From positions 186,001 through 250,000 of the forward strand of contig NW_003314388.1 of assembly GCF_000143415.4 (NCBI RefSeq): a stretch of 64,000 bases of DNA, read 5' to 3'. Under the pieces are notes generated by a model that was not told where the DNA came from, searched no databases, and saw only the letters and a list, made by a program, of their open reading frames with translations. The stretch comes from Selaginella moellendorffii (Eukaryota; Plantae; Lycopodiophyta). Shown one piece after another: positions 1 to 64,000 of this stretch. The position numbers and the translations under genes are program-made. Positions within the stretch are counted from its first letter, which is position 1, and each line of letters begins with the position of its first letter.

Positions 1-1450
1 ACTTATTGCTAACACAAAGAAAAGCCCTGAACAAACTTACCTTGCGAGGTGGAGAGGTGCGAGAGTGGACCGGGCCTGTCAAGGATCAGCGACGGATCAT
101 GATCGTTGTTTTCATTGAGGTTGGACCATTGTCATGTACATTTTCAACAAACATTTTGGTTAGAACAAACAGCTCACGAACCTGTTAAACTTCGACTTCC
201 ATATCGTTGGACAGCCAGAGTTTTCATGATCGTTGTTTTCGTTGAGGTTGGACCATTGTCATGTACGTCTTCAACTGGATTGAAGTTTTGAAGATTGCAG
301 ATGCCCGACGTTGTTTCTCAGCTCGCAGGTCTTGCGTTGAGCAGCAGCAACATCGCTGACAATCTCTACAAAATGTTGGCATAGAATCTCTCCAATCTCG
401 TAGCATTTTTCTTCTTGGACACAGCGTTTTTTAGTTCTTATCGTGGTTGAGCAGCACCAACATGTCACTTGTCTTTTTGATGACAAGAACTTTGAACAAA
501 TTGAAACACACACAAACCTGACAACAAGTTTCCCTTCGCGTTGAGAGTTCCTTGGATCGTTGTTTTGCACTTAGCTTGTTTGAGTTGTTTGTTCAAGCAT
601 ATTATATTAACTTGGACTGTGTGCGTTGAGCATAGCATCGAAAAGAAAGAGCGTCTTCAAACGTTGAGAGTTTCAACACGAATTCTTAATCGCCTCTAGC
701 CTAGAGAATACCTCTTAGCTCGTTGCAAGCAGCTTCGCTTTCTTGTCTCCAGCAAATCTCTCTTGTTTCGTTGTCTTACTCTAAACGAACTTACCTTTAC
801 CTTGCGAGGCGAGAGTGGACTTGATCCGTCGCTGATCCTTGACAGGCCCTGATCGTTGTTTTCATTGAGGTTGGACCATTGTCAGGTAGAACTTCAGCTG
901 GATTTAAGTTCTGAAGATCGCAGTTTCCCAACGTTGTTTCTCAGCTCGCAGGTCTTGCGTTGAGCGCAGCAACAACACAACTCAAAGCTCCAAAACGTTG
1001 ACACAAAATCTCTCCAATCCAGTAGCATTTCTCTTCTTGGCACACGCTGTGACATGGCGTTTTTCAGTTCTTATCGTCGTTGAGCAGCACCCTTCATGAC
1101 AAGAAATTAGAACAAATCGAAACACACGCGAACCTGGCAACGTGAAACTAAGTATCGTTGATTGTTAGTTTTGTTCGTATTCACACAGCGTTGTCCACAT
1201 CGGTGAGTTTCCCTTCGCGTTGAGAGTTCCTTGGCCCGTTGTCTTGCACTTTGCTTGTTTGAGTTGTTTGTTGTGTCACTGGCCCTTTTGCGTTGCAATC
1301 GAAAAGAAAGAGCGCGTTGAGAGTTTCAACACGATTTCTTGATCGCCTCTAGCATACCTCTTAGCTCGTTGCAAGAAGCTTCGCTTTCCAAATCTCTGTC
1401 TTACTCGCTTATTGCTAACGCAAAGAAAAGCCCTACCTAAACGAACTTAC
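1..1450. repeat. Degenerate tandem repeat array (about 650-700 bp units), family also at 50600-52610 and 56800-56975
   Basis: Recurring blocks such as gatcgttgttttcattgaggttggaccattgtca, gttgtttctcagctcgcaggtcttgcgttgagc and ttcccttcgcgttgagagttcctt; reverse-complement copies at 50.6-52.6 kb. Confidence 0.85.
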
Positions 1451-1673
1451 CTTGCGAGGGTGGAGAGAGGCAAAGCGGCCTACCATGGGCAGAGGGGAAG
1501 GATCGGCGACCACCAACCCCAACCCCAAGATCCGCGGCATCCACCATCACTGCCCTAGCCCTTTATCATCGATGAACTCTAAACTTGAGCTAAGTACCAC
1601 TACTTTATATAGACAGGGCAAAAAGGGGAAGTTCTCAATTAGTGCAAAACGAAGCATCTTAGGAGCTACTTAA

Positions 1674-4600
1674 TTACTCGTCGCTAGTAGCGGGAGGAGA
1701 CGAAGAATCCTGCTGATCGGACAGCCTGCTGGATGGCTCTTCCGTGCTGCTGTTGCGTGCCTGCACGGTAAGCTTCTGGATCTCAGCCGGCGATAGGATC
1801 CGTATGCATCGCACCGTCGTGCAAAACTCCCTGAAATGTAAAAACTCTTTTAAGCAAACACACCATGAAATGCACAGACGAGATCTTACTCCCAGGGGTC
1901 GTCTCCGACGAGCAGCATGTCGCCTTCGTTATCTACGTACACGGTTTGCCACTCGGACCCGTTCAGGCTCTCGTCAATGCCGAACAGATGCTGCAGCTCC
2001 TCCAGGAGTTGTGTGTATCCCCGGAACTTGGACAAGTCCAAAGCTCGTCCCACTGCACCGTGTTTGTGAACCTGTGAAAAGTAGAAGAGATTCAGAGTCT
2101 GGCGCTTCAAATAAAGAATGATATCTTACTTTGGTGCAAGTCCTGCTTGGTTGCTGTTGTTGCTGCTGCTGGTTCCAGTTCTGGCCAGTAAAACACTTCC
2201 TGAAGCCGGAAGCTTCTGACTCGAGATCCTTGTGGACGTCGTCTTTGACGGTGCTGGCCAAAGCTGTCTTTGGTTTCAACGAGAAACCAAATAGTTTGCA
2301 CTCGCGGTCAGAATCGTTTGCATTACCTCTTGCAAGGGGCTCCTCAACTCCTGAAAGAACAAAAAAGAGTAGACAAAAAAGCATTACATAAGAAGTGACG
2401 ATGGATTTTACTTACTGGGAGCCTGTTGCAGCGAGGACAGCGTAGGCGACATGAGAAGCTTAAGAAAAGAGTTGTCTGTTGTATGTTGAGGCTGCAAGTA
2501 GACTGGGCAACTTAATGCTGCTTGCCGAGAAGCGAAGCTGCTGGTTGGAGAAGGCTGCTGCGGTTTCTCGAATTGTAGAGGAACCTTCTGCTCTCGAAAC
2601 TGCTGAACACAAAGCCTAAGCTGCTGCTGGTGCATATCGACTTTACGATGAGATGGTAGCCCCTCGTTTCCGGGGCTTGGCAATCCAGAAGGAAAACCAG
2701 GAACACTATGACCCTCAGTAACTCTTGAAGTTACCTTAGCCTCAGAATAGAGAGCTGTAGGAGACTTCAGGAGAAAGTTTTCCCTCTCGTCAGCCTCGTA
2801 CTTGTGAGATGTCTGCAAATTACGGTTGGCCTGTAGGATCTGACGAAGATGATTGTCGTATGACTTTCGACTGACACCTGATAATAGACCAAGGTTTAAA
2901 AGTGCATGTAGAGAGTATCGAAACGTACTTATGTCTGTGAGCATTGTTGGCCTGAATCTCTTCGTCGAAACTGGGGGAGTCACATTGGGAGCAATAAATG
3001 GCTCTATCTCCCATGGTGACACCCTCTCCTGTCTTTCGCTAGCCGCGTGCTCGTCCCAACCGACCTTATATAAAAAAGGAAGAAGCTAAAAAATGCGTCA
3101 CTTGAAGACAAGACTCTTTACCTTTAGGAAGCGCCATTTAGAGCCAGGCCATCGAGCTGGATCGATATCGCCAATTCCAGTAATAGTTCCCATATATCTG
3201 ACACTACCGAGTACTGTTAGCAAAAGAAGACAAAAAAAAAAAGATTCACTTCAAAACGATTTACCTTCTCTCCGACGAATCCTCAGTCTCAAATCTCATT
3301 TTGAAGCGCATACCAATCAAAATGTTCATCTTGAAAGATTTCACGTACTTGTGGTATGGAACAACAAATTCAGCTGGACTAGCCCTGAAGAAAAACAAAT
3401 TCATCACTTTGCCGTGTTAAATCCAAAGAATGTCAAACCGAGGATTGTAGAACACGGTGAACATGGTCTTAGTGGATACAGCATGAGCAGCAGCAGCCAG
3501 GACTCCAATTTGCATACTGTGGCTAGACAGTAGCGAAGACGAAGTGACACTGCTCTGCGTGCGCACAGCACGCCTAATCCCGATTCTCAACTCACCATTA
3601 TCTCCCCTACGTGTTACGAAATATTATTACGGTATGAAAAACAGATCAAATCCGTAGCTCACCTGACAAAGAGAACGGTATCGCCAGCAACAAGCTTCTT
3701 CTGGCTTACAAAAACACTCCACCCTGTCGTCAAAAGATGCCTTCGTGGTTGTCCTGGATAAGACAAGAATTTTGTAAGAAAGTATAGCCAAAAACTATGT
3801 ACGAACCTCGGTAGATGTGGCGGAACTTCCATTCAATTCCATGAAGATCTTTTGCTATAATCTCCTGAGCTGGAGGGGTTTGCTGATAATCCTGGAATCC
3901 AGTTTAACGAATATATGGAGTGACATATATCAGGATATACGAGCTTACCAGTCGGGGGAAGCATTCTTCAGCGGCACGCCTCGGAACAGAAAATCCTCCA
4001 TGAGTACTTGTGTCAGAAGATGTCAAGTTTTTGCAGAACATGGACAGCTTGGCCTTTGAAGATGCTGTAGGTTCATCAAGCTCCAGTGATTGGTCAAGTT
4101 GCTGGTCAGAAATACGAATATAAAATAGCTACATGTCCATGCACTTGAATCAATTAGACAAAAAAACCTCGTTTTCAGGAACGAGAGTCATCTGCGCGTA
4201 GACTTCATCCGTTTCCCGATACGCCTGTAACATAAAAGAAGTTTCACAAACATCCCTCTTGGCATTCGCGTACAAAAAGGTGGAAAAAGAAAACTTACAC
4301 CCAGCGACAAGTTCAGCACTCGACAGAAAATCTGGGATGGAAGATTATACTGCGGGATTTGCAAATCCGCAGCGTTTTGATTTGTAGAGGCCAGAACCTG
4401 TCAAGATCACGAATAGCACCAACGTGTTAGTTCTCGCCTTGCTTTCCCAATATAAAACTCAGCCGGATAAGACAAACACGCACTACAAACCTGTTCAATG
4501 TGACCCTGAGGAAAGTAGACAACTCTATCGCCTACAAGAGGAAGACAAACAAGAGGTCCAGCACAAGCATGCCAAGCCTCTGAGTCGAGTGAGCTGCCAC

Positions 4601-4881
4601 CTGGAAAACAAAAAACAGCGATCGCCGTTGAAACTAAAAGAAATAATACTTTTTTAAAGGAGAGGAAAAACCGAAAGACCTGAACTTCCTGATGAAACAT
4701 ATCCGCTGAACGCCGAAACCCGTTGTGGGATTTGTCTTCCCATTGCTGGAACCTGTGGCGATGATGATGAGCCATCCGGCCTCGGTCCTGCTGGTCGAGC
4801 GAAAATTGTCCCGCTTGTTGCTGCTGCTGCTCCTCCTGGCGTTGCATACATTCGTGGAGACCCGATGCCACTCTCTCGCAT
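1674..4881 (-). CDS. ARF: Auxin response factor, class B (ARF2/ETT-like repressor); multi-exon, B3 DBD + Auxin_resp + PB1
   Basis: Exon 1 4881-4680 (MRESGIG...GSSG) splices in frame to [28 protein letters not shown]3 motifs [51 protein letters not shown]; [12 protein letters not shown]; RVSPWEIEP; CKLFGFSL repression motif; PB1 [16 protein letters not shown]...[20 protein letters not shown]; TAA at 1676-1674; GT-AG introns. Confidence 0.95.
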
Positions 4882-5377
4882 CGCTGCGGAGAAAGGACGA
4901 TCCGGCTAAACGAACCTGTAAGAAGGACTAGCTATCCCATGTCCCCTCTAGACTATCCCTTGTTACCGTGAGTTCTATGCACTGCTTGTATCTATCTATC
5001 TAATCTTGATCAGGACCGAGAGCTTCACCCCCTAGAACGCCTCCACATCTACAGCGTCATTCTCGAGCCCCGACCAAACTCTTCGTCCTCGTCCTCTTGT
5101 TCTTCAAGTCTCATCCTGCAAGAATCACAAGAACCATCGCATTAGAGAGGAAACAAAAAAAGAAAAATATATCTGATTGGGAGGACGACAAAGAAGAGCC
5201 ACACAACACTTATGCCAACAGGAACCTAGCAACCAACGCGAAAAGCGGTGGATCGGTAGCACAAGGCCTTTCAATCGGCCCGGCCAGGCAAAGGACAAAA
5301 CGCTCACGCTCTTGCCAAAGGCAAGAATCACGGACAGATCTTGCGCGACACACCAGAAGGAAGAAGACCCCCAGATT

Positions 5378-5728
5378 TCACAGAAATTTGCGACGCTCGC
5401 GACGCCCGTGATGCGATTGGCCGCAAGCAGCAAGGACGCGGCCAAAAGATGCAAGAAAGAAGGGATCTCTCGACCAAATCGGACAAGGCGAGCGAGCAAG
5501 CAGCCACCAGATCGACACGGGGATAGCGCGAGCGATTTTGGCAGCGCGGAGCCTTGCCGAGCGGCAAGAAGAATGCAGCGCGGCCAATTCGTGCAGCATT
5601 GGGCAAAATATCGCTACCAGGCAGCAAAGAAGCAGCAAAGATTCACCAAGAACACCAATCCACGCATCGCCATGGCCGGATCACAGACCTGCGCTGCGCT
5701 GCCGCCGCGGATGGAGCTCCTCCATCAT
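5378..5728 (-). promoter_or_regulatory. Cluster of three consecutive ATG-initiated upstream ORFs in the putative ARF 5' leader
   Basis: ATG ORFs 5728-5681 (15 aa), 5673-5614 (19 aa), 5599-5378 (73 aa); candidate leader intron acceptor cttacag near 4916; TSS not determined. Confidence 0.45.
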
Positions 5729-6496
5729 CCCGCTGCCTTCGCCTCCACGCGCTCTCTTTGCTTGTTCTTCATCTTCTTCCGCCTGGTTTCCCTTAAACCT
5801 CAGGGTTAACTGTGGTGGGGTTAAACAAAACGCCTGGCCTTTTTACCGCGGGCATAAGATTATTCCGGCCGGTGGAGGCAGACGGCGGCGCGTGGTTTTT
5901 CGCGCCGTTAATGCCCCGGCGGCACCAGCTGTCACATTAGCCGTCGCGTAGAGTGAAGGATCTCTAGCCTGAATATGCTCTTGTCCTGCGTGGCAGCTCC
6001 CCGTTGGTTCCCAGCACACATTTTCTTCCACGTCGGTGTACCGTACAGTGGCGCGCGCGACCACATGGTGGGCCATGGCGAATCATCATTGGGGACAGCG
6101 GCGGTTTTTTGGCATGTCGGCCAGGGAGCCGGCAACTAACTCGCCACGTTGCCCTAATTAGGGCCAGCTGGCATACCCCGCGCCTTTTAACGAGCGCGCG
6201 GTTAAATCGGAGAGAATCTGGTTCGTTTTTTACGGCGGATCAGGTCTCACTCAATGGCAGGTGATTGAGATTGGGGAGACCCGGGGGCTATCGTGGTTTG
6301 TGGCTAGTAGTAACTCCTTGTTACAGTGACAGGTGAAAACATTTTTTACTATTGGCTAGAAGGGAATATATCGCTTGAGAGAAAATCGCCGCCCCAATGT
6401 GACATGCTACCACCTCAGTATCTAATTGAGGAAAATCTCACAAAAGGCGCCAATGCGTTATTGTCACAGCGCGGATTCGAACCCCTGATCTTGAAA

Positions 6497-7359
6497 ATGG
6501 TGGGAGGATTTCTAGGGCGCCGGGTTGCTGCCGCGGAGGGGGGATACTTCGCTAGCCGATCGCGCGAGGCCATCGCCAATCTCCGCAGGAAGCAGCAAGA
6601 ACAGGTAGGCAGCAGCAAGGAATCCAATTCCGATGTCGCGCTGCTGTCCGAGGCCGAGAATCAAGCCAAGGCGGACGTGCTGCCCGAAATTCTCCAGCAT
6701 TCCATCCCCCTAAGGCCGGGGAAGGAGGAGATGAGCGTCGACTCGGGCTTGAGGTCGGAGAAAACCATAGCCAGCCCAAGGATTGACCCCGGCGACGGCT
6801 ATCTCACAGCCACTCCAAGAACGTAAGCTGGATTTTGTTCAAACTCTTTTGCTGAGATTCTTTTCTTGTGCCTAGATGGGGATTCAGGCCGCTGGAAGGA
6901 TTTAACAGGCAGCCATCGACAGCAAACGAGACGAGAGCGGCGCCGGAGATGAGCGCGGCTCAAGCAAAGCTCGTCGTGGAAGGCTATCTCATGAGTAAGA
7001 ACAACTTTTTCGCTTTTAGTTTTGAGCGCTCGTCCAAGTTTTTTTCCCCGTGTCCTTCCAGTTGTCAAGGCCTTCTTTATAGGCACTGCTCTGGTTTGCG
7101 GAGGGGGTGTTTTAGGCGCTAAGATGATAACAACTCGTCTGGGCATCAAATCCGTAAGTGTGTAGGTGGATTTTTAACGTTTGGCTGACCGATTCGACAG
7201 ATGGATGATATCCCCGTGAAAGGGCGAGAGTTTTTCCAGCCAAAAGTTGATGGCCTGCGAGCGATGCTGGAGCCCGCACGCCGCAAGGTCCACGGACTGC
7301 GTCAGCATCCTGGTGATGTAAATGCAGCTGGTGAGAGTCTAGTGGAGAATATGCAATAA
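6497..7359 (+). CDS. Conserved plant protein of unknown function with one predicted TM segment (about 4 exons; 3' end uncertain)
   Basis: MVGGFLGRRVAAAEGGYFASRSREAI...ADVLPEILQHSIP; spliced continuation RWG...STANETR...; IVKAFFIGTALVCGGGVLGAKMIT hydrophobic stretch; MDDIPVKGREFFQPK; GT-AG junctions near 6822, 6993, 7153. Confidence 0.7.
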
Positions 7360-7599
7360 AGAAAAATATATTCTATGAATATTCCCCAAAGTTAATATAT
7401 TGAGGAAGATGGCAGCGAGGCTCTTGGCGGCGTGCAATCTAGCGGCGAGGCATACCCCCTGCTCGCGAGGTCTGCGAACGACAGCAAAAGCAGCTGGAAG
7501 CCTTCTCACAGACGCCACTGCTCAACGAGCCCGGGGGTAAGTTTCTGCCGCTGCCAAAAGTGTTCACGGGGCTCTGGCGATACTCAAGAAAGCACGAGC

Positions 7600-8930
7600 C
7601 GCTGGTGTCTGTGAGGAGCTGCTACAGCAAAATCCTCGACTCACGGTGAGACGTCAGAGGTAGCTTCCATGGTTGTGTTGGGCATGCCCAGGATCAGCAA
7701 GTCCGGTTTTGTCTTCGTTCTGTTGTGGGGGCTCCTTCACAAGCGTCGCTGGGATCTCATCCTTCTCAAGTTCAAAGAATCCAATAGGTACTACGCCTTT
7801 AACAAGGACAGCGAGATTACATCCACTGCCAACCTGGTCGTTGCCGCAGAATGGGTAAGAGCAAGGCAAGGTGGGTACCTGGCGGACTGGAAGATGATAA
7901 AGGACCACTAGAGCCTGCCTTGCAAGACTGTTACCAGACCGGGACAATCACCACCACCTTTTCAAGGGAGATGATGTGATCAGGCTTGTTTTCCCGACTT
8001 GGTCTCATTAAGAAATCCACACGCTCAATGATTGGGTGTTCAAGCATCCAAAGGCTGAGGTGGACGAGAGGTTTGACAAGTGGGGAGGCATCCCAAGGCA
8101 TGTGCTATCCAAGACTGGCATACATCAGCGGCAAGAGTTTGAGATGTAATTCACAGAGTTGCTAGGGCTGTGTGTGATAGCAAGAGGCTCAATGCTGGTC
8201 AGGATGGCTATGCTTCAGATCTTGTCTACCACATAAGAATGACCAGACTTATGCCATTGCCACCAAGAAGTTGGCCACGTTGTATATCATAGACAAGATG
8301 GCAGAGTGTCTTAACATCAACATTCTGGATAGAGTTTTGAACTACGACATGGCCACAGTGGATTTCAAGAATGGTGAGTTCTTTGACAGGAAGTTCCACC
8401 AGGTGCTTCTGCAAGGCTGCTGTGTGCGTGCCATGTGACGATTAACAAGAAAGGCTTGTTTGGGCTGGAGGAGCAGGCAAAGTCTTTCATCAAGGCTACG
8501 GGTCTGATGCTTATTGAGACGGAGTTTCCATAAGATATGACTCCAGAACAGCTTGATCACACTGTCATCAAGCCAAAGGATCACAATAACACGAGCTGGG
8601 ATATCATCTATGGCAGAAGAGTTCTCCAGCTGATAGTATCTGACAAGAGAAAAGATGAGAGGCTCTTCCCATATGGCTGAAGGCTCAGCTAGAAGAAAGC
8701 ATTTGACTTCCTCTGGAGCGTGTACAAGGATGGCAGCTTGGAGCTTGTGTTTGTTGTCCCACTGGTAAAATTCAGTGAGTTCAGTGTCACTGTGCATGGG
8801 GGAACTTCGGATGATGCAAGGTTGAAGATCATGAACAACTATATAGCCGCTGGTATCCAGGTGAAAAAGGTTAATTGTTATATGGGAGCTAGGGATGAGA
8901 ATTTGATCTTGCAACTCACCATGTCGTAAT
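7600..8930 (+). pseudogene. Degraded Crinkler (CRN)/RHS-like P-loop NTPase + REase-type effector gene
   Basis: Broken-frame motifs in the expected order: VVLGMPRISKSG (Walker A-like GxPGIGKS, ~7672), FPTWS, ERFDKWGGIPRHVL (~8063-8107), GEFFDRKFHQVLLQG (~8373-8417), LELVFVVP..F..F (~8738); stops and frameshifts present. Confidence 0.6.
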
Positions 8931-11900
8931 CTCTTCTTGTTTTCTTTTTCTAGCTATTTATTTTAGATATTTAGAGTGCTTAATACATAAATATGAATAT
9001 TTGTATTAGCATAATAGGTTCTTAAGAGTATAGAATGATAAAGGAGCTGCTGATATCATTGTGTACAAACACTTTGGATCAAGCTGTTTGGAGTGGTGCA
9101 AGTGGGTTTCTCCAGGGCAAGAAGTATTCTTCTTGTTGGAAAGCCTCTTGCTGTTCAGAGATCTGAACAATTGTTTTTTAGGCAAAAAAAGCAAGTATAA
9201 ATTTTTGGAATACTCAGGTAGACATTAAATCAAAAAATAAGAAAATCATAAACCAGCTTGTCTAATATGCAAGAACATGTGAATATTTTTTTTTAGACAA
9301 TATTCTATTTTTAAAAAATACATTGAAACATTTTTTTTACCAATACCAATATTGCCATTTTTCACCATGGATTCAAGAAGTTCTAGAATTTCTAGTCTCT
9401 TTTCTCCAATCTGCCTCCTATGAAAACTCCATCAAGTTACAAATAGGTAAAGTCTAGATCAAGTAGTGGTTTACATGTTTTTGATATTGGTTTGTTTTTT
9501 TGTTTGGTTTATAGACTTATTTTAAATTTAAATATAGTGAAAGAAACAACCAGATTCCACTCTGTTAGATCCTAGAACATCATATAAGTCCATATCAAGT
9601 TACTTAACAAAAAGATCAAAAAAGAAGAAAGATTCTCACTACTTTGAATGTAAATTACTAAGTGTTGTAGTTTGCTCTTTGCCGTGGGCACACCACAAAA
9701 GAGCACAAGAAAAGCATCATATGAAGGACATATGCTTCATACATGCAAAACAAAACAAAAAAATGAAGAAAAAAGTGCAAAGCTTAAATATATTGATTAG
9801 AAAGATTATTTTTGTAAAATTGACACCCAAAAATTAGTTTAAGACTCTCAAAATCATAATAAAATGTTATTAAATTAATTATTACTAATATGAAACGATA
9901 TAATTATTTCTAATTAATTTAATTATTCAAAATTATACATAAACCCTGATCCTAATAAACAATTATTTAGGGTTTAGGGTTTATTTTTAGGGCAAAGTTA
10001 GTGAGGATTCCGCTTAGTCTAAACATCTATATTCCCAGAGGTCACTCTGAGAAAAAAATCATAGAATAGATGGGGTTTTCCTCATTTGCTATGAGGTGTG
10101 GGCAAAGCATCTGGATTGGCAAGTGCAGCCAGCCAGCAATACTTTTTTTCTGGATATACATCGGTATGTGGCTACTTGAAGTGCACAGAGCTTAAATCAC
10201 ACATGTGGAAAATTGGGATGGAAAGAGCAATCAACATTCTATGGCTCCAGGAACACAAGATGGCAACAATGTTGGATTTCAATGTGGGCATCCAAGAAGA
10301 CCCTAGTGGTACCTAGCAATGGATTGTGGTGTCAAGGCCCAGAGGTGGCACAAAAATGGTGTTGACAAGATGGTTGGCTCAAGTTACAAGTCTTAGTTCT
10401 TAGCTACACACAGATGGTAACCCTAAATCTCTACTACATGAAGGTCTAAAAACAATGGTGGCACATGATGGTGATATTAGGAGACTTGAATATGGTGGAG
10501 ATTTGAATAAGTTGACTGCATGGGATCTGAAGAGACTGCCTAAGGTACACTAGTTGACCAATTGGGTGTACTTGATCTCCAAACAACTGAAGACTTCCCA
10601 CCATATGTACACCTATTCATGTATTTACTCACTTTTCTTCCATCCTTCTTCAAACAAGGAAATCAAGTGGAACAAGTTTTTTTCTATGGTGAACATGCTT
10701 TGATTGTATTACTAATCAGATGAAATCTCCTGAACTCCTACTAATATGTCCTTAAAATCTTTAGCTTCTTCTACATCACTTTTGTCCTTATATCCCTCAC
10801 TATCACTTTACATCAACCATAGTCTACACACATATCACCGTTGCCCAACTCTCACTATACATACCTGATCATCTCATTTTCATTTCCCACTATATACGAC
10901 TTTAAATAAGCATTTTTAAACATCACTTCATCATAGAAGCTCTTCTAAACACGTAAAAATAAACAACAAAATATTCTCACTCACAAGGTATAACATATTT
11001 GATAGATTAGTCCCATACTACAACTTTCTTCCCTTTTGGGCTTATTTCTTTTTCTACTAGAAGACCCCAAGGGCCTCAGTGCTTTTAGAGGTGCAAACAA
11101 TAGAGCTAACAACCTTTTCTCTCAGCTCAAATATTAGGTGTAGCACTTTTGCTACCTTTTGAGTGGTGGTCTAGCAGTTTTGATATATGCAAATTTAAGT
11201 CTCATGACATCAGATTCAAAGCCCATCCATAAAAACACTCACTTATATTATCCATCTATAGATATCCTCTTTTATCACACTTTCACATTATAATCCATCT
11301 CATTTCTCACAGTTACCAGTACTGATGCATTCCTTGTGTTTTTTTTTTTTTTTTCCATTCTCGGCCAAAGTTTTAAGTGCAAACTATATAAGCTTGAGGT
11401 TACATTAGCATATTCACTTTCCAATGCATGGGAGCTAAATTCAAGTTTGTTCCATTTAGTTTTCTTACTCTTTTCTCATTCTCTTTTTCCCACTTTTTTT
11501 AATCTCTAATTAAATTATATAGTATCCCACTGGGTTTTCCCCGTGTCTTTGAACTTTAAACTCTTATCTCATATTTTAATTTTGTCTTCATTCATTTTGA
11601 CTTCCATTTTCAGCTTTTTTTTTTCATGTTTTCTTTGCCATATCTCTTTATTTCTGTAGTTACCCTCTTTGGACACTACATTCCAACACATAGGACCATC
11701 TCAATTGTGAATTCTTGTATGCTAGAGTCTTGTGAATCCCACTAGTGGTTGCGTACTGCAGCACTAACTTGTCACTACCATGTTCTTGCATTCATGGCTT
11801 TGAGTGAATTTTAAAAAACATCATTTCCCAAATTTTCATTATTCTTTTAGCTCTAATATTATTTTGTAAAATATTAATATCTTCTTTATGTTATGCTACT

Positions 11901-12499
11901 ATTTTTCAATTACTTTAAATTTAATGTAAATATAACTTTGTCAAAATATGTAGATAAGAAAAATATTTCACTATTTATATTTTAAAATGGATTAAGCTTT
12001 TAAATCTTAATATTCATAAATATTACTATCCAAGATAATATTTTTATTTAATAATGAATTGCTCTTTCAAGATAGAATCTTCTTTATTTACTATCATTTA
12101 TTATCCCACCTTATCTTGAAATAAATAATTATAAGTATACTGGATCATTATTGACTAATAAACTTATATATAAAAATCCTTGTATTCTTAGTAAAAACTT
12201 AGCAAATATTAAATGTTATTTACAAACACCTCATACCAAATAAGTATGTTCTACTTTATTGTTTAAAAGGTGTCTTTTCTTAAGGCATTTTTAGAGGCTC
12301 TTTTGAATTATAGCTCTTTATTCAGCTTGAATTACAATAATTCTATATTTTGAATCCTTGTGATAGTATAAAGTTGGCCATTAGAATAAATCAGATACTT
12401 TTTTTCTCCTAGATTTATCTATGAAAAGACAGCTAACACCTATAGGGAACACAATCAAGAGTTCCCTATAGCCCCAGCCTAGCCCTAGCCACAAGTGGG

Positions 12500-13226
12500 C
12501 TTCATTAAATATAAACTATTGAATTTCAAAATAAATTGCTAAGAATCATTTAAAAGAAATAGTAAAAATCTAAATCTAAATCAAATAAATTACAACATGT
12601 CAAAATCAAAGCATTTAATACATATTTTTGAAACTCTTATTAAGCATTAAAAAACTTGTAAGATTTCTATATGGCTAGGGCAATATAGAAATCTAGTATG
12701 GGGGAACAGAAATCAAGTATGACAAGAGAGGATATGTTTATTGTGAGCAAGTAAGTACTGCATATACTATTTTAGTATATTTAACATAAAATGTATGGCA
12801 CACATTAGGCAATATTGTTGGGGGATATTTCTATATTCTTAATCTTACATTAGATGAGTGATTAATTTCTTATAAAGGTGCAATGTATGGCACACATTAG
12901 GCAATATTATATGTGCACCATAGTAAGCTAAACATGGCTTACTATGGTGTTAGATTAGATGATTCTCCCTTTGCTTGATTTTATTTTAAATATACTAAAA
13001 AATCATGTAGTACTTACTTGCTCACAATAAATATATCCTCTCTTCTCATACTTAATTTCTGTTCCCCCATAACATTATTCCCTAATGTGTGCCATACATG
13101 GCACCTTTATAAGACATCAATCACTCATCTAATGTAAGATTAAGAATATAAAAATCTTACTAGTTTTTTTAATGTATAATAAGAATTTCAAATATATATA
13201 TTAAATGCTTTGATTTTGACATATTG
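12500..13226. repeat. AT-rich foldback (inverted repeat) element; right arm continues at about 23714-23795 beyond the inserted retroelements
   Basis: 12500-12672, 12697-12763 and 12830-12908 are reverse complements of 13146-13226 plus 23714-23795, 13005-13071 and 13075-13150; perfect 13-bp hairpin at 12916-12949. Confidence 0.75.
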
Positions 13227-16200
13227 TGTGAGGTCCAAGTGTATAACTATTATGCCATATGCTAATATTAGTATAGTGGCCATCGGATTGGTTTCAATTT
13301 ACTCCTATATAAGCTAGAGTATTTGGGCTAATTGATATGCACATTTTTGTATTCCCTTTTTATATTTCATGTACTCACATTAGTGGAGGTGAGGGGCAGC
13401 TTTAATTGTCCTTGAAGTGTGCTTGGATTTGGGATTTTACTTTAAATCTAGCATTTGCATTGTCTAGATCTCCCTTTCCTTATAAATTTTTTTTTTTAAT
13501 TTCTTCTCTTTTGATTTTTTTCCTTTTCGTTCACTTTCATGGCAGAGCACTAGCCTCCTCTTCCATTGACTCTAGAGAAGCAATTGGTGCAATTGCTTGA
13601 CACTATCTACTTGCAATTGAACAATCAAACTCAGTTGATGGTGGTATTCACAGCATATAATACAGCTCCTCCTGCATTTATTGTTAATCCTTGAGTCTGA
13701 CTAGAGTTCTTCCATGGGAATCTTAGAGATGATGTGTATCATTGGTTTGATCACTTCACAGTGATTGCCACATATCATTCTTGGGATGATACTTGGCGTT
13801 TATGTGAATTTTCCACATGTCTCTAAGGGATGGCACTGCAATGGTATAATGGTTTGAACACAGCCATTCATAAGGATTGGAGCATTCTCCTAGACATCTT
13901 CAAATGTGCATTTGAATATGTTGATGATTGTGATGATGCCTTTCAATAATTGTATTGTTTTCGACAAGGGCCATTTAAGTTTGTGATATAATTTGGTGTT
14001 TGTTTCCAAACCTTTTTGCTTCGTGCGGAGCCCAATATGTTAAAACGAATCAAGTTAGGAATGTTATGGCCAATATTTCTTTAAGATCTTATAGGACTTG
14101 TGCATACACTTTTTTTAGCCACCTTTGATGAGGCTCTTTGTTTGGCATAACATTATAAGACATTGCCTCTTCCACTTTTTATTGCATATCTTTCAACTCC
14201 ACTTCCTATGGGAGATAATTTTGTTCCAATAGAGGTTGATAATACTACTACTTGAGTTCAAGGACAAGAGTGAAGACATGTTCATAGTTATGATATCCAT
14301 TATTGGCCACACTTATTGACATTGTTGGAGTTTTCCAGATTAGCAACCTCCATTTCTTGGGTGGAAACCTTAGTGTTAACCATGTCCTGTTAGTGTAGTG
14401 GACGATTTAGACATTGAGATGCTTTCAGGAATTGAGGAGATGTGTGAGTAGTAGAGGGTCCTTGCACAAATAAGTCAATAACCCCTTTATCTTTCTTTCG
14501 GGAGTATCATTAAGGGGTTTATTCAGCATCAATTCATCAAGTATTTACTTTCCAAGTTTGTTTTTATAACAAGAGGTTTCTCTCTCTATGTTAGTTGATT
14601 CAAGCTCAAGTTTATCTTTTATTGCTCAGCTTATTGCCACATATTGCTATCTATATTTGTGTCGTGTGCCAGAGCTAGTTTTCATTCTATATAACAATAG
14701 CTATACATATACATGTGCATGGGATGAGGCACACCTAGTTATGCATGTGGATAATTTCGAGCTTGAACTATAGTCATTATAGGTGGTGCAGAGTCAAAAT
14801 TTTGACCTCATCCTTGGTATAAATTGGTTATGGTGCAATTATGCAAAGTGTGACTTTAAAGCTTCTCTCCCTTGTTTTATACTTCCTTATATTTTTTCTA
14901 TTCCTCTCATTTTTGTTCCTCTTTGTTTCTTTGCTTTTACCTCTACTTTCATTACTTTTGTTTCCCTATTACTTTCTTATATATTTTTTTTTCCAATCCC
15001 TTCAATGGTCTTTATATTGTAATGGTTGATTTGCTTATGAAGGAGTATGCTGATCTCTTTGAATTTGACCTATCGTCTGAGCCCAAGGTTGCAACAAGTC
15101 ATCCTATTCCAACTATGGATGTTTGTCTAATCAAGGTTCTTATTTGTCATTAGTCACCAAAAGAGATTAAGATTTTATAAAAAAGATGTTGAAAAAGGGT
15201 GTTATTCAAAAGTCGTAAAGTCTTTGGATATGTGAATGATGAAGCTTGATGGGAGTATTCATTTTTGCATCAAATATTATCCGTTAAATGAAGTGACGAT
15301 CTTGGATATGTACCCTCTTCCTCACACTATTGATCTCTTGAATCGTATAGGGAGAAGTTGTTGATTCACCAAGTTAGATCTTGCTTCTGGGTAATGGCAA
15401 GTGCCAATGGCCAAGGAAAATATTCTTAAGATTGCTTTTCGTATACCGTTTGGTTTGTACAAGTTCTTGGTGATGCCATTTGGTTTGAACAATACTCCAA
15501 CAAATTTTCAATGAATGATGGATGAGGTTCTTTGTGACATGTTGGAAGTGACTGTTGACTTCATCAATGATAATCCACTCAAAAGGGACATGAGAGGAAC
15601 ACATTCGTGATATTTGTAAGATGTTGGATTGGCTATGGGAAGTTGGTTTAAAGTTGAAGTGGTCGAAGTGCATGTTTGGGTATAATGACACAACTTATTT
15701 TCAGTACCATATTTCTTGTGAAGGTTTGCAAATTGATCCTAAAAAACTTATGGCTATTTTAAACTTCCCTTTTTTGAAGTGTGTCAATGATGTGCAATGC
15801 TTCCTGTGCAAGGTGCAATATCTTGGTCATTTTGTTAATCATTTTGCTGATTGCATTGCACCATTGCAAACATTGCTGAAGTCATCAACGTTATCTTTCA
15901 TCTAGTCTGTGGACTGTGAGCGGGCATTTATGGATCTCAAATAGCTATTAATGACTCCTCCAATTTTGGTGTATCCTAACTACATTCAACCTTTCATTTT
16001 GCATATAAATGCTTCTAATATTGGTTTTGGATGTGTGTTGATGCAAGAGAGCTTGAGTGTGTCTGATCAGTGGCATCCCAATGCATATATTAGTCATACA
16101 TTATAACCAGTAAAAGTGAACTACTCCACAATAGAGAAGGAATGTTTAGTAGTAGTTTAGAGTTTCAAGAAATTTCATAGATATCTATATGGTTCTTAAA

Positions 16201-17304
16201 CATTATTAGAAGGTGATTATGCTACAATTACTTTATTATTGAAGTGGAAGAATTTTGGTTGGTCGTACTACTCTGTATGCTTTGAAGCTTTAGATATATG
16301 ATTTTGATATTCATCACTTGGGGAGTTCTATGGCTGATGTTGATGCCCTTTCTTGAGCTCCTTTTCCTTTTTCACTCTCTTTTCATGTTTTTGACGAGCT
16401 TGTTATTTTAGCATCTATGGATTTTTTAGACGAGGATTCCATACCATCGGCAGATGTTATATTTGATGTTTAGTATCCATAAGGTGCAAAGGAAGATTTA
16501 TCTTCTCTTGATGAGATTCATGAGATTAAAAATATTGAGTCATGGATTCGAATGCTTTGTGATAGGTTTAAGAATCCTGCATCTTGATGACTTGTTATTT
16601 CAGCATTTACATTCTCAATATTGCCTTGAGGAAGGTTTTCTTTATTTTGTTGGGATGGATCCTAATATCATTTATGGCTGGTGGTGCATTTGATCTTTAT
16701 TCCACACTTTCTCCACATCTATTATGATTCTCCTATTTTAGATAGGCATATGGAACATTGTCGTGTCATTAAAAAGCTGTGCAAGTGTTTCTAGTAGCCA
16801 GAGATGTGATATGATATATATGGTATGTGCATAGCTGCATTTGTTGCCAAGCTTATAGTACTCTCCTTTGTGCTACAAAACGATAGTTGGAGTCAATTGT
16901 AGTTATTGTCAAGACCCCCAACAAGATCAAGACTAGAAAATGCTAAAGACAAAGAGAAAAAGCTAGTGAAAACAAAGAAGAGGCCTTAGACTGGTGTTGA
17001 TTCAGATTGTGGAGAAATGGAACAAGGCTAACCTATATATACTATAGGTTGATGAAGCTCCACCACTCTTGGATCGAGGACAGCCTAAATACAGCTGAGG
17101 TCGAGGAGGCGCCAGATCATCATCAGGAATGTGGCTCGAGACTCAGGAATCGGGAAGTGTCTCGAGAGTCAGGAATAGGGAAGTGTCTCGAGAGTCAGGA
17201 ATAGAGAAGTGTCTCGAGAGTCAGGAATGTGGTCTGCAGGTCAGGAATCCGGCGAGAGTCAGGAATGTGGCAAGAATTGGGGGATTCCTGACAGCACCCC
17301 CTCC

Positions 17305-20300
17305 TCAAGAACGAGTGGAATGAGGATGTGAACGAGAACGAAGAGGAGGATGAGATGAGCGGCGAGGGATGGGAGATGGAGAAAAAGAATGAGGACTGGG
17401 ACGAGAAGGATAGCGGCGGTGGAAGTCCTGAACAAGGTCAGGAGAATGAATCAGGTTGTCCGCAGGTTCCCAAGTGCGTTCCTCAGGTCCGTAACCCTTC
17501 CAGTCCACCAGATAGTAGAGTTTAGATCGTGAAATCTTGGAATCAAGGATGTCCTGAACCTCGTACTCAGACCCATCCTCGAGCTGCACTGGTGGAGGCG
17601 GAGGAATGACCCGATTTGGAATAGGACTGGGAATATAAGGCTCAAGGAGAGAGGAGTGAAAAACGGGGTGAATTTGATATGAGGAGGGAAGTGCAAGGCG
17701 ATAAGTGACAGGATTAATGATGGCAGTGATAGGGAAAGGACCAAGGCGTTTGAAATCGAGTTTTGGACAGGGCCTGGTGGTGGAGATATTTCGCCTGAGG
17801 AGCCAGACTTTATCCCCGATATTGTAAGGGGGACAATCCTGACGATGGACATTGGCAAATGTTTTATGAGATTCCTGAGCACGATGGAGGTGGAAGGAGA
17901 TGGAGTTGTGGATTTCCTGAAGGTTGGAGAGAAATGATTCAGAGCGGGGATTTGAACGAGAAGATTCAGATGGAGAAGGAAGTGAGAGATTGAATCGGGG
18001 ATTTCGGCCAGAGTTCGCAAAGAAGGGGGAAACTCGAAGAGAGGAGTGAACAGAGTTGTTATAGGAGAACTCAGCAAGGGGAAGGATATCGAACCAGTTA
18101 TCCTGATGATAGTTGATGAAGCACCTCAAGAATTGTTCCAATGTCTGAATCGTTCGCTCGGACTGCCCATCAGTTTGAGGATGATATGCCAAAGAGAGGT
18201 TGGCCTTCACTCCAAGCAACTGCAAAAACCGTTGCCAGAAATGAGAGATGAACTGAGGCCCCCGATCCGAAACCACATCTGTAGGAATCCCATGAAGTCG
18301 GAAAATTTCCCTGAATACCAGTTTTGCCATGTCCTCGCCCGAAAACTCCTTGGTACATGGCAAGAAGTGCGCCATCTTTGTGAAGCGATCCACCACGACT
18401 AAAATGCTGTTGAAGCCTCCAGAACTCGGAAGATCACTCAAGAAATCCATGGAGATGGATTCCCAAGGACCTGAAGGGACCGGAAGGGAACGAAGCAAAC
18501 CTGAAGGAAGGTGGCGAGGTACCTTATTCCAGGCACAAGTGTCACAGGAGGTAACAAAAGCTTTGATGTAGTCGTCCATGTGAGGCCACCAAAAGTCCCG
18601 TGCAACTAGCTCATAGGTTTTCGCAATGCCGAAGTGACCAGCAGTCGGGCTATCGTGGCACGCCATCAGGATCAACCTTCGAGCATCACCTTCAGGAACG
18701 TAAAGCTGCTCCCCACGGTACAATAAGCCATCTAAGAACTCGAACTCGTCAAATCGCCGGCAGTCGGGAGTCACTGGGTGTCCAGCCTGAAGATGGGGAA
18801 AAATGTCGCTAGCGAGATCATCGGATTGAAGATCGTTTCTGATTGCATCCATCAAGGAGGAGTCCTGAGGGGCCAGGGAAATTGCCATAACTTGAAGCCG
18901 ATCAGGACCGAGGATAACTTGATCCTGTTGATCGAAGGCAAGATTACTAGGCCTGAAACTGAGATAGGAGCGCCTTGAAAGAGCATCAGGAAGGCCTTGA
19001 AACTTTCCAGGTCTGTACTTGATAACAAAGTCAAACCGACTCAGGAATTGTGCCCACCTTGCTTGACGACGGCTTAAAACTCGGGAAGTGGCAAAGTACT
19101 CGAGATTTTTGTGATCCGTCCAGACTGTTGTTTGATGGCTCGCCCCCTCCAAGAAACGGCGCCACTCTCCAAAGGAATCCACGATGGCAAGAAGCTCCTT
19201 GTCGTGGATTTCGTAATTGATCTCCGCAGGCTGGAATTTCCGAGAATAGAAAGCGACCGGATGAAGTTCGTGATCCGCTCCGAGTTGAGATAGCACAGCA
19301 CCAATGGCAAAGTCGGAGGCGTCAGCCTCGATGAAGGAAGGTTGTGAGGAATCAGCATGGATCAAGACAGGAGCAGAACTGAAGGCCGCCTTGAGTGTGT
19401 CGAAAGCCTGCTGGGCAGCAGCAGACCAAGAGAAGGGAACATCCTTGCGAGTGAGATGTGTGAGAGGAAGGACAATGTCAGAGTAGTGATCAATGAATTT
19501 GCGGTAGAAGTTGGCGAAGCCAAGGAAAACCTGAACGTCTGACATTGATTGTGGAGGCTCCCATTCGAGAATAGTCTTGACTTTTGCAGGATCCATCGTG
19601 ATACCCTCAGGAGTGACAATGTACCCAAGGAACTCCACAGACTGCTGATCAAAGGAACATTTCTCAAGCTTCGCGTATAGGCCGTGTTCTCGCAGCTTCG
19701 CTAGCACCTTGCGAACATGTTCGTCATGCTCCTCCTGAGTTTTTGAGTAGATGAGGATGTCATCGAGGTAGACGATCACCATCTGATCAAGAAACTCCCG
19801 AAAAACGTCGTTCGCCATGTGTTGGAAAACCGCTGGAGCATTTGTCAAGCCAAATGGCATGACAGTGTACTCGAAGTGGCCATAGCGGGTTCGGAACGCA
19901 GTCTTCCATTCATCACCAGGCCGGATCCGGATCAGGTTGTATGCTCCACGGAGGTCGATCTTGGTGAAGAAGCGGGCACCGCCGAGGCGTTCCAACAGGT
20001 CCGAGATCAGGGGCAGTGGATAACGGTTCCGAACAGTCACCTTGTTCAAACCTCGGTAGTCGATGACTAGCCGCAAGCTCCCATCCTTCTTCTTGACAAA
20101 GAAGACAGGCGCTCCAGCCGGGGACTGCGAATGCTGAATGTAGCCCGAGGCAAGGTTCTCATCCACGTACTCTTTGAGGGCCTTAAGCTCGGACGGGGAT
20201 AACCCGTAGATAGGCCCCCACGGAGGTGACGCTCCTTCCTGTAAATCAATGGGACAATCATAAGGCCGATGAACAGGCAGTACACTAGCTTTTTTCTTGT

Positions 20301-21078
20301 CAAACACATCCCCAAAATCATGATACTTCTCAGGAAGACTGACAGGAGAAACATGCAAAGCAAAAAGAAAAAGAGGTTCTTCATGAAGGAGTTCTTTCAT
20401 AGTGATTGTGGAGATAGGAGGAGGAGTACGACTAAATGGAATGATGAGACGAGGATACTGTCCGGTGTAATATGGAAGAGAGAAAAAAGAAGAGGATGAA
20501 AACTGCGTAGAGTCAGGAACAGAACCCCGACTTGAGTTTAGGGAACTTTTCCTGATTCGGACTCGATGAACACCAGGGGAAGCCGTGGGAGATGGTGATG
20601 TGGGAGAGATGAGCTGTAAGTCCTTCCAACAAATCTGAGGCTGATGTAGTTGGAACCAAGGAAGACCGAGCACCACAGAGGAAGACTTGCTGTTGATGAT
20701 GTTGAAGGCGATATCGGTGACAGTGGACCCGATGTGTACTCGAACGGGCAACGTTTCCCTAAGTCCAGAAGATGGAGACACAAAATGCCCGCCGATGCCT
20801 TCAACCCTCAGATCCCGTATGGTAGGAGAAAGAGGAACGTGATGTCGGGCAGCAAAGTCCGTGTCCATGAAGCAGGAAGTTGCACCCGAGTCCAGTAGCG
20901 CCAAAGCCTTGAGTCCTGATTGTCCGGTGAAAGAAAGGAGACATGGGACGCGGAAGTTGCAGGAATTGGTGGTGGCTTTGATGAAAGGTGGTGAGGAGCT
21001 TGATAAGGAAGAAAAGTGATTTTTATTTGGGGAGTCCAAACAGACAGCTCCTACTCTGTTTGGACAGGGTCGTTTCCC
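17305..21078 (-). CDS. pol: Pol: protease-RT-RNaseH-integrase-chromodomain, expressed by -1 frameshift from gag
   Basis: ALLDSGAT; FTKIDLRGAYN, YLDDILIYS; EADASDFAIGAVL; HHCC zinc finger and DRFTK...SDRGPQF...GQSE; GPF module; EYEVQDILDSK...YLVDWKGYGPEERTWEP chromodomain; frame is -1 relative to gag. Confidence 0.96.
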   Translation of the reverse strand, partial: GKRPCPNRVGAVCLDSPNKNHFSSLSSSSPPFIKATTNSCNFRVPCLLSFTGQSGLKALALLDSGATSCFMDTDFAARHHVPLSPTIRDLRVEGIGGHFVSPSSGLRETLPVRVHIGSTVTDIAFNIINSKSSSVVLGLPWFQLHQPQICWKDLQLISPTSPSPTASPGVHRVRIRKSSLNSSRGSVPDSTQFSSSSFFSLPYYTGQYPRLIIPFSRTPPPISTITMKELLHEEPLFLFALHVSPVSLPEKYHDFGDVFDKKKASVLPVHRPYDCPIDLQEGASPPWGPIYGLSPSELKALKEYVDENLASGYIQHSQSPAGAPVFFVKKKDGSLRLVIDYRGLNKVTVRNRYPLPLISDLLERLGGARFFTKIDLRGAYNLIRIRPGDEWKTAFRTRYGHFEYTVMPFGLTNAPAVFQHMANDVFREFLDQMVIVYLDDILIYSKTQEEHDEHVRKVLAKLREHGLYAKLEKCSFDQQSVEFLGYIVTPEGITMDPAKVKTILEWEPPQSMSDVQVFLGFANFYRKFIDHYSDIVLPLTHLTRKDVPFSWSAAAQQAFDTLKAAFSSAPVLIHADSSQPSFIEADASDFAIGAVLSQLGADHELHPVAFYSRKFQPAEINYEIHDKELLAIVDSFGEWRRFLEGASHQTTVWTDHKNLEYFATSRVLSRRQARWAQFLSRFDFVIKYRPGKFQGLPDALSRRSYLSFRPSNLAFDQQDQVILGPDRLQVMAISLAPQDSSLMDAIRNDLQSDDLASDIFPHLQAGHPVTPDCRRFDEFEFLDGLLYRGEQLYVPEGDARRLILMACHDSPTAGHFGIAKTYELVARDFWWPHMDDYIKAFVTSCDTCAWNKVPRHLPSGLLRSLPVPSGPWESISMDFLSDLPSSGGFNSILVVVDRFTKMAHFLPCTKEFSGEDMAKLVFREIFRLHGIPTDVVSDRGPQFISHFWQRFLQLLGVKANLSLAYHPQTDGQSERTIQTLEQFLRCFINYHQDNWFDILPLAEFSYNNSVHSSLRVSPFFANSGRNPRFNLSLPSPSESSRSNPRSESFLSNLQEIHNSISFHLHRAQESHKTFANVHRQDCPPYNIGDKVWLLRRNISTTRPCPKLDFKRLGPFPITAIINPVTYRLALPSSYQIHPVFHSSLLEPYIPSPIPNRVIPPPPPVQLEDGSEYEVQDILDSKISRSKLYYLVDWKGYGPEERTWEPADNLIHSPDLVQDFHRRYPSRPSPHSFSPSPIPRRSSHPPLRSRSHPHSTRS

Positions 21079-22028
21079 GACTGCAACAGTGGTGGACTTT
21101 GAGGCAGAGTGAACTCGAGCAATCGAGGAGGCTTCCTGGGACACACAGCTGCTTTGTGATTAGGATCAGCACAGTAGAGGCAAAGATTATGAGATATTCG
21201 ATGTTGCCTCTCAGCAGGACTCAACTTCCCTCTAATGAGTCGGGGAGTACCAGAAATATCCATCGGGACCGGAGCAGTAGGTTCAGGACTATGCCCCGAA
21301 GACTCAAGCTGGGATTCCTGAGTCTGGGACGGAAAAACAGCGGCGCGGCGACTTTCCTGACGACGTTCAAAGAGACGATTGTCACATCGAACAGCTTTGT
21401 TGATGGCGTCCGATAGGTCCTTGGGATCCTCCATGGTGAGCAACAAATCCTTGACACCGTTGTTGAGGCCGAAACGAAATTGGTCAATCAGGGCCCGCTC
21501 ATCCCACTGAGTGTCCAAGGCAAGGAGTTGGAACTCTGCAGCGTAGATCGAGGCAGGACGAGACCCCTGAGAGAGACGTCTCATCTTTGTGGTAGCAGCC
21601 CGAACCCGATCCGTCTCGCCAAAACATGCTTCGAGCTTCTCTTTGAACAATTGAAGATCCATCAGCTCCGGAACCACGACCCCTTTCATGCTCTTCTCCA
21701 GAAGAGGAGAAAACCATGACAAAGCTGCACCCTCGAGCAACGTCCCAATCGCACCGATTTGAGACTCGGGAGTGGGGTACCGCCGATGTTGAAGTGCAAA
21801 GATCAGCTCCATTTGATTCAAAAATCCACGAAGCTCCGAACGCTTGCCTGAAAATTTCGCCGGGAAACTCACCTTCGGTTCAGGAACTTTGCTGGATCCT
21901 TGAGCCGAAAGTGAAGCAAGCTCCTGCTGCATGCGAAGAAGGGTCGCCTTCAGCTCGGTATTCTCAGACTGGATTTTCGCAAGGACTTCGGCAAAGAAAT
22001 CAGGATGGCTTGGAGACTCCATTGGCAA
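21051..22028 (-). CDS. gag: Gag (sushi/PEG10-like capsid + CCHC zinc knuckle)
   Basis: 325 aa ORF; PEPKVSFPAKFSGKRSELRGFLNQ, LSQGSRPASIYAAEF, PVPMDI, LCLYCADPNHKAAVC. Confidence 0.95.
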   Translation of the reverse strand: MPMESPSHPDFFAEVLAKIQSENTELKATLLRMQQELASLSAQGSSKVPEPKVSFPAKFSGKRSELRGFLNQMELIFALQHRRYPTPESQIGAIGTLLEGAALSWFSPLLEKSMKGVVVPELMDLQLFKEKLEACFGETDRVRAATTKMRRLSQGSRPASIYAAEFQLLALDTQWDERALIDQFRFGLNNGVKDLLLTMEDPKDLSDAINKAVRCDNRLFERRQESRRAAVFPSQTQESQLESSGHSPEPTAPVPMDISGTPRLIRGKLSPAERQHRISHNLCLYCADPNHKAAVCPRKPPRLLEFTLPQSPPLLQSGNDPVQTE

Positions 22029-25000
22029 GAAGAAAGAAAAGAAAGGGGGGAAAAGACAAAGGCAATCAAATAATCAAAACAAGCTAAAAGAAAAGCAAAA
22101 AACACAATCTGAATCAAACTGTCAAGACCCCCAACAAGATCAAGACTAGAAAATGCTAAAGACAAAGAGAAAAAGCTAGTGAAAACAAAGAAGAGGCCTT
22201 AGACTGGTGTTGATTCAGATTGTGGAGAAATGGAACAAGGCTAACCTATATATACTATAGGTTGATGAAGCTCCACCACTCTTGGATCGAGGACAGCCTA
22301 AATACAGCTGAGGTCGAGGAGGCGCCACATCATCATCAAGAATGTGGCTCGAGACTCAGGAATCGGGAAGTGTCTCGAGAGTCAGGAATAGGGAAGTGTC
22401 TCGAGAGTCAGGAATAGAGAAGTGTCTCGAGAGTCAGGAATGTGGTCTGCAGGTCAGGAATCCGGCGAGAGTCAGGAATGTGGCAAGAATTGGGGGATTC
22501 CTGACAGTTATGTGTCCGTTTGAGTTGGTGGCATTTGATTTAATAGGGCCTTTTTCACAATTGACTATTAGCAATAAGTATGTTATTATTGCTTCTGACT
22601 ACTTACTAGTGCATTTACAACTATTGTTAAATACTTCCTCCTTAATTAAATGTTGTTCTAGCAATTCTATTTGGAGCGGATTCTTTCGGATAATGGTCCT
22701 GCATTTATGGTTAAGGCATTTCACGTTTTGACATCTCAGTTGGGGATATGCCACACTTTCACGAGTGCTTATCATCCCCAATCAGATGCTTTGATGAAAC
22801 AGCTCATTTAGACCTTCAAAGGGATAATCGTGAAATCTGTGAACTTTCAGCATTTGGATTAGGATGGTTATTTGTCGTCTCTTTAGTATGCATATGTCAT
22901 AGGGGTGTAGAGTTATTTTTGTTCTTCACCAAATAAACTTCTATATTGTCATGATCCAATACCATCAACGGAGTTGGGTTTACCTTCGCAATTGCCACAA
23001 GCTGCAAATGTTATGTCATGGAATCATTATTTAACAAGCATTTTTCCACTTGTCTGAGTAGAGTCTGCCGAACACCTGAGCCACGTACAAGTGGGACAAC
23101 AATGGCATTATAACTCCCATCATTGTCCACCTATAGAGTACAAAATGGATGACTTGGTGTTAGTTTATTTTTTTAATCTTACGATATGTGGTTTATCTAA
23201 GAGGTTGTTGTTAATTCACCAAGTTACATCTTGCTTCTTGGTACTGGTAAGTGCCGATAGCTAAGGAAGGTATTCCCAAGACTACTTTTTGTACTTCATT
23301 TGGTTTAAGGACCATATCAAGTGTTGTGGCAAGTTGGATCGCAAGTATATGAGGTTTGGCATGATGTTCAATAGACTGATCCTCCAAAAATTATGCATGC
23401 GCAATGGTTGAAACGCTTCATACAACAGGATTAAGAACAATTAGCATCACCTATAGATTCACTAATGCCTTCTCTTAATATTCCTCTAAATCTCGGCCTA
23501 TCCACAAGAGAACTCTGACGGTCTTCTATCATTCTAAGAGGAGAGGATGATGTGAGGTCCAAGTGTACAACTACGATGCCATATACTAATATTAGTGTAG
23601 TGAGATTTTGGTAACTATCATATTAGTTTCAATTTGGACCACTCACTCTTGTATATAAGCTAGGGTTTTTGGGTTAATTAATATGCATATTTCTGTATTA
23701 TTCCATGCAATCAAGATTTAGATTTAGATTTTTACTATTTCTTTTAAATGATTTGTAGTAATTTATTTTGAGATTGAATAGTTTTTATTTAATTAAGGAC
23801 TTATATGCAGCTGTAATGGATTTTACAAAGAAACTGATCACTTAAAATGATTAAGATTAAAGATGCTCTAGTGATGCAAGAACTACAATTTCAAGTTGTG
23901 TTTAATATAAGGTCAAAAATAAAAAAAACCTAATAAGCTCTTCCATACAACATCAAATCTTTACCTAATGCTAGATTGAACACTTTATTACTAAATTTAC
24001 TCTTTAAATAACACTCAATATAGTAATTTCTCTATTTTCTAAATTGAAAATAGAGTGGTTTGTGTCAAGACCCCCAACAAGATCAAGACTGGAAAATGCA
24101 AAAGACAAAGAGAAAAGCTAGTGGAAACAAAGAGAAATGGAACAAGGCTAACTTATATATACTATAGGTTGATGAAGCTCCACCACTCTTGAATCAAGGA
24201 CGGCCTAAATATAGCTAAGGTCAAGGAGGCGCCACATCATCACCAGGAATGTGGCTCAAGACTCAGGAATCGTACAGGAAATTAAAGAGTTAGGAATAGG
24301 GAATAGTCTCGAGAGTCAAGAATAAGGAAGTGTCTCAAGAATCAAGAATGTGGTTTGCAGGTCAGGAATCCAGCGAGATTCAGGAATGTGGTATGAATTG
24401 GGGGATTCCTGATAGCACCCCCTCCTCAAGAACGAGTGGAACGAGGACGTGAATGAGAACGAAGAGGAGGAAGGGACGGGAGATGGAGAAAAAGAATGAG
24501 GACTGGGACGAAAAGGATAGCGGTGGTGGAAGTCCTGAACAAGGTCAGGAGCATGAATCAGGTTGTCCGCAGGTTCCCAAGTGCGTTCTTCAGGTCCATA
24601 ACCCTTCCAGTAAACCAGATAGTAGAGTTTAGACCGTGAGATCTTGGAATCAAGGATGTCCTGAACCTCGTACTCAGACCCATCCTTGAGCTGCACTAGT
24701 GGAGGTGGAGGAATGACCCGATTTGGAATAGGACTGGGAATATAAGGCTCAAGGAGAGAGGAGTGAAAAACGGGGTGAATTTAATAGGAGGAGGGAAGTG
24801 CAAGACGATAAGTAACAGGATTAATGATAGCAGTGATAGGGAAAGGACCGAGGCATTTGAAATCGAGTTTGGGACATGGCCTGGTGGTGGAGATATTTCG
24901 CCTGAGGAGCCAAACTTTATCCCCAATATTGTAAGGGGGACAATCCTGACGATGGGCATTGGCAAATGTTTTGTGAGATTCCTGAGCACGATGGAGGTGG

Positions 25001-25038
25001 AAGGAGATAGAGTTGTGGATTTCCTGGAGGTTGGAGAC

Positions 25039-25234
25039 TGTAAGCAACCAAAGGGAACGACTTGAGAGACGATCCACGGGGTTCAAATATAGAGGGAAAG
25101 GGCCCATGAACAAGAGTGCACCCCCTTTTCCAATCGGTTAAGGGTCTTGGGATACTTGGGGTTAAGCGTCCTTGGGTTTGAATAGTACTGGGCTGGGTGA
25201 CCTCCCGGGAAGTCCAAATTCAGGAGCGTTTACA
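25039..25234 (+). mobile_element. 196-bp solo LTR containing 5S rRNA internal control region (Cassandra-like TRIM)
   Basis: Absent from the intact sister element; TGTAA...TTACA termini; TSD GAGAC (25034-25038, 25235-25239); gttaagcgtccttgggtttgaatagtactgggctgggtgacctcccgggaagtcc matches the plant 5S A-box/IE/C-box segment. Confidence 0.85.
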
Positions 25235-25280
25235 GAGACAAATGTCTCAGAGCGGGGATTTGAATGAGAGGATTCGGATG

Positions 25281-25494
25281 GAGAAGGAAGTGAGAGATTG
25301 AATTGGGGATTTCGGCCAGAGTTCCCAAAGAAGGGGGAAACTCGAAGAGAGGAGTGAACAAAGTTGTTATAGGAGAACTCAGCAAGGGAGAAGGAAGTGA
25401 GAGATTGAATTGGGGATTTCGGCCAGAGTTCCCAAAGAAGGGGGAAACTCGAAGAGAGGAGTGAACAAAGTTGTTATAGGAGAACTCAGCAAGG
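25281..25494. repeat. 107-bp tandem duplication inside the integrase of the decayed chromovirus
   Basis: gagaaggaagtgagagattgaattgggg...gagaactcagcaagg occurs at 25281 and again at 25388; single copy in the intact element. Confidence 0.9.
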
Positions 25495-28400
25495 GGAAGG
25501 ATATCGAACCAGTCATCCTGATGATAGTTGATGAAGCACCTCAGGAATTGTTCTAACGTCTGAATTGTTCACTCGGACTATCCATCAGTTTGAGGATGAT
25601 ACGCCAAAGAGAGGTTGGCCTTCACTCCAAGCAGCTGCAAAAACTATTGCCAGAAACGAGAGATGAACTGAGGTCCCCGATCCAAAACCACATCTGCAGG
25701 AGTCCCATGAAGTCAGAAAATTTCCCTGAATACTAGTTTTGCCATGTCCTCGCCCGAAAACTCCTTGGTACACGGCAGGAAGTGTGCCATCTTTGTGAAG
25801 CGATCCACCATGACTAAAATGCTGTTGAAGCCTCCAGAACTCGGAAGATCACTCAAGAAATCCATGGAAATGGATTCCTAAGGACCTGAGGGGACAGGGA
25901 GGGAACGAAGCAAACCTGAAGGAAGGTGGCGAAGTATCTTATTTTGGGCACAAGTGTCACAGGAGGTAACAAAAGTTTTGATGTAGTCGTCCATGTGAGG
26001 CCACCAAAAGTCCCGTGCAACCAGCTCATAGGTCTTTGCGATGTCGAAGTGACCAGCAGTCGGGCTATTGTGGCACGCCATCAGGACCAACCTTCGAGCA
26101 TCACCTTTAGGAATGTAAAGCTACTCCCCACGGTACAACAAGTCATCTAAGAACTCGAACTCATCAAACTGCCGGCAGTCGAGAGTCACTGGGTGTCCAG
26201 CCTGAAGATGGGGAAAAATGTCACTAGCGAGGTCATCGGATTGAAGATCGTTTCTGATCGCATCCATCAAGGAGGAGTCCTGAGGGGCCAGGGAAATTGC
26301 CATAACTTGAAGCCGATCAGGACCACAGATAACTTGATCTTGTTGATTGAAGGCAGGATTACCAGGCCTGAGACTAAGATAGGAGCGCCTTGAAAGAGCA
26401 TCAGGAAGGCCTTGAAGCTTTCCAGGTCTGTACCTGATAACAAAGTCAAACTAACTCAAGAATTGTGCCCACCTTGCTTGACGACGGCTCGAAACTTGGG
26501 AAGTGGCAAAGTACTTGAGATTTTTGTGATCTGTCCAGACTGTTGTTTGATGGCCTGCCCTCTCCAAGAAACAGCGCCACTCTCCAAAGGAATCCACGAT
26601 GGCAAGGAGCTCCTTGTCGTGGATTTCGTAATTGATCTCCGCAAGCTAGAATTTTCGAGAATGGAAAGCGATCAGATAAAGTTCGTGATCCACTCCAAGT
26701 TGAGACAGCACAGCACCAATGGCAAAGTCGGAGGCGTCAGCCTCGATGAAGAAAGGTTGTGAGGGATCAGCGTGGATCAAGACGGGAGCAGAACTGAAGG
26801 TCGCCTTGAGTGTGTCGAAAGCCTACTGGGTAGCAGTAGACCAAGAGAAGGGAACATCCTTGTGAGTGAGATGCGTGAGAGGAAGGACAATGTCAGAGTA
26901 GTGATCAATGAATTTGCGGTAAAAGTTGGCGAAGCCAAGGAAAACCTAAACATCCGACATTGATTGTGGAGGCTCCCATTCGAGAATAGTCTTGACTTTG
27001 GCAGGATCCATCGTGATACCCTCAAGAGTGACAATATACCCAAGGAACTCCACAGACTGCTGATCGAAGGAACATTTCTCAAGCTTCGCATATAGGCCGT
27101 GTTCTCGCAGCTTCGCCAGCACCTTGCGTACATGTTTGTTGTGCTCCTCTTGAGTTTTTGAGTAGATGAGGATGTCATGAAGGTAAACAATCACCATCTG
27201 ATCAAGAAACTCTCAAAAGACGTTGTTTGCCATGTGTTGGAAAACTGTTGGAGCATTTGTCAAGCCAAATGGCATGACAGTGTACTCGAAGTGGCCATAG
27301 CGGGTTCGGAACGCAGTCTTCCATTCATCACCAGGCCGGATCCAGATCAGGTTGTATGCTCCACGGAGGTTGATCTTGGTGAAGAAGCGGGCACTGCCGA
27401 GGTGTTCCAACATGTTTGAGATCAGGGGCAGCGGATAATGGTTCCGAATAGTCACCTTGTTCAAACCTCGGTAGTCGATGACTAGCCGCAAACTCCCATC
27501 CTTCTTCTTGACAAAGAAGACAGGCGCTCCAGCCGGGGACTGCAAATGCTGAATGTACCCCGAGGCAAGGTTCTCATCCACGTACTCTTTGAGGGTGTTA
27601 AGCTCGGACGGGGATAACCCATAGATAGGCTCCCACGGAGGTGACGCTCCTTCCTGTAAATTAACAGGACAGTCATAAGGCCGATGAATAGGCAGTACAC
27701 TAGCTTTTTTCTTGTCAAACACATCCCCAAAATCATGATACTTCTCAGGAAGACTGACAGGAGAAACATGCAAAGCAAAACGGAAAATAGGTTCTTCATG
27801 AAGGAGTTCTTTCATAGTGATTGTGGAGATAGGAGGAGGCGTACGACTAAATGGAATGATGAGACGAGGATACTGTCTAGTGTAAGATGGAGGAGAGGAA
27901 AAAGAAGAGGGTGAAACCTTCATAGAGTCAAGAACAAAACCCTGATTTGAGTTTAGGGAACTTTTCCTGATTCGGACTCAATGAACAGTAAGGGAAGCCG
28001 TAGGAGATGGTGATGTGGGAGAGATGAGCTGTAATTCCTTCCAATAAATCTGAGGCTGATGTAGTTGGAACCAAGGAAGACCGAGCACCACAGAGGAGGA
28101 CTTGCTATTGATGATGTTGAAGGTGATATCGGTGACAGTGGACCTGATGTGTACTCGAACGGGCAACATTTCCCTAAGTCCAAAAGATGGAGACACAAAA
28201 TGCCCGCCGATGCCTTCAACCCTAAGATCCCGTATGGTAAAAGAAAGAGGAACGTGATGTCGGGCAGCAAAGTCCATGTCCATGAAGCAGGAAGTTGCAC
28301 CCGAGTCCAGTAGCGCCAAAGCCTTGAGTCCTGATTGTCTGGTGAAAGAAAGGAGACATGGGACGCGGAAGTTGCGGGAATTGGTGGTGGCTTTGATAAA

Positions 28401-31400
28401 AGGTGGTGAGGAGCTTGATAAAGAAGAAAAGTGATTTTTATTCGGGGAGTCCAAACAGATAGCTCTTACTCTGTTTGGACAGGGTCGTTTCCTGACTGCA
28501 ACAAAGGTGGATTTTGAGGTAGAGTGAACTTGAGCAGTCGGGGAGGCTTCTTGGGACACATAGCTGCTTTGTGATTAGGATCAACACAGTAGAGGCAAAG
28601 ATTATGAGATATTCGACGTTGCTTCTCAGTAGGACTCAACTTCCCTTTGATGAGTTGGGGAGTACTAGAAATATCCATCGGGACCGAAACAGTAGGTTCA
28701 GGAGTATGCCCCGAAGACTCAAGTTGGGATTCCTGAGTCTAGGACGGAAAAACAGCGGTGCGGCAACTTTCTTGACGACGCTCAAAGAGACGATTGTCAC
28801 ATCGAACAGCTTTGTTGATGGCGTCCAACAGGTCCTTGGGATCCTCCATGGTGAGCAACAAATCCTTGACACTGTTGTTGAGGCCAAAACAAAATTGGTC
28901 AATTAGGGCCCACTCATCCCACTGAGTGTCCAAGGCAAGGAGTTGGAACTCTGCAATGTAAATCGAGGCAGGATGAGACCCCTGAGAGAGACGTCTCATC
29001 TTTGTGGTAGCAGCTCGAACCCGATCCATTTCGCCAAAACATGCTTTGAGCTTCTCTTTGAACAATTGAAGATCCATCAGCTCCGGAACCACAACCCCTT
29101 CATGCTCTTCTCCAGAAGAGAAGAAAACCATGACAAAATTGCACCTTTGAGCAACATCCCAATCGTGCCGATTTGAGACTCGGGAGTGGGGTACCGCTGA
29201 TGTTGAAGTGCGAAGATCAGCTCCATCTGGTTCAGGAATCCGCGAAGCTCTGAATGCTTGCCTGAAAATTTTGCTGGGAAACTCACCTTCGGTTCAGGAA
29301 CTTTGCTGGATCCTTGAGCCGAAAGTGAAGCAAGCTCCTACTGCATGCGAAGAAGGGTCGTCTTCAGCTCGGTATTCTCAGACTGGATTTTTGCAAGGAC
29401 TTCGGCAAAGAAATCAGGATGGCTTGGAAACTCCATCGGCAAAAAGAAAGAAAAAAGGGGAAAAAGGCAAAGGTAGTCAAACAATCAAAACAAGCTAAAA
29501 CAAAAAACGAAAAAACACAATCTGAATCAAACTATCAAGACCCCCAACAAGATCAAGACTGGAAAATGCAAAAGACAAAGAGAAAAGCTAGTGGAAACAA
29601 AAAAGAGGCTTTAAACTGGTGTTGATTCAAATTGTGGAGAAATGGAACAAGGCTAACCTATATATACTATAGGTTAATGAAACTCCACCACTCTTGGATT
29701 AAGGACGGCCTAAATATAGCTGAGGTTGAGGAGGCACCACATCATCACCAGGAATGTGGCTCAAGACTCAGGAATCATACAGAAAATTAGAGAGTTAGGA
29801 ATAGGGAAAAGTCTCGAGAGTCAAGAATAGGGAAGTGTCTCGAGAATCAGGAATGTGGTCTGCAGGTCAGGAATCCAGCTAGATTCAGGAATGTGGTATG
29901 AATTGGGGGATTCCTGACAGTTTGTATTTTCAATTGGTCTAAAGAAAAAAAAACAAAAAATAAAAAATGTATAAAGTAAAATTTACTCTAACAGCAATTG
30001 AATGAACACAAGATCATCTTAGTCATTCTTCAAAGTTACATGCTTCATAAACATTTCACTACACTACAATAATAAATTATTGGAGTGAGGATAACCTATC
30101 TTAAGTAAGGTGAGCCCATTCCTAGCTAAAATGGGTGAGTTAGTGACTTCTACCACCCCTTTTTAATGGTTACATCAGAATGAGAGAATATTTTAGAGAC
30201 TTGTGGTCATGATTCCAAAAACAATTCATCATACTTAAATTACTCTCAAAATTATTATATTAAGTTCAATTGCATAAGTAAAATATTATTGACAAGAAAG
30301 CCTACTATTTTTGTCATGAATTTTAGGTTTATATACCAAAGTTTATTCCTTCTATTTTTCCCACTTTTTAAGATCCTAGATCAACTACACACAAATATTT
30401 TTTTTAAAAGCACATAATTTTCTCATTTTTTCTGTTTTATCACCTATTGTGACTTTGTGATAACTTGCTGACACAATTGTTAAGATTCTATTCATTACAT
30501 CCTATGGCAATTGGTGATCACTTGATTATAAAGCCCTTTTTTATTTTACTAGTGCTCAACAATCCTCCCTTTGCTAGAGAATAATCATTTGCAATCATAT
30601 GTAAACCACTTTTTAGTTATTATGGTTCTTCTCTTAGGGTTTACCAAAATTTTCTCTAATTCTACCATATTGAATACTCCAAAATATTCCTACCCACTCT
30701 TCATTAATGAGAATTGAACTAGGTTCTAATACTAATATTATTGATACCTTTCATATGAACTTTGTTTAAACTCCTAATCATCCATTGTTACACCCTTAGA
30801 TCTGGTGGTAGTAGAGGAGATTCAAAGCATCTTTAGGAAGAAAGATAGAAATATGATCCAAATAATTTAGAAGTGCTCAATGATTTTTTATAGACAATAA
30901 CAAAAACTCAAAGACAACTTAACTCAAAGTTTAGCTTCCACTCTGGCCACTACTACATAGTACACTTTGAGCTCCACTTTGGGACTTAGGGATTTGTATC
31001 TTATAACTCTACCACCCATAGATGAAGTTAAACCATTTTCTAAGGTAACCCCATCATGGATCACCATTTTTATTCTTTGCATTAAACCATAATTTGTTAA
31101 TGATTTAACACCAAAACCTCACCATGCTTTACCCTTCCTTTAAAGAGTATAGTATTTCCAACTTAGAAATTTATTAAAACACTTGTGGTGATTTTCTCCA
31201 TTTCTTAGTTTAGTTCTTGCTAAACCTATTAGAGATACCTTCTCTGTCTCAATCTTACTACTTATTCTGGAGTAATCTAGACTATTATCAATAAAACCAT
31301 TGCACTTTGGAACTTTAATATTGACTTCTCAAGTCAATTTCCTAGATGTCTTCAACACCTTGCATTACACATGTTATATAAATTCCAGTTCCCCAATTTA

Positions 31401-34400
31401 GGAAATTCTCTATTTAAGGGCATCATTATCCCCTGCCACCCAAGGCACTAAGTTTCACTCATCTATAATTTATCCTAGGGTTGTCCAAGAGCTTACCAAT
31501 AGAAATAGCATTGTTTGAGTGGGATAACCTATCTTAGACTCTGAAGGGTCATCATTCCCATAGGCAACAAATGATTATGTGAAGGTAAGCTATGAGGTTG
31601 TTGAGTGATGAAGGTGATTTTTTATATCAATTTTTTTTGTTAATGTTTTTGGCTTTATATTGGATCTTGAGGGTGATTGAAGAAGAGTGTTAATGCAATA
31701 TATACCCTAAACCCTAAACCCTTATAAAGTGAAAAGAAAAGACATACTTTATATCACACTATAAACATAAAATTGATTAAATTATTAAACCATGTTATAT
31801 TGTTATTCTGAGTGCGAGTGCACTTTCTAGAATGTTGATATGGTATACAAGATCATTGTGAAAATAATTATTGATACACTTCATCTAAGCCCTATACCAA
31901 TGCTTATCATTAATAATTTGGAATATTGCTTTTGCAAACATCAAATTCAACAGACTTCCTCCTCCAAATAGGATCTTAGCTATTTATAATCTCATGTGTG
32001 ACAATAATAATCTCTATTGTCCTTAGCTTGCATAAAGAGATTAAAAATATATTGATATTCATTACGAAGCCATTCTATTTGAACAAGTTATATATGTTTG
32101 GGTTGACATACTTGGATGTTATATATACAAGGTTCATTTATTGCAAACAACAAAGAGGGATTTCTCTAATCAAGCCACTAAGGCTTGGCCACTTGAGCAC
32201 TTCAAATATTTGATGAAGTGTTTTTTCCTTTGTCCACATAATAGTTTCTGGGAACCGTTTATGCACTGCATTATCAGGAAGGTCTACAACTATTTTGGCT
32301 ATAATTTTTTTGTTATGTTCCCTATTGTGGTGGGTGATAATATAATCACTGAGGAATCCACGGCTAGAGTGAACTTGAATGGATAAGTGGAGTAACTTAG
32401 TGAAGCTCTAGCTCCCCTAGAAGATCATATAATCGATACTCCCAATCTAAGTATAGGTGGCATTACTTGGATACTTTGCATGGCTCATTGGAACCTCACT
32501 CTAACTACGTGCTTAGGGCACTCTAGTGGTAGAAGGTGAGGGGAGTACTCATGAGGCTTGTGTTTGGCTATAGTGTTTTGAAATGTCATCCTAAAGTCCT
32601 AAATCATAAAAAGAAAATGAGTGGTCCTTTTGCTTGGTGACTAAGAGTATAGTTATATGGTAAGTTTTAGAGGTTAGTGGATAGGCCTTTAAGCTCTAGA
32701 CTAGTAGTGGTGTTTGCGACTATTACTATGGTAGGAGAGGGATTTGGTGGGGACAAAATGAGGGATATGGAGGGATAGTGTTCCTTATATATCTTGAGGT
32801 ATCTTAAAGATGCTAAAGTGTAATCATGGGATGACCACTCACAGATAGACGCCCTAGCCTCAATGAGACAAGACTATGTTGTAGGTGGTCTTGGACTACT
32901 AATGGGACGAAGGCAAATGGATATAGCCCTAGCAGAATAGGTTGAAATGTTAGTGGTACCATTGGGTGTTGAAAATGAGATCGAACACATAAAGCACTTG
33001 AACTAAATGCAAAACTAATGTAGTCTTGAGATTACATTTGGGGGTAAACAAATACCCAGGTTGTGAGTGAGATTCCTTCAAGTGGTTAGGGACATGGTTA
33101 ATTGATTAAAGTAAAGTGGAAAATTTAGTCACTTACAACTTGGTATCAAAGTTATTCCTTAGTCCGACTCTTATTAGCAATCAAGTATATCACCATTTGA
33201 TATTGATATTTGAAGGTCCTAAAAGTGGGGCTATACTTAAGGAGTAGCATGTCAAGAGGATATGGCTCTCCATTTTAGTTCATGAACTGGTAGGTAATAT
33301 GGTGGATAGAAAGAGGCCAATAAAGGAACAACTTTAGGATTTTGAGAACAATAGAAGGTTTTGGAAGAGCTGTGTTATTTGCTCTAGTTTACCGCCCTAG
33401 GCAAATGCAGCAATCATCACGTTCCTCGAGACAACATCCTACAGTGGAATCTGGTCGAAGGTCCACTTGGTTCGCTCACCACTATGATCTCCTTAAAGAG
33501 TAGAGGATGTGATCTATATAAGCATTTGATTTAGTAAATTATTAAAATAGTTATGGTAAACAATTATAGTTTGGATCACATGAAGGATAGAGACTCCTAA
33601 ACGATAAAGAAGTTAAAAGATTATCCTTATATGGTTAAAGATAATGCTTATGAATTTAAAATTAGAAATGATGATTCTGGGAGGTCAAATATGGATGAGG
33701 ATATAAGTCTTTAAGATAGTAGTTGGGGGCTACCTCTAGAAAGTACTAGAATAACCTAAGGAATTAAGGATGTACTTAAAGGATGAGTTGATACTTTCAT
33801 CATATGGAAGGATAATTCTAAAAGGAAAAAGTAGCTTACAATTGTTGGAGAAGCACTTGCAAAGATGGTCTTTATGAATAGGCCAGAAATACAAGAAGTT
33901 GTATTCAAGTGTAATAGCATCTCAAAGGTAATAATGAGATTAAAATTTTATAGGTTATCAAATTAGTAAAGTCCAAAAATCTAGATGACTTAAAGGAGTC
34001 AAAAGATGGTCCCAAAGGCTTGGAGGAAATATATTTGGAATGAGATGTATTATGAGGTCTAAGTATATGAATAATAGGAATCTCATTGATGGCAGAAAGT
34101 GCCATATTAAAGTAGTAAAAAAGTATTCACAAAAAAAACAACTTTTGCGAAGAGTTGTATATAAACACTATTATCTTATCTCTTTCCCTTTCCTATTTTA
34201 TCCTCAAAATATATTAAAGATATCTAAATCTTTTTTTATAATCACGTGTGCTATCACCCCCTTTAGAGAAGTCAATGTCTTTATTAAATATTAACTAACA
34301 ACCCTTATTGAGCCAAGGGGAACTAACATCTCTATTTCCATACTAAATTTACCAATCCTTCAATTATGTAAAATAGTTATTTATTCACTCATATTGCAAG

Positions 34401-34567
34401 GATACCTTTTTTCATGGATGCTCCAAAAGAGGAAGGATGTATGCATGGATGCCTAATATATACACTTTTAAATTTAGAGGTAGGAATATATTTTATTCAA
34501 GGGTGTATTATATTTTAAATAGCTATTAATTAATGGGAATTGAACTTGTGTCATTTACTTTTATACC

Positions 34568-34880
34568 ACATATAACACACTTTTTCTCTCTCCTTTAAAA
34601 CTAACTGAAAAAGGGGTAATTTTTTGATGAGAGAGCCCTTTTTGGCTATTTTATACCTATTTATCTCCCAAGGTTCTATAGTGACAATATATTTAAATCT
34701 CATCCCATGACATACATTATCTTTAATACTACATATAATGCATCTTATCTCTCTCCTTTTAAATTAACTAAAAAAGGAGTAATTGCTTAATGAAAGAACC
34801 TTTAGTGGCTATTTTATCCCTATTTATCCCCTAAGGTTTTAAGGATTCTTGGTAATAGTATATTCAAATTTTATCTCATG
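34568..34880. repeat. Two diverged ~160-bp tandem units
   Basis: acatataa...tctctcctttaaaactaactgaaaaaggggtaat...ggctattttatacctatttatc repeated at ~34568 and ~34731. Confidence 0.7.
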
Positions 34881-35344
34881 ATCACATATGCTACAAATAT
34901 TAACCAATAGTTAACATAAAAAATGATAAATATAATGGTCTTAGCAAAAGATATGGACACAAGTGAAGTATATCATAAGGATATGCTTCTAAAGTTGATG
35001 GTGTGGAGACACCAAATATTTCAAAAGAAGATATATTAAGGGCAAGTTAGCTAGTTCATGAGAACCCCATGCCAAATAAACCCTAATGGGAACAAGATTG
35101 GTATAAACTAAGTTGGAAGGTATAAAATTTGTGTGTTTTGACCAAATATTGGTGGAAGTGTGAAAGCACCGGCAATGAGTTGTAAGATATGATAACTAAG
35201 AGGCAATTATATAATAGTTTCAAGTAAATGGTTGAAATAGTGGGAGTTAACTCTTTGATACTTCTTATTGAGATAAAAAGAAGGTTAGATACATCCTTTA
35301 AGAGATAATGTGTTTGTGTTACGATATAATGGGTCAATATCATA

Positions 35345-36625
35345 ATAGGAAATGCTCATTGTTTGGGAAGTCTATCATTGAAATATATAAGCACTTTAAA
35401 ATACTAAAGAAATGGTGTTTAATATCATGTGAGTATTAGATAAATCTCTAGAAAATAAGGGTTCACAGACACAAACAAAGGCTGGCCCTTTTCCATGGAG
35501 ACAAGCTAGAAAGGATCCTGGTGAACGAGTTGAATACAGGAGGTGCTGAAGACAGAAACTACCAATCTTCTAGAGCATCTTGGAACACTATTGACTCTTG
35601 CCCTTGCCCATTGGAAAACACCCCCAAATTTGGTGAATAGGAGGTACTATCTAATATCTAAGGTTGACAAAAGTTATAAATGAGATAAGTTCATTTATCT
35701 TAAATGGATAAAACCAAAAAGATTTTGGTATAGCTAGTAATGGGTATGTATAGGCTTATAAGTAGCAATGTTAATCCTAGTGTATAGAATTATCAGGTGA
35801 GTATATTTAGGTTGAGGAACCACTTCTTAAGTCATTGAATAAATTCATCTATAAGAATAATTGCTAAGTTATAGCAAGAAGTGCAAAACTATTCTCTTAG
35901 TAAGAATAAATTAAAGAAATATTTAGAGCCAAAAGTAGGTATTAATTTACCCAAAATTGTTTTTAGGAGCATTAAAGAGACTTTCTCCCTTAGCTTATTA
36001 AAGCCTTTTCTTTCACAAGCTTCTTACTTACTTTCCAATCTAATATGGACAATTCCATATTTTAAACCCTCCAAGGCATTATAGTTGCAAATAGCAACAC
36101 CCTCGAGCACCCATGTTATTTCCCACTCATAACTTGTATGACCACTTTGAGTTATATCTTTTAAATTCTATAGTTCAATTCAATTATAGTTCAATTCCCT
36201 TTACTATTTATTTTTAGCTCTATATGTTTTTTTAATTTATTCTTCTCCCTAGTTGGAGAATAGCTTTGCACTTCTTGCTATGCCTTAACAACTCTTCTTA
36301 TGGATAAACCTATTCAATGACTTAAGGAGTGGTTCTTTAACCTAGATATTCTCATTTAGTAATTTTATACACTAAAATTAATGTTACTACTCATGGGCTT
36401 CTCTATGTCAATTGCTAGGCATGCTAAATTTTTTTTGGCTTTATCTATTTAGGATAGATGAACCTACCCTATCTATAGCTTTCCTTGGACATTAGATAAC
36501 ACTTTATATTCATTATTCTCTAGAGATTTATTTAATGCCCTCATGATACTAAACACCATTTCTTTGGTGTTTTAAGGTGTTTATATATTTCAATGATGGA
36601 CTTCCTAAATAAGGAGTATTTTCTA
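35345..36625. repeat. Diverged inverted repeat (arms ~35345-35897 and ~36255-36625)
   Basis: aagaagtgcaaaactattctc / gagaatagctttgcacttctt, ccacttcttaagtcattgaata / tattcaatgacttaaggagtgg, catTGAAATATATAA...aaagaaatggtgttt / aaacaccatttcttt...ttatatatttcaatg; left arm has a ~180-bp extra segment at 35460-35640. Confidence 0.75.
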
Positions 36626-39600
36626 ACTTGTATAACTACTTTAGGTTATGTCTCTCAAATCTTATGATTCAATTCTATCCCTTTACTATTTAGAAAAATG
36701 AGTGTAAATGGTTTATAAGAATGTGTAAAATTATAGTGGTGTAGCAGAACCATTGCAAAAATCACTTAACAACTCTAAAATTTACAACCACAAATGGATT
36801 TAAAGAATAATTATTTTAACACAAAGTCTCATACTTTTACAAATTGATATGAATTTACCACTAGTGTAGAATGAAAACCTCTAAAAACTTTGTGCATACC
36901 ATTCTATTGTGTAGATTAATTATTCTATGTGAGGCAATTAGTCATTCACCCGTATTGTAGTCTAATGAAAAGGAAAGACATATGTATGGAACGATTTTAA
37001 ATTTAGGGGAAAAAAAAGTAAAAATAATAAAATAAAAATAAAATATTTTTTTTAAGTAGCCACTAATCAATGGGAATTGAACCCGTGTCATTTACATGAT
37101 TTTGAAGCTTGCCATGTGGCGAGGAGGTTGGGGAGATAGTTCCTAAATATTCAAAGAGATGTTTTTGAATGAAAATTGATATTTAAGGACTTTCACACTT
37201 ATATATAGAACCATATTACATTGGTTGCATGACTTGCTAAGTGAGATTGGCAAGTAAAAGGAACAAAAGCCTTAGTTGAAAATAATGACTTCAAGAGGGT
37301 AACCATAGGGTCAAATATAGAGGAGTTTATGCATAATCATAAGTTAGTCAATTAGTTTGTCAAGTGAAGGATTTGGAAGCTCGGAGAAGCTAGATTCCTA
37401 ATCTATAATTTATAGCATGTGTTATATATAAGTTAGTGCACAGGTGTGAGGAGTTATGCTAAGCATTTTGGGTAATGCTATCCGTAGATATATATATAAA
37501 AGTTGGGTTTGAATCCCAACCCTTTAATGTTTGGGTTTGAGTCCCAATACACTAAGGCTGATGATAGTTTGGAATATAAGAACATTCATTTTTCAATGGT
37601 CATGGACTTTTAGTAAAGAAATTGGCTTGAGCACACCACCAAGTAGGTGATCCTATGGTTAAACAAGGACAAGCTTTTTGTTAGATTAAAGAATATAGTT
37701 CTTAGTTCAAAATAGTGATTTGAACAAATGGTGTGGTATGACTTAGTTAATATGATCAAATGGGAAAGACATCTAGGTGAGATATGATATGACAATACAA
37801 TGGTAATGTGAGTCTAGGAAAGTAGTCTCTAAGGAAGGACTTATAAGATGGTCATAAAATTAGGCTGTAGATAGAGCTTAGAATGGAAAATGCTAAAGAG
37901 ATTTATGAACGGTAAACACCCCTTAGACTTAACAAAATAAAGTTTTAACTCAAAAACCAAAAAGATACCCTAAGGATGAAAGTAGTGATTTTGTGTTATC
38001 TTATGCTAACAGGTTATATGAAAGGAAATATGTTTCTTAGGATTCCCAAATGCTCAAATTCGGCAAAATGCCAAAGCTAAGTGTTAGTAATATCAATGTC
38101 CCAACTACACACTTTTTCAATTCAACAATTTACTCCAAGTGGTAACAAATTAACTAATAAGTTATAATAAATGAATATTATAACATTTTGAAAAACCTTA
38201 ATGGGAAAACCCTCAAAGAACCAAGGTACCAACACTTAACTTAGAATAATAGATCACTTTTAAAACTTAGTCAAAACTACTATAATACTACTATATGCAA
38301 GTAAATTAGTTTCACCATCAATCACTTTAGGGTTTATCATTGTTTGACTAAACAACTTTATAAACACATTACTCACAATCACATAGATATGATATAGTAA
38401 TCACAATGACTTAATCATCAATTTAGCAACACCACTAGCTAGCCCACATTATTACTTCAAAGGTTTATGTGAATATCAAGTGCCATGTCCATTCAACAAA
38501 ATGCAACATAATTATCCCCATCAATAAAGATTTATAACACCTAACACTACTAACTTCATTCAAAATATAGACAAATCTATATTACTATTTTTCTAATTAA
38601 ACTCAAAACTAATCCAATACCAAACTACTCAAGGAGCAATAGTAAGTTTCCTTGAAAAAGAATTAGCCATTGTAACCCAAGCCTTCCAATAACAAACTTA
38701 AACAAAATGATTTAACACTTCACTACTATCCATCTCATGATTCATTACTTGTAAAATCATTATAACCAATATGCATCATAATAGAAACTCTCAATTGCAT
38801 GATGCAAATATTAGGTATGGAATATGGTATTCAAAATCCATACCCAAAGGATGAGTGGGTACATATTTGGTTGCTATAACTTCACATATGTCCCTTGAGT
38901 ATAGATTTTGGTTATTATGTTCTATATATATAGATTTTGGTTGATGAACTTCATTTTGGTTTAGTTAATCCAAGCAGTCTAAGCAACCATGAGTATAGAA
39001 TTTGGTTGATAAACATCATTTTGATTTGGCTGAATAGACACTTTCCTTATGCTTGTTTGGTTAAGTATAGATGCTAAATAAAGTTTACTAACATTTGAAC
39101 AAGGATAAAGGGTTTAGTAATATCAATTTTTTACCGTCATGGCAGTAAAGAAAGAATATCCAAAAGGATTAATTGATTTGATACTTGCAATCATATTCAC
39201 TTAAATTAAACTTAGTATCTATAATTGACTAAATGAGCATAAAAAAGAAATTTCTAAATGTTTATTTATCCAAACATGGTCCAGTTTGCTAGCTCTTTTT
39301 TGCTTTGTCTTATATTGACTTGACAACAACCCTTGCATATTAGGCATCACTACATGATAATTTACAATGTTTGCCAAATGTTTTCACTACCTTAATTATC
39401 TGAGAAAATTTCTCTGAGACTACTTGTTTTAGTTCCATAAGTTATTTATGGAAAGTGCTTAGATATGTGATTTGGCCATATTTATGGAATGTAAAGATTG
39501 TCTTAAATAAAATAGTGTTGTTCCCATATCCAAACTTAAATATATGGTAAACCATAAATGCTATGAAGCAATATAATCTAAATGAAAAGCATACTGAGCA

Positions 39601-39971
39601 AGAAGGCTTTTCTCTCCAACAACAACTGTTATAAATCTATTTGCATTCTTGTTAATTGAAAACAATCCTAACCTTGATCCAGTCCTGCCTTAGCAAAGTA
39701 AGAAATTAAATGTGATAACAAGCATTCCCCATGCTACTCTAACAAGATAAATGCTAGAGAGGCCTTTTTATATAGAAGACTACTAAAAGCACTCAAGCAC
39801 CAGTCCTGAATTTGACACACATTTAGAGGTGGTTCTTAATCAAGAGGATTCATATTAATCTTCCATAGGTGTCAACTTGGCTTCACTCTCACACCAAACA
39901 CTCTCTCTTGGGTGCGAAGCATGGACTTATATCTGACCTCTCAAGCATATATATCCTAGAAATTGGGATAT

Positions 39972-39977
<6 letters not shown>

Positions 39978-40003
<26 letters not shown>
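39978..40003. repeat. (CT)n microsatellite upstream of the MYB gene
   Basis: ctctctctct run. Confidence 0.9.
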
Positions 40004-40004
<1 letters not shown>

Positions 40005-40600
40005 AAATGCCACTACAATAGGTATGAAACAAAAGATATTCCTTGAATTTATATATATAAAAATAGCAATTAACAGAATGGTAGCAATTTGTAAGTTGCC
40101 AAAATTCCCGCACCGGATATCCATCCCGTATCTTACTGGCTAAGAAAACGCGGCTTCAGACAGCGCATATAGATCCCGTCGCATGTCATGCTGACTGGGA
40201 CGACACCAGTGCCCTAAACGATGATTGTTAGAAGTTGGTGGCTCTCCGCCATGATTGTGTATCAAAATAGCAACCAGCGGCAGCAGCACAGCAGCTTAGT
40301 ATGGAACACAACACAAATGCCAAGGCCTTCGTCCTACGTGGCAGCCCGGAGCCGCCGCCTGGTCCGAGCGGCACCAACGGGTATATTCGCCATTTAAAAA
40401 ACCAAATATATGCGTGTGTGCGATTTCAAAACCCAGCCCAGCCGTTACACAAGAGAGGAAAAAGAAGGGGAAAAAAATGGATCAATTGTTCTGACATATA
40501 CTGACGCTCGGTCTCCCGAGCCCTCCTTCCCTGACCTAAGCTCACTGCGATCGATCCATCGATTGAAAGTGATAGAGGAGAGGGGGCGCGCGCCCGCGCC

Positions 40601-42752
40601 ATGGGCAGCGAGAATTTCCTGCTCTTTGCGAGCGCGGCACAAAAGGCGCACCTCCTCGACATGCAGCTAGAGGAGAATGCAAAGTTCCGGGAGCAGCAGC
40701 AGCAGCAGCGGGACCAGCAGCAGCGGCTCATCCTAGATCACCACGTAGAGGCCGCGGATTTGAGAGCGCGCAACTGCAGTAGATCGAGCAGCGGCGGGAT
40801 CAGCAGCTCCAACAAGAAACGAAACATTATCAAGGGCCAGTGGACGCCGGAGGAAGACAGGTTTACTTGGAATTCCTTGATCCTCTTTCGCTTCCAAAGT
40901 TTTTTTCCCCCTTGCGAATTGGGAACTCACGATTTTTTCTTTTTTCCTTTCTTGTTGGTTTGTCTCAGGTTTCTAGGCGAGCTTGTTGCAAAGCACGGCT
41001 GCCAGAAATGGTCGCTTATAGCAACTTATCTTCCTGGGCGGATTGGAAAGCAGTGCCGAGAGAGATGGCACAATCACCTCAAGCCAGATATCAAGGTAAA
41101 CGAAGAACCTTAATCCATTTTCTCTTCCTCGTTTTCAGTAAAATCGACTATCTGTTGTTTGAGGAGAAAAGAAAGAAGCTTTTTGATGTTTGATGTTGAT
41201 GTTTGTTGAAGATGATATAAACTCATGCCTTGAAAATCGTGCTTCTCTTTCTTTTGGTCTGTGCTTTCAGAGAGACATCTGGAGGGAGGACGAAGAGCAG
41301 CTTCTCGTCTCGGCGCACAATCGGCTGGGAAACAAATGGGCAGATATCGCCAAGCTCATTCCTGGACGCACAGAAAACGCCATCAAAAACCACTGGAACG
41401 CAACCATGAGAAGAAAAGACCTCCGTCGCAAGCACAGAAAGCCCGCCGATGGCTCCGACACGCTCGAGGTGGTGCCGCGCTCCACAGTTCTCCGCGACTA
41501 TCAGCAGAGAATAAACTGCCAGCCCACCGGCGGCGGTAGCTCCGCCAAAAGATCCCGCCACCACCACCACCACCACCACCAGTCCCCTGGCAGTGGCGGC
41601 GGCGGCTCAGGATCCCTGAATCACCGCTCCAACAGATCCTCCAAAGCAGCAGCCAGTGCTAGCGCTTTGCCGCCGCCAACGAGCATGAGCATGAGCACCA
41701 CCGAAGTGGACCAGCTACTCCAGAGGATGATGGAGAGCGATGCTGCCGCGGCCGCCGCTAGTACCAGCACTGGTATCGCGGACATCATCTCCGCCGCTGC
41801 CGCCGCCGCCGCCGCCGCGTCGGACTTCCAGGACTATTCCACCGCCGCCAGCTTTGGGAGCTTGATCACGGGCAACGCGTTGCAGTCGTCGTGGGGAGAG
41901 GCCAGAGCTCTGCCAGGAAACTATAATCCTCAAGTCACAGTGTGGAGTGAAGGAGGAGGATTCACCTTGAGCGGCAGCGCAGGCGATGGCGCCGGTGGTG
42001 GTTGCGGAGGAGGATCAAACGGAGGATCACAACAACAGCACCAGTTTGATCTCCAGCAGCTTCCATGGCCCACTCCAGCGTCTACAAACACTGGCAACTT
42101 CTACGTCAGTAACCATCTTAACCAGATTAACAGTGGCAGCGGTAGCAGCGGGCGACGAGCGGCAGATGTTTTGTTCGTGGAACCTCATCACGTAGTAGTG
42201 GACGACGTCGATTGCTGCTGCCCGCCAGCATTAACTCCATGCAAGTGCCAGCGCTGTACAGTTCAGGGCCTGGCGGATCTTAGCAACGTTAGCAGCGTTT
42301 TGGGAGATCACGGCACGGCTAATCCAGCAGCCATGGAGGAGCAAGAGACTTATCATCCCAGCATGCTTCACCTGGACAACGATGATCAATTTTCTAGTTA
42401 CCTCTCGCAGCAACAGCAGCAGCAGCAGCAGCAGCAACACGTCGGTCATGACGAGCAATCGTTTTGGAGCAGCGAGCACGATTCGATCAACCGGCACCAG
42501 CAGCAGCAACAGCAGCAGCAAGAGCTGGATTTGATCGAGCTGGTGACGAGCTCCAGTCGGGAGTTTAATCTCAAGAAAGTGGCTGCCACTGTTGCTGCTA
42601 CTGACAATGACGATCACGATGATCGTAGCGAGGTTCTTGCCGCGGCTGACGATCAACTAAGTCACCACCACCACCACCACCACCACCACCACCAAGGTTC
42701 TTTAGTATTTTCTCCGGGCTTAGATCAAAATGCAATGACTTACCTTTACTAG
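40601..42752 (+). CDS. R2R3-MYB of the MYB98/MYB64/MYB119 (FGMYB-type) clade; exons 40601-40860, 40969-41095, 41271-42752
   Basis: [12 protein letters not shown]|[42 protein letters not shown]|[48 protein letters not shown]; downstream STVLRDY resembles the SLLQDY motif of this clade; long low-complexity C-terminus. Confidence 0.9.
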
Positions 42753-43425
42753 AATTGTTAGAAGATGAGCAACAAGATCGGCTCTTCTGCAGGGATTTGC
42801 TAGACGACTCGATATTCGATGATCATGCTTTCCAAAAAAAAATTGAGAATAATCTTTAACACTTGTTCTGAGCTAGCTTGCGACAGATATTGTTTGACAA
42901 GGAAGAAAGGAGTGGAAGAAAGAAAAAAATCTTAACAGCACTCTCTCATTCCAATCTTCTTACACACCCACACACCCACACACCCACAAACATTGATTGT
43001 TTGACAAGTAATAAGAAACAAACAAACAAAAGCACACACAAGGAAAGGAGGAGAAAAGAAAGGAAAGTGGAAGATAGGAAGAAAGAATAGAGCAATAGCA
43101 GTACGTCGTATGGTGGTGCCGAAGGAAAGAAAGAAGGCAACAAACGAATTAAAAGCGCTGCAAGTGCCGCAATATACAAACAAAGAGGGGAAAACGCGCA
43201 CGGCGTGGAGGGAAGCTTGAGGTACATGCACATCATCGCCATTGCGAGGAATCAATCAATCCAGAAAGAGAGGAAACCATTCCCCAAAAGCACGCTGACG
43301 CGATCCATTGAATTCTATCGATTCGATTCGTAGAAGGCGAACCCCTAAATCCATAAGCCCTAAAACATGAAATGGGCGGGAAAGGTGTTTAAAATTTGGG
43401 GCTCGTGATCCGCCCTAGAAATATT

Positions 43426-43986
43426 ATGGCGATGGAGAATGTAGGGCAGCAGGGCGGAGGTGGAGGCGCGGCGCCTGATTCCGTGTCCGCAGCGGGAGCT
43501 CGGCCTGGAGCTGCCGCTGCCGTTGAGGAGGATGCCGATCTGGACAACGATGCGGTGTCGGCTGAGGACGATCCGGATCCAGTTGCGGAGAAGCTGTCCG
43601 GTCTTGTTACCGGTAAGCGCTCCTCGAATTCGTGCGATTTTTTCTTTCTTACTTGATCTCCGATCTATCCATCTGTGTTTAATCAGGTGTGATCCAACAG
43701 ACGCAAACAGTCATGGAGGAGCTTCTTCCTGCCATAGCGTAAGACCGTTTAAGCTTTTTCTTCTACTTATAGGCTACTGACAGCTTCTTGTGTGGGCGCC
43801 GCGCAAACAAAAAAACTTTTGACTGGTCGTCCCAGGAACATAAATACAACCTACGTGGAAGTGACGGAGGAGTTCCAGCACGCAAGAGATTTCGCCGTGG
43901 CCAAGAAGGCACGGCTCGAGGAGGAGAAGGAGAAGTTCCAGCAAGCGGCCTGCAGCGTTCTGGACCTTCTCAGCGCGCTCAACTAA
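43426..43986 (+). CDS. Small 3-exon protein of unknown function (acidic N-terminus, C-terminal coiled coil)
   Basis: ATG 43426; GT-AG introns near 43613-43686 and 43739-43771; in-frame ...FAVAKKARLEEEKEKFQQAACSVLDLLSALN*. Confidence 0.7.
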
Positions 43987-44141
43987 CTTTTCTGGCTCGT
44001 GACTTGTAAGGACTATCTTCGATTTGAGCATTTAATAGCTAGTTGAATTCAATTTCGTTTGTGTGTTGCTGGTACAGAAAGGAATCAGAATCCTGGGCTG
44101 CTGTCAAGGAGTCCCACCGCGTTGAAAGTGTCTACGAGCTA

Positions 44142-46295
44142 CTACCAATAATCTCCACACGAACACACGCCGTCCTTGAAGTGGTGAAACCGGCTGGTAT
44201 CCCTCACAATAATCTGTCTTCCTACAATTTGGGAAATGAACTTGGTTGCAGCATGACAATCAGAGCACACGCGCAAGTTCTTGACAACTCTGAGAGTAGT
44301 TCCGGGAGGGGTGCTGATGATGCCAAGAGCCATTGCAAGCCTTTCCGAGTGGTAACCCAGTAGCTGGGCCTTCTTCTCCTCGTCCACGTCCCGCAGCACC
44401 ATCTTCGTGTCCGGGACGTATCCGGCCTCCTTGATCTCTCGGTGCAGCCTCTCAAGCTCGCTATATATTTCCAGCTTTCGAGGGTGGCTGACGTCGCTCA
44501 CCATGAACTCGTGAACTCTATTGTTGATCTCGATCCAGCTCCGGCCTGCGAACTTCTTAACGCCAGAGGACTTCATCTCGTTCCGGATTCGAGCAACGTC
44601 AGCTCTCCTACCTTTGGCAGCGTACACATTTGACAGCAGAACGCGGCCAGCAACATTCTCCGGCTCCAACTCAGACACTCTCTTGGCAGCCCTCTGGCTC
44701 CGCTCCAGATCTCCATTCATCTGGCAGGCACTCAGGAACGCAATCCAGCAGACAACGTCCGCCTCAAAGTCCTTATGCCGCAGCAGCAACTTCTCGGCCT
44801 CGCCAAGCCGGCCAGCTCGACCCAGAAGATCGACCAGGCAGCAGTAGTGGTCGCCCGCGGGTGGCACTCCAAAGTCCGGTCCCATGGAACAGAAGTGCTC
44901 CCAGGCCTGCTCGAGCTGACCGAGGTGGCTGCAAGCACTGAGAACGCTGAGGAAAGTCACTCTATTCGGCTCGGTGCCACCGTCGATGACCATCTCCTGG
45001 AAGAGCTCTATCGCCTCCTCGCCGACACCATTCTGTGCGTAGGCTCTTATCATCGCGGTCCAGGTGACGACGCTCCTCGTCCTCAGCGGGACACTCTCAA
45101 ACACCTCTCGGGCGAGCTCCAAGTTGCCGCACTTGCCATACATGGTGATGACAGCGTTGAGCAGCATCAAGCTCTGGGAGAACAGCGGTGAGCTCCGGAT
45201 ACGAGCGTGGATCCTCTTCCCGAGAGACAGGGTCCCGAGCACAGCGCACGAGTCGACAACCGAGATGAGAGTTATGTCGGACGGCTCCGCCCCCTCGAGA
45301 TCCATGCACTGGAACAGGTTGATGGCCTCGGCAGCGTTCCCGTTCTGGGCATAGGCGGCGATCATGGCTGTCCAGGAGACGCTCGTCCTCACCGGCATAG
45401 CGTCGAGAACTCTCCGGGCGTCGTCCACACGGCCACACTTCCCATACAGGTTGACGAGCGTGCCAGCGACGACGGTGCTGGAGCGGTCCAGTCCGATAGC
45501 AGCGGCTCTCTGGTGGAAGGCCACGCCGGAGCGGAGATCCATGGTGCTGGCACAGGCGTCCAGGAGGCTCACGTACGTCGGCAAGCCGAGCTTGATGCCT
45601 TCCAGATCCATCCTCCAGACGAGCTCGAGCGCCCGCGACGTCCTCCAGTTGTGGGCATAGGCGGAGATCATCGCGGTCCAGCAGACCACGTCCTTCTCTG
45701 GGCTGCGATCAAACGCCCGCTCGGCCTCCTCGATCTCGCGGCACCGGCCATACATGGTGATGAGGCTGCTCTCGACGTGGGAGTCAATCTCCAGCGCCTC
45801 GCTCGCGATCAGCTCGTTGAGCTTCCGCCCCAGCGCGAGGTTCCTGGCGGCGGTGCAGGCGAGCAGCGCGGTGCTGAGCGTCACTGCGTTGGGCCGGACG
45901 CCCTGCGAGCACATCCAGTGGAAGAGCGTGGCGGCGCCGCGCGGATGCCCGTTCTGGGCATACGCGGCCATGAGGATGTTCCACGAGTGGGCGTTGTGGA
46001 GGGTGATGCGGCCGAAGGCGAGCTGCGCGCCATGGAGGCTGCCGTGCTTGCTGTAAGCATCGACAAGGACATTCCCCAGGAAGGTGTTGCGATCCAGCTT
46101 CCGGGCCGCGATTTGGGCGTGGAGCTTCCTCACCTCGTCCAAGCCGCGGCATTGCCATAGCAGCGATGCGTAGTCGTTTATACTCACCGTGCGTGGCGAT
46201 GACGGTGGCGATGGTGGCGATGGCGGCGCCGCTGCCGGAATGGCGATCGCCCTCCATCCCGCCTTGTTCCTCTGGCATGTCTTGGCCAAAAGCAT
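44142..46295 (-). CDS. PLS-class PPR protein with E/E+ and DYW deaminase domain (organellar C-to-U editing factor)
   Basis: 717 aa single exon; PPR motifs; SWIEI, HSERLA, CSDCH, HHFKDGVCSCGDYW. Confidence 0.97.
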   Translation of the reverse strand: MLLAKTCQRNKAGWRAIAIPAAAPPSPPSPPSSPRTVSINDYASLLWQCRGLDEVRKLHAQIAARKLDRNTFLGNVLVDAYSKHGSLHGAQLAFGRITLHNAHSWNILMAAYAQNGHPRGAATLFHWMCSQGVRPNAVTLSTALLACTAARNLALGRKLNELIASEALEIDSHVESSLITMYGRCREIEEAERAFDRSPEKDVVCWTAMISAYAHNWRTSRALELVWRMDLEGIKLGLPTYVSLLDACASTMDLRSGVAFHQRAAAIGLDRSSTVVAGTLVNLYGKCGRVDDARRVLDAMPVRTSVSWTAMIAAYAQNGNAAEAINLFQCMDLEGAEPSDITLISVVDSCAVLGTLSLGKRIHARIRSSPLFSQSLMLLNAVITMYGKCGNLELAREVFESVPLRTRSVVTWTAMIRAYAQNGVGEEAIELFQEMVIDGGTEPNRVTFLSVLSACSHLGQLEQAWEHFCSMGPDFGVPPAGDHYCCLVDLLGRAGRLGEAEKLLLRHKDFEADVVCWIAFLSACQMNGDLERSQRAAKRVSELEPENVAGRVLLSNVYAAKGRRADVARIRNEMKSSGVKKFAGRSWIEINNRVHEFMVSDVSHPRKLEIYSELERLHREIKEAGYVPDTKMVLRDVDEEKKAQLLGYHSERLAMALGIISTPPGTTLRVVKNLRVCSDCHAATKFISQIVGRQIIVRDTSRFHHFKDGVCSCGDYW

Positions 46296-46302
46296 ATACC
46301 AT

Positions 46303-46565
46303 TCAGGGTTTAGGGTTTAAGATTTAACTAACCCTCTTTAGGGTTTCAAGAAAAGATATTTCCTTTCTGCTTTGCCCACCACCATTTTTAGATTATTTTA
46401 AAACTTAAAGATATTTCCTTTTTGCTTTGCCCAACACGTGGCCATTTTAGATTATTTTACGATTATCTTGAACCCTAAAGGGGATTGTTCCTTTAGTTAA
46501 AAGATTTAGATTATTTTACCATTATCTTGAACCCTAAAGGGGGTTGTTTCTTTAGTTAAAAGATA
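46303..46565. promoter_or_regulatory. Short bidirectional intergenic region with telo-boxes and tandem duplications
   Basis: tagggttt repeats at 46304-46346; aaagatatttcctt.tgctttgccca x2; tttagattattttac.attatcttgaaccctaaagggg..gtt.ctttagttaaaagat x2. Confidence 0.6.
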
Positions 46566-46573
46566 AGGAGGGA

Positions 46574-47468
46574 ATGGGTGCTAGCAACTACATTACTGCG
46601 ATCATCAGTGTTTTCACGCTCTTGCTCTCCCTCCCAGTGATCGCCACTGGGATTTGGCTCCTCGCCTCCGCCAATAGCCACTGCGTCCAATCCCTCCAGT
46701 GGTCGGTGCTCGCCATCGGGATCCTCCTCCTCCTCCTCTCCATCGCCGGATTCATTGGCGGCTGCTTCAAGGTCCCATGGCTGCTCTGGATCTATCTCTT
46801 CCTTCTCTCCATCCTCATCCTACTGCTGCTCGCCGACACCATCTTCACCATGGTCGTGAGCAGTGGCACGCGCCATGGCCGCGCCCTTCCCGGCAAGGGA
46901 TTCCGGGAGTACAGTCTCGGGGATTACTCGCCCTGGCTCAGGAAACGCGTCGGTGGCGCGAAGCAATGGAGGAAGATCGAGGGATGCTTGAAGGATTTGG
47001 ACGTTTGCCGGGATCTGGCGATGGCGTACCCAACAATCCAGAGCTTCGATGCCGCGCGGCTGTCTCCTGTGGAGGTACATGCTCTCTCTTTCCCTGGTCC
47101 TTGCGATCGAAATGTTACCTCTAAAATCTTTCTTTCCTCCAAATCAGTCTGGCTGCTGTAAGCCCCCTCTAGAATGTGATCTCGTCTTCCGCAATGCGAC
47201 GTCCTGGGATCCGCCATCCCGCGGGAGGAGCAGCGGTAGTAATCCCGACTGCGCGAGGTGGAGCAACGATCCTACGCGCCTGTGCTTCGATTGCGATTCT
47301 TGCAAGGCGGGCGTGGTGGAGCAGGATATCCGAGGGGACTGGAAGACAGCGGCGATCGTCAACATCGTAGTTGTGGCAGTACTCGTCTTGGTGTACGTTG
47401 TGGCATGCCGGGCATTCCGAAACGCGAAGAGATTACACGTAGAGAAGCATGTTGGGACAGCGACCTGA
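46574..47468 (+). CDS. TET: Tetraspanin; exons 46574-47074 and 47148-47468
   Basis: Four TM segments, EYSLGDYSPWL, LSPVE|SGCCKPP plant GCCK/RP motif, WSND..LCFDCDSCKAG. Confidence 0.95.
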
Positions 47469-48043
47469 AGAACCGGGTTTATGTTTTCTTTGTGCAATAA
47501 AAAAGAGTAGCATTTTATTTTGGATAAAGAAGAGTGAAGTAAAATTCACTCTGAACAATCTTTGAGTGACCTTCAATCTCTACTGCAAGAGTGAAAATAA
47601 AAAGAAAGCATAGGCCCCAGTCTCAGTGGAGTTGAAGAGAGGGAAGACAAGGATGAGTTAAGACTACTAAAATAATTAACATTATGTCAAAGGTTCATAA
47701 TTAACATTATGACAAAGACTCTAGAGGTGATAGTTGGTGTATCCGTGCAAATGGTGTCAACTGTAAAATGCTGTGCTCAGAATCTGAACAAATGCACTAA
47801 CCAAATAACAAACAATGCTCTGTTCGTTTGAAACTGGAGCATCTAGACAATAGGACATTATTTACAATTTATGTTGTCACTAAAAGGTAAAACCATTTGA
47901 AATTGTGATAGAGTTAACTTTTTGTTATCAGGGACCAAATTTTTCATGTTTTACTATTAAATTTAATTTTTTATTGTGTGCACCAATTTTTAGAGTAATA
48001 TACCAATTGTAATACAATAGGTATTACTACAATCTCACAGTAT

Positions 48044-48556
48044 GCCTACAAAAACCACTTTAAAAGTTTCACAACGAAAAAGAAAAAATCTGAGTCAATA
48101 CAAACCGCAAACTTCATCCTTGCTTCTTCTTGTCGAGCTTCTTCTTCTTTCCTTTCTAACTCCTCAGCTAAATCTCTCCAGGACTAGTAATCTCCTGTCT
48201 TTTTGGAGAGTGGTCCTGCTCCTCATAATTGTCTGAACGAGTTTTTTTCCCTGTGGACGTTTTCTCAGCTACCATGCTGTCTTGCGTACTTGGCAGCAGA
48301 GTGTGCTTCTCGGCTGGCTGGCTAAAATTAAGCGCCCGTAACCAATCAAACGATCCAGTCCGAAAGATGTAAGATGGAGCAACCGGTGTCTCGACTACCA
48401 TCGATAAAGACTGTTTGTCCGTCGTCATAGTCGGGCATTTCTTCTTCCACCATTTCCGTTGGAGCTTCTTGCATAGCGTTGAATGAAACGTACTTTGTCA
48501 TATCCGTTTGTAGTGTTCTGGACTCTGAGCAGTAAACCGAGGAGCTTCTCTAAACC
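48044..48556 (-). pseudogene. SAC3B/GANP-like gene fragment
   Basis: 48044-48167 is a diverged direct copy of 54684-54838, including the intron; continues upstream with EEEMPDYDD-type sequence, with stops and frameshifts. Confidence 0.6.
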
Positions 48557-48558
48557 GA

Positions 48559-50345
48559 GGCTCATATATCCTGATATATGTCACTCAATATATTTGTTAA
48601 ACTCGATTTCAGGATTATCAGCAAACCCCTCCAGCAAAGGAGATTACAGCAAAAGATCTTGAATGGAAGTCCCACCTATACTTTCTTACAAAATTCTGCT
48701 CTTATCCAGGACAACCACGAAGGCATCTTTCGACGACAGGGTGGAGTGTGTTTGTAAGCCAGAAGAAGCCGATACTGTTGGTCATTATAAAATTTTCAAG
48801 CCTTTTGATCTGTTTTGCATACCGTAATAATATTACGTAGCACGTAGGGGAGATCATGGTGAGTTGAGAATCGGTATTGGGTGTGCTGTGCGCACGCAGA
48901 GCAGTTTCACTTCGTCTTCGCTACTGTCTAGCCACAGTATGCAAATCAGAGTCCTGGCTGCTGCTGCTCATGCTGTACCCACTAAGACCATGTTCACCGT
49001 GTTCTACAATCCTCGTTTGACATTCTTTGGATTTAACACGGCAAAGTGGTGAATTTGTGCTAGTCCAGCTGAATTTGTTGTTCCATACCACAAGTACGTG
49101 AAATCTTTCAAGATGAAATTTTTTATTGGTATGCGCTTCAAAATGAGATTTGAGACTGAGGATTCGTCGGAAAGAAGGTAAATCGTTTTGAGGTGAATCT
49201 CTTGTTTTGTCTCCTTTTGCTAACAGTCAGATATATGGGAACTATTACTGGAATTGATGGCTCTAAATGGCGCTTCCTAAAGGTAAAGAGTCTTGTCTTC
49301 TATATAGGTCGGTTGGGACAAGCACGCGGCTAGCAAAAGACAGGAGATAGAGCCATTTATTGCTTCCAATGTGAGGCCAAGGGAAAAATTTCCCTACAGC
49401 TCTCTATTCTGAGGCTAAGATAACTCCAAGAGTTACTGAGGGTCATAGTGTTCCTGGTTTTCCTTCTGGATTGCTAAAGCCCGGAAACGAGGGGCTACCA
49501 TCTCATCGTAAAGTCGATATGCACCAGCAGCAGCTTAGGCTTTGTGTTCAGCAGTTTCGAGAGCAGAAGTTTCCTCCACAATTCGAGAAACCGCAGCAGC
49601 CTTCTCCAACCAGCAGCTTCGCTTCTCGGCAAGCAGCATTAAGTTGCCCAGTCTACTTGCAGCCTCAACATACAACAGACAACTCTTTTCTTAATGGCCC
49701 ACAGTACGTGAAATCCGTCGTCACTTGCTATGTAATGCTTTTTTTTAACTCTTTTTTGTTCTTTCAGGAGGTGAGGAGCCTCTTGCGAGAGGTAATGCAA
49801 ACGATTCCCACCGCAAGTGCAAACTATTTGGTTTCTCGTCTCGTTGAAACCAAAGACAGCTTTGGCCAGCACCGCCAAAGACGACGTCCACAAGGATCTC
49901 GAGTTGGAAACTTCCGGCTTCAGGAAGTGTTTTACTGGCCAGAACTGGAACCAGCAGCAGCAACAACAGCAACCAAGCAGGACGTGCACCAAAGTAAGAT
50001 CTCATTCTTTATTTGAAGCGCCAGACTCTGAATCTTCTACTTTTCAAAAGTTCACAAACAGGGTGCAGTGGGACGAGCTTTGGACTTGTCCAAGTTTTGG
50101 GGATTATACATGCAACACGCAACTCCTGGAGGAGCTGCAGCATCTGTTCGGCATTGACGAGAACCTGAACGTGTGTACGTAGATAATGAAGGCGACATGC
50201 TGCTCGTCAGAGACGCATTTCATGTTGTGTTTGTTTAACACGACGGTGCGATGCATACGGATCCTGTCGCCGGCTGAGATCCAGAAGCTTCCCGTGCTGG
50301 CAACAGCAGCACGGAAGAGCCTCAGCAGGATTCCTCGAGTAATTA
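48559..50345 (+). pseudogene. ARF: 5'-truncated, intron-retaining inverted duplicate of the ARF gene
   Basis: Reverse complement of ~1674-3946 with many small deletions (loses HGIE..FRHIYR, DIDPARW, VSPW segments) and frameshifts. Confidence 0.93.
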
Positions 50346-52610
50346 AGTAGCTCGTAAGATTCTTCGTTTTGCACTAATTGAGAACTCCCCCTTTTTGCCC
50401 TGTCTATATAAAACGGTGGTACTTAGCTCAAGTTTAGGGCTCATCGGTGATAAAGGGCTAGAGCAGTGATGGATGCCGCGTCTTGGGGTTTCGCGACCCT
50501 TCCACTCTGCCCATTGATCGGAGCTCCAGGTAGGCCGCTTCGCCTCTCTCCCCTCACCGAGACGTCGCCCTACTGGGCGCCACAGCGGCAGCTCGTGAAC
50601 AACGGCTACCCTCGCAAGGTAAGTTCGTTTAGGTAGGGCTTTTCTTTGCGTTAGGAGTAAGACAGATTTGGAAAGCGAAGCTGCTTGCAACGAGCTAAGA
50701 GGTATGCTAGAGGCGATCAAGAAATCGTGTTGAAACTCGCAACGCTTGAAGGAACTCTCAACGCGAAGGGACACTCACCGACGTGGACAACGCTGTTTGA
50801 GTACGAACAAAACTAACGACCAACGATACTTGGTTTTACGTTGCCAGGTTCGCGTGTGTTTCGATTTGTTCTAATTTCTTGTCATTGAGAAGCCAAGTGA
50901 CATGCTGGTGCTGCCCAACGACAATAGGAACTGAAAAACGCCATGTCACAGCGTGTGCCAAGAAGAAAACTGCTACTAGATTGGAGAGATTTTGTGTCAA
51001 CGTTTTGGAGAGATTGTCAGCGCTTTGAGTTGTGTTGTTGCTGCGTTCAACGCAAGACCTGCGAGCTGAGAAACAACGGCGATCTCAGAACTTCAATCCA
51101 GCTGAAAATGTACATGACAATGGTCCAACCTCAATGAAAACAACGATCATGATCCGTCGCTGATCCTTGACAGGCCCGGTCCACTCGCACCTCTCCACCT
51201 CGCAGGGTAAGTTCGTTCAGTTTTCTTTGTGTTAGCAATAAGCGAGTAAGACAACGAAACGAGAGATTTGCTGGAGACAAGAAATATGCTCTAGAATGAT
51301 CAACGATAAAAGAGAGGCTAGAAGCAATCAAGAATTTTTTGAAACTCTCAACGTTTGAAGACGCTCTTTCTTTTCGATTGAGATTGTCGACGGGGTATGC
51401 TCAACGCAAAAGGGAGCCAGTGACACAGTCAAGCTAAGATGATATGCTCAAACAACTCAAACAAGCAAAGTGCAAGACAACGGGCCAAGGAACTCTCAAC
51501 GCGAAGGGAAACTCACCGATGTGGACAACGCCGTGTGAATACGAACAAAACTGACGATCAACGATACTTAGTTTCACGTTGCCAGGTTTGCGTGTGTTTC
51601 GATTTGTTCTAATTTCTTGTCATGAAGGGTGCTGCTCAACGACGATAAGAACTGAAAAACGCCATGTTACAGCGTGTGCCAAGAAGAGAAATGCTACTAG
51701 ATTGGAGAGATTTTGTGTCAACGTTTTGGAGAGATTGTCAGCGCTTTGTTGCTGCGTTCAACGCAAGACCTGCAAGCTGAGAAACAACGTTGGGAAACTG
51801 CGATCTTCAGAACTTAAATCCAGCTGAAGTTCTACCTGACAATGGTCCAACCTCAATGAAAACAACGATCAGGGCCGGTCAAGGATCAGCGACGGATCAA
51901 GTCCACTCTCGCCTCACAAGGTAAGTTCGTTTAATAAGCGAGTAAGACAACGAAACAAGAGAGATTTGCTGGAGACAAGAAATATGCTCTAGAATGATCA
52001 ACGATAAAAGAGGGGCTAGAAGCAATCAAGAATTTGTTGAAACTCTCAACGTTTGAAGACGCTCTTTCTTTTCGATTCAGATTGTCGACGGGGTATGCTC
52101 AACGCAAAAGGGAGCCAGTGACACAGTCAAGCTAAGATGATATGCTCAAACAACTTAAACAAGCTAAGCGCAAAACAACGGTCCAAGAAACTTTCAACGG
52201 GAAGGGAAACTTGTGAATACGAACAAATTAACGATCATTGAAAGTTGACATACTTAGCTTCATGTTGTCAGGTTTGTGTGTGTTTCAATTTGTTCTAATT
52301 TCTTGTCATGAAAAAGACAAGTGACATGTTGGTGCTGCTCAACCACGAGAACTAAAAAACGCTGTGTCTAAGAAGAAAAATGCTACGAGATTGGAGAGAT
52401 TCTATGTCAACATTTGGACAGATTGTCAGCAATGCGCTCAACGCAAGACCTGCGAGCTGAGAAACAACGTTGGACATCTGCGACTTCAGAACTTACATGA
52501 CAATGGTCCAACCTCAATGAAAACAACGATCATGAAAACTCCGGCTGTTCAAGGATATGGAAGTCGAAGTTTGACAGGTGCTTGTTCTAACCAAAATGCT
52601 TGTTCAACGA
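50346..52610. repeat. Inverted copy of the ARF downstream region plus ~3 tandem ~680-710-bp repeat units
   Basis: gctgagaaacaacg at 51065, 51776, 52456; reverse complement of ~140-1670. Confidence 0.85.
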
Positions 52611-52842
52611 ATTGAGAGGCTTCAACCCCAGGTCTATGTTCTCTTTAGTTTTCTTTATGGTTTCTCTAACTTTTGTTTTTGCAACACCATGAGATTGCAA
52701 CGGTGACATAGAACAACGTTCCATAACGATGGGTAGATGGAAGTGTACGCTTTGGCAGTGGCAAAACGAGACGATCTACAGAAAGCTACCCTGTGGTTTC
52801 CTTGAAAAGAAATGAATACATTTACAAACATTTGTCAAGTAG

Positions 52843-54940
52843 TTATAAAAAACACCACAGTAGCTTGCCAGAGACGAGCGTCTGGGCGCTGTGGCAGCTA
52901 CTCAAGAGCTCGTTAAACCTCTTGTAGCTGTCCGAGCTTGAAGACCTCGGGCTCGTCACTTCCAAAACTTCCAAGTCGATCCCCTCTGGCGTGAGCACGA
53001 GCAGCTTCGTGTCCTCTGTCCACGGCCGAGGAATTTCTTCCAGTCCAGTCGCTGCTGCCTGAGTGTTTTCATTCAGCCTTTTGTCCAGCCTTGCCACTAG
53101 CTCGTCCAGTCGTGCCTCTGGCTCCGTCTGAGGTAGCACTGCCCCTGTCCTTCGGAAGTAGCTCGAGCTCATCTCCGCTACTTGAGCTCGTGCCTGAGCA
53201 TAACGTCCTCTGGCTTTGAAGTTGCAGTATCACAGGCAGTCTCGGCCTCCTTGGTGTACTGCTGGTTGTATCTCTCCACAAAACTCACCTGGATCGACTC
53301 GGGGACGTTGCCACCTTGGAGCCGAGAAGCAAACGCGAGACTCTTTTTGTAGTCCCCTACCAGGCTCGCTGTTGGGACGCGTCCAGAAAATGCTCCGGAA
53401 CACCCGACGCCCGCGCGGCCACCTTCCGACCACTCGAGGCTCACTGCTCCATCCAAAATGCTGGCTGCGACACGGTTAGCCTCCGGTTCTTCGTAGCCGA
53501 GCTTGCTCAGGTACACTTCCAGTAGAGACATGTATTGAGCTCTCACGCAGTCGGGGAGCCGCCGCCGACAATGGTGAGAGAGCCAGAGCAAACGTGGTTC
53601 GTTCGTCAAGACGAGGAAAGGGAGGCAGTCGGCAGAGCTCCAGCGCGTAGAAAATTGGGTGCTAAGTCGCAAAGCTGTTCCAGCCTGCGGGAGGAGTGTC
53701 CTGATCCTTATACCAAGCTTCCGACGAGATCGAGGAGGCCAGTGACTGGGACTCGTACTGACAGCATTTGTCACCTCCGCTGTAGCGTCGTGGAGCGCTT
53801 TGCTGAAAACGTAGTCTCCGGGACCGGCTTTGGTTTCTTCCCGTGACGAGTTTAACGTAGAGTAGAGCTTTTCTGCCACCAAGTCGCGGAGATCCACAGC
53901 TGAGCCGGCGCTAAAGTCGCGAGCCACTCAATACCCCTGGCTAGAGTCTCACTGCAGTAGAACCCGTGTTCACTTTTCCCAGTGATCGATAAAATTATCC
54001 AGCTACTGATCTTGTCGCCGTCCAATCTGTGTAGCTGAAGCAGCAGTGCCAACTCTTCTTCTGGTGGCGGCCTTCTGTTCAGATCGCCTTCGTCTGATCC
54101 AAAGCCACTTGAAAATACCAACAGCGGCACAGACGTCCCGGTTGGAAGAGATTCCACCAGCGAATGTAGCTTGCTGCGCATCCTACTTAGAGGCGAGCCT
54201 TCGTCAACCAACAAGAGAGCGCTTGCCCCGTTGATACTTGGCTGGAAGCTTCTGTCGAGACCAATCTCGCAATGGCACGTTTTCGACGTTGCTCGAGACG
54301 TAGCATGCTACTGTGTTCCCTTCCAGATTTCTGATCAGCTTCGACCTCAGCCACTGCGCCGGAAGCTCACTGCCTCGTCCCTTGGACGAATTGTCTCCCA
54401 TGCGGAAAACCAGTTTCCAGTAAATAGTTCTCGCCCGTGGATTCTTAGCTCTGAGAACCGGAGAAACTATTTCCGGCACGTCCAAGAACTCCCACATGCT
54501 GTTGAGAGGCGAGACTCGATGCGTTTTTAAGTCTTCTTTGGCGAGTCCTTGCTTTGTAAGTCGAGTAACGTACTTTCGTCCGTGTTGGATCGGCAAGCCA
54601 AGGATCATTGATGACAGAGCCGCTCGGGCTCGTAGTTTTCGCAATCTGGCAGCCTCCATATCATCAGTCTTATGCTTCCACCTCCTACAAAAACCACTTA
54701 AACGTTTCACGGGGAAAAAGAAAAAAGTCTGAGTCAATACAAACCGGAACCACGTACTTGCTTCCTCGAGCTTCACCCTCTCTTCTTCTTGTCGAGCTTC
54801 TTTCAGTAGAGCTTCTTCTTGTTTCCTTAACTCCTCAGGTTCTTCGTTGGAATAATTTTTCATAGTAGGAATATTCGGCAAATGATTCTCTCCCTCACTC
54901 TTGCTCAAATGTACCTCGAGAGTTTCTCGCGCTGCGACGA
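52843..54940 (-). pseudogene. C-terminal half of SAC3 family protein B (GANP/MCM3AP-like), frameshifted
   Basis: RRWK...ARAALSSMILGLPI, LDVPEIV..L..KNPRARTIYWKL, GASALLLVDE, LHSLVESLPTGTSVPLLVFS, GFYCSETLARGIEWLA, SHWPP spread over four frames; no SAC3/PCI N-terminal domain seen. Confidence 0.65.
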
Positions 54941-54952
54941 TGGCAGCTCCTC

Positions 54953-56434
54953 TCAAGAACAACAAATCTCACGACTGGATGCCCGCCACGAGTCGAGGTC
55001 CTCATCCTGCTCGCTCAATGCGAGCTCGGAGAACATGGCATACGCCGAGGACATCATGGGATTGAGCAGCGTGATCTCCCCCGCCGCTCTGGCGCCTCGA
55101 TCCGCCTCCCCAAACATCTTGCACGCATCCAGAAACGCCGTCCAGGCGACCACATCTGCGATCACCGGCATCGTGTCGAGCAATTCCTCCGCCAGATCGA
55201 GGCGCCCGGCCTTGCACAGCACGCTCACCATGCACCCGTAGTGGCCCGGATCGCAGGCCACGCCGTGATCGCCCGCCATGGACACGAGGTAATCCCTCGC
55301 CGGATCGAGGAGCCCTAGATGCGCGCACGCCGCCAGCACGCCCATCATCGTCTGCCCGTCAATGCCCACGCCCTCGAGCAGCATCTCCAGGAAGAGATCC
55401 AGGGCGTCGGATCCGCGGCCGTACTGCGCGTGCCCCTGGATCGCGATCGTCCACGTGGCTACCGTGCGGTGCTCCATGGCGGAGAACAGCCTCCTCACCT
55501 CGTCAAGATCCCCGGTCCGGGAATATCCCTCGAGCAGCGCATTCCACGCGATCACGTCCACCGCGGAGAGGTATCGCAGCATCTCTCTCGCGCCGCGGAG
55601 CTCGCCTTGGTCGGAGAGCACGGCGGTCATCGCGGTGAAGGCGATCGAGTCGCGCTGGGGCATCCGATCGAAGCTTTTCTTGGCAAGATCCAGATGCCCG
55701 TTCTGGGCATAGGTGAGGAGCAGCAAGGACCAAGACGCCGCATTGCGCAGCTTGATCTGCGCGAAGAGCCCTTCGGCGAGATCGACGCGGGCGTTCTTCC
55801 CATAGGCCGCGATCATCGCGTTGCAAGCAGTGGCGTCGCGATCGCCGGCGCCACCGATCCGATCGAAGAGCTCCTGTGCCTCGGCCAGATGCCCGTTGTG
55901 GGCATATCCCTGGAGGACCGACGTGCAAGTGACCGTGTCCCAGAGCGGCATCCGGCGGAAGAGCGCGCTGGCCTCCTCGAGCCGGTCGTGCCGCGCGTAG
56001 CCCGCGACGAGGATCGCCCAGCTCACCACGTCCCGGCCGGAGATCATCCCGTGGAAGAGCTCGCGCGCGTCGTCCAGGCGATTGATGCGCGCGTAGGCCG
56101 CGATCATGATGTTCCAGGTGAAGGCGTCGAATCCCGGCATGGAGTCGAAGAGGGCGCGCGCGTCGTGGATCCGGGAGCTGCTCACGTACGCCTGGATGAT
56201 GCAGCTCCACGAGTACTCGTTGGGCAGCCGGACGCGATTGAACACCGCGCGCGCGGCGTCGGGGTCGCCGCATTTGCCGAAGAGGTCGATGAGGAGATTG
56301 GTGAGGCGGCGGTTGTCGCCGTGGGGGCTGCGGGCGATCTCGTCGTGGAGGATCTTGGCTTCGTGGAGCTTCCGCCCGATGGCGCACGCCCTGATGCGCT
56401 CCTCGAATCTCCTCGCCAGGGCCGCGGCTGCCAT
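54953..56434 (-). CDS. PLS-class PPR protein with truncated E domain, no DYW
   Basis: Single-exon ORF with tandem short PPR motifs (WNIMIAAYAR, WNALLEGYSR), HYGCMVSVLCKAGRL, AWTAFLDACK; first ATG at 56434. Confidence 0.88.
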   Translation of the reverse strand: MAAAALARRFEERIRACAIGRKLHEAKILHDEIARSPHGDNRRLTNLLIDLFGKCGDPDAARAVFNRVRLPNEYSWSCIIQAYVSSSRIHDARALFDSMPGFDAFTWNIMIAAYARINRLDDARELFHGMISGRDVVSWAILVAGYARHDRLEEASALFRRMPLWDTVTCTSVLQGYAHNGHLAEAQELFDRIGGAGDRDATACNAMIAAYGKNARVDLAEGLFAQIKLRNAASWSLLLLTYAQNGHLDLAKKSFDRMPQRDSIAFTAMTAVLSDQGELRGAREMLRYLSAVDVIAWNALLEGYSRTGDLDEVRRLFSAMEHRTVATWTIAIQGHAQYGRGSDALDLFLEMLLEGVGIDGQTMMGVLAACAHLGLLDPARDYLVSMAGDHGVACDPGHYGCMVSVLCKAGRLDLAEELLDTMPVIADVVAWTAFLDACKMFGEADRGARAAGEITLLNPMMSSAYAMFSELALSEQDEDLDSWRASSREICCS

Positions 56435-56799
56435 CCCCCATTTCACAATGTCATTCCAAGAACCCTAGATTTACTTCTCTTTTTTTTTTTCCTTTGGAGC
56501 TCCAGGAGTGGACACATGGCTGTGGAGAGATTTGTGCCAGTGCTCTGTAGCTGCGAGCTTAGAATCTTCTAAAGATTTAAGAGAACGATCTAAAAGATTC
56601 ATGTTCGTTTAACATGGCGAGTTCTTAATGTCGGAACTCAAGAGCTAGAGGTTTTAAAATGATAAAACTCAACGCAGCTCAACGTCCAAGGAAAACGTGA
56701 AACGAGCTCCTTTTTTAAGAGGACGCTGTGATCACTTGGAAGAGGCTGCTGGAGACGAACGAGACGATTCCGTAGGCTAAGATCAAGGCGATTAACAAT

Positions 56800-56975
56800 T
56801 CCTCAACGTTTGAAGATGCTAGGTTCGCTGTTTCTTTTCTATTTAAAATGCCAATGGCGAGAGACAAACGACACAGTGACACAGTCAAAGATGGTATGCT
56901 CAATGTAAACAACTCAAACAAGCTGAATGCAAAAAAAAAAACAGCCCAAGGAACTCCCTGCGTGAAGGGAAGAAA
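56800..56975. repeat. Partial copy of the 680-bp repeat family
   Basis: ctcaacgtttgaagatgct...cagtgacacagtcaa...aacaactcaaacaagc...ccaaggaactc matches 51347-51510. Confidence 0.7.
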
Positions 56976-57963
56976 CGCTTGCCATTGAAGACAGTGATAA
57001 CTGGACTGCCTGTCAATAAGAAAACAACACATGAAAAACAAGGATCAGTAAAAGTCGAGACGGAAGTCGAGAACGAGTTCATCTTACCCCCGTGTTCTTT
57101 AATTTGCTCTAATTCTGCCCCAAGCGACACTTTGTGCACGATAATAGGCACAGTGATCACAGGAGTTTCTTTCGTTTTCTTTGGGACAACTAAACAAGGC
57201 TACTTGAACTGCAAAAGTTTCAAGAACAACTCAATGAAGAAATCTATGCATACACCGATTCGCTGCCTGTCTCCCAGTTTTCCTTTTACTTCGGATCTTC
57301 CGGGTTGGAATGCTGGTAATGAGATTTGTCCTCTTATTGTTTTCTCTTTTTCTGTACTGGTTCGAGGTTTTATAGCGTCTTACACTCGATGGCTACCCAA
57401 AGGAAAGTTTGTTCTAAAATTCTTGCCGATAGATGCTCTATTCAAGAGTCTCCATGGTTGCGCTGAGACTTTTTACTTTCGAATTGGCTCGCTGGACTGA
57501 TTATTCACTTTAGAGCGTCGAGAGTTGCTCAGAGCAAGGTGAGAATAGCTCCATTGTCTGATGCCTCTATCTTTCACAGGTGAGCACGTCTTTACAATTT
57601 GTCTTCCCGGTAATTGTCGAGCGACAAGGCCCGCAATGTAAGCTATCAATCGCGAGAGTGTTCTGATTTTCGCTTGAAGGTTTCTCGGTTTCGTACAATC
57701 GAATCAAGACTTTGTCTGATTTACGGTGTATTCTAGGTAGGTAAGCTCAAGCTTTTGGCGTAAGCGTGGTGGTCGTTTCCTCCCGACTTTTTCTTCTCCT
57801 TAACGCGTTTTCATAGATCATTTTCCAGGAGCTCGAAAGTCAATGATATTCACGTATAGAAACAATCCAAGCTATACAAAACAATGACAAGAAAAGAAAA
57901 GAATATCGGGAGCAGCGAAAAACACTCCACTGAGGAAGAAGAAATGGCTATGGAGTTGACAAG

Positions 57964-58943
57964 CTAAGCCTTGCCGTAGTAGTAGCCACCATGGCCATAG
58001 TTCCCTTGCCTGCGGGCGTTTCTAAAGGCGCAGCAGCCAATGGAGTAGACGACGACGAGCAAGACGAGGACAACGGCATTGACTATGGCGACGCTCTTGT
58101 ATTTGGACTTGATGTTTTGGATGAGGCCGGCCTTGCAGGAATCGCAGTTGTAGCAGAGCTGGCTGCGATCGTTGCTCCAGGTCGTGCAATCGCGCTCAGT
58201 GGCGTTCGCGGGAGCCGTGGTCGGGGATGGAAGCCAGGTGGTGGCGTTTTGAAACTGGAAGTTACAATCGGTGGGGGGTTTGCAGCATCCGGACTGGAAA
58301 CCAAAACAAATCGATGAGAAATCCGAGAGCATTGATCGGAATTGGAGAAGATTTGGAGTGCAATGCCAGGAAGAACTCAAGACAAAAACAGAGGATCCAA
58401 ATTGGGAGAAGAATGAGATTTGGGGAGGAATTGCGTGTGACTGACCTGGATTGGCGAGAGATTGGCCGCGTAGAACCGGTCCCGGGTGTTGTAATCGCCG
58501 TCGAGATCGTTGCAGACCCTGGAATCCCTGAGGCAGCTGCCGATCCGGCGCCAGTTTCTGGGCTTCTCCACATATCGCTGGAGCCACGTCGAGTAGTCCC
58601 CGAGGCGGTAGTCCTTGTAGCCGCGATTGGAGAGCGCGTGGCCGGCGCCCCTGTTGGTGACGACGAAGGCGAGCGCGGTGAAGATGAGGAGGAGGAGGAT
58701 GAGCAAGAACATGGCGAAGAGGTAGAACCAGAGGAGCCACGCGACGCGGCAGCAGCCGCCGATGAATCCCGCGATGGAGACGACGAGGATGAAGACGCCA
58801 ATGGCGATCACGGGCCACTGGAGGAATCGCACGCACTCGGTGTCGCCCTTGGAGGCGAGCCAGATTCCAGCGCCGATGATCGGGATGGAGAGCACCAACG
58901 TGCAGAAGTTGATGATCCCGGTGACATAGTTGCTGGCGCCCAT
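57964..58943 (-). CDS. TET: Tetraspanin (TET7/8/9-like); exons 58943-58446 and 58293-57964
   Basis: MGASNYVTGIINF..., YKDYRLGDYSTWLQ, LSPIQ|SGCCKPP, WSNDRSQLCYNCDSCKAG, YSIGCCAFRN. Confidence 0.96.
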
Positions 58944-59760
58944 GGCTGCCGCGCTCGATCGATGGAATGATTGAATGAATCGCGGCGAGAATTACACTCT
59001 ATCGATCAACGAGAATGGAGAAAAAGAGGCAATGTGAGGAGGATGGAAGGCAGCCCCACGCGCGACGTCTTCTATACATAGCTCAAGACGCGTTCGCAAG
59101 TGTGGTGACATTGCTAGGCTCCTTCGGTGACGACCTCCAATCTCGACTTTGTCAAAGACTTTCTTCTGGACTTGAATTGACTCATCCAACGGTTGGCAAA
59201 GCGCCAATTAGATTTCCACGTGGCATACGTTTGGAACCCCACGTGTCTTGTCGCCACGTAGGATCCAACAGCTCTAAGAATATGCGACTTATCCGACGGC
59301 TGCCAAGCCTCAACTAGATCTCGACGTGTCATATGTTCTGGAGCCCCATGTGTGCCTAACGCCACGCCGGATTCGAACAGACCTTTTAGCCAAACTTTGG
59401 AATTTCCCTAAATTTGAACCGGCCTTTTTGCTAAACATCGTCCGGGAGTTTTTGTCGGGATCTTACTAATTGTTGACCCTTTTTGACCATTGGGGCTTTG
59501 CCAATTCAACCCCGTGATCGGATTGTATCCCCCGAATATGCCCCTTGCCACGTAGCGCAGTTTTCCACAATGGGAAGAAGGCTCCTGTCAGCCTGACACA
59601 AACTCACACCCAGCTTGGCCTCCTTGCTTAATAGTTGTGTTTGCTTCATATCTATCGCTTCGCTAGGGCTCCACCAATCGAGCACGAGAGAGGAGCGATC
59701 GCAAGAGAGCACAAGCTTGAGGGCAAGGATAGAGAGAGAAAGTGAGAAGAGAGGTCGGTG

Positions 59761-60810
59761 ATGCAAATCGATGGCGGCCTCCAGGCGGACCGAGTGACGC
59801 TGGATCGGGAAGATCGATCAGGTGAGCAGGAGATCGAGTGGCGGCAGCGGGAGGAGGAGGAGGAGGAAGAGGAGGAAGAGGCGGTCGAGGAGGAGGAGAA
59901 GGAGGAGGAGGAGGAGGAGGAGGAGGAGGAGGAGGAGGAGGAGGCCAGGAGGAACGATGATGCACGGAAGGATTGGAGGGAGGAATTGGTGGAGGAGGAG
60001 GCGGCGAGGGAGCTGGCGGCCACGGATTTCCTGAGCGCCGGGTGCCAGCACTCTACTTCCCGATCGTCGGCCTCTGTAGCGTCAGATCAGGACCAGGCGG
60101 CCGAGGTGGCCACGCCCACGCCAGCGTCTACGGCCGCCACGCAATCGAGCCCCTGCCGCCACTTCTCCTGCACCTTTTGCGACCGCAAATTCTCAAGCTC
60201 CCAGGCGCTGGGCGGCCACCAAAATGCGCACAAGCGCGAGAGGTCGGCGGCCCGCCGGGCTCTCCGCTGCCACACCAGCAACCTCGCCAGCTTCAACGGC
60301 TCCTGGTCGCGGTACCACCACCAGAACCACGGCGGTGGCGGTGCAAGATTCTCCGGTGGCGCCGCTCCCTTCCGCGTCCAGTCCATGGGACTCCAAGCCC
60401 ACTCCACGACGCCAATGGTGGCCAACACTATGTGCGTCCCGCAGCCGGCGGCGGCGGCAGCCAGCTCCCAACATCCGGGAGCTGCCGCGTGGTCGTCGCT
60501 GTCCCCAAGAGCAAACATCGGGAAGTCCAGTTCCCTGCGACAGCCGGCGATGACGTTTGCACGGCCCGCCGGCGCTGCCAGCTTCCGCACGGGTGAGTTC
60601 ATGCGTCGGTGTGTCGACGAGAACTTCCGGAAGTCCAAGCCGGTCAATGGCTACAGCCATGGTCAAGGCCAAAATGGTGATAGCCAGAATGGTGGTGGTG
60701 GCGGTGGTGGTGGTAACTATGGTGGCGGTGGCGGTGACGGTGGCGGTGGCGGTGGCGGTGGCGGTAGCGCTGGTGGTGGCATAGATTTGTCGCTCCGGCT
60801 TGGATTATAA
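59761..60810 (+). CDS. Single C2H2 (QALGGH) zinc-finger repressor with C-terminal EAR motif (ZFP/GIS-like)
   Basis: [27 protein letters not shown]; DLSLRL EAR; poly-Glu (GAG)n at ~59851-59943 and poly-Gly tract. Confidence 0.93.
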
Positions 60811-61018
60811 CTTATAAAAATTGTGAATTTACTATGCTCAAAATTGGCGAGTTTGGATGGATCCAACGGCTGCATGCGTGCGACACGTGCAAGGAATCTT
60901 ATACTGATTTGAGGGCATTTAGCTTTCGAAAAAACCCAACGGCCAGCGTCGCTTTACCCGCTTGCTATTGGCCCCCTCCATCAACGGAGCTAGGGTTTAT
61001 AGAGATAGAGCAGAGGCG

Positions 61019-62961
61019 ATGAGGAGATCGTCGCCAATGCTGGTCGCCAGGCGCACGCCGTCCCCTTCCTCCTCCTCTTCGATCTCCTCTGCCACCGCTT
61101 CCGGAGCTACATTGTCGCAATCTCGATCGCTGCCGGCGAGCATTCACCCGCAGCAGCTGGGCACGGGCGAGGAATCGGCCGCCAACGGTGGCATTGCGCC
61201 AGCTCCAGCTCCTCCCCATTCCTCCGAGGCTAGGGTTTTCAGGCGGGCCGTTTCGGTCCCGGATCGTATCATGCCGGCTGTGGCAGGAGTGCCCGATTCC
61301 ATGGACATCGACGAGGAGAGCGTCAGGAACGCCATTCTCTCTCGGATGCAAGCCGAGGAGAATGGCCGCTCCGCGAGGCGATTGAGGTACGATAAGCTCT
61401 CGCGATCGGAGGATCAGATGGTGAGACGTAGCGGAGAAGCCATGGCCTTTTCCATGCGAAATGGTAGTGCTAAAAAGCAGCGGGGCGATGCGGTGCGTGA
61501 GAGAAATGGTGGCAATGGTGGTGGGAATGTGGAGGTGCCTTGCGAGCAGACTGTGGAGGGGAATGTGCTGAGGCAACCGGTTCCTGTGGCGGTGAAGGTT
61601 GAGCCCGTGGAACCGGAGAGCGATCCAATCCAGCTCAAAGCCAGTCCAGTCCAGAAGAATTCTCGTCAGTTCAAGCAAAAGGCCACCGAGCTGTTTGCTT
61701 CGCTGCCGTCGTCTTTTTCATTCGGTGGACGCGCCAGTAGCGTCAATGGATCGCCCTCTTTTCATTCCAGACCTCCGGGAAGAGGTGAGGGTGTTTGTCT
61801 AGTCTCGAGTGTAAGTTTAGACCTGACGATATAGTCTTTGATTTGAAAGCCTTGTCTTTCTTTTTCTCTTTGACATTTACGACGTCTTTTACAGATCAAA
61901 GTTCACACAAGGAGGACTGGATGCAGCTTGTCAGTAAGTGTTTCGATTGCGATGATCCATTCCTGTGACCTTTTTTGATTCTGGCAGTGAACGTGATACT
62001 GTGGCGCGATTTCTCGACGTCGTCGCTCATTTTTGGAGCTGGCGCTTTTGCCATTTTGTCTGCCTCGCTTATGCAAGATATCCATTTGAAGTGAGTGATT
62101 CTATTCTGAAGCTTTTTGCTAAATCGTCCCGTTTTGCAGCATTGTCACGACTCTGTCGTACTTGGCATTGACGTATTTATCGGCTGTTTTCTTCAGAATT
62201 AACATTCTGAGAAGGTTCTCCACCAAAGTGCTGTCACACTAACTTTTGAAATGGTCCGTGTAGAGCGCCGTCTTCTTCAAGCGATTCCTGGAAGATAAGT
62301 GAAGCCGCAGCGTTGGAGCTGACAAGAGGCGCACTGCCAGCTTTCAATGCCGTGCTTTTTAAGTTTTCGCAGCTATTCTCTGGTGATCCGGGGACGACGC
62401 TCAAGGTTTTTTGGTAGTACACGCTCCAAATCTCTGTGATACTTGTATTTTTGCAGGTTGCCGCAACTCTGTGGTGCGTAGCTCATGTGGGGTATTGGAT
62501 GTCACTGTGGAATATCTTCCGACTTGGTAAGCGCTGTCGCCTTTCCATCTCGCAGTCGCATGATCCCGTATGCTGTAGCGTTCTTTGGAGCCTTCCTTGT
62601 GCCAAAGTTCTACGTGTCGTACACGGCTCAACTCCACGAAAAAGGTGAGAGCATTGACTCCGTGGTCCGTGTTTTCCTCGTTGACAAACACATCAAATGC
62701 AGGGATTCATCTCGTGTCCCACTTGAGTTCCGGCTGGGAGAGTTGTCCTCACAAGAAAATGGTGGCCGGGGTCGCTGCTGTTCTCATTTGGAAATTTCTC
62801 TCCATGTCTTCAAGGTTTTGGATCGGTATGGTCTTCGTTTGGTATCTAGCGCGGGGATTTATGTCTCGTGTTTTGCAGCATTCTTCTCTCTAGTGGCATT
62901 CAAGCAGTACCAGAACTATCGCTCGGAAGTTCCTTGCGAGGCCATAAAAAAGGAACACTAG
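61019..62961 (+). CDS. Reticulon-like protein with long N-terminal extension (RTNLB17/18/21-like), multi-exon
   Basis: Long exon 1 to ~61783; reticulon domain pieces ILWRDFSTSSLIFGAGAF, LFSGDPGTTLK, VAATLWCVAHVG, FFGAFLVPKFYVSY; stop at 62961. Confidence 0.82.
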
Positions 62962-63005
62962 GAAGGATAAATTGAACGTATATAAGCGCGTTATTAGCGA
63001 GATTG

Positions 63006-63078
63006 TTCCGTTGCCGGGACTTGAACCCGGGTCGCTCGGGTGAGAGCCGAGTATCCTGACCAACTAGACTACAACGGA
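63006..63078 (-). tRNA. trnE-CUC: tRNA-Glu (CTC)
   Basis: TCCGTTGTAGTCTAGTTGGTCAGGATACTCGGCTCTCACCCGAGCGACCCGGGTTCAAGTCCCGGCAACGGAA; cloverleaf, A and B boxes, anticodon CTC. Confidence 0.97.
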
Positions 63079-63262
63079 TTTACTCCCTGAAGTTTTGAAG
63101 AAAAGCCAAATGGAACCACTACTTTGAAACTTTCTTGAGTGAAGTCCATGTAGACTGAAAGCTATGGTTCTCCAGAGAGTTGAACTTTGGAAGAAAGTGT
63201 GGAGCCAACGATTCCCTTTCTCCTGAGCAATAATGCAGCATCTCTTGTCGTGACAAAAAGCT

Positions 63263-64000
63263 ATGGCTTCTCTGGCGCTCCAGCAAGTGTGTCTTGTGAT
63301 CTCCATTGCAGCCTTCGTAGTTTTCTTGATTGCGAGCACTCACGATGATACGTTCTTCGCCACCTCGTACTCCAAAGACAGCACAATGGTAACGACTATT
63401 CACTGAAATGCGAGTGGAACTCTCGAGTAACTTGGCTTTCCTTGGCAGCAGCAAGGCATGGCGATCACGCCTGGAAACCATCGCGACGCCGTGCTAGCAA
63501 GCGCGAGCGACGGAGGTAAAAATGTGATCTTGGCGAGCTTGAACAAGGCATGGGCGGAAGAAGGGGCGCTCCTTGATATCTTCCTTGGAGGCTTTAGATC
63601 CGGGAACAAGACCGCTGAATTGCTCGAGAATCTGGTCCTCGTGAGCCTCGACGAGGTTGCTCACCAGCGCTGCCTCGCGATCCACAAGCATTGCCTCCTC
63701 CTCGAGACCAGCGGCGTGGATTTCTCGTCGCGGGAGGCCCTGTTTATGTCGCGGGATTTCGTCTGGATGATGAAGCGCAGAGTGGAGTTCCTCGGGGAAG
63801 TTCTCGAGCTGGGATATAATTTCATCTTCACGGCAAGATCTGGCACTTTTCCTCGATGATCTTTTGAGAAGAAATTCCTTGCAGGACTTGGACGTTCTTT
63901 GGCTCCGCAATCCTTGGAACCATCTCAATCGCGGCGCTGCCGACATCGCAGTCTCGTGCGACGTATTCCATCGAGGCAATGCGAGCAGGAGCAAAGCAAA
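63263..64000 (+). CDS. Nucleotide-diphospho-sugar transferase (GT77-related) type II membrane protein; runs off window end
   Basis: Exon 1 63263-63388 signal anchor MASLALQQVCLVISIAAFVVFLIAS; exon 2 ~63449-63832 VILASLNKAWAE..LLDIFL...MMKRRVEFLGEVLELGYNFIFT; exon 3 from 63885 DLDVLWLRNP (DxD motif). Confidence 0.88.

Follow-up and report, generated by a model that had tools for sequence, protein, structure and literature searches.

In the liverwort Marchantia, FGMYB is accompanied by an antisense lncRNA, SUF (Mp1g17200), whose expression extends to sporophytes and vegetative male thalli, and BPCU binds GAGA motifs that are enriched in the SUF promoter (PMC8699743). SUF is retained in Ricciocarpos and a putative SUF has been seen in Blasia; in hornworts, FGMYB has been treated as a sex-chromosome gene, and an antisense transcript is not mentioned. 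Within the literature that we found, reports of SUF come so far from liverworts only, a SUF of lycophytes is not mentioned (a search by accession returned no paper either), and no antisense control has been described for MYB98, MYB64 and MYB119 of Arabidopsis. More generally, an antisense transcript is present for about 5-7% of Selaginella genes (PMC5310277), and bidirectional initiation regions make up only about 4.7% in plants, with Selaginella among the sampled species (PMC11335568).

Our analysis concerns a MYB gene of the heterosporous lycophyte Selaginella moellendorffii, for which a preliminary description had proposed that a bidirectional promoter drives a spliced, SUF-like antisense RNA through the gene, possibly as a mega-/microspore fate switch. 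We put the probability at roughly 80% that the locus is an ordinary annotated FGMYB ortholog followed by a short 3′ UTR and a purine-rich spacer, and that the motifs of the apparent antisense exon are paired by chance. The window, that is, the whole 64-kb stretch of DNA that was analysed, belongs to GL377692.1 (GCA_000143415.2; JGI scaffold_127), with window positions equal to record positions minus 186,000, and window 42500-43500 is 100% identical to this record. The correspondence of GL377692.1 to JGI scaffold_127 follows from a published table, in which XP_002992014, XP_002992020, XP_002992029 and XP_002992031 are placed along scaffold_127 and bracket XP_002992026, the MYB protein.

The MYB locus (GL377692.1:226,601-228,822, with an allele on GL377569.1) is encoded on the plus strand. 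Exon 1 (40601-40860, ending ...GAAGACAG|gt) holds the N-terminal region and the start of R2, and its translation is identical to residues 1-86 of the RefSeq protein XP_002992026.2 (554 aa, annotated as 'myb-related protein B'). The remainder of R2 is supplied by exon 2 (40969-41095; PF00249, E = 3e-13). Exon 3 (41271-42752), an uninterrupted ORF, contains R3 (PF00249, E = 2e-15), a post-MYB motif (41406-41507) followed by a long low-complexity tail, the motif ELDLIELV (42522-42545) and the stop codon TAG (42750-42752). The exons were translated and searched singly, and whole-protein comparisons used the database entry XP_002992026.2, which carries two Myb stretches according to Pfam and hence has the R2R3 architecture.

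Judged by its sequence, the gene is a true member of the FGMYB clade and the Selaginella ortholog of FGMYB (MYB98/64/119 lineage), and it is already annotated. The clade assignment made in the preliminary description is upheld by domain identity to MpFGMYB, by a common post-MYB motif and by placement in a tree. Counting by hand between XP_002992026.2 and the 112-residue domains that Hisanaga et al. 2019 (PMC6418429) provide as source data, we found 95/112 identical residues (85%) with MpFGMYB and 76/112 (68%) with AtMYB119, compared with 60/112 (54%) for MpR2R3-MYB15, the next Marchantia MYB in that set. A C-terminal extension of the domain by 15 residues is identical to that of MpFGMYB, and the 15 residues after it match two Physcomitrella FGMYBs; the post-R3 extension, including LEVVPRxTxLRDYQQ, is common to the FGMYBs of Selaginella, Marchantia and Physcomitrella and is also present in three other database proteins. 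The named top-scoring seed-plant matches of a word search were all MYB119, MYB64 or MYB98, with a MYB44-like protein of Tripterygium as the one exception. A domain-restricted protein search was dominated by animal c-Myb, and published domains were compared by eye instead. Finally, a maximum-likelihood tree of 38 domains, from which other plant R2R3 clades are absent (a gap partly filled by the hand comparison with Marchantia paralogs), paired Diphasiastrum O6H91_11G044000 and the Selaginella protein as sisters (support 97/88) and placed this pair inside a 25-row clade (91/94) together with moss FGMYB-like proteins and seed-plant proteins named MYB98/64/119, separate from plant 3R-MYB-like and animal Myb proteins. 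By homology, the Selaginella FGMYB most likely binds DNA via its R2R3 domain and most likely has a role in developing female gametophytes or archegonia, and it is a sensible target for expression or knock-down work on megagametophyte development.

The allelic region on GL377569.1 (JGI scaffold_4) was found via the neighbour gene. The two haplotypes have the same gene order and are 98.2% identical over window 39975-46400, a divergence of 1.8% that is too shallow for testing 8-nt motifs; that the proposed antisense splice motifs are the same in both is uninformative at this divergence. In the allele, the MYB ORF is intact with all indels in frame and ends at the same TAG. Selaginella thus has one intact FGMYB ortholog, which is kept in both alleles and has a known address. 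Comparison of the haplotypes over 40000-44100 revealed 4 SNPs and 3 indels (1, 8 and 11 nt) in the 673-nt spacer downstream of the MYB gene and 7 SNPs in the MYB exons (~1870 nt), so the spacer shows no special conservation. The 8- and 11-nt indels both fall in its purine-rich part (42895-43330).

The annotation itself offers a different 3′ end of the gene. XP_002992026.2 differs from the plain ORF solely by two extra plus-strand introns, one at 41536-41649, which is in frame and takes out a His/Gly-rich stretch, and one at 42633-42792 (donor GAG|GTTCTT, acceptor ttctgCAG|GG). If the RefSeq structure were true, the sense mRNA would be spliced from 42632 to 42793 and the real stop would be TGA at 42820-42822; the stretch with the 43-nt 'exon' of the preliminary description would then lie inside a sense intron, and the TAG that it overlaps would not be the stop codon. 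The C-terminus of the RefSeq protein, GFARRLDIR, does map to 42793-42819, the plus-strand acceptor is preceded by 9/12 pyrimidines, and a small last exon follows the large exon of the Diphasiastrum ortholog too. However, the donor of this intron is weak, the unspliced ORF is open to the same TAG in both haplotypes, and the other RefSeq-only intron has no GT in the allele, where it is abolished by a T>C difference at 41537. Moreover, for the intact GL377569.1 allele, RefSeq models no more than a 58-aa fragment, and this suggests that transcripts back neither of the two RefSeq models. Taken together, we regard the RefSeq structure of the 3′ end as possible but rather doubtful.

In the preferred reading of an FGMYB ortholog that ends at the TAG, the stop codon is followed by ~140 nt of AT-rich sequence and then by a unique purine-rich spacer of ~440 nt, which is length-polymorphic between haplotypes. 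The AT-rich stretch (42753-42894 on the plus strand; 142 nt, A 32%, T 31%) is probably the short 3′ UTR of the MYB gene. The low-complexity intergenic tract behind it (42895-43330; A 42%, G 23%, C 20%, T 15%) has two length-polymorphic microsatellites, (ACACACCC)3.4 at 42962-42988 and (AAAC)3.8 at 43016-43030. The preliminary description had stressed that the sequence after the stop (42800-43330) is A/G-rich. This skew is real, but it begins only ~140 nt past the stop and is not exceptional: purines make up 61.8% of 42800-43330 and as much as 71% only in the core (43004-43303), and the 64 kb hold about 20 non-overlapping windows of 300 nt with an equal strand skew in one direction or the other. 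Since the first 142 nt are ordinary and could hold the entire 3′ UTR, the purine tract need not be part of a 3′ UTR at all. When examined as a candidate repeat or transposon, the tract turned out to occur a single time in the window, and this origin was rejected; an Rfam scan of the region returned no family above threshold.

Immediately downstream of the tract comes a gene on the plus strand, whose promoter or 5′ leader is therefore the simplest reading of the tract. The gene starts 670 nt downstream of the MYB gene with an ATG that is present at 43426, in agreement with the preliminary description, and corresponds to LOC112342998 (43426-43986; 129 aa in three coding exons, no Pfam family), for which RefSeq holds two transcript accessions and one protein. 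The tract at 42895-43330 probably provides LOC112342998 with its promoter or 5′ leader, and the purine-rich spacer would hold these elements. We also observed a near-palindromic TTTAAAAT at 43387-43394, which, with the tandem gene 670 nt downstream, would allow divergent initiation.

The antisense exon of the preliminary description is built from letters that are indeed present. On the minus strand, the donor is the octamer AGGTAAGT (AG|GTAAGT) at 42738-42745, reading ACTTACCT on the plus strand, and the acceptor is CCCTGCAG at 42787-42794, reading CTGCAGGG on the plus strand; the two motifs bound 43 nt (42744-42786) that cover the TAG. Nevertheless, the frequency of the donor octamer is at chance level, the acceptor is weak and palindromic and is better on the plus strand, and nothing indicates that the exon is real. 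The octamer has 6 copies in the 64-kb window, with 1.0 per strand per 64 kb expected under a first-order Markov model. Five of these belong to one dispersed repeat (+50617, +51919, -1452, -796 and -42, in the context ...CTCGCAAG|GTAAGTTCGTTTAG...), and the copy at 42745 is the only one in the window outside this family. The chance of finding a perfect AGGTAAGT in a given 700-nt single-strand stretch is 0.027, and that of a 7/8 match is 0.13, both before allowing for the post hoc choice of any gene end in 64 kb. The minus-strand acceptor at 42787 has 6/12 pyrimidines upstream, and YAG acceptors of at least its quality occur at 15 per kb per strand. Its core is the palindrome CTGCAG (42787-42792), which also forms the RefSeq plus-strand acceptor of the intron at 42633-42792 and has 9/12 pyrimidines upstream on that strand compared with 6/12 on the minus strand; from its flanks, it fits a sense-strand acceptor better than an antisense acceptor. 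Furthermore, of the donors in the window with at least 7/8 positions of AGGTAAGT, all (34/34) have such an acceptor 20-300 nt upstream, so that the 'exon' carries no information in addition to the octamer. The proposed splice sites thus give no signal of an antisense unit above chance, and the 'antisense exon' would reflect a coincidence between one AGGTAAGT octamer and a weak AG in the palindromic CTGCAG.

These observations bear directly on the proposal that a SUF-like, cis-acting antisense lncRNA starts from or near the downstream promoter on the minus strand, runs through the purine tract, is spliced at 42787 and 42743, and silences FGMYB by transcribing into its 3′ part. In its favour, the gene in question is a true FGMYB ortholog, FGMYB is under SUF-type control in Marchantia and apparently in Blasia, a promoter lies ~670 nt downstream of the MYB gene, and a perfect minus-strand donor octamer, with a chance of ~3% in a given 700-nt stretch, sits at the stop codon. 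However, apart from the chance level of the splice motifs, plant promoters, including those of Selaginella, mostly initiate one way (PMC11335568), the spacer carries no extra conservation between haplotypes, and SUF has been reported so far in liverworts alone. The tract also differs from the SUF promoter in its motif content. GAGA occurs there at 0.7 times the window density (2 copies vs 3.9 in shuffles), GAGAG and GAGAGA at 1.3-1.5 times, and RGARAGRRA is observed 5 times with 2.0 expected from the 59 all-purine 9-mers of the tract; from these counts, there is no clear GAGA signature, and the tract lacks the GAGA enrichment of a SUF-type promoter.

Published RNA data point in the same direction. 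Strand-specific RNA-seq of root, stem and leaf yielded a list of 1,665 antisense transcripts (Zhu et al. 2017, PMC5310277, Additional file 5), and none of these (0/1,665; root, stem and leaf only) is located at the MYB locus on scaffold_127. The five antisense entries on scaffold_127 are all directed against gene 430314 at 328-353 kb, outside the merged locus of the MYB gene. The Cufflinks locus into which the MYB allele on scaffold_4 was merged spans 462 kb and contains three antisense transcripts; they run opposite to JGI genes 405806 and 405839, which we estimate by gene-number interpolation to lie ~120-275 kb from the allele. Since the Marchantia SUF is on in sporophytes and in vegetative male thalli, a faithful analogue should show in root, stem or leaf, and its absence from this list counts moderately against a SUF-like RNA, although one restricted to strobili, sporangia or gametophytes would escape a list of this scope. 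Exact look-ups of XP_002992026.2, the LOC112342998 protein and a minus-strand ORF from the tract in public run assemblies returned the reference genome only, or nothing.

Overall, the sequence itself gives no sign of antisense control. The bidirectional promoter with its spliced SUF-like RNA is left unsupported by chance-level motifs, by the lack of GAGA enrichment and by the lack of haplotype constraint, and we consider such an RNA very unlikely. The same applies to the mega-/microspore fate switch, towards which nothing in the sequence points, the splice motifs being at chance level; this sex-switch reading is likewise very improbable. The extended version, in which a heterosporous lycophyte keeps a SUF-like unit that starts in the shared spacer and prevents FGMYB expression in the sporophyte and in cells derived from microspores, appears highly improbable. 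If it were true, however, the sense/antisense toggle would be placed at the base of land plants instead of in liverworts alone, and a SUF-like RNA in Selaginella would link the control of gametophyte sex in liverworts to mega-/microspore fate in vascular plants. Lastly, the purine tract could act, with no antisense RNA, as a silencer (Polycomb response element) of the MYB gene or its neighbour bound by BPC/GAGA factors, given that the FGMYB locus in Marchantia is under BPC protein control (PMC8699743) and that the 5 matches to the degenerate BPC consensus RGARAGRRA amount to 11 times the window density, but the all-purine composition leaves these matches without clear excess, strict GAGA, GAGAG and GAGAGA are not enriched and the tract is indel-polymorphic between haplotypes, which makes this role highly unlikely.

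Among the proteins found, the closest relative of the Selaginella FGMYB is Diphasiastrum complanatum O6H91_11G044000 (KAJ7538336; 86% identity over 116 residues), and the two have the motif ELDLI(E/D)LV in common. The Diphasiastrum protein carries, in the same exon, a MoaE-like C-terminal domain (PF02391, 42 bits) that the Selaginella gene lacks, and a search of the window, including the purine tract as a possible degenerate exon, found no remnant of this domain. MYB98, MYB64 and MYB119 of Arabidopsis belong to the same clade, with MYB domains that are ~65-69% identical to that of Selaginella; the seed-plant MYB98/64/119 proteins lack the post-MYB motif LEVVPRxTxLRDYQQ of bryophytes and lycophytes, and the C-terminal ELDLIELV of Selaginella is not evident in them. 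In Marchantia, experiments have defined SUF as a transcription unit that possesses a start site of its own, a GAGA-rich, BPCU-bound promoter and a poly(A) site, whereas the Selaginella locus offers no known transcript, a tract in which GAGA is not enriched and only two chance-level motifs. The likeness to Marchantia lies in the sense gene: FGMYB of Marchantia polymorpha (Mp1g17210, Mapoly0001s0061) is the orthologous gene, with an 85% identical domain and an identical 15-residue extension.

The MYB is also intact on the other haplotype, GL377569.1, whose allelic region (L002) carries the complete ORF at L002:7214-9440, despite a RefSeq model of only 58 aa (L002:7661-8009). One intron present only in the RefSeq model has no GT in this allele, owing to a T>C change at window position 41537. 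Haplotype identity drops from 98.2% to 91–95% some 600 bp ahead of the ATG of the MYB (window 38000-40004 versus L002:4535-6579) and, because of this drop, the two alleles may differ in the distal promoter of the MYB. Downstream, both haplotypes share the gene order MYB, 129-aa gene, PPR and tetraspanin, in which the intronless DYW-type PPR gene (window 44142-46295, minus strand; 717-aa ORF ending in DYW) precedes the tetraspanin gene.

The 64-kb window holds six AGGTAAGT octamers, the motif proposed in the preliminary description as a minus-strand antisense donor, and five of them are copies within one dispersed repeat containing ...CTCGCAAG|GTAAGTTCGTTTAG..., which lies on the plus strand at 50500-50750 and 51190-52060 and in inverted copies at 2-49, 656-742 and 1314-1461. 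This repeat may represent a transposon or the exon/intron border of a gene family.

A MoaE-like C-terminal domain (PF02391) is present in the FGMYB-like proteins P0003 from Diphasiastrum (42 bits), P0092 (27 bits) and P0002 (moss). No remnant of this domain was found in the 64-kb window. The Selaginella MYB, without a MoaE-like domain, differs from the Diphasiastrum FGMYB-like protein, at whose locus (L004:9737-12060, CM055102.1) one exon codes for both the MoaE-like domain and the ELDLIDLV motif.
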